DNA from: a virus | DNA length: 5,887 nt | Strand: one strand, 5' to 3' | IMG/VR virus record: IMGVR_UViG_3300029609_000116 | Span: 1-5,887 of that record | In this document: piece by piece, positions 1 to 5,887 of the stretch | Layout: each line of letters opens with the position of its first letter | Position numbering within the stretch: position 1 is the stretch's first letter | Notes under the pieces: generated by a model | Told to the model about the DNA's origin: nothing | What the model saw: only the letters and a program-made list of their open reading frames with translations | The model's database searches: none | Translations under genes and position numbers: made by a program

Positions 1-594
1 CTTCCCCTCGCTTTCGGCGTATCCTTGGCCTATTCCTTTTGAGGTCCACACCTTGGTGACGAAGTCCGGGTGTTTTTCGTCGATTTTGAATATGTATTTT
101 ATGATGTAATTTACGGTCTTCTCATTCACAAACTCTCCGTAGTCTACAAATCCGTAATTCCATACCTCTTCCACTTCTTCTTTGCTTTTCTCCGTCCACA
201 ATATTCCGTGTAAATGCATTCTTTGCGAGTCGTTTCCGCCTAATTCGCATATCAAAAAATGTTTTATGCCGCACTTGTATTTTTTGTACCACCGTTTCCT
301 GAATAATTCGATGCTTCGACTTGCTACGTTCAAGGCTTCTTCTTGCTCGAATTTTAATAGTGATTCGTCACTGTACGTCATTGTCACGAAGTGTGCGTTT
401 TCGGGATGATTTTTCAATTCGATCATCAGTCTCACTCGCCACTCGTTTGCTCGTTTTTTTCGACACTCGATGCATTTTCCGCATCCGATTGCTACAACCT
501 TTTTTCTCTCGTCGTCGCAATACGGCGTATGTCCGCCGTTTTTCTTGTTCGGCAGATACCTCTTGTTTCTTATTAATCTGGGATATAAACACAT
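1..594 (-). CDS. Replication initiator protein (microvirus VP4 / protein-A-like), N-terminal 165 codons; the ORF continues in frame across the circular junction into 5887..5450
   Basis: Minus-strand ATG at 594-592, then an open frame down to base 100. Because 1-99 = 5789-5887, the same frame runs on through 5887..5450 (checked codon by codon; the ORF track shows only the distal part from an internal GTG). The translation begins MCLYPRLIRNKRYLPNKKNGGHTPYCDDERKKVVAIGCGKCIECRKKRANEW, a Cys cluster typical of microvirus Rep N-termini. FVTMTY at 373-390 resembles rolling-circle motif I. RMHLHGILW at 196-222 is an HxH motif II. NYIIKYIFK carries a YxxKY paired-tyrosine motif III that straddles the repeat boundary (Y at 106-108, K at 97-99, Y at 94-96 = 5882-5884). 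The in-frame TAA at 742-744 is the VP2 stop, so 594 is the first ATG of the frame. Bases 1-99 are a redundant copy of 5789-5887. Confidence 0.88.
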   Translation of the reverse strand, partial: MCLYPRLIRNKRYLPNKKNGGHTPYCDDERKKVVAIGCGKCIECRKKRANEWRVRLMIELKNHPENAHFVTMTYSDESLLKFEQEEALNVASRSIELFRKRWYKKYKCGIKHFLICELGGNDSQRMHLHGILWTEKSKEEVEEVWNYGFVDYGEFVNEKTVNYIIKYIFKIDEKHPDFVTKVWTSKGIGQGYAESEGK

Positions 595-617
595 GTCGAA
601 GACACCATTAATCGGTC

Positions 618-669
618 GGAGCACGGCGGAGGCCGATATAGGCCGGCCGTAAGGCTGATAGGCCGTATG
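618..669. promoter_or_regulatory. GC-rich palindrome / direct-repeat cluster in the VP2-Rep intergenic spacer (candidate origin or Rep control region)
   Basis: cggaggccgatataggccggccgtaaggctgataggccgtatg contains the 8-bp palindrome GGCCGGCC (641-648) and the potential hairpins GGCC-gatata-GGCC and CGGCC-(12 nt)-GGCCG (644-648 / 661-665). The direct repeat ATAGGCCG occurs at 638-645 and 658-665 (20-nt spacing). The region is sharply more GC-rich than its flanks. It lies between the VP2 terminator and the Rep ATG (594). Confidence 0.4.
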
Positions 670-713
670 AAAAACCTTAATAAAAAGGAGGATTGGGCTT
701 GCCCTTTCCTCCT
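670..713 (-). terminator. Intrinsic (rho-independent-type) terminator immediately downstream of VP2
   Basis: On the minus strand, 29 nt after the VP2 TAA, the sequence reads AGGAGGA-aa-GGGC-aa-GCCC-aa-TCCTCCT (686-713 on plus: aggaggattgggcttgccctttcctcct). That gives a 7-bp outer stem plus a 3-4-bp inner G/C stem. It is followed directly by TTTTATTAAGGTTTTT (revcomp of 670-685). Confidence 0.6.
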
Positions 714-741
714 CGTATAAGACTTTTTCGGAAATTTCGTA

Positions 742-1818
742 TTATTTCGTTAGCCCTCTTGCGCCCGCTGCGGCGCCTACGGTAACTCCGATTGCTTTCA
801 GTATCCGTTCTCCCAGATCCATCCAGAACTTCGGAGTCTTCTCTATCCCGTACTCATATTGCGTTGTCAGCTCCCTCCACGCTTGTTGCGCTCGATTTGT
901 TGCCGCATTTTCGATGGCGGCTAATCCGGAGTTTTTTGCGGCTTCGGCCTGTATTAAGTTGCTTACTGCTTCGATGAATAGATACTTTTTCCGTTCCGTA
1001 TTTAATTCGGCCAAGGCCTTTGAATTTTCACTTTGACCTTTTGCCGCCTCCGATTCCGATAGAGTCTTTATGATCTCTGCCGAATCTTTTCTGGTCGGGA
1101 GTCTTGTCGAGTCGATTCGATGATCTCCGTAGAAATCGTCGTAAACCTCGACGCCCCACCGATCGTTGTCCTCAATGGCCATATCCTCGAACATTTTCCG
1201 TACATTGTCGATGTACTGACTTTTCCCTCGTTGGAATATTTCCTTCACTCTGCCTTCTCTCATCTCTCGCTCCGTTTGAGCTTCCTCGGCCGTCTTTGAC
1301 GCTGACGCCTTGTTTTGTTCGGCCTGACTGTCCAGTACCTCTCCTTGTTTTTTCAGGTTCGCTAAATTCAATCCCAGTTCGATCTGACTGGCTCGCGTAG
1401 CCCATTGCTTGGCCGGCGAATCCGCCTCTCCCGCATTAGCCCCGTGAGCTTGCGCCATAGGACCCTGAGTCATGAATCCGCTGCCTCCTCCGGAGCCGCT
1501 TCCGCCATACATAAGCCCGACTGAAAGTCCGGCTTCTTCCATTTGTTTCCGCATGGCTGCATAGGATTGGTCTTTGTAAGATCTTTCGTATGCCTCCATT
1601 TGCCTTTTAAACGCGTTTTCCGCCGCTTTTTCGCCCCAACGGTAGTTGGACTCGTTCGCAGCCTCGTTTAGCTTAATTTGGTTCTCTAATTGTCTTTTGG
1701 CTCGTTTCCTGTTTCCGATTCCGAATAATCCGAGGATGCCGCCTCCGGCGCTCGCAATTTGACCCGCGGATTGAGCGCCCGCACTTATACCGCCCAGTGT
1801 TGATAAGAGTGCTCCCAT
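742..1818 (-). CDS. Minor capsid / DNA pilot protein (microvirus VP2, phiX174 H-like), 358 aa
   Basis: ORF of 358 aa. The N-terminus MGALLSTLGGISAGAQSAGQIASAGGGILGLFGIGNRKRAKR is Gly/Ala-rich and hydrophobic. It is followed by long Q/A/E/K-rich predicted helical (coiled-coil-like) segments and a second Gly run (GGSGSGGGSG). This is the usual architecture of microvirus pilot proteins. It sits downstream of VP1 as expected. The A-rich leader ...aaaaaaaagtgaaaaATG has no strong SD. Confidence 0.8.
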   Translation of the reverse strand: MGALLSTLGGISAGAQSAGQIASAGGGILGLFGIGNRKRAKRQLENQIKLNEAANESNYRWGEKAAENAFKRQMEAYERSYKDQSYAAMRKQMEEAGLSVGLMYGGSGSGGGSGFMTQGPMAQAHGANAGEADSPAKQWATRASQIELGLNLANLKKQGEVLDSQAEQNKASASKTAEEAQTEREMREGRVKEIFQRGKSQYIDNVRKMFEDMAIEDNDRWGVEVYDDFYGDHRIDSTRLPTRKDSAEIIKTLSESEAAKGQSENSKALAELNTERKKYLFIEAVSNLIQAEAAKNSGLAAIENAATNRAQQAWRELTTQYEYGIEKTPKFWMDLGERILKAIGVTVGAAAGARGLTK

Positions 1819-1825
1819 TTTTCAC

Positions 1826-1842
1826 TTTTTTTTAAAAAAAAA
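1826..1842. promoter_or_regulatory. Self-complementary T8A9 tract in the AT-rich leader upstream of VP2
   Basis: ttttttttaaaaaaaaa lies 8 nt upstream of the VP2 ATG in minus sense. It is embedded in a 60-nt AT-rich stretch (1819-1880) that includes atatatgtataat. This is a likely VP2 promoter / leader region. The sequence would bend strongly and melts easily. Confidence 0.3.
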
Positions 1843-1884
1843 TCAAGATACATTCTTGTTATATATGTATAATCGTCTACCGCA

Positions 1885-1926
1885 GTGAACTTCTGTAAGT
1901 TACCCCCCGCTAGGCGGGGGGTTCAC
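1885..1926. other. Nested stem-loop with a perfect all-G/C 8-bp stem, in the ORF108-VP2 intergenic spacer
   Basis: ccccccgc (1903-1910) / tag / gcgggggg (1914-1921) is a perfect inverted repeat. It is flanked by gtgaa (1885-1889) ... ttcac (1922-1926), which is also an inverted repeat, with an asymmetric internal loop ttctgtaagtta. On the minus (mRNA-sense) strand no U-tract follows it, so it is not a canonical intrinsic terminator. Confidence 0.6.
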
Positions 1927-1953
1927 TCATGACGATTTACGAAGGCCATTGCC

Positions 1954-2280
1954 CTATTTGTCCGGATCGACCTTGTTCTCGATTTCGGACAATTCTTGAG
2001 CCTTTTCGACAGGCTTCAAGACATCCATCCTCTGAGCCTCTTTGGCCATTTCGCTTTCTTGGACTTTCGACATCGCCTCTCTTGCTATTTCGAATCTGTC
2101 CGTTCGAATGTCGAATGCCGGAAGCACTCCGTCTGTTTTCTTTGTATAGACGATGGGAATGTCTCCTGCGAGCGGTTCGTTGGTTTCCGTAACTCTCCTT
2201 AACTTAACCTCGAGGCCCTCTGCTTCGTAGGTTGCGTCGACCCTTAACGTAGGTCTGTACGTATAAATCGGCTTTCTCAT
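1954..2280 (-). CDS. Hypothetical protein, 108 aa, between VP1 and VP2; N-terminal half with mixed hydrophobic/charged character, C-terminal acidic Lys/Glu-rich tail
   Basis: Its ATG at 2280-2278 lies only 4 nt after the VP1 TAA (2287-2285): TAA-AAAA-ATG, which is tight coupling. It is on the same strand as every other gene. The protein MRKPIYTYRPTLRVDATYEAEGLEVKLRRVTETNEPLAGDIPIVYTKKTDGVLPAFDIRTDRFEIAREAMSKVQESEMAKEAQRMDVLKPVEKAQELSEIENKVDPDK has varied, protein-like composition. I see no recognisable motif. Confidence 0.55.
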   Translation of the reverse strand: MRKPIYTYRPTLRVDATYEAEGLEVKLRRVTETNEPLAGDIPIVYTKKTDGVLPAFDIRTDRFEIAREAMSKVQESEMAKEAQRMDVLKPVEKAQELSEIENKVDPDK

Positions 2281-2284
2281 TTTT

Positions 2285-4435
2285 TTACAAATTAGGAATT
2301 TCCCGGGCGCTCTTTACGCGGCGACCGATCACGTCGAATCCGATTTGTATCCAAAAATTTTTCGCGTCCAAATCGGAGTTTGCAAACGCTTTATTGAATA
2401 TTTGCGGATCGATATAGGTTGTGGCATCCTTCAGTTTCGGATCGTTAACCACTTCGTAGACCCTATTGAAGGCCATATACTCTAACGGTTCCCCTGCAGC
2501 GAAATCTCCGTATGTTTCGTTGATCGTAGTAGTGTATTCCGTCCACGCCGGTTGTTTCCCTACGCTAAAGTCCGTTGTCTTGTAATTCGCGCTGATTCCC
2601 CATGCTCGACCGTTCATTTCCTGAGATAAGAGCTCTTGAAATCCGATCTGATCGAGATTAGGTTTGTGGAAATCGTTCATCGTTTGGATTCTTGTCCACC
2701 ATTTGTTGCCTTGCGAGTAGTCTACTCTTGGTACGATTGATCCGAGAATCATGATCAGCGACGGTTCTTCGCAGCGGATTTTAATATTCTTCCCTCCTCT
2801 TTTCGATGTCTCGCGGCCTCTTCCTGCGAGTGATCCGAGTGGTTCCTGTCCGGTGTTTCCGCTTTCGAAGGCTGCCGTACTGACAACCTCGTCGAATACG
2901 ATTTCCGATGCATAACCTCCGACATATATCGGGCTCTCTGCAGCGCGACTCACTCGGACTCCGAACACCGCCTCCTGCCAATCCCTGTATGAACCGCCCG
3001 ATACGGCGATCCGATTAAGCATGTCGTAGACTTTTTTCTGCAAGATAAGCGCATCCATGGTGAGCACTCCGCTTGTCACGTCGACCGAGGTTATTTCGTT
3101 GATGCCGTTCGTTCCGTCTATCCACTCGGTATTCAGCCAATTGTTGAAACGGTCGGATAGGTACGTCCGGATTCCCAATCCGCACTGAGATGTGGTTCTC
3201 CCGTAGATCTGGACTCCGCTTTGAGTCTTGAGTGTATCGTACAGCGGAGCCAAGAACGGGTATTTTGTCGCACTCGCAGTGGAACTCGGTAGTATGAACT
3301 CTTCTTGTGACGGTGTCGCTAGAATTTCTTCTTTGAGATTGTCTATCGTGTTCAGATCGAATTTTTGCAGCTGAATGTCGTTTTTCGTGTTGAAACCGGT
3401 GATTTTATCGATTTCTTTGTTTTCATCGATAATTACTGGAGTTTTACCTGCCGTGCTTGGTATGGCATATTGATTCGCCGGAATACTGAATGTGAATCTT
3501 ACGGTCTTTCTATTGACTTGGCTGATCTCGTTTGCTTTTGAGAGTTCTCTGCTTAGAGGAGTTGCCGTACTGTTGATGGCCGGCAGTTTGAGATAGACGT
3601 TCTTGCCGATCTTTTCGGCATCTGCCGCCCCTGAGAATTGAATTTGGACGGATAGGCTTGTGCCCGTAATGGGTATTTTCTCGGTAACATTGAGTACTGT
3701 GCCCTGATTTGAGATCGGGTTTTGCGCCGACGCGTTGTAGATGATCACTCCGTTGCTCAATTTCGGACTGGGCCCGATAACGAATCCGATTTCTTCTTGT
3801 TTGTTGGCGTAATAGTTTTTATAGATGTCCCAGTATGCCAATTCGAAGAGAGCCTGCCTTTTGATATGCAGTTCGGCATTGGTCGCGTTGATAGGTAGTC
3901 CTCTTTTCCCGAGATATGCGGGAAGTGAAGACGGATTGTAGTTATTTGCGTTTTTGATGAGATACTCGTCGATTTTTTCATTCCCGACATAACTTTCCCT
4001 AGTTACCGGTTCCCATAGTTTCGGCAGCTTGATATTGGCCATTTTCAGTCCTACGCCCAGCGCATTGTTGTGAAGCGCCGACATGTATAGTCGTATGGGC
4101 ACGCAGAATACGTCCACTTGGAATTTTGCCGATCCGAATATCGGTCCGTTGGTAGGTAATGTTCGAATGATCGATTCGATCTCGTTGATGTAGAATGTGT
4201 CGCCTGTCAGTCCTATTTCGCAGTAGTAAGGTACGACTGTTGCGAAAGATTGATCGGTTCTTACGATTTTCGACAGGTTATTTGAACTTCGGCCGAAATT
4301 TTCGAGTTCCACGGCCATTTTTTTTCCGGCGCCCAGTCGTTCGCCTCCGAGGGTCTTTTTCATTTCTTTTCGCTTTTTTGTTTTTTGATGATATGTGTTG
4401 TGATTAACGATACTGTAACCAATAGGTCGTTCCAT
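2285..4435 (-). CDS. Major capsid protein (microvirus VP1 / phiX174 F-like); 716 aa from the first ATG, probable true start at ATG 4363 (692 aa)
   Basis: The long minus ORF contains the conserved microvirus MCP N-terminal block ...FGRSSNNLSKIVRTDQSFATVVPYYCEIGLTGDTFYINEIESIIRTLPTNGPIFGSAKFQVDVFCVPIRLYMSALHNNALGVGL. This corresponds to the RSxFDLS...LPGDTF...D.F.VP.R..W pattern of F/VP1 jelly-roll capsid proteins. The length is in the range of large-MCP lineages such as Alpavirinae. There are three in-frame ATGs, at 4435, 4363 and 4318. ATG 4363 overlaps the TGA of the upstream ORF as ATGA and follows an A-rich leader (caaaaaacaaaaaagcgaaaagaa), so I favour it. Confidence 0.92.
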   Translation of the reverse strand: MERPIGYSIVNHNTYHQKTKKRKEMKKTLGGERLGAGKKMAVELENFGRSSNNLSKIVRTDQSFATVVPYYCEIGLTGDTFYINEIESIIRTLPTNGPIFGSAKFQVDVFCVPIRLYMSALHNNALGVGLKMANIKLPKLWEPVTRESYVGNEKIDEYLIKNANNYNPSSLPAYLGKRGLPINATNAELHIKRQALFELAYWDIYKNYYANKQEEIGFVIGPSPKLSNGVIIYNASAQNPISNQGTVLNVTEKIPITGTSLSVQIQFSGAADAEKIGKNVYLKLPAINSTATPLSRELSKANEISQVNRKTVRFTFSIPANQYAIPSTAGKTPVIIDENKEIDKITGFNTKNDIQLQKFDLNTIDNLKEEILATPSQEEFILPSSTASATKYPFLAPLYDTLKTQSGVQIYGRTTSQCGLGIRTYLSDRFNNWLNTEWIDGTNGINEITSVDVTSGVLTMDALILQKKVYDMLNRIAVSGGSYRDWQEAVFGVRVSRAAESPIYVGGYASEIVFDEVVSTAAFESGNTGQEPLGSLAGRGRETSKRGGKNIKIRCEEPSLIMILGSIVPRVDYSQGNKWWTRIQTMNDFHKPNLDQIGFQELLSQEMNGRAWGISANYKTTDFSVGKQPAWTEYTTTINETYGDFAAGEPLEYMAFNRVYEVVNDPKLKDATTYIDPQIFNKAFANSDLDAKNFWIQIGFDVIGRRVKSAREIPNL

Positions 4436-4668
4436 GTCATATTTTCGGGTTTACAGTATTCTCTGGCTTCCTCTTTTGTCTGAAAGGTTCGGTTCGATAT
4501 GCGATTTTTCCCTACGGTCACAACGTATCCTTGTTCTTTGTTGCCGAGGATTGAAAACGGCGACTCTTCTATTCGCTCGCATTCGATGACATCCGTTTGG
4601 TCTTTCGGCGATAGTGAGATGGTTTCTCTTTTCATGTCTTCATTTTTTAATGGTTCCGACTTGTTCAT
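4360..4668 (-). CDS. Hypothetical protein, 102 aa (91 aa if started at the internal ATG 4635)
   Basis: Minus ORF MNKSEPLKNEDMKRETISLSPKDQTDVIECERIEESPFSILGNKEQGYVVTVGKNRISNRTFQTKEEAREYCKPENMTWNDLLVTVSLITTHIIKKQKSEKK. Its TGA (4362-4360) overlaps the VP1 ATG 4363 as ATGA. The ATG at 4668 overlaps the preceding ORF by 29 nt. The alternative ATG at 4635 lies 4 nt after that ORF's stop. It belongs to the same-strand tiled gene array. Confidence 0.5.
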   Translation of the reverse strand: MNKSEPLKNEDMKRETISLSPKDQTDVIECERIEESPFSILGNKEQGYVVTVGKNRISNRTFQTKEEAREYCKPENMTWNDLLVTVSLITTHIIKKQKSEKK

Positions 4669-4855
4669 AGGTGATTTTCGTTACAACGGTGTCTCCGTTT
4701 TTAAACGTCGACGCCGACTGACTCACGAATTGTTTGGCGTTGCAACTCGTAAGTAACACGATTGCTGTTGCACAGATGACTGCGACGATCGCAACGATCG
4801 TTTTGTTCTTCCCCCAGCCGGTTGACTGAAGGAAGTTTTCGTTTTGCTTACTCAT
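4640..4855 (-). CDS. Small predicted lipoprotein / membrane protein (about 71 aa): signal peptide with lipobox LLTSC, then a 33-aa mature peptide
   Basis: From ATG 4855-4853: MSKQNENFLQSTGWGKNKTIVAIVAVICATAIVLLTSC NAKQFVSQSASTFKNGDTVVTKITYEQVGTIKK. The N-region carries Lys residues, the h-region is 17 hydrophobic residues, and then L-T-S-C fits the [LVI][ASTVI][GAS]C lipobox. The ATG overlaps the TGA (4854-4852) of the upstream 70-aa ORF as ATGA. The ORF track extends this frame to ATG 4993 (117 aa), but the extra 46 residues (MSRFEQCRLQNRVGFHREESRPSGPNTRIHRSCDQKIRCAIKSISN) look like low-complexity off-frame translation. Confidence 0.55.
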   Translation of the reverse strand: MSKQNENFLQSTGWGKNKTIVAIVAVICATAIVLLTSCNAKQFVSQSASTFKNGDTVVTKITYEQVGTIKK

Positions 4856-5064
4856 GTTTGAAATAGATTTAATTGCACACCGTATTTTCTGATCACACGA
4901 ACGGTGTATACGTGTGTTTGGCCCTGATGGTCGACTTTCTTCTCGGTGGAAACCGACACGGTTTTGTAGACGGCATTGTTCAAATCTTGACAAGTCTGAA
5001 CTACTCCGTCTTCGTCAATTACCGTTTGCCTGTGGTAGATCGTTCTGCTCTGTGAACATTCCAT
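4852..5064 (-). CDS. Hypothetical protein, 70 aa
   Basis: Minus ORF MECSQSRTIYHRQTVIDEDGVVQTCQDLNNAVYKTVSVSTEKKVDHQGQTHVYTVRVIRKYGVQLNLFQT with a true ATG at 5064-5062. Its stop is ATGA-coupled to the lipoprotein ORF. The composition is protein-like and alternates hydrophobic and polar residues. It overlaps the preceding 60-aa ORF by 50 nt in another frame. Confidence 0.42.
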   Translation of the reverse strand: MECSQSRTIYHRQTVIDEDGVVQTCQDLNNAVYKTVSVSTEKKVDHQGQTHVYTVRVIRKYGVQLNLFQT

Positions 5065-5197
5065 GTCGCCTCATTTTTTCCAGTGTGGTTTGCTCGGCAA
5101 ATTCTATGTTCCATAGTTGTTCGAGCGTCTTCTGCTTTTCCAGTTGAATTTTGGTAAGGCGCTCCTTGAGCGCCTCACCAAGTGCTTGCTTATTCAT
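5015..5197 (-). CDS. Hypothetical protein, 60 aa, predicted helical / coiled-coil-like
   Basis: Minus ORF MNKQALGEALKERLTKIQLEKQKTLEQLWNIEFAEQTTLEKMRRHGMFTEQNDLPQANGN from ATG 5197-5195. Heptad-like spacing of L/I residues in a K/E/Q-rich background. Its start overlaps the TAA (5192-5190) of the upstream 82-aa ORF by 8 nt (ATGAATAAG), consistent with coupled translation. Confidence 0.42.
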   Translation of the reverse strand: MNKQALGEALKERLTKIQLEKQKTLEQLWNIEFAEQTTLEKMRRHGMFTEQNDLPQANGN

Positions 5198-5438
5198 AAA
5201 ATACCTGCGATTTCCATATTTCGGCGTCTATTTCGTATTTGCGGTGTACCAGTCGGATGCTCGCATAGAAGTAGCCGTCTTTTAATTTTCCCTTTGACAG
5301 GCATTGGTGCTCGGCCGGAGCAATATCTGCGTATGCAACGGTTTCTTTTGCCCGATCCATAGCGCTTTTCAGTACGGGAGTCGTCTTGACGAGATACTTG
5401 CCTTCTCTTGTCACTTTCAGAACTTGGTAGATTTTCAT
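5190..5438 (-). CDS. Hypothetical protein, 82 aa, first gene downstream of the replication gene
   Basis: Minus ORF MKIYQVLKVTREGKYLVKTTPVLKSAMDRAKETVAYADIAPAEHQCLSKGKLKDGYFYASIRLVHRKYEIDAEIWKSQVFYE. The ATG at 5438-5436 lies 11 nt after the Rep TAA (5452-5450). Same strand and protein-like composition. Function unknown. By position it could be a VP5/VP3-class small protein, but there is no sequence support for that. Confidence 0.48.
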   Translation of the reverse strand: MKIYQVLKVTREGKYLVKTTPVLKSAMDRAKETVAYADIAPAEHQCLSKGKLKDGYFYASIRLVHRKYEIDAEIWKSQVFYE

Positions 5439-5449
5439 GGCATTGTTTT

Positions 5450-5887
5450 TTAAGATTGTGACTCAAATATATTTTTATTATTTAATTTTTCCAAATTTTT
5501 CTTATAGGATTTTTTTATCCAAACATCGGAACTATAACCTAAAGATTCCGTTCTCTCTTGATGATATTTTAAACACCCGAAATACAATCGCATGCCTTTT
5601 TCATCCGATATATCGATTTTCTCCCCGCACACATATCTTTTTTTCTGATCGAGTTTTTGTAACCACAGCTCCTCCCGTTGGTCCTCGTCGAATATCTTGT
5701 TTCGGAGGTAAATCGGTAAGGCTACTTTCAGTCCGGATGGCATTTTGTAGTAATCTTTTGTTGAAATTCCTCTGAATTTATTAAAACACTTCCCCTCGCT
5801 TTCGGCGTATCCTTGGCCTATTCCTTTTGAGGTCCACACCTTGGTGACGAAGTCCGGGTGTTTTTCGTCGATTTTGAATATGTATTT
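5450..5887 (-). CDS. Replication initiator protein (VP4 / protein-A-like), C-terminal 145 aa; same gene as feature 1..594, joined across the circular junction
   Basis: The minus frame is open from the window end through to the TAA at 5452-5450. Translation reads ...KYIFKIDEKHPDFVTKVWTSKGIGQGYAESEGKCFNKFRGISTKDYYKMPSGLKVALPIYLRNKIFDEDQREELWLQKLDQKKRYVCGEKIDISDEKGMRLYFGCLKYHQERTESLGYSSDVWIKKSYKKNLEKLNNKNIFESQS. The frame is exactly contiguous with codon 100-102 of the window start. The whole Rep is about 310 aa. Confidence 0.88.
   Translation of the reverse strand, partial: KYIFKIDEKHPDFVTKVWTSKGIGQGYAESEGKCFNKFRGISTKDYYKMPSGLKVALPIYLRNKIFDEDQREELWLQKLDQKKRYVCGEKIDISDEKGMRLYFGCLKYHQERTESLGYSSDVWIKKSYKKNLEKLNNKNIFESQS
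5789..5887. repeat. 99-nt exact terminal redundancy (copy of bases 1-99): circular genome closure / assembly overlap
   Basis: The base-by-base comparison is identical: cttcccctcgctttcggcgtatccttggcctattccttttgaggtccacaccttggtgacgaagtccgggtgtttttcgtcgattttgaatatgtattt occurs at 1-99 and at 5789-5887. The unit genome is therefore 5,788 nt. The repeat falls inside the Rep coding sequence, so it is not a biological LTR or att site. Confidence 0.9.

Follow-up and report, generated by a model that had tools for sequence, protein, structure and literature searches.

The stretch of DNA analysed here (5,887 nt, hereafter the window) raises the question of whether it represents a whole replicon, to which viral group it belongs, and whether its gene arrangement is as unusual as an earlier note on it had supposed. 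Our reading, which we hold with considerable confidence, is that it is the complete circular 5,788-nt genome of a human-gut microvirus (a small icosahedral ssDNA phage) that falls within the Alpavirinae in the sense of Roux 2012 and Alves 2016, outside the Bacteroides/Prevotella prophage subgroup.

We note that comparison of the window with itself shows bases 1-99 to be exactly those of 5789-5887, and the unit is therefore 5,788 nt. Taken alone, an exact 99-nt overlap is just what an assembler run at k=99 yields, and the circle might be an artefact, a chimera or a spurious contig closed by a repeat, rather than a real replicon. We give this virtually no credence, as it is already refuted by independent contigs. 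The same 5,788-nt circle is present in two human-gut ENA contigs, L004 (ERZ918370; 3 mismatches to the window circle, a 127-nt overlap, opened at window position 4614) and L006 (ERZ825384; 4 mismatches, a 55-nt overlap, opened at position 1779), and since both are opened elsewhere, both cross the 1/5788 junction of the window. One circle thus emerges from three assemblies of different samples, whose overlaps are 99, 127 and 55 nt and which open at three places; in addition, dozens of contigs of 5.7-6.0 kb carry the same proteins, the window genome is collinear over its full length with Dulem virus 222, and every ORF is under purifying selection. The recovery of the circle with different break points means that the 99-nt repeat is an assembly overlap and not a biological terminal repeat. 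The earlier note had taken the exact overlap as the mark of a whole circular replicon, and its own reservation, that the junction might not be spanned, is answered in the replicon's favour by the two contigs that cross it.

The circle carries nine genes, all on the minus strand of the window, in the order Rep, five small ORFs, VP1, a 108-aa ORF (ORF108) and VP2. The features are as follows.

1-99, no strand: terminal redundancy, first copy; assembler overlap inside the Rep gene that marks a circular contig
1-594, minus: Rep/VP4, N-terminal 198 codons (ATG at 594-592); rolling-circle replication initiator
679-714, minus: terminator-like hairpin GAGGAGGAAAGGGCAAGCCCAATCCTCC, then TTTTTATT, just 3' of VP2; folded
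742-1818, minus: VP2/H-type DNA pilot protein, 358 aa; matched via homologues and profile comparison
1819-1953, minus: conserved intergenic region between ORF108 and VP2; folds of 53 relatives
1853-1881, minus: invariant 29-nt block GGTAGACGATTATACATATATAACAAGAA within the conserved stem-loop between ORF108 and VP2
1954-2280, minus: ORF108, 108 aa, between VP1 and VP2; universal core gene of the clade
2285-4363, minus: VP1/F major capsid protein, 692 aa; Phage_F and phrog_514 matches
4360-4635, minus: ORF directly 5' of VP1, probably 91 aa from M12 of a 102-aa ORF; conserved clade gene
4640-4855, minus: s71, 71 aa; predicted small lipoprotein
4852-5064, minus: s70, 70 aa; accessory gene
5015-5197, minus: s60, 60 aa; accessory gene
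5190-5438, minus: s82, 82 aa, pI 9.4; accessory gene of close relatives only
5450-5788, minus: Rep/VP4, C-terminal 112 codons and stop; carries on from position 1 over the circle junction
5789-5887, no strand: terminal redundancy, second copy; its removal gives the 5,788-nt circle

All nine ORFs are coding, with dN/dS values of 0.02-0.44 (up to 0.61 in s70). Rep is a circular ORF of 310 aa that spans the junction (dN/dS 0.04-0.09) and matches Pfam PF23343 (2.1e-13) and phrog_942 (2.9e-36); its N-terminal part contains a Cys-rich GCGKCIECR segment, motif I (FVTMTY), motif II (HLHGILW) and motif III (YIIKY), so the rolling-circle motifs that had been read from the letters are indeed there. VP1 matches Pfam Phage_F (5.5e-14) and phrog_514 (9.4e-42) and, by sequence, the PDB entry 8DES_A (2e-11), and the best folds for its AF2 model (pTM 0.75) are those of the gokushoviruses EC6098 (2.7e-16) and SpV4 (2e-14), followed by phiX174-type F proteins. 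The earlier identification of this gene as an F/VP1-like capsid was sound, and its worry that the 716-aa ORF would find no such profile is dispelled by the Phage_F match, but the length has to be amended to 692 aa, with the start at M25 of that ORF, the one used by all homologues and gene callers. Compared with phiX174, Chp2 and phiMH2K, VP1 consists of a jelly-roll core with an enlarged, beta-rich and hypervariable insertion (about residues 190-420) at the position of the gokushovirus "mushroom" loop.

The third hallmark protein, VP2, has a Gly-rich hydrophobic N-terminus, a conserved AGL(S/N)xGLMYGG motif and a coiled-coil centre. The window's own VP2 gave no direct Pfam or PHROG match, and its assignment as an H/VP2-like pilot is supported indirectly, since six of nine aligned homologues match the PHROG "pilot protein for DNA ejection" (best 6.5e-8), profile comparison links it to gokushovirus VP2 (hhalign E 4.6e-5, probability 68%), phmmer links it to BMV3 VP2 (4e-6), and the Dulem virus 222 counterpart is annotated as a pilot protein. 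Just downstream, the hairpin at 679-714 was missed by a simple scan because of the scan's loop limit; the relative L012 has it too, and L016 and L020 have an analogous one.

The earlier note had placed all three hallmark genes on one strand, which proves to be the window minus strand, with five small ORFs between Rep and VP1 and an extra ORF between VP1 and VP2; all of these are present and under purifying selection. It had also recognised no J/VP8-type packaging protein in a standard frame, and a search of all frames of the window genome likewise found no J/VP8-like gene. What fails is its claim of novelty, for a very large published lineage ordinarily shows just this "non-canonical gene complement" and "large-MCP architecture". 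Among 70 relatives the order recurs as homologue of the ORF 5' of VP1, VP1, ORF108 homologue, intergenic region, VP2, Rep and small ORFs; all 70 have an ORF108 homologue, which in most lies directly 3' of a VP1 of 650-690 aa, and in public data the clusters of VP1 number more than 5,000 and those of ORF108 more than 6,000. The absence of J/VP8, VP5, D, G and E genes was described by Krupovic & Forterre 2011 (PMC3091885) and Roux et al. 2012 (PMC3394797), as were a conserved ORF after VP1, an enlarged capsid insertion and a larger genome, and published descriptions of Alpavirinae agree with the window layout feature by feature. Since the lineage is large and already catalogued, the seemingly unusual gene order is the norm of its group, and both layout and proteins were already known.

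ORF108 occupies the position of VP3 and is therefore presumed to be an internal scaffolding protein, which is its most likely role. The acidic protein (pI 5.1) is non-globular, its N-terminus being extended and its C-terminal part a long helix (AF2 model pLDDT 70, pTM 0.29), and is strongly constrained (dN/dS 0.02-0.04). It has no Pfam or PDB match, and none of its public clusters, of which there are at least 6,387, has a name. Profile comparison separates it from gokushovirus VP3 (hhalign probability 0.5%) and from the BMV "VP3?" (0.06%), and as it shows no detectable similarity to the known scaffolding proteins compared, the assignment is one of position.

The small ORFs between Rep and VP1 are more variable. 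The genes s82 (dN/dS 0.14-0.22), s60 (0.09-0.28) and s70 (0.26-0.61) are called in independent contigs and annotated in Dulem virus 222; s82 has homologues in 7 of the 70 relatives and matches nothing in Pfam or PHROG. The product of s71 (dN/dS 0.07-0.08) is predicted to carry a signal peptide, a lipobox (LTSC) and a 33-aa mature peptide, shares the family motif VxQS..GD[ST]..YEQxG with homologues in L001-L003, L012, L013, L016, L020, L026, L033, L060, L070 and L077, and may be a lysis or exclusion factor. The ORF directly 5' of VP1 is probably 91 rather than 102 aa long, according to the gene callers; it has a C-terminal hydrophobic helix and a weak match to phrog_19242 (0.0014), lies where gokushoviruses have VP5, and has homologues directly upstream of VP1 in 49/70 relatives.

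The best candidate for the replication origin is the invariant 29-nt block in the region that separates ORF108 from VP2. The closing stem of this region pairs a 5' arm at 1941-1931 with 1881-1867 and has a GC hairpin (1922-1902) inside it; next come an invariant tail, which is unpaired, and a T9/A8 palindrome just before the VP2 start. In 47 distinct sequences a median of 13 nt of the 15-nt block pair with the beginning of the region, as compared to 1.5 nt after shuffling, and the tail stays unpaired. Each genome has a single copy of the invariant 29-nt block, which keeps its place on the coding strand even in relatives with just 45-48% VP1 identity, and we found no mention of it in the searchable literature. 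Its 25-nt core is present in only 32 contigs among 2.9 million in IMG/VR, 31 as long as a microvirus genome (about 5.3-6 kb) and one of 11.6 kb (L090); 30 of the 32 were also retrieved by the VP1 search. We speculate that the block serves as a Rep recognition or nick site and/or as a complementary-strand origin. Alternatively, the conserved element could be a complementary-strand origin, or a promoter or terminator module, and not the Rep nick site.

The host is probably a member of the Bacteroidales, with Alistipes as the leading guess from relatives; iPHoP predicts Alistipes for Dulem virus 222 (98.4). One relative (49% VP1 identity) lies on a bacterial-looking 19.5-kb contig beside SusC-type, ArgRS and ZnuA genes, where the 56% GC flank has a dif-like XerD arm, a perfect match (ATTTAACATAAT), next to the relative, and another relative adjoins Bacteroidetes-type integrases. 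These two cases would suit the window being a temperate Bacteroidales provirus in its excised state, one that uses host XerC/D to enter a dif-like site in the way suggested for BMV1-7. However, the window genome has no integrase, no dif-like sequence at up to 3 mismatches and no XerD arm at up to 2 mismatches, and a GTDB scan of 185,579 representative genomes found no prophage copy of the window clade, its two matches both being free/partial or contaminant-like contigs. A temperate lifestyle is thus unsupported, we regard the provirus as improbable, and we infer that the virus is lytic.

Homology with other microviruses suggests the following life cycle. The packaged strand would have the sense of the window minus strand, which carries all nine genes, and host enzymes would turn it into the double-stranded replicative form. 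The 310-aa HUH/two-tyrosine Rep would then nick the origin, for which the invariant 29-nt block in the stem-loop is the best candidate, and drive rolling-circle replication. The T=1 capsid would be built of 60 copies of the jelly-roll protein VP1 (692 aa), most likely with ORF108 as internal scaffold, as its position suggests; the hypervariable insertion of about 230 aa is expected to form surface protrusions that decide host attachment, and VP2 would act as the DNA pilot. The variable five-gene cassette between Rep and VP1 would provide accessory functions, and its small lipoprotein might serve lysis or exclusion.

Placement within the Alpavirinae is based on shared architecture and on one 18-position marker profile, VP1R4, a published Alpavirinae-specific profile for which the 33 alpaviruses in Roux 2012 served as the training set. 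It matches residues 568-584 of the window VP1 at 11.5 bits, in the lower part of the range of the window clade (up to 24.6 bits), as compared to 10.4-17.1 bits for the founding prophages; it has no match in phiX174 and three of four gokushoviruses, with Chp1 at 0.2 bits. That the genome is instead a divergent gokushovirus with an enlarged capsid insertion seems to us very improbable. Gokushovirinae (Chp1, Chp2, phiMH2K, SpV4, EC6098) do provide the closest solved capsid structures (8DES, 9CGM), with EC6098 and SpV4 as the best VP1 structural and PDB sequence matches, and their Rep is similar in length to that of the window and the most similar among the references tested (24.7 bits for Chp2 VP4 and 23.1 bits for phiMH2K VP4, against at most 10 bits for BMV VP4). 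They also have a homologous VP2 that aligns with that of the window, no external scaffold or spike genes, and hairpins between VP1 and VP2, as annotated in Chp1. However, the window lacks homologues of their VP3 (Chlamy_scaf), VP5 and VP8, its genome is about 1.2 kb larger than theirs (4.4-4.9 kb), their VP1 (533-596 aa) has an insertion shorter by about 100 aa, and the four reference gokushoviruses form a clade in the neighbour-joining (NJ) tree that excludes the window with 100% support.

That crude tree also bears on another reading, a separate subfamily-level lineage that is neither Gokushovirinae nor Alpavirinae in the original prophage sense, in which case the earlier note would have been right that no named group fits well. 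Gokushoviruses and BMV prophages are each supported at 100% and joined at 76%, with 14 window-clade sequences, among them the window's own six-taxon subclade (100%), apart from both. A BMV HMM scores gokushoviruses at 64-134 bits and the window clade at 55-82 bits, and a gokushovirus HMM scores BMVs at 58-128 bits and the window clade at 31-62 bits. By sequence, the window clade indeed appears distant from the founding prophages BMV1-7 (Bacteroides/Prevotella proviruses; PMC3091885). Their VP1 is shorter (541-613 aa) and 18-21% identical to that of the window, as low as gokushoviral VP1; their VP4 (497-569 aa) is less similar to the short window Rep than gokushoviral VP4 is; their "VP3?" (140-155 aa) is, like gokushoviral VP3, unrelated to ORF108; and they are integrated at dif-like attachment sites of a kind that the window lacks. 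They nevertheless share with it the overall architecture, in which J/VP8, VP5, D, G and E are missing and a conserved ORF follows VP1, as well as the long VP1 insertion, an AGLNP-type motif in VP2 and, as gp2 of BMV1 and BMV2, a small lipoprotein-like gene upstream. Because distances are saturated (about 80% different) and taxon sampling is small, the NJ topology is weak. Moreover, the VP1R4 consensus is the motif of the window clade, whose members outscore the founding prophages, so this lineage has already been counted within "Alpavirinae" in the literature; and as it is among the most heavily sampled gut microvirus groups, its separate status would be a matter of naming and not a discovery. 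We therefore consider a separate lineage unlikely, if less so than a gokushovirus, and retain the Alpavirinae placement.

With the human-gut subgroups of Alpavirinae (PMC3394797; Alves et al. 2016, PMC4777721) the window shares the order VP4-VP1-VP2, the recognition of VP1, VP2 and VP4 only, a conserved ORF after VP1, a genome larger than those of gokushoviruses, the enlarged VP1 insertion, the gut origin and the VP1R4 match. Its exact VP1, VP2, ORF108 and Rep sequences, the 310-aa Rep included, are already in public collections. Public copies of the virus, with automatic annotation only, are ERZ918370, ERZ825384, IMG/VR UViG 3300020040_000044 and TPA "Microviridae sp." records; the TPA proteins DAW84979.1, DAH92115.1 and DAO65064.1 fall in the same 90% clusters, where cluster mates are labelled "MAG TPA: Major capsid protein [Microviridae sp.]", and the IMG/VR genome L012 has about 91% VP1 identity. 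The nearest named record is Dulem virus 222 from lemur faeces (PP511398, PP511536, PP511656, PP511718; Paietta et al. 2024, PMC11281440), a collinear circle of 5,935 nt with 87.7% nucleotide identity to the window over 89% of its length. The C-terminal halves of the pilots are about 60% identical, with about 143 nt missing there from the window (358 against 401 aa), and the Dulem virus Rep is annotated at 354 aa from a start further upstream. Synonymous divergence is mosaic (dS 1.9 in VP2, 0.18 in ORF108), which points to recombination. Dulem virus 222 nonetheless has the same intergenic block, and its nine genes are those of the window in unchanged order (MCP, 108-aa ORF, pilot, Rep and five small ORFs), with VP1 90% and ORF108 99% identical in amino acids.

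The first and last 99 nt of the window (1-99 and 5789-5887) are identical, so the genome unit is 5,788 nt, a small circle within the range of about 4-7 kb typical of the Microviridae (Petitvirales). The same 5,788-nt circle is found in two independent assemblies, ERZ918370 (127-nt overlap) and ERZ825384 (55-nt overlap), with 3 and 4 differing positions, respectively; their circles were opened elsewhere, at positions equivalent to 4614 and 1779 of the window, and both therefore cross the window's own junction uninterrupted. The exact terminal overlap and these two assemblies bear out the claim of an earlier note, made from the sequence alone, that this is a complete circular genome, and the 99-nt repeat is the residue of a k=99 assembler on a circular molecule. 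Coding is unidirectional, as that note had also read it, with ORFs of any size confined to the window's minus strand. In this coding strand, presumed to be the packaged one, A is abundant (34.8%) and T scarce (19.3%); the viral strand of phiX174 is T-rich. Nine genes were mapped.

Genes of the circular genome, in window coordinates
594-1 and 5788-5450, minus strand: Rep, 310 aa; PF23343 (2.1e-13) and phrog_942 (2.9e-36); motifs FVTMTY, HLHGILW and YIIKY
5438-5190, minus strand: s82, 82 aa; without family match
5197-5015, minus strand: s60, 60 aa; without family match
5064-4852, minus strand: s70, 70 aa; without family match
4855-4640, minus strand: s71, 71 aa; without family match
4635 (or 4668)-4360, minus strand: s91/102, 91 (or 102) aa; phrog_19242 only, weak
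4363-2285, minus strand: capsid protein VP1, 692 aa; Phage_F (5.5e-14) and phrog_514 (9.4e-42)
2280-1954, minus strand: ORF108, 108 aa; without family match
1818-742, minus strand: VP2, 358 aa; indirect support

Compared with four close relatives, all nine ORFs have dN/dS values of 0.02-0.44, and because of this the five small ORFs that the earlier note had drawn between Rep and VP1 can be accepted as real genes. Once the circle is closed, the 310-aa Rep ORF spans the junction, and the protein read from it carries the superfamily-I rolling-circle motifs I-III and the two-tyrosine YxxKY signature (YIIKY) of the Microviridae. VP1 starts at M25 of a 716-aa ORF in all homologues and according to all gene callers, and it matches Pfam Phage_F with a score of 52.3 (cut-off 25 bits), as a single-jelly-roll protein of the F/VP1 type. 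VP2 of the window had no direct match in Pfam or PHROG, and its recognition as an H/VP2-type pilot protein is indirect: six of nine aligned VP2 homologues match the PHROG 'pilot protein for DNA ejection', the VP2 profile aligns with gokushoviral VP2 at an AGL(N/S)..GG motif (hhalign, E 4.6e-5), and VP2 of BMV3, one of the Bacteroides and Prevotella proviruses BMV1-7 on which the Alpavirinae were founded, is matched at 4e-6. The profile matches of VP1 and Rep, together with this indirect support for VP2, confirm that the genome is that of a microvirus. The six remaining ORFs received no Pfam or PHROG assignment, and Rfam, tRNA and generic promoter/terminator scans of the genome gave nothing above chance.

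As had been noted from the sequence, the capsid protein is large, close to 700 residues, and its fold is that of known microviruses. A PDB search with the VP1 profile found the capsid protein of gokushovirus EC6098 (8DES_A, 2e-11), and the AlphaFold model (pTM 0.75) best matches the folds of EC6098 (2.7e-16) and SpV4 (2e-14), followed by the capsid proteins of phiX174, alpha3, G4 and Ebor; every solved microvirus capsid protein was matched, with nothing significant beyond them. Compared to phiX174 F, VP1 has about 205 extra residues between 191 and 421, and compared to VP1 of Chp2 and phiMH2K about 70-113 extra residues at the same site, so that the insertion at the gokushovirus 'mushroom' loop is enlarged; the genome, too, is bigger than those of gokushoviruses, both being traits of the Alpavirinae. 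The insertion region is the least conserved stretch of the alignment, and a beta-rich domain at about 190-340 is modelled confidently (pLDDT 80-92); fold searches with the insertion domain returned only insignificant Ig-like or beta-sandwich matches (E 0.2-0.5). By analogy with the threefold protrusions of gokushoviruses, the insertion would likely be a host-attachment surface.

The architecture is shared widely. Dulem virus 222 (lemur faeces) has a collinear genome, 87.7% identical in nucleotide sequence, for which these nine genes are all annotated, and among 70 related genomes drawn from IMG/VR, INPHARED and ENA for the comparison of layouts, Rep is found in 67, VP2 in 55 and ORF108 in all 70, in most of them immediately after VP1. 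The small ORF directly upstream of VP1, s91/102 (window 4360-4635, minus), which closes with a hydrophobic helix and, after it, basic residues (WNDLLVTVSLITTHIIKKQK), has a homologue upstream of VP1 in 49 of the 70; it occupies the slot held by VP5 in gokushoviruses, but without detectable homology. The other four small ORFs are confined to close relatives and thus form a variable cassette. VP1 lengths in the group are 650-690 aa, more than 5,000 VP1 clusters of similar kind are present in public protein collections, and the exact 692-aa VP1 of the window is also encoded by other human-gut contigs. Indeed, the exact VP1, VP2, ORF108 and Rep are already on record, with cluster mates labelled 'MAG TPA: Major capsid protein [Microviridae sp.]'; this is an ordinary gut microvirus that has already been catalogued. 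A side observation concerns mosaic divergence from the nearest relatives, with dS of 1.5-1.9 for VP2, 0.18 for ORF108 and about 0.5 for Rep: the C-terminal half of VP2 (window 742-1300, minus, compared with 3000-3750 of the fetched relative L001) is about 60% identical to that of Dulem virus 222, and about 143 nt are missing in the window, a pattern in the sequences that suggests recombination inside the pilot gene.

For BMV1-7, Krupovic & Forterre (2011, PMC3091885) described the absence of J/VP8, C/VP5, D, G and E, a conserved ORF past VP1 predicted to encode a VP3-like scaffold, and a longer 'mushroom' insertion that explains the bigger capsid protein, the genome being larger as well. With Roux et al. 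(2012, PMC3394797) the group came to include many genomes from the human gut; according to these authors, only VP1, VP2 and VP4 are recognisable and most members have an unassigned ORF after VP1. The window has the same gene order, VP4-VP1-VP2 with a conserved ORF directly after VP1, and only these three proteins resemble those of other microviruses, with no VP3, VP5, VP8/J, D, G or E. We rebuilt the Alpavirinae-specific VP1R4 HMM, which had 100% precision in its authors' tests (Alves et al. 2016, PMC4777721), from the supplement of that paper; it matched residues 568-584 of the window VP1 with 11.5 bits, other members of the clade with up to 24.6 bits and BMV1-6 with 10.4-17.1 bits, as compared to 0.2 bits for Chp1 and no match for Chp2, phiMH2K, SpV4 or phiX174. 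The VP1R4 consensus, PeLDgIGmQdL, is the motif P.LD.IGFQ[DE]L of the window's clade, which must therefore have been well represented among the 33 training genomes. The genome, which the earlier note could match to no named genus, is thus placed by VP1R4 and architecture among the Alpavirinae in the sense of Roux et al. and Alves et al., where it is filed with the human-gut subgroups and not with the prophage subgroup.

The distance from that prophage subgroup is considerable. Using the BMV proteins of Krupovic and Forterre's Table S3, we found the window VP1 to be 18-21% identical to BMV VP1, no closer than it is to gokushoviral VP1; Rep has 310 aa as compared to 497-569 aa for VP4 of the BMVs, which as a subgroup share close VP1/VP4 similarity and a long VP4 (about 500-570 aa), and it scores 24.7 and 23.1 bits against VP4 of Chp2 and phiMH2K, as opposed to 10 bits or less against BMV VP4. 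Unlike the BMVs, the window has neither a dif-like attachment site for XerC/D integration nor a homologue of 'VP3?' after VP1. A crude neighbour-joining tree of VP1, with BMV1-6 as the only alpavirus references and with saturated distances, joined the BMVs and gokushoviruses at 76% and left the window's clade out. These differences might be taken to mean that the clade merits a rank of its own, which we regard as unlikely; separate rank or not, the lineage is heavily sampled. No INPHARED record is labelled Alpavirinae. The other two subfamilies fit less well. Gokushovirinae have VP3, VP5 and VP8, a VP1 within their clade and genomes of about 4.4-4.9 kb, whereas the window, at 5.8 kb, gave no Chlamy_scaf or other gokushovirus-type match in Pfam and is excluded from the gokushovirus clade at 100% support in the neighbour-joining tree. 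Bullavirinae have the external scaffold D, the spike G, J and lysis protein E and an F protein of about 426 aa without a large insertion; the window has no Pfam match to D, G, J or E, and of the capsid references tested, phiX174 F lay farthest away (phmmer E 1.1; Foldseek E 1e-8 as compared to 3e-16 for a gokushovirus).

The extra ORF that had been remarked upon between VP1 and VP2 is indeed a gene, ORF108, yet every member of the clade has it. No other gene of the genome is as constrained (dN/dS of 0.02-0.04), and public protein collections contain more than 6,000 ORF108 clusters. We considered and rejected ORF108 as a homologue of VP3: Pfam searches with 21 members and a PDB sequence search found no relatives, hhalign gave a probability of 0.5% against gokushoviral VP3 and of 0.06% for the family against 'VP3?' of BMV1-6, and a fold search of BFVD returned only its own unnamed family. 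The predicted structure (pLDDT 70, pTM 0.29) is non-globular: the N-terminus is extended, and there are two helices, one short and the other, at the C-terminus, long. An internal scaffolding protein would be compatible with the position and general character of ORF108, and we claim nothing more than this.

Within the 135-nt spacer between ORF108 and VP2 lies a 29-nt block, GGTAGACGATTATAC-ATATATAACAAGAA (that is, GGTAGACGATTATACATATATAACAAGAA; window 1881-1853, minus), which is essentially invariant and of which each genome has a single copy, on the coding strand and in the same place, including in relatives at 45-48% VP1 identity; the region corresponding to window 1853-1953 (minus) holds it at the equivalent place in the fetched genomes L001 to L083. 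We folded 47 distinct spacer sequences with DNA parameters: the first 15 nt of the block are base-paired to the beginning of the spacer (13 of 15 nt in the median, as compared to 1.5 for shuffled sequences), and the 14-nt tail is unpaired. Compensatory changes in the stem were seen by eye (GTA/TAC to GCA/TGC, and one A/T swap). The stem closes an inner GC-rich hairpin that is always there, although its sequence varies from one sub-clade to another; a T-run commonly comes after it. A search of 2.9 million IMG/VR contigs located the 25-nt core of the block in 32 only, all microvirus-sized but one, the 11.6-kb contig L090; 30 of the 32 were already in our VP1-derived set. We found no paper containing the motif. 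The block is, in our view, the best candidate for a replication origin, whether as the Rep nick site, as the complementary-strand origin or as both, and the inner hairpin may also serve as a terminator, lowering VP2 expression. The spacer between VP2 and Rep was also considered as a conserved element and rejected, its length ranging from 41 to 327 nt and its sequence being unconserved across sub-clades. Just past VP2, a strong nested hairpin followed by TTTTTATT (window 679-714, minus) is shared with the IMG/VR genome L012 and has an analogue in the relatives L016 and L020, the remainder of that spacer being unconserved; it looks like an intrinsic terminator overlooked by the simple scan.

The position of the ORF108-VP2 spacer is akin to that of the F-G spacer of phiX174 and G4, and in Chp1 hairpins have been annotated between VP1 and VP2. 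We also observed hairpins and a CGTAG(A/G) element in the VP1-VP2 spacers of phiMH2K, Chp2 and Chp1 (L085 1660-1685, L086 1735-1750 and L101 1435-1450, respectively), and TCGTAGGACGCGACTATCAACAAAGGAG of phiMH2K is loosely similar to GGTAGACG...TATAACAAGAA of the window. This origin-like element may predate the window's clade. It is tempting to join these threads into a single reading, in which the 29-nt block would be the origin of the whole gut lineage, ORF108 a new type of scaffold, with no sequence relationship to B of phiX174, VP3 of gokushoviruses or 'VP3?' of the BMVs, and the lineage one of separate rank, which may stand apart from the prophage-type Alpavirinae; we offer this combination tentatively, as possible though falling somewhat short of probable. 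If the block were indeed that origin, it would be the first one defined for microviruses outside the phiX group.

The absence of a J/VP8-type packaging protein, recorded in the earlier note, holds, and it agrees with published accounts of the group: no J/VP8 equivalent was detectable among the basic alternative-frame ORFs, as all small ones are broken by stops in close relatives. The candidate that we pursued and rejected was a basic 38-aa ATG ORF within Rep (window 484-368, minus, +2 frame of Rep), which has the same start and length in five distant relatives with Rep about 50% identical. It overprints the conserved Cys-rich region of Rep, only 10 of 26 distinct Rep genes keep its frame open, and it is broken throughout the largest sub-clade as well as in a relative whose Rep is 86% identical (L013), where a stop is present and the ATG absent; we ascribe its likeness to J/VP8 to the conserved GCGKCxxCR...FVTMTY codons. 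Four further basic alternative-frame ORFs were likewise dismissed, being interrupted in close relatives. Residues 1-19 of VP1 are basic, glycine-rich and conserved, with low model confidence, and we speculate that this N-terminus might partly replace J/VP8.

No lysis gene is recognisable in the lineage. The s71 gene (window 4640-4855, minus) encodes a predicted small lipoprotein with the lipobox LTSC and a 33-aa mature peptide, and its conserved family shares the motif VxQS..GD[ST]..YEQxG, with members in the relatives L002, L003, L016, L020, L026, L033, L060 and L077; the protein may act in lysis or in superinfection exclusion. A second type of lipoprotein was seen at the s71 position in L039-L043, L075 and L007. 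Counting lipoprotein-like ORFs across whole genomes by regular expression had no discriminating power (22 genomes for the coding strand as compared to 30 for the control strand), and therefore only the s71 sequence family is meaningful. Products resembling small lipoproteins are likewise known from gp2 of BMV1 and BMV2 (PMC3091885 Table S3).

The host of the virus is likely in the Bacteroidales, as judged from its relatives, iPHoP predicting Alistipes (98.4) for Dulem virus 222. The window itself has no integrase, and a dif-like attachment site was sought and rejected, with no dif consensus found when up to 3 mismatches were allowed, nor any XerD arm with up to 2; by default, the virus is assumed to be lytic. 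Identifying a host through prophages was also abandoned: a scan of GTDB genomes found no prophage copies and only two matches, each to a free or partial contig of a draft assembly. One (L010, NZ_JACWEU010000076.1, 'Acinetobacter lwoffii') is a free 5.7-kb microvirus contig of the window's clade, and the other (L011, DWWZ01000155.1, a 'Ca. Butyricicoccus avicola' MAG) is a 3.1-kb contig of which an end matches the first 106 residues of VP1 only. Both are most likely contamination or mis-binning, and so provide no evidence on the host.

Two contigs outside that scan deserve mention. In a 19.5-kb contig (L007, ENA ERZ24775076, 8955-9173), a relative at 49% VP1 identity abuts bacterial genes for a SusC-type receptor, ArgRS and ZnuA, with a GC content of 56% in the flank and 44% in the viral part and, at the boundary, a stretch identical to the dif XerD arm (ATTTAACATAAT); it looks like a dif-integrated provirus in a genome of the Bacteroidales, possibly of Alistipes. 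Positions 900-6140 of L090 (IMGVR_UViG_3300007105_000184) hold a relative with a truncated VP2 beside two Bacteroidetes-type tyrosine integrases (Arm-DNA-bind_5 and Phage_int_SAM_5), adjoined also by a zeta toxin and an ATPase, and it is either integrated in a mobile element of the Bacteroidota or mis-assembled with one.

The intergenic element, ORF108 and the small lipoprotein offer modest leads on the biology of a very abundant phage group. The genome as such adds nothing new: it belongs to a virus repeatedly assembled from human-gut metagenomes, with a close relative in GenBank and an architecture described more than ten years ago. The gene complement that the earlier note took to be non-canonical is not a novelty, since its features match the published traits of the group one for one. 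What appears odd when set against phiX174 or the phages of Chlamydia is standard for the commonest microviruses of the gut, and no flag of novelty is warranted.

Follow-up and report, generated by a model that had tools for sequence, protein, structure and literature searches.

The spacer between the VP2 and Rep genes of this microvirus carries a structured and conserved cassette that has been exchanged between otherwise unrelated microviruses. The hairpins of the cassette have loops of the DNA type, and their pairing is under selection on the + strand of the window, that is, of the whole stretch of 5,887 nt that was analysed. Of the explanations considered, the likeliest is that the cassette is a host-dependent single-strand initiation signal (a complementary-strand origin), which would act as folded single-stranded DNA on the + strand. 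This proposal, drawn from the sequence and from analogy with known origins, is a tentative one, and we give it somewhat less than an even chance. Its use as single-stranded DNA rather than RNA, the host enzyme as its partner and the priming of DNA synthesis are what we infer from the observations described below.

The window is a circular microvirus genome of 5788 nt, of which bases 1-99 recur at positions 5789-5887. Dulem virus 222 from lemur faeces (PP511398; L001) shares 87.7% identity with it, and the proteins of one metagenome contig (L269) are identical to those of the window. All genes of the window are on the minus strand, among them the following:

1 to 594, minus strand: the 5' part of the Rep gene, with its ATG at 594-592; the gene wraps around to end at 5450, its translation starts MCLYPR, and it matches Pfam REP_ORF2-G2P (E = 2e-13)
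742 to 1818, minus strand: the VP2 (DNA pilot protein) gene, from the list of open reading frames, with its stop codon at 742-744; Dulem virus 222 has a homologue that carries the annotation DNA pilot protein
2280 to 1954, minus strand: an open reading frame of 108 aa
4435 to 2285, minus strand: the VP1 gene, identified by Pfam Phage_F

The positions of the VP2 stop codon and of the Rep ATG place the GC-rich cluster of palindromes and repeats within a spacer of 147 nt, and its location between the end of VP2 and the start of Rep, as given in a preliminary description of the sequence, is thus borne out. The genes of both groups of phages that carry the cassette (groups A and B, see below) have no Shine-Dalgarno sequences, and the host is therefore probably not an enterobacterium. 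A Bacteroidota-type host would fit genes of this kind.

The cassette occupies about 130 nt here (window ~590-725) and up to ~230 nt in relatives. Its parts follow one another in the order P0, P1, P2, A-rich linker, P3 and TATAAT-like box:

594 to 604, + strand: mini-hairpin P0, TGTC-GAA-GACA, a GAA triloop closed by a C-G pair, read directly from the sequence
611 to 617 with 631 to 637, + strand: the 7-bp stem of P1, ATCGGTC paired with GGCCGAT, supported by covariation
618 to 630, + strand: the conserved 13-nt loop of P1, GGAGCACGGCGGA, defined by the alignment
641 to 664, + strand: nested hairpin P2, which contains both ATAGGCCG repeats and the GGCCGGCC palindrome
641 to 644 with 661 to 664, + strand: the outer stem of P2, GGCC paired with GGCC, from energy prediction
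645 to 648 with 653 to 656, + strand: the inner stem of P2, GGCC paired with GGCT, from energy prediction
649 to 652 and 657 to 660, + strand: the GTAA loop and the GATA bulge of P2, from the sequence
665 to 685, + strand: the A-rich linker, GTATGAAAAACCTTAATAAAA, which on the coding strand is a T-run after P3
686 to 713, + strand: hairpin P3, 13 bp, AGGAGGATTGGGC / GCCCTTTCCTCCT, an inverted repeat present in every fold predicted
714 to 725, + strand: the right edge of the cassette with the TATAAT-like box (TATAAG at 716-721), defined by conservation

P0 was found by a scan for mini-hairpins and is also present in the minimum-energy DNA fold. Its first base pairs with the A of the Rep ATG on the opposite strand. 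The middle pair of P0 covaries, being T-A in the lineage of the window and C-G in the other lineage, and it is broken in none of the first 15 sequences. Seven of the eight P2 pairs never vary, and the eighth has one G·T change; the P2 loop is GTAA, GTGA or GTTA, with no other variant seen. Because the pairs of P2 do not vary, it is the energy prediction on which their pairing is based. The invariance of P2 beside the freely covarying P1 suggests that P2 may be recognized in a sequence-specific manner.

P3 occurs elsewhere in five unrelated sequence versions, each of which forms a hairpin of 10-13 bp at the same place, and the A-tract on its 5' side is present in every variant. On the minus strand P3 is followed by TTTTTATT, and by eye this arrangement resembles an intrinsic terminator positioned after VP2. 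The hairpin together with its T-run (coding strand, 713-686) was missed by the consensus terminator scan, and in the second lineage the T-run beside P3 falls on the antisense strand. The box that directly follows P3 reads TATAAT, TATAAG or TATATA in most copies and TATTTC in L007 and L011. The BLAST similarity between the two lineages stops at 718-724 on the right side and exactly at the Rep ATG on the left side.

The cluster of the GGCC palindrome and the direct repeats is real. ATAGGCCG has exactly two copies in the window, at 638-645 and 658-665 with a spacing of 20 nt, where 0.17 would be expected by chance (two copies were reached in 4 of 200 shuffles). GGCCGGCC has a single copy, at 641-648, where 0.04 would be expected, and the GC content reaches its maximum of 0.60 near 600-659 between flanks of ~0.35-0.48. 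The repeats had initially been placed about one base away from these positions. The extent first assigned to the cluster, 618-669, covers the P1 loop, the 3' arm of P1 and P2 and falls short of the whole element. The spacer might have turned out to be hypervariable among close relatives, which was mentioned at the outset as an argument against its function, but it is conserved more than the flanking genes: the window and L004 are ~91% identical in the spacer and 63-68% identical in VP1 and Rep, and even viruses with a Rep of merely 22-34% identity retain 75-90% identity here.

The two copies of ATAGGCCG form the 5' arm and the 3' arm of the outer stem of P2 and are not iterons, as had been proposed. 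They are merely two, of 8 nt each, and the second is not maintained as a repeat in 7 of 15 variants, in which it reads ATCGGCCG or AGAGGCCG, with the pairing GGCC tetramers being invariant. Iterons in the sense of at least three direct repeats of ~17-22 bp, conserved as repeats, were not found in the element. The idea of a promoter or operator of Rep fails in the second lineage, where the element is located ~2.5 kb from the Rep start and has the opposite orientation with respect to the genes. The nick site that had been envisaged is not supported by a phiX174-like motif, as none is present above chance; sequences of the CTTG/ATATTAAT type gave 6 matches at 3 mismatches against 6.5 expected, none of them in the conserved core. 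What stands of the suggested replication origin is a cis element with a structure such as one would expect at origins, and what does not stand are its iteron and operator mechanisms. The feature singled out in the preliminary description is nevertheless real, non-random and functional, and its interpretation as a replication-related cis element was a reasonable guess.

Distant BLAST searches with the spacer as the query matched Dulem virus 222 and, unexpectedly, Dulem virus 210. The latter is an otherwise unrelated microvirus, and the match is located in a non-coding stretch of its genome. Overall, ~40 copies of the cassette were found in phage records, IMG/VR contigs and metagenomes, all of them in two microvirus lineages. 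The same core was found by pattern scans in 15-16 IMG/VR contigs and in 23 metagenome contigs, several of which are from the human gut. Two genomic contexts cover all 23 metagenome copies, and no third context was seen. In group A (the window, Dulem virus 222, L004, L008, L015, L017 and 8 metagenome contigs), the element is found between VP2 and Rep and is antisense to the genes. In group B (Dulem virus 210 and ~25 contigs), it is found in the sense orientation just 3' of a gene for 103-112 aa that follows VP1, and it overlaps the stop codon of that gene. The proteins of group B are 22-34% (Rep) and ~21-30% (VP1) identical to those of the window. In whole-genome BLAST comparisons, the element is 74-90% identical between the groups over 91-228 nt, and it is the sole segment that is more than 75% identical between the two lineages. 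Other than the element, these comparisons gave one weak match, which falls within a small membrane-protein gene and is colinear with the genes.

A putative membrane protein of 117 aa (window 4640-4993, minus strand) is the only protein clearly common to both lineages. The similarity concerns its C-terminal half (...ITYEQVGTIKK), which has 40-55% identity to L007 1412-1603 and to other group B loci. The shared gene sits at different genomic positions in group A and group B.

The cassette is a mosaic. The window, L015 and L017 have the same P3 as L007 and L011, which belong to group B, and the P3 of L001 and L004 is different. L015 and L017 have a further ~100 nt in common with L007 and L011. 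The mosaic P3 and the shared flank indicate that the cassette was exchanged between the lineages, probably more than once. The lineages exchanging the cassette presumably encounter each other in a shared host. Searched with a covariance model of P0-P2, ~75 other microvirus genomes, among them phiX174, Chp2, SpV4, phiMH2K and the closest relatives of each group, yielded no copy of the cassette. In relatives of the second lineage the same locus is present without the cassette. Such a patchy presence over divergent Reps fits a signal recognized by the host better than a signal specific to Rep.

Group B genomes have a second conserved non-coding block downstream of the cassette, CCTTTACTTGACATTATATGATATGTGCGCGG ... 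CCGCGCA, which has a long-range stem (L005 ~4320-4400; L002 ~2250-2300). This block is also found after the p107 homologue in L080, L082, L083, L088 and L089. Since it is present in relatives that have no cassette, the cassette looks like an insertion beside an older element. A scan of bacterial contigs with a loose pattern, which gives chance matches in high-GC genomes, produced no true copy among the first 120 matches listed. A P2-like hairpin, GGCCGGCC-GCAA-GGCT-GTT-GGCC followed by GTAAAA, is located upstream of a gene in L224, a Bacillota MAG from goat caecum (minus strand, ~5604 nt from the start of the reverse-complemented locus), and may be there by chance.

The following observations demonstrate that the fold of the cassette is under selection. 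Compensatory double changes are found at five of the seven pairs of P1 and at one of the three pairs of P0. In the first 15 sequences the pairing is 100%, with no broken pair, and it falls to 11-40% in the control in which the partner columns are slid. The observed covariation was reached by none of 500 shuffles. An independent set of 20 distinct metagenome sequences gave ~99.3-99.4% pairing and 7 covarying pairs. In 34 distinct sequences taken together, 552 pairs are Watson-Crick and 39 are G·T; A·C pairs and all other mismatches are absent. Of the G·T changes, three independent ones occurred within group A. The T616·G632 pair in P1 of the window is a wobble on the + strand only, and P2 holds an invariant G·T pair, which is an A·C mismatch on the opposite strand. 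The presence of 39 G·T and no A·C pairs shows that the fold is selected on the + strand of the window. As this is not the mRNA strand in group A, an mRNA-level role shared by the two groups, such as that of a Rep leader or operator, is excluded.

The DNA folds of the + strand are equal to or slightly better than those of the minus strand. In the minimum-energy DNA fold of the window a pairing alternative to P1 is preferred, and the z-score of -1.8 is weak; the RNA fold of the spacer has z = -3.1. Taken together, this non-coding region contains stable intra-strand hairpins, of which P0, P1 and P3 are supported by covariation or replacement and P2 by energy.

The loops of P0 and of the inner stem of P2 follow the rule for Hirao-type DNA mini-hairpins, C-GNA-G or C-GNNA-G. 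The loop is C-GAA-G in P0 and C-GTAA-G, C-GTGA-G or, in L099, C-GTTA-G in the inner stem of P2. Hairpins flanking these in other copies of the cassette (GTCTTC-GCA/GGA/GAA-GAAGAC, AGCC-GAA-GGCT, TGTC-GTA-GACA, GCCC-GAA-GGGC and CGCC-GCA-GGCG) are on the same strand, and all four values of N occur among the loops. The mini-hairpins number 3-5 per ~250 nt, always on one strand, where ~1.4 would be expected per whole genome strand. In the window, the strand-specific mini-hairpins of the GCGNNAGC / GCGNAGC class are TGTC-GAA-GACA and GCC-GTAA-GGC. Mini-hairpins are found at primase-dependent complementary-strand origins, where they are GCGAAAGC in G4 and GCGTTAGC in St-1 and alpha3, and the ssiA of RSF1010 holds the mini-hairpin CCGAAGG (PMC13037366). 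According to the same review, C-GNA-G and C-GNNA-G mini-hairpins are reported to resist binding of SSB (PMC13037366). As a positive control, the scan recovers GGCGTTAGCC in the G-H spacer of alpha3, which is the home of its GCGTTAGC motif.

A non-homologous cluster of five GNA mini-hairpins is found in the VP2-Rep spacer of L020 (~500-750) and L072 (~2400-2765), the Reps of which are ~50% identical to that of the window. The hairpins, which were located by the mini-hairpin scan on the strand antisense to the genes, are GCTGCC-GTA-GGCAGC, GCC-GTA-GGC, GCC-GCA-GGC, CCGCC-GAA-GGCGG and GCGC-GAA-GCGC. In other microvirus clades, conserved covarying intergenic hairpins have been proposed to be complementary (negative)-strand origins (PMC9865509).

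If the cassette is a single-strand initiation signal, its mode of action might be as follows. The stable hairpins would stay free of SSB. The invariant core, which consists of P2 and the conserved P1 loop, would be presented to primase or RNA polymerase of the host as the priming enzyme. This enzyme would then start the conversion of the circular single-stranded DNA into the double-stranded replicative form. Such a signal would account for the selection on structure, for the strand specificity, for the independence of phage proteins and gene context, and for the patchy modular distribution. The patchy, inverted and context-free distribution matches the cassette-like exchange known for single-strand origins. 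Several observations count against the proposal. The covariance search of phiX174, Chp2, SpV4 and phiMH2K revealed no homology to any characterised origin. P1 is disfavoured in the minimum-energy DNA fold of the window, and the pairing of P2, whose sequence is invariant, is a prediction from energy. The switch in orientation between the groups is effectively one evolutionary event. The T-run that follows P3 on the opposite strand is unexplained by simple primase models; that P3 is copied into a hairpin-ended primer is a speculation, and so is the idea that it doubles as the VP2 terminator in group A.

The element might alternatively be the viral-strand origin of rolling-circle replication, with Rep nicking the P2 core or the P1 loop, possibly after a cruciform has been extruded from the supercoiled replicative form, or it might be a cassette that combines both origins. 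In the lineage of the window the element adjoins Rep, and HUH-Rep origins typically have a hairpin whose loop is conserved. A nick site would, moreover, set the strand to be displaced, which would explain why the sense strand of the element is T-rich in both lineages, and the transfer of a cassette with two origins would flip the polarity in one step. However, a nick origin is needed by every microvirus, and the ~75 sampled relatives do without the element, including those of the second lineage that keep the locus. The lineages that share it have divergent Reps (22-34% identity), in the second lineage the element is ~2.5 kb away from the Rep start, and no CTTGATA motif like that of phiX174 or pC194 is present above chance. 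A nick origin is the main rival of the initiation signal, but we regard it as unlikely. The patchy distribution, the mosaic P3 and the inverted insertion would also be consistent with a hotspot of recombination or with a selfish passenger that is of no use to the phage. We consider this explanation highly improbable, given that compensatory substitutions continue within each lineage, that the element is better conserved than the genes on either side, and that no terminal inverted repeats or target duplications were seen.

Two further explanations invoke RNA. At the mRNA level, P3 on the coding strand would be the terminator of VP2, and the GGCC hairpins would be the 5' UTR or the operator of Rep, as the cluster was originally viewed. 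This would agree with the run of TTTTTATT after P3, with the RNA fold of the spacer (z-score given above) and with the complement of P0, which sequesters the first base of the Rep ATG. It would not agree with the other lineage, in which the element is inverted and far from Rep and the T-run is antisense, nor with the non-Watson-Crick pairs, all of which would be A·C in the mRNA, also within group A. As consensus scans for promoter-like and terminator-like sequences remained at chance level too, an mRNA signal is improbable. The fold on the + strand would also suit a self-contained non-coding RNA of + orientation, which would be antisense to the Rep start in group A and would belong to the 3' region of an mRNA in group B. 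In rolling-circle plasmids, rep genes are classically controlled by countertranscripts, and in an RNA the loops GTAA and GTGA would count as GNRA tetraloops. There is little probability in this explanation, as an Rfam search of 500-2100 gave no match in 590-725 at E values up to 10, no U-tract follows P3 in the + orientation, and a role antisense to Rep cannot hold in the second lineage. The shared cassette, furthermore, has no promoter, because the similarity ends exactly at the Rep ATG. The GTTA loop and the GNA triloops with any N fit the rule for DNA mini-hairpins better than RNA motifs (PMC13037366).

The single-strand initiation signal has a consequence for the polarity of the phage. A function as single-stranded DNA in group A means that the + strand, which is antisense to every gene, must be displaced and packaged. 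We know of no precedent among the Microviridae for packaging of the gene-antisense strand. The lineage of the window, and perhaps part of the large clade with A-rich coding strands, might nonetheless be negative-sense microviruses that package this strand, although we doubt it. In that case, which is to be viewed with the same reserve, the cassette would mark the virion strand.

On the coding strand, the AT skew at 4-fold sites ranges from +0.36 to +0.48 in group A and from -0.45 to -0.66 in group B, with values of -0.64 for phiX174, -0.42 for SpV4, -0.37 for Chp2 and +0.31 for phiMH2K. The element-sense strand is the T-rich strand in group A as well as in group B. A-rich coding strands are found throughout the VP1 clade to which the window belongs (~60 sampled genomes). 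When 59 genomes were compared after de-duplication, both clades showed a relative enrichment of mini-hairpins on the T-rich strand (binomial p = 0.0013 and 0.0058), and clusters of at least three mini-hairpins are on the T-rich strand in 5 of 6 independent cases. Support for a negative-sense phage is thus given by the antisense fold, by the T-rich sense strand in both groups, by the antisense cluster of L020 and L072 and by the enrichment in the 59 genomes. A counterexample is phiMH2K, which has a positive skew and yet carries its intergenic mini-hairpins on the coding strand. It follows that skew alone proves nothing and cannot be relied on to tell which strand is packaged. Polarised substitution spectra (C>T versus G>A at 4-fold sites) have the predicted direction, with counts that are too small. 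A search of the literature on strand polarity or skew of microviruses found none. If true, negative-sense packaging could disprove the view that Microviridae are positive-sense without exception.

Two clades can be distinguished among the sampled microviruses, a large one with strongly A-rich coding strands (L019-L079, with a 4-fold AT skew of up to +0.9) and a T-rich one (L080-L093). The T-rich clade resembles phiX174, Chp2 and SpV4, and the cultured phiMH2K falls with the A-rich clade (references L094-L097). On the coding strand of the Vp3-Vp5 spacer of phiMH2K (L094, 2982-2995) there is a strong G4-like mini-hairpin, GCGTC-GAAA-GACGC, which may be regarded as a candidate complementary-strand origin of this cultured gokushovirus.

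Two reading frames that run over the element were considered and rejected. An N-terminal extension of Rep is contradicted by the compensatory changes in the stems, which alter its residues, and by the conserved start MC(L/T)xP. The frame upstream of Rep is open in the window but has no ATG there; L001 and L004 have an upstream ATG. The deposited Rep CDS starts 41 codons before the conserved MCLYP in L001 (2028-2150) and also in L004 (1662-1784). The Rep annotation of Dulem virus 222 is probably 41 codons too long and spans the whole structured element. An open reading frame on the + strand that ends ...IGRP* at the GTAA/GTGA loop was rejected as a by-product. It is shared over the last ~17 residues only, and in L002-type copies it is broken by an insertion of 1 nt in the loop.

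The spacer at 1819-1953, which lies between the 108-aa open reading frame and VP2, is also structured. It is 95% identical over group A, even in L004, the VP1 of which is only 63% identical. It contains a perfect 9-bp G/C hairpin at 1903-1923, a small hairpin with the arms CAAGA...TCTTG, and a covarying outer stem, in which GTGAAC/GTTCAC is replaced by GTGAGC/GCTCAC in L004. A T9A8 tract immediately precedes the VP2 ATG. This spacer could hold a promoter, a terminator or the viral-strand origin.

Structured cassettes of the single-strand origin type were known already, and what is unusual here is the cross-lineage, inverted distribution. To our knowledge, complementary-strand origins have been established experimentally for only a few microviruses, all of them enterobacterial. 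The element is a concrete candidate for a cis replication signal of the gut-associated uncultured majority of microviruses, and this candidate has a defined structure, an invariant core of 30 nt and natural compensatory variants. That the lineages have exchanged it suggests that they co-infect a common host and that origins are swappable modules like those of rolling-circle plasmids.

The element can be compared with several known systems. The viral-strand origin of phiX174 (the gpA nick site in gene A) is likewise a Rep-associated cis-acting replication signal. Unlike the element, it is located inside the Rep gene, is AT-rich and does not require a hairpin, and its CAACTTGATATTAATAAC motif is not above chance here. 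The n' (PriA) site of phiX174 and the hairpins of the reekeekee- and roodoodooviruses (PMC9865509) are, like those of the element, conserved intergenic hairpins with compensatory substitutions, and a role in starting negative-strand synthesis of Microviridae has been proposed or shown for them. They differ from the element in sequence and architecture and in being on the coding (virion) strand, and cross-lineage sharing in inverted orientation has not been reported for the reekeekee- and roodoodoovirus hairpins.

The oric regions of G4, St-1 and alpha3 are similar to the element in that they occupy a non-coding microvirus spacer and contain several stable hairpins and C-GNNA-G or C-GNA-G motifs on one strand. 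St-1 and alpha3 have GCGTTAGC, and the copy of the element in L099 has CCGTTAGG. There is no sequence homology, however, and the spacer is F-G or G-H in those phages and VP2-Rep here, where the element is antisense. The G4, St-1 and alpha3 origins are primase-dependent; priming at the element is a prediction.

The ssoA, ssoU, ssoT and ssoW of plasmids and the ssiA and ssiB of RSF1010 are, like the element, folded single-stranded DNA modules of ~130-200 nt that are specific for strand and orientation and depend on host enzymes. The resemblance to ssoA does not extend to its conserved sequences: the only match to CS-6 (TAGCGT) in the window is at 2562-2567, inside VP1, the P1 loop being GGAGCACGGCGGA; the loop variants TAGCGC or TAGCAC of other copies match at merely 4-5 of the 6 positions, and no RSB-like sequence was identified. 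The CCGAAGG of RSF1010 ssiA is the same mini-hairpin as P0 of the second lineage. As with the cassette described here, the sso and ssi modules are swapped between replicons independently of Rep.

Follow-up and report, generated by a model that had tools for sequence, protein, structure and literature searches.

A small core gene between the capsid and pilot protein genes of Bacteroidales-associated gut microviruses, and its possible role as an internal scaffold

A 108-aa open reading frame (ORF108; positions 1954–2280, minus strand) between the major capsid (VP1) and DNA pilot protein (VP2) genes of the microvirus genome analyzed here belongs to the core genes shared by a large clade of Alpavirinae-like gut microviruses associated with Bacteroidales. 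We give a probability of about 0.5 to its being the internal scaffolding protein of this clade, a functional counterpart of gokushovirus VP3 and phiX174 B. ORF108 is an ordinary, already noted part of these genomes, neither an insertion nor peculiar to this one; an ORF in the VP1–VP2 slot and the same functional guess have both been known since 2011.

Genome organization

The stretch of DNA analyzed (5887 nt; hereafter the window) is a complete circular microvirus genome with a unit length of 5788 nt, its first and last 99 bases being identical. All genes lie on the minus strand, in the order several small ORFs (5438–4360), VP1, ORF108, a spacer, VP2, and Rep, the last spanning the window ends. 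VP1 (2285–4363) matches Pfam Phage_F (5.5e-14) and PHROG 514, ‘major head protein’ (9.4e-42). Its frame is open back to 4435 and its stop codon occupies 2287–2285, but translation probably begins at M25 (4363), which would yield 692 aa, the length found in Dulem virus 222 (major capsid gene of 2079 nt). VP2 (742–1818) was assigned from weak PHROG pilot-protein matches and from the syntenic gene annotated as DNA pilot protein in Dulem virus 222. The remaining small ORFs of the genome are present in just 3–30 of 57 loci, and a search for a J-like small basic ORF returned only out-of-frame ORFs nested inside other genes.

ORF108, a putative internal scaffolding protein gene of 108 codons plus stop, starts with an ATG at 2280–2278 and has its stop codon (1954–1956) within the span given above. 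The first-pass annotation had the position, length, and quoted tail sequence right, leaving the strand unsaid, and its figure of 4 nt from the VP1 stop is exact (2281–2284, minus strand; AAAA on the coding strand). This spacing implies co-transcription with VP1, and translation is possibly coupled to that of VP1. The gap is variable among relatives, with a median of 19 nt and extremes of 3 and 254 nt over the 22 loci where it could be measured. On its other side, ORF108 is separated from VP2 by a 135-nt minus-strand spacer (between 1954 and 1818). A scan for sigma-70 promoters and terminators gave hits at shuffle level.

ORF108 is a gene under purifying selection

Spurious ORFs of 80–130 codons are numerous on both strands of the window, so the length of ORF108 alone is not beyond chance, and it is conservation that establishes it as a gene. 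Compared with three relatives, ORF108 has dN/dS values of 0.022, 0.044, and 0.031 (Nei–Gojobori), with 11 synonymous and 1–2 nonsynonymous changes; for the same genome pair, VP1 (0.18) and VP2 (0.10) both lie above it. All five remaining frames contain stop codons or have a nonsynonymous excess. Dulem virus 222, from lemur feces, has the nearest genome in the phage collection, with 87.7% identity at the DNA level, and its ORF108 homolog is 99% identical as a protein. Across 150 diverse family members, G51 and D61 are invariant. Loss of the ORF or stop codons in close relatives, the outcomes that the first-pass annotation had named as speaking against it, were not seen: the reading frame is unbroken in every relative.

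ORF108 is thus a real, strongly conserved gene. That it might instead be a chance ORF in the VP1–VP2 spacer, as the abundance of ORFs of like length in the window could suggest, is refuted by this purifying selection together with the size of the family, which comprises more than 4200 matching protein clusters; we regard the probability of that reading as negligible.

Family size, synteny, and hosts

Homologs of ORF108 were found by tblastn in 116 phage records, all of them unclassified fecal or environmental microviruses; where annotated, they are ‘hypothetical proteins’ encoded directly 3′ of the major capsid gene. When a collection of 5.8 billion proteins was searched with a family profile, at least 4222 clusters (90% identity) matched. 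Searching 1.84 billion representatives exhaustively with an HMM recovered 1403 clusters (50% identity), of which 1061 scored below 1e-10. The best 150 of these 1403 clusters are stand-alone proteins of 78–163 aa. The identical ORF108 protein occurs on 78 contigs, again always under the source name ‘hypothetical protein’.

Gene order is equally constant. Among the 79 IMG/VR loci retrieved via the ORF108 protein, all 79 have VP1, the ORF108 homolog, VP2, and Rep in this order wherever the genes are on the contig, and the same holds for two Bacteroidales prophages and the GenBank genomes inspected, so that the comparison of position proposed earlier came out positive. In the phage collection, a full-length VP1 homolog is found in 119 records and an ORF108 homolog in 116; the ORF108 family is coextensive with its VP1 clade. 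Identity to the window across the clade (aligned part) is 46.7% for ORF108, 45.9% for VP1, 42.9% for Rep, and 38.2% for VP2. Correlating ORF108, VP1, and Rep identities across loci, a crude test of co-evolution, found the non-close loci all about equally distant.

These distributions overturn the initial view of an extra ORF inserted between the two genes: a homolog is present in every clade genome examined, and more distant clades also have a small ORF in the slot. In microviruses whose VP1 is ∼27% identical (Dulem virus 262, mar54), which are larger (6.3–6.5 kb) than the window genome, this ORF has 102–116 aa, and mar35 has an annotated ORF of 156 aa there. The UniRef name of the positional equivalent in Dulem virus 262 is ‘Internal scaffolding protein’.

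Two relatives, one from a Bacteroides sp. MAG and one from Dysgonomonas sp. 521, are integrated among ordinary bacterial genes (DnaJ, glycosyltransferase, MeaB, and Usp). On the strength of these integrations, the clade is Bacteroidales-associated and at least partly temperate, an observation that concerns the relatives and not the window genome.

The slot itself has a history. All BMV proviruses of Bacteroidetes have an ORF of ∼150 codons between the VP1- and VP2-like genes, whose product Krupovic and Forterre predicted in 2011 to be a VP3-like internal scaffold (PMC3091885). Roux et al. extended this to Alpavirinae in 2012 (PMC3394797), and later work calls the protein simply VP3 (PMC4777721). 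The same two papers (PMC3091885, PMC3394797) contradict the earlier statement that VP2 directly follows VP1 in Alpavirinae-type genomes; for gokushoviruses it is correct (phiMH2K, Chp2), as is the placement of phiX174 G between the capsid and pilot genes. The ORF of BMV1–7 and Alpavirinae resembles ORF108 in its slot (VP1–small ORF–VP2–VP4), in being conserved within its own clade, in having no database homologs outside microviruses, and in having a function known by prediction only. BMV proviruses also share a Bacteroidetes host and provirus residence with the relatives of the window genome, though not with that genome itself. The BMV ORFs have ∼150 codons against 108, and the two are likened by slot and description. 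The suggestion of a lineage-specific novelty holds for the family, which is confined to one VP1 clade, but not for an ORF in this slot, described since 2011.

Protein features and predicted structure

ORF108 has a conserved core and a variable tail. The core, residues 15–75 (2056–2238, minus strand), is defined by column conservation over 266 family members, alignments, and AlphaFold, and carries the motif Y18-E-x-E21-x-L-E24-x-K26-x-R28-R29 ... P42-x-x-Y45-T46-x-K-x-D50-G51-V52-x-P54-x-[YF]56-D-I58-R59-T60-D61-R62-F63-E64-x-A66-x-x-A69-M70, in brief YExExLExKxRR, EP, PxxYTxKxDGVxPx[YF]DIRTDRFExAxxAM. The charged tail, residues 76–108 (1957–2055, minus strand), has low column identity and pLDDT values of 48–69; these C-terminal 33 residues are the least conserved part of the protein and lack F, Y, and W. 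Family tails are net negative in 70% of members (median −2) and rich in E, K, A, T, and S. The whole protein has a net charge of −3 and a pI of 5.1. The tail had been described as strongly acidic and helical. Its acidity is moderate, since 10 acidic and 6 basic side chains among the 34 residues at 75–108 (ESEMAKEAQRMDVLKPVEKAQELSEIENKVDPDK) give a net charge of −4; its helicity agrees with the predicted helix at 62–101, at low confidence past residue 80.

AlphaFold2 was run with 67 and then with 150 aligned sequences, giving pLDDT values of 68 and 75, respectively, and a pTM of only 0.27–0.31. The model has an extended N-terminus (the first 30 residues, at a pLDDT of about 86), a helix at 23–32, a loop bearing the DGVxP motif, and the long helix at 62–101, which loses confidence past residue 80. 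Neither a compact fold nor beta structure appears in these models, whose confidence is moderate. ORF108 is thus predicted to be a non-globular, mostly helical or extended chain, as would be expected of one that takes on order only once bound to the coat protein.

Cement and minor capsid proteins are typically extended, non-globular chains as well, and ORF108 could be a minor structural protein kept in the virion, whether as a chain that lines the inner surface or cements the shell or as a decoration on the outside. Its position between two structural genes, in the slot held by G in phiX174, its VP1-like conservation, and the confidently extended N-terminal 30 residues would all fit such a role. 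The spike or decoration option raised in the first-pass annotation nevertheless finds no support, for G is a 175-aa beta-barrel whereas ORF108 has 108 residues predicted to be helical or extended, its family shows no similarity to G (hhalign probability 0.1%), and the model contains no beta-barrel or compact domain able to form a spike. Given the moderate confidence of the model, the comparison of folds carries less weight here than that of sequences. A DNA-contacting core protein is also improbable, because ORF108 is acidic whereas J and VP8 are very small (25–45 aa) and highly basic (J: pI 12, net +12). For gokushovirus virions, moreover, the 2011 paper (PMC3091885) gives VP1- and VP2-type proteins as the only ones identified; later structures add the basic VP8 (PMC11281519). 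We consider retention in the virion unlikely.

Searches for homologs

No match to ORF108 or to family members was found in Pfam or PHROGs, and Pfam searches at E ≤ 10 with 12 family members likewise returned nothing, PF09675 (Chlamy_scaf) included. Against PDB sequences (E ≤ 10), the family profile gave only chance matches to designed TIM barrels, and the chains of 1CD3 were not returned. Foldseek found nothing for ORF108 in the PDB and only its own family in BFVD. Profile comparisons with hhalign, using a family profile of 266 sequences, gave probabilities of 0.5% for gokushovirus VP3 (a profile of 79 sequences from IMG/VR loci), 0.3% for phiX174 B, and 0.2% for phiX174 D, which also had no PDB match; over the full panel of phiX174 B, D, G, J, C, K, and E, phiMH2K VP5, and Chp2 ORF5 and ORF8, values were 0.1–0.4%. 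The comparisons suggested beforehand, with phiX G, B, and D and gokushovirus VP3, thus reveal no detectable similarity (0.1–0.5%). A PDB search with the VP3 profile found no solved VP3 structure, which makes a structural comparison of ORF108 with VP3 impossible. A ‘similar to VP3’ label at MG945511 was rejected as an annotation artifact; it belongs to a misc_feature spanning 1945–5818.

ORF108 and VP3 exclude each other across 165 genomes: the ORF108 HMM hit none of 80 complete VP3-bearing gokushovirus genomes, and the VP3 HMM none of 85 ORF108-bearing loci. Part of this pattern reflects gene sets that mark two different clades.

ORF108 could still be a true homolog, extremely diverged, of gokushovirus VP3 or of the Alpavirinae ORFs of the BMV or Dulem virus 262 type, all stemming from a single ancestral scaffold gene that has since shifted in place and in sequence. 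This possibility concerns descent rather than function and is compatible with a scaffolding role. The distant positional equivalents do match weakly: the single Dulem virus 262 sequence aligns with the ORF108 family at E 0.003 (hhalign probability 10%), and a profile of Dulem virus 262/mar54 ORFs at E 0.01 (probability 4%), neither being significant. The alignment pairs RGVDPxDIxxxxxxAxxK of the Dulem virus 262/mar54 type with KDGVLPxYDIRTDRFEIAxxAMxK, the motifs following in the same order, and the nonsignificant VP3 alignment pairs similar motifs, TGxL...Y..A...V with DGVLP...A..AM.KV. All these scores are, however, far below significance, short charged motifs match easily by chance, and gene order differs from that of gokushoviruses, where VP3 follows VP2. 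A pattern scan of IMG/VR with the Dulem virus 262/mar54 ORF alignment yielded no confirmed loci. We therefore treat common descent as doubtful.

A candidate internal scaffolding protein

For the function of ORF108, internal scaffolding is the best-supported reading: the gene is tightly linked to VP1 and as conserved as the capsid gene, its product is predicted to be non-globular and resembles B and VP3 in size and charge and VP3 in layout, and its distribution is complementary to that of VP3. Gokushovirus VP3 (PF09675; Chp2, phiMH2K) is, like ORF108, small, acidic (median pI 4.5, against 5.1 for ORF108), and encoded among the structural genes, with a conserved N-terminal and central part and a variable, low-complexity C-terminal tail. 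It differs in being ∼145–150 aa long, in its motifs ECDIN and F..LP...R.RF.N.P, which are absent from ORF108, and in its place after VP2 (VP1–VP2–VP3 in phiMH2K and Chp2), whereas ORF108 precedes VP2. According to Kirchberger et al. (2022), the location of VP3 differs among families (PMC9239249).

The phiX174 B protein (PDB 1CD3; Pfam Phage_B) is likewise close to ORF108 in size and charge (120 aa, net −3, pI 5.6 vs 5.1). It is largely unstructured on its own and binds the coat protein via a conserved aromatic C-terminus. Its polarity thus differs from that of ORF108, whose C-terminus is variable and free of aromatics, and gene B is embedded in gene A whereas ORF108 follows the capsid gene.

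If ORF108 is the internal scaffold, it would be made with VP1 from one transcript. The conserved core (residues ∼15–75) would dock, extended or helical, onto the inner face of VP1 pentamers, keeping them assembly-competent and helping to recruit the pilot protein VP2, while the variable, charged, mildly acidic tail would point into the procapsid lumen; upon ssDNA packaging, the protein would be expelled. We infer VP1 binding, presence in procapsids, and absence from virions, as we do every step of this mechanism.

Several points count against internal scaffolding: the sequence comparisons indicate no homology to any proven scaffolding protein, the polarity is unlike that of phiX B, the mutual exclusion with VP3 is in part a matter of two clades, and assembly can proceed scaffold-free in some T=1 viruses, as PMC9865509 discusses. 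As to the first, VP3 acts like B although the two sequences are little alike (PMC11281519), so lack of homology is to be expected for this class of protein. Of the earlier proposal of a scaffolding protein that has moved, the function thus stands as the best supported, but the homology with VP3 or B that a move would entail was looked for with profiles and not found.

With slightly less confidence than in the scaffolding role itself, and at a little under even odds, we propose that the ORF108 family may be a third class of microvirus internal scaffold beside B and VP3, independently evolved or diverged beyond recognition; in a less likely variant, it would stay in the virion, a structural component not seen before. 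If it is such a third class, one of the most abundant gut microvirus lineages gains its fourth core gene. A scaffolding role would also show how freely the scaffolding proteins of T=1 ssDNA phages diverge or are replaced, and, with the family defined and that role established, the core set of the lineage would be complete (VP1, scaffold, VP2, and Rep). ORF108 leaves the current view of microvirus genomes unchanged. Its value lies chiefly in annotation: a family that numbers at least 1400 clusters (50% identity) and equals the capsid protein in conservation, in microviruses very common in animal and human guts, has no Pfam or PHROG model and is a ‘hypothetical protein’ everywhere.

The spacer downstream of ORF108

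The spacer between ORF108 and VP2 contains two features. A GC-rich hairpin (CCCCCCGC-CTA-GCGGGGGG on the coding strand; 1902–1922, minus strand) lies 32 nt downstream of the ORF108 stop. It has no T-run in the window, while many relatives have a hairpin at the same place with a T-run, resembling an intrinsic terminator; in 69% of relatives, the spacer region carries one of the strongest hairpins of the genome. The rest of the spacer is filled by a conserved noncoding element of ∼65 nt (1819–1883, minus strand; GCGGTAGACGATTATACATATATAACAAG ... T9/A8 inverted repeat ... GTGAAAA-ATG), which ends at the VP2 ATG. An nhmmer profile located this element in all 83 loci extending past the ORF108 homolog, on the same strand and at a median of 83 nt after the stop, and in none of 80 gokushovirus genomes.

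Proximity to this strongly conserved cis-element (83/83 loci), directly downstream of ORF108, would suit a nonstructural protein, acting either in ssDNA synthesis or packaging, as phiX C and VP5 do, or as a regulator on the adjacent noncoding element. The size of ORF108 (∼100 aa) is near that of C and VP5, and Pfam and PHROGs recognized no C or VP5 homolog elsewhere in the window genome. Against this, the family shows no similarity to phiX174 C or gokushovirus VP5 (hhalign 0.2–0.3%), the acidity of ORF108 contrasts with the basic C (pI 9.1), and no nucleic-acid-binding fold or motif was found in ORF108 (Pfam on family members; Foldseek against the PDB). The 4-nt link to VP1 and the hairpins resembling terminators that follow the gene in many relatives also group ORF108 with the expression of VP1, not of Rep. 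A nonstructural role appears the least probable of the functions considered, below even retention in the virion.

The element has the consensus GGTA[GC][AG]C..TAT.C.TATAT[AT]A[CT]CAAG, followed by an nnCTTTT/AAAAGnn inverted repeat and CGAAAA-ATG of VP2; the box itself reads GGTA...TATAACAAG. A search of Rfam gave no match. The best place for the box profile in phiX174 is the origin nick site (4301–4312), in reverse orientation, at 2.4 bits and E 3.5, which is a lead only. The outer bases of the inverted repeat covary, the spacer folded as ssDNA has z = −6.3, and the conserved element may be more interesting than ORF108.

A conserved non-coding element precedes VP2

A strongly conserved non-coding element lies directly upstream of the start of the DNA pilot protein gene VP2, on the minus strand (window 1819–1883), in the spacer that follows ORF108, the putative internal scaffolding gene between the major capsid gene VP1 and VP2. 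The same element occurs in the spacer 3' of the ORF108 homologue in the related loci L001–L003, L007–L085, and L166–L168; it was found in all 83 loci that reach far enough, on the coding strand every time, and in none of the 80 gokushovirus genomes compared. Its parts follow a fixed order: a box with the consensus GcGGTA[GC][AG]C[GA]..TAT.C.TATAT[AT]A[CT]CAAG, then ∼12–20 nt, an inverted repeat (nnCTTTT/AAAAGnn), and finally CGAAAA-ATG, where the ATG is that of VP2. The outer bases of the inverted repeat covary across loci (TTC/GAA, CGC/GCG, GTC/GAC, and GAT/ATC). A comparison with Rfam gave no match, and a literature search found no published description of the element. We regard it as a candidate promoter of the VP2–Rep unit or, alternatively, a candidate replication origin.

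As for an origin, the top score of the box1–box2 profile in the whole phiX174 genome (L004) falls at 4301–4312 on the minus strand, over the origin nick site (CAACTTG/ATATTAAT), in reversed orientation relative to the genes and with a score of 2.4 bits (E = 3.5) that is far below significance. Were this match true, nicking in the ORF108 clade would fall on the strand antisense to the genes, which we treat as only a lead.

Hairpins follow the ORF108 stop

A GC-rich hairpin with a 9-bp stem (window 1902–1922; dG −23 kcal/mol) lies 32 nt past the ORF108 stop, and the entire 135-nt spacer between ORF108 and VP2, folded as ssDNA, gave z = −6.3. Across related loci, a hairpin ranking in the top 10% of its genome was present within the 160 nt after the stop of the ORF108 homologue in 69% of 83 loci, and in many of them a T-run accompanies the hairpin (e.g. 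AAAGAGGGGGG...CCCCCCCTCTTTT in L039–L045). These strong hairpins, many with a T-run, suggest that transcripts are attenuated past the VP1/ORF108 genes and ahead of VP2.

Genome ends, VP1 start, and upstream small ORFs

The window carries an exact terminal direct repeat of 99 nt (1–99 and 5789–5887) and represents a circular genome with a unit length of 5788 nt, in which the Rep gene runs across the window junction on the minus strand (∼600 to 5450). The probable start of VP1 is M25 (ATG, 4363–4361, within window 4360–4435), which gives a protein of 692 aa, the same length as annotated in Dulem virus 222, the closest genome in the phage collection. This ATG shares bases with the TGA stop of ORF102 (as ATGA), which lies directly upstream on the minus strand (window 4360–4668). 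Present in 30 of 57 loci, ORF102 is the sole small ORF besides ORF108 with wide conservation; a hydrophobic stretch close to its C-terminus gives way to a lysine-rich end, and the ORF matches PHROG 19242 (unknown function) weakly. Conservation of ORF117 (window 4640–4993, minus strand) is limited to the closest relatives. Beginning at an internal Met, it carries a lipoprotein-type signal (KNKTIVAIVAVICATAIVLLTSC) and is possibly a lipoprotein acting in lysis or exclusion.

Irregular records and host links

The tblastn row for MG945511.1 (L002) seemed to be VP3-annotated because a misc_feature “similar to VP3” spans 1945–5818; this label, which takes in the greater part of the genome, is plainly an annotation artefact, and we rejected it as a VP3 annotation of the ORF108 homologue. 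In IMGVR_UViG_3300031881_000010 (L047; 10 991 nt) and IMGVR_UViG_3300031882_000010 (L048), the ORF108 homologue, VP1, VP2, and the element are doubled or partly inverted, and both are probably chimeric or concatemeric assemblies. The Acinetobacter lwoffii scaffold (L167; 5673 nt) is a stand-alone, genome-length contig, and its “Acinetobacter” match more likely reflects contamination than a host link. Two relatives occur as integrated proviruses, in a Bacteroides sp. MAG (JAMPIH010000016.1; L166) and in Dysgonomonas sp. 521 (NZ_QVMO01000010.1; L168), with bacterial genes on both sides (DnaJ, glycosyltransferase, MeaB, and Usp).

Follow-up and report, generated by a model that had tools for sequence, protein, structure and literature searches.

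A large family of small, strongly constrained predicted lipoproteins in gut microviruses and its possible role in host lysis

Our analysis of a 5,887-nt stretch of viral DNA (hereafter the window) revealed that a 71-aa lipoprotein ORF in it is a genuine gene on which purifying selection is strong, and strongest in the part that encodes the mature peptide. The gene belongs to a large family, and its product is very probably exported and anchored by a lipid, with a hairpin in the periplasm, and a putative binder of a conserved host envelope component. As to what the peptide does, we tentatively favor, with a confidence somewhat short of even, that it is a stand-alone lysis effector that acts on the envelope.

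Gene order and anatomy of the lipoprotein gene

The window represents a microvirus genome that is complete and circular; a 99-bp terminal direct repeat brings its true length to 5788 nt, and the minus strand carries every gene. In transcription order, the replication protein, which spans the window ends and runs down to position 5450, comes first and is followed by an 82-aa gene (5438-5190), a 60-aa gene (5197-5015) and a 70-aa gene (4852..5064). The lipoprotein gene, comprising 71 codons and a TGA stop (4640..4855), is next, and then a 91-aa gene (4360..4635), identified by gene calls on identical contigs, that immediately precedes the capsid gene. Pfam Phage_F identifies the product of the latter, the major capsid protein (4363-2285), which is followed by a 108-aa gene (2280-1954), and the pilot protein (1818-742) is last. 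The 70-aa gene directly upstream of the lipoprotein gene is kept within the clade at 59-68% identity and was absent from the other lipoprotein-bearing lineages in a small-ORF comparison, and conservation of the 91-aa gene downstream is limited to capsid-related clades. The identical 71-aa protein was found on ∼5.9-kb human gut metagenome contigs. In GenBank, the closest record, at 85.8% nucleotide identity, is that of Dulem virus 222 (lemur faeces), in which the lipoprotein gene is labeled "hypothetical protein." A scan for the Bacteroidetes-type promoter motif TAnnTTTG gave a single coding-strand match, which falls shortly before the small-gene cluster (5471-5464), and this match count is below chance expectation; sigma-70 and terminator scans of the window yielded nothing informative.

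The lipoprotein ORF runs on the minus strand from an ATG at 4855-4853 to a TGA stop at 4642-4640 and encodes the product MSKQNENFLQSTGWGKNKTIVAIVAVICATAIVLLTSCNAKQFVSQSASTFKNGDTVVTKITYEQVGTIKK. Its start codon overlaps the stop codon of the 70-aa gene in an ATGA at 4852..4855. The initial annotation had proposed translational coupling from this overlap, and the tight spacing is indeed retained in relatives, where the gap between the upstream gene and the lipoprotein gene stays at −4 to +1 nt. That annotation had also allowed for a 117-aa, N-terminally extended product, which would start at a TTG at 4993. In relatives, however, this frame is closed by in-frame stops 4-11 codons before the ATG, and the same region encodes the conserved 68-70-aa upstream protein in a different frame, so that the 71-aa form is the product.

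The signal peptide comprises residues 1-37 (4745..4855, minus strand), consisting of an n-region and a hydrophobic stretch. The n-region, residues 1-18 (4855-4802), contains K3, K16 and K18 along with a conserved S11 and W14, and basic residues before the hydrophobic stretch are found family-wide, as is expected of the positively charged n-region of a lipoprotein. The hydrophobic stretch that follows, T19-S37 (within 4745..4855), consists of 19 uncharged residues and ends in L-T-S-C, in agreement with the pattern [LVI][ASTVI][GAS]C. This lipobox, L35-T36-S37-C38 (4742..4753), contains Cys38, with which the mature protein is predicted to begin and which would carry the lipid; this residue is invariant in both of our family alignments. 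The mature peptide, C38-K71 (4643..4744; CNAKQFVSQSASTFKNGDTVVTKITYEQVGTIKK), consists of the Cys and 33 residues and has a charged C terminus (...VGTIKK). Thus the 71-aa ORF with a type-II signal, an LTSC lipobox and a 33-residue tail that had been described earlier is borne out. Two features depart from the classical rules. In PROSITE PS51257 the lipobox Cys is required to lie within residues 15-35, a position rule that the window protein misses marginally, with its Cys at 38, 3 residues beyond the range, a geometry shared across the window-type clade; and its 18-residue n-region slightly exceeds classical (DOLOP-type) lipobox patterns. Across all three coding-strand frames, the stretch in the lipoprotein is the only one with a 17-residue segment of mean Kyte-Doolittle hydropathy ≥1.6.

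A search of ∼5.8 billion proteins returned 111 homologues of the window protein, with identities of 52-100%; nearly all are exactly 71 aa in length, and all are located on contigs of ≤6 kb. In the alignment of these close relatives, Cys38 is invariant (as it is across >140 relatives), the hydrophobic stretch varies in sequence yet remains hydrophobic, and the 33-residue tail is almost invariant. We then compared 10 relatives at the DNA level. In the mature part, 25 of the 33 third codon positions vary, compared to 3 first and 2 second positions. The synonymous difference in the tail is 0.52 and the nonsynonymous difference 0.025, which corresponds to a pN/pS of 0.049; the value is ∼0.3 for the signal part and 0.195 for the whole gene. 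Because variation is concentrated at third positions and pN/pS is low, conservation acts on the protein and not on the DNA or on another reading frame.

A large family with an invariant motif

The initial annotation had called for a search for homologous small lipoproteins in other microviruses. When a profile built from the close relatives was run against 1.84 billion cluster representatives, it retrieved more distant proteins of 58-108 aa with the same plan, and a second profile search produced 2217 clusters at 90% identity, of 55-110 aa, at a threshold of E ≤ 0.001. The members of this large family whose context could be inspected were located only on microvirus-sized contigs or in microvirus prophages. 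In the alignment of diverse members, the Cys, V44 and D55 are invariant and Q46, G54, T56, I61, Y63, Q65 and G67 nearly so, which gives the motif C-x3-H-x-V-x-Q-S ... [KR]-G-D-T-x-V-T ... I-x-Y-E-Q-x-G-x-x-K-K at the C terminus. The mature part after the Cys is 30-43 residues long in the family and 33 in the window protein. Variant types differ in their tails but retain a D-T or D-S step as well as the signal peptide; they include a GVHxDTVxVxY type and others, among them a 56-aa type found in a clade with 46% capsid identity.

Searches against named families with the window protein and 27 diverse members gave nothing significant or consistent in Pfam, PHROGs, NCBIfam or PADLOC. Weak matches to the NCBIfam families YqhH and Lpp were confined to the signal peptide and were rejected, and a profile search of PDB sequences gave no match at E ≤ 10. 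GenBank copies of the family are labeled "hypothetical" or carry no annotation. In the literature that we searched, no paper ties the Microviridae to a lipobox or a lipoprotein gene or describes the family; a survey of microvirus diversity did note that small proteins of ∼65 aa without known function connect different microvirus families (PMC9239249). The family is new to Pfam, PHROGs and NCBIfam. Small phage lipoproteins are already known as a kind, and none has been described in microviruses.

The invariant cysteine also bears on whether the hydrophobic stretch is removed at all. It could instead be an uncleaved type-II membrane anchor, with the N terminus inside, the hairpin outside and Cys38 in another role, for example in a disulfide dimer; such a protein could have any membrane-associated function, including one at a replication or assembly site. 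The long, 18-residue n-region, the conserved interfacial Trp14 and a Cys that lies past the usual lipoprotein range would all suit an anchor. However, the cysteine never varies, the residue at −1 is always S, G or A and that at −3 mostly L or F in the scored family members, and in very diverse relatives the Cys exactly ends a hydrophobic stretch that otherwise varies freely. Moreover, the other cysteine of the window protein, C28, varies among relatives, and a second cysteine is not conserved in the scored family members. We regard an uncleaved anchor as improbable.

To describe the likely shape of the protein, we used two AlphaFold2 runs, one with close and one with diverse relatives. Both gave a helix at residues 16-38 followed by one β-hairpin with the same strands, residues 43-53 and 56-66 (4658..4729, minus strand), joined by the turn N53-G54-D55. 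Mean pLDDT values were 74.7 and 66.0, indicating moderate confidence. The tip of this hairpin contains the invariant D55, flanked by the nearly invariant G54 and T56. When the model was compared with the PDB by Foldseek, no match fell below E = 1, as expected for a helix and a hairpin.

Lipoproteins destined for the surface of Bacteroidetes carry an acidic export signal after Cys+1, of the form K-(D/E)2, Q-A-(D/E)2 or SDDDD (PMC5080379). This signal is missing from the window protein, which begins C-N-A-K-Q-F, and positions +2 to +6 are free of acidic residues in all 142 family members. The lack of acidic residues after the Cys therefore predicts a periplasm-facing lipopeptide, and, judged by these residues, the peptide is expected to remain at the periplasmic face of the envelope.

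Hosts, exchange between lineages and the M15 peptidase

Several observations identify the hosts as Bacteroidota. In the window, A-rich leaders precede the gene starts, all but one of which lack a Shine-Dalgarno motif. Capsid relatives were found as a prophage in a Dysgonomonas contig and also in a Bacteroides bin, and phiHBP1, the one isolated Bacteroidota microvirus, infects Bacteroides fragilis (PMC13064476). In a scan of metagenome contigs, microviruses of another lineage that bear the lipoprotein gene, of a type that we designate L017 and of related types, were integrated in bacterial contigs of up to 3.0 Mb. These prophages invariably occupy one locus, downstream of recA and relA/spoT. 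The flanking genes have no Shine-Dalgarno motifs, TAtaTTTG stands before one of them, and the only signals that they show are of the Bacteroidota type. The A-rich starts without Shine-Dalgarno motifs, the Dysgonomonas and Bacteroides relatives, the phiHBP1 host and the prophage flanks thus all point to Bacteroidota, and some lipoprotein carriers are temperate. Within the prophages the lipoprotein gene lies at the left edge and reads inward. Such an edge position is typical of conversion or exclusion genes, yet a genome read in a single direction must have some gene first. All copies of the window type that we observed are on free, genome-sized contigs.

Microvirus lineages are thought to recombine rarely. 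We compared divergence of the mature peptide with that of the capsid protein. Within the clade of the window virus, the mature peptide is 91-100% identical compared to 73-91% for the capsid. In sister clades, whose capsids are ∼46% identical, that peptide has diverged further or has given way to another type, whereas in the L017 and L006 lineages, in which the capsid is only 24-26% identical, it is 61-68% identical. Conservation of the lipoprotein is thus incongruent with the core phylogeny, which indicates exchange between microvirus lineages, and the pattern suggests that the gene follows the host and not the virion. The same kind of exchange between lineages has been described for the microvirus peptidase gene (PMC9239249).

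This peptidase, of the M15 family, is the proposed microvirus endolysin (PMC3394797), and its distribution and that of the lipoprotein gene did not overlap in the genomes we examined. The M15 peptidase was found at none of ∼62 lipoprotein-positive loci ascertained by the lipoprotein and at none of 27 ascertained by the capsid. Conversely, 0 of 13 M15-positive microviruses, including phiHBP1 and a relative with 39% capsid identity, had the lipoprotein; the M15 carriers represent few lineages in other clades, which makes the complementarity statistically weak. All six relatives without M15 that we examined, taken from GenBank or as genomes, have one small lipoprotein gene. A strict rule of "lipoprotein or M15" does not hold in general, as 42 of the 70 genomes in the capsid-ascertained IMG/VR sample have neither gene; these genomes mostly show ∼40% capsid identity and have a lower G+C content.

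The prophage carriers and the incongruent phylogeny bear on the main rival to lysis, a serious though somewhat less probable reading in which the lipoprotein, like T5 Llp or Cor, masks the receptor or excludes superinfecting phages. From the periplasm, the lipopeptide would attach to the outer-membrane protein through which the phage enters, for example a SusC-like TonB-dependent transporter, and prevent further infection; it would also shield progeny from inactivation on cell debris and serve as a conversion gene in lysogens. Exclusion is favored because related carriers are integrated prophages: the L017-type carriers reside in Bacteroidota chromosomes with the gene at their left end. The gene type, moreover, departs from the core phylogeny, as a host-surface-directed gene would, and a small phage lipoprotein that needs no phage partner suits the role. 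Llp demonstrates that a strictly lytic phage can carry an exclusion gene. Finally, susC/susD loci have been implicated in the susceptibility of B. fragilis to phiHBP1 (PMC13064476).

Other observations do not sit well with exclusion. The gene is near-universal in gut clades and under very strong purifying selection, which is unusual for an accessory exclusion gene, and its mature peptide varies less than the capsid protein, the presumed receptor contact. Exclusion also leaves the absence of the gene from all examined M15-carrying microviruses unexplained. The Llp and Cor proteins, the latter from lambdoid and T1-like phages, resemble the microvirus protein in being small, periplasm-facing phage lipoproteins that act with no phage partner, and some of the carriers described here are temperate. 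However, we found no homology to them, the microvirus protein has no similarity to any named Pfam or PHROGs family, and its gene is near-universal in its clades and was never seen with M15. The mature part of the microvirus lipoprotein is about half as large as Llp or Cor.

Candidate functions of the lipopeptide

The reading that we prefer is lysis. The pre-lipoprotein would be exported by the Sec system, Lgt would lipidate Cys38, and signal peptidase II would cleave after Ser37 to leave a 34-residue lipopeptide in the periplasm of the Bacteroidota host. Late in infection, this peptide alone would hit a conserved component of the host envelope, resulting in envelope failure and release of virions, a role equivalent to that of phiX174 protein E or to the one proposed for the acquired M15 peptidase of other microviruses. 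Through tight coupling to the gene upstream, the peptide would be made in small amounts and with a delay. With more reserve, we propose that the protein may represent a new class of single-gene lysis protein, a lipid-anchored 33-residue β-hairpin "protein antibiotic" that is an alternative to M15, is swapped among distant microviruses, and acts periplasmically in Bacteroidota, where it would target either a conserved step in the biogenesis of the envelope or the control of autolysins.

The genome offers few other candidates. Domain scans detected no muralytic or other recognizable lysis domain in it, and no holin, E-like overprinted membrane protein or i-spanin was found, nor a second hydrophobic segment in the three coding-strand frames. 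The lipoprotein-bearing lineages have no other small ORF in common, and therefore no conserved accessory phage partner appears to be needed. We favor lysis because there is no other membrane or muralytic protein and no co-occurrence with M15; elimination, partner independence and behavior like that of the peptidase are thus joined by the precedent of the colicin lysis lipoproteins. Lipoproteins with mature parts of ∼28-33 residues, namely the colicin lysis proteins and entericidin B, can lyse cells alone.

The likeness to the colicin lysis proteins (Pfam Lysis_col) and entericidin B extends to a very small pre-lipoprotein with a lipobox and a mature part of ∼30 residues, encoded on a very small replicon; these proteins act alone and cause envelope failure and lysis. 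In contrast to the microvirus protein, they come from enterobacterial plasmids or chromosomes rather than phages, and the microvirus mature part is a predicted single β-hairpin with its own conserved motif. Searches with the window protein and 27 family members gave no Pfam match to Lysis_col or entericidin at E ≤ 1.

From within the inner membrane, where it is anchored by its N terminus, protein E of phiX174 acts on MraY. With E and other amurins the lipoprotein has in common a small, membrane-targeted product, translational coupling to an upstream gene, and a tiny phage that lacks a muralytic enzyme. Unlike E, it is not overprinted within another gene, is exported and probably lipidated, and has no homology to E. 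The Peptidase_M15_3 genes of Alpavirinae and Gokushovirinae (PMC3394797) and of phiHBP1 (PMC13064476) are likewise accessory and host-directed, occupy variable genome positions, and have been exchanged among distant microvirus lineages (PMC9239249); in the genomes examined they never occur together with the lipoprotein. They differ in encoding an enzyme of ∼120-170 aa acquired from bacteria or tailed phages, whereas the lipoprotein was found, where context could be inspected, only in microvirus genomes and prophages.

Several points count against lysis. To our knowledge, no characterized single-gene lysis protein is a lipoprotein, and a 33-residue hairpin is without catalytic capacity. Some carriers are temperate and have the gene at the prophage edge, a position typical of conversion or exclusion genes, and the position of Cys38 and the long n-region, which fall slightly outside the classical rules, also detract slightly from the explanation. 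In addition, the microviruses that have neither gene (42/70) mean that other, nonmembrane means of lysis are possible, and the argument that a phage with no enzyme must use the lipoprotein is therefore not compelling.

An accessory role in weakening the outer membrane or envelope would place less demand on the peptide. Here the protein would be spanin- or disruptin-like in function and insufficient for lysis alone, with the wall step carried out by another, unrecognized phage or host protein. The outer-membrane type of lipoprotein signal and the predicted amphipathic hairpin are consistent with such a role, as is the existence of microviruses with neither lipoprotein nor M15, in which another wall-directed mechanism may be ancestral. 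We nevertheless consider it unlikely: the features that define spanins are missing, and the M15-carrying microviruses, which would be neediest of an outer-membrane step, do not have the gene.

The initial annotation had included a spanin-like function among its options, which did not hold up. Like the Rz1-type o-spanins and the T1 gp11-type unimolecular spanins, the microvirus protein is a small phage protein with an N-terminal outer-membrane lipoprotein signal. Here, however, there is no i-spanin, C-terminal membrane segment, proline-rich region, conserved periplasmic cysteine, holin or endolysin. We rejected a two-component, Rz1-like o-spanin as there is no i-spanin gene, no conserved second Cys, and no proline in the mature part of any of the 142 family members, and a unimolecular, T1 gp11-like spanin as the protein has a single hydrophobic segment and its C terminus is charged.

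In the human gut, microviruses rank with the most abundant phages, and no function is assigned to most of their small genes. The lipoprotein family described here is clearly defined, very widespread and strongly constrained, with a simple architecture and an invariant motif, and it is also a clear example of a gene that has moved between lineages of microviruses. The result bears on a long-standing gap, the exit from the cell of microviruses other than phiX174, which is the sole microvirus whose lysis mechanism is known (PMC3394797). If the lipoprotein is an exclusion factor, the gene would identify the entry route of gut microviruses. If our preferred reading of lysis is true, the lipoprotein would account for host lysis by a large share of gut microviruses and would represent a new lysis principle, a peptide-sized inhibitor of Bacteroidota envelope function that would point to a new antibacterial target.

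Genome ends and the small-gene cluster

Inspection of the window revealed an exact terminal direct repeat of 99 bp (positions 1–99 and 5789–5887). The contig represents a 5788-nt circular genome, the ends of which overlap in the assembly. The replication gene crosses the junction of the two ends and, as a result, 33 of its codons are duplicated by naive concatenation.

On the minus strand, which is the coding strand, the sequence TATATTTG (5464–5471) fits TAnnTTTG, the consensus of the Bacteroidetes −7 promoter element. This putative promoter, the sole match on the window's coding strand, is followed after ∼26 nt by the 82-aa gene, the first of the small-gene cluster that contains the lipoprotein gene; the number of matches is below chance expectation. 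Downstream of the cluster, the longest capsid open reading frame (ORF) begins at an ATG at 4435 (716 aa) and overlaps the 91-aa gene at 4360–4435, whereas gene callers and relatives place the capsid start at the ATG at 4363 (692 aa, MKKTLGG...), leaving a 4-nt overlap with the 91-aa gene stop.

Microviruses with the M15 peptidase or with neither gene

Several microviruses that encode the M15 peptidase, a proposed endolysin, harbor a tiny ORF of 30 to 48 aa with one hydrophobic segment directly after the peptidase gene. Specifically, these ORFs were found at 3097–3243 in L023, 901–999 in L126, and 1138–1230 in L158, in each case lacking a lipobox cysteine. The tiny ORF could be a minimal holin-like partner. 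Most of the relatives at the IMG/VR loci L104–L153, which show ∼40% capsid identity and a lower G+C content, contain neither a coding-strand small membrane protein nor an M15 peptidase.

Prophages and hosts

Prophages from at least three microvirus lineages occupy the same chromosomal locus in gut Bacteroidota, as in L165 (about 7.7–13.5 kb) and in L163, L169, L172, L174, L182, L184, L185, L188, L208, L216, and L230. The locus is flanked upstream by recA, relA/spoT, and a HIT-family gene and downstream by genes for a CPBP protease and a zinc-binding protein; one prophage-bearing contig spans 3.0 Mb. Because the RecA proteins of these contigs are nearly identical, the host bacteria are probably members of a single genus. 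Among the scaffolds of a deposited Acinetobacter lwoffii assembly is a complete microvirus genome, L021 (NZ_JACWEU010000076.1, 5673 nt), which shows a capsid identity of 47%. As near-identical genomes (L077–L095) come from gut viromes, contamination appears a likelier explanation than a genuine association with this host.

Variants of the lipoprotein family

In one lineage (L184 8001–8588; also L051, L053–L055, and L063), the lipoprotein ORF extends ∼195 codons, with a Ser/Leu/Pro/Arg-rich extension after the hairpin-like part that resembles out-of-frame sequence. Gene fusion, overprinting, and a frame left open by chance are possible explanations. Other mature domains stand behind similar signal peptides in L050, L052, L056–L059, L061–L065, L072, and L096–L100; in L021 and L077–L095; and in L073. 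Alternative types observed include ...SGVHIDTVRVDYI(I/V)RS..., the 56-aa form ...EQGC-THKH-LKA-GIKIDTIEVSTSTKIK, and an STTRQVTHAYYMSQDSTVMQF form. All the alternative domains noted keep a mid-peptide D-T or D-S step. This shared step points to a single superfamily of hairpin lipopeptides, the tails of which would be diversifying.
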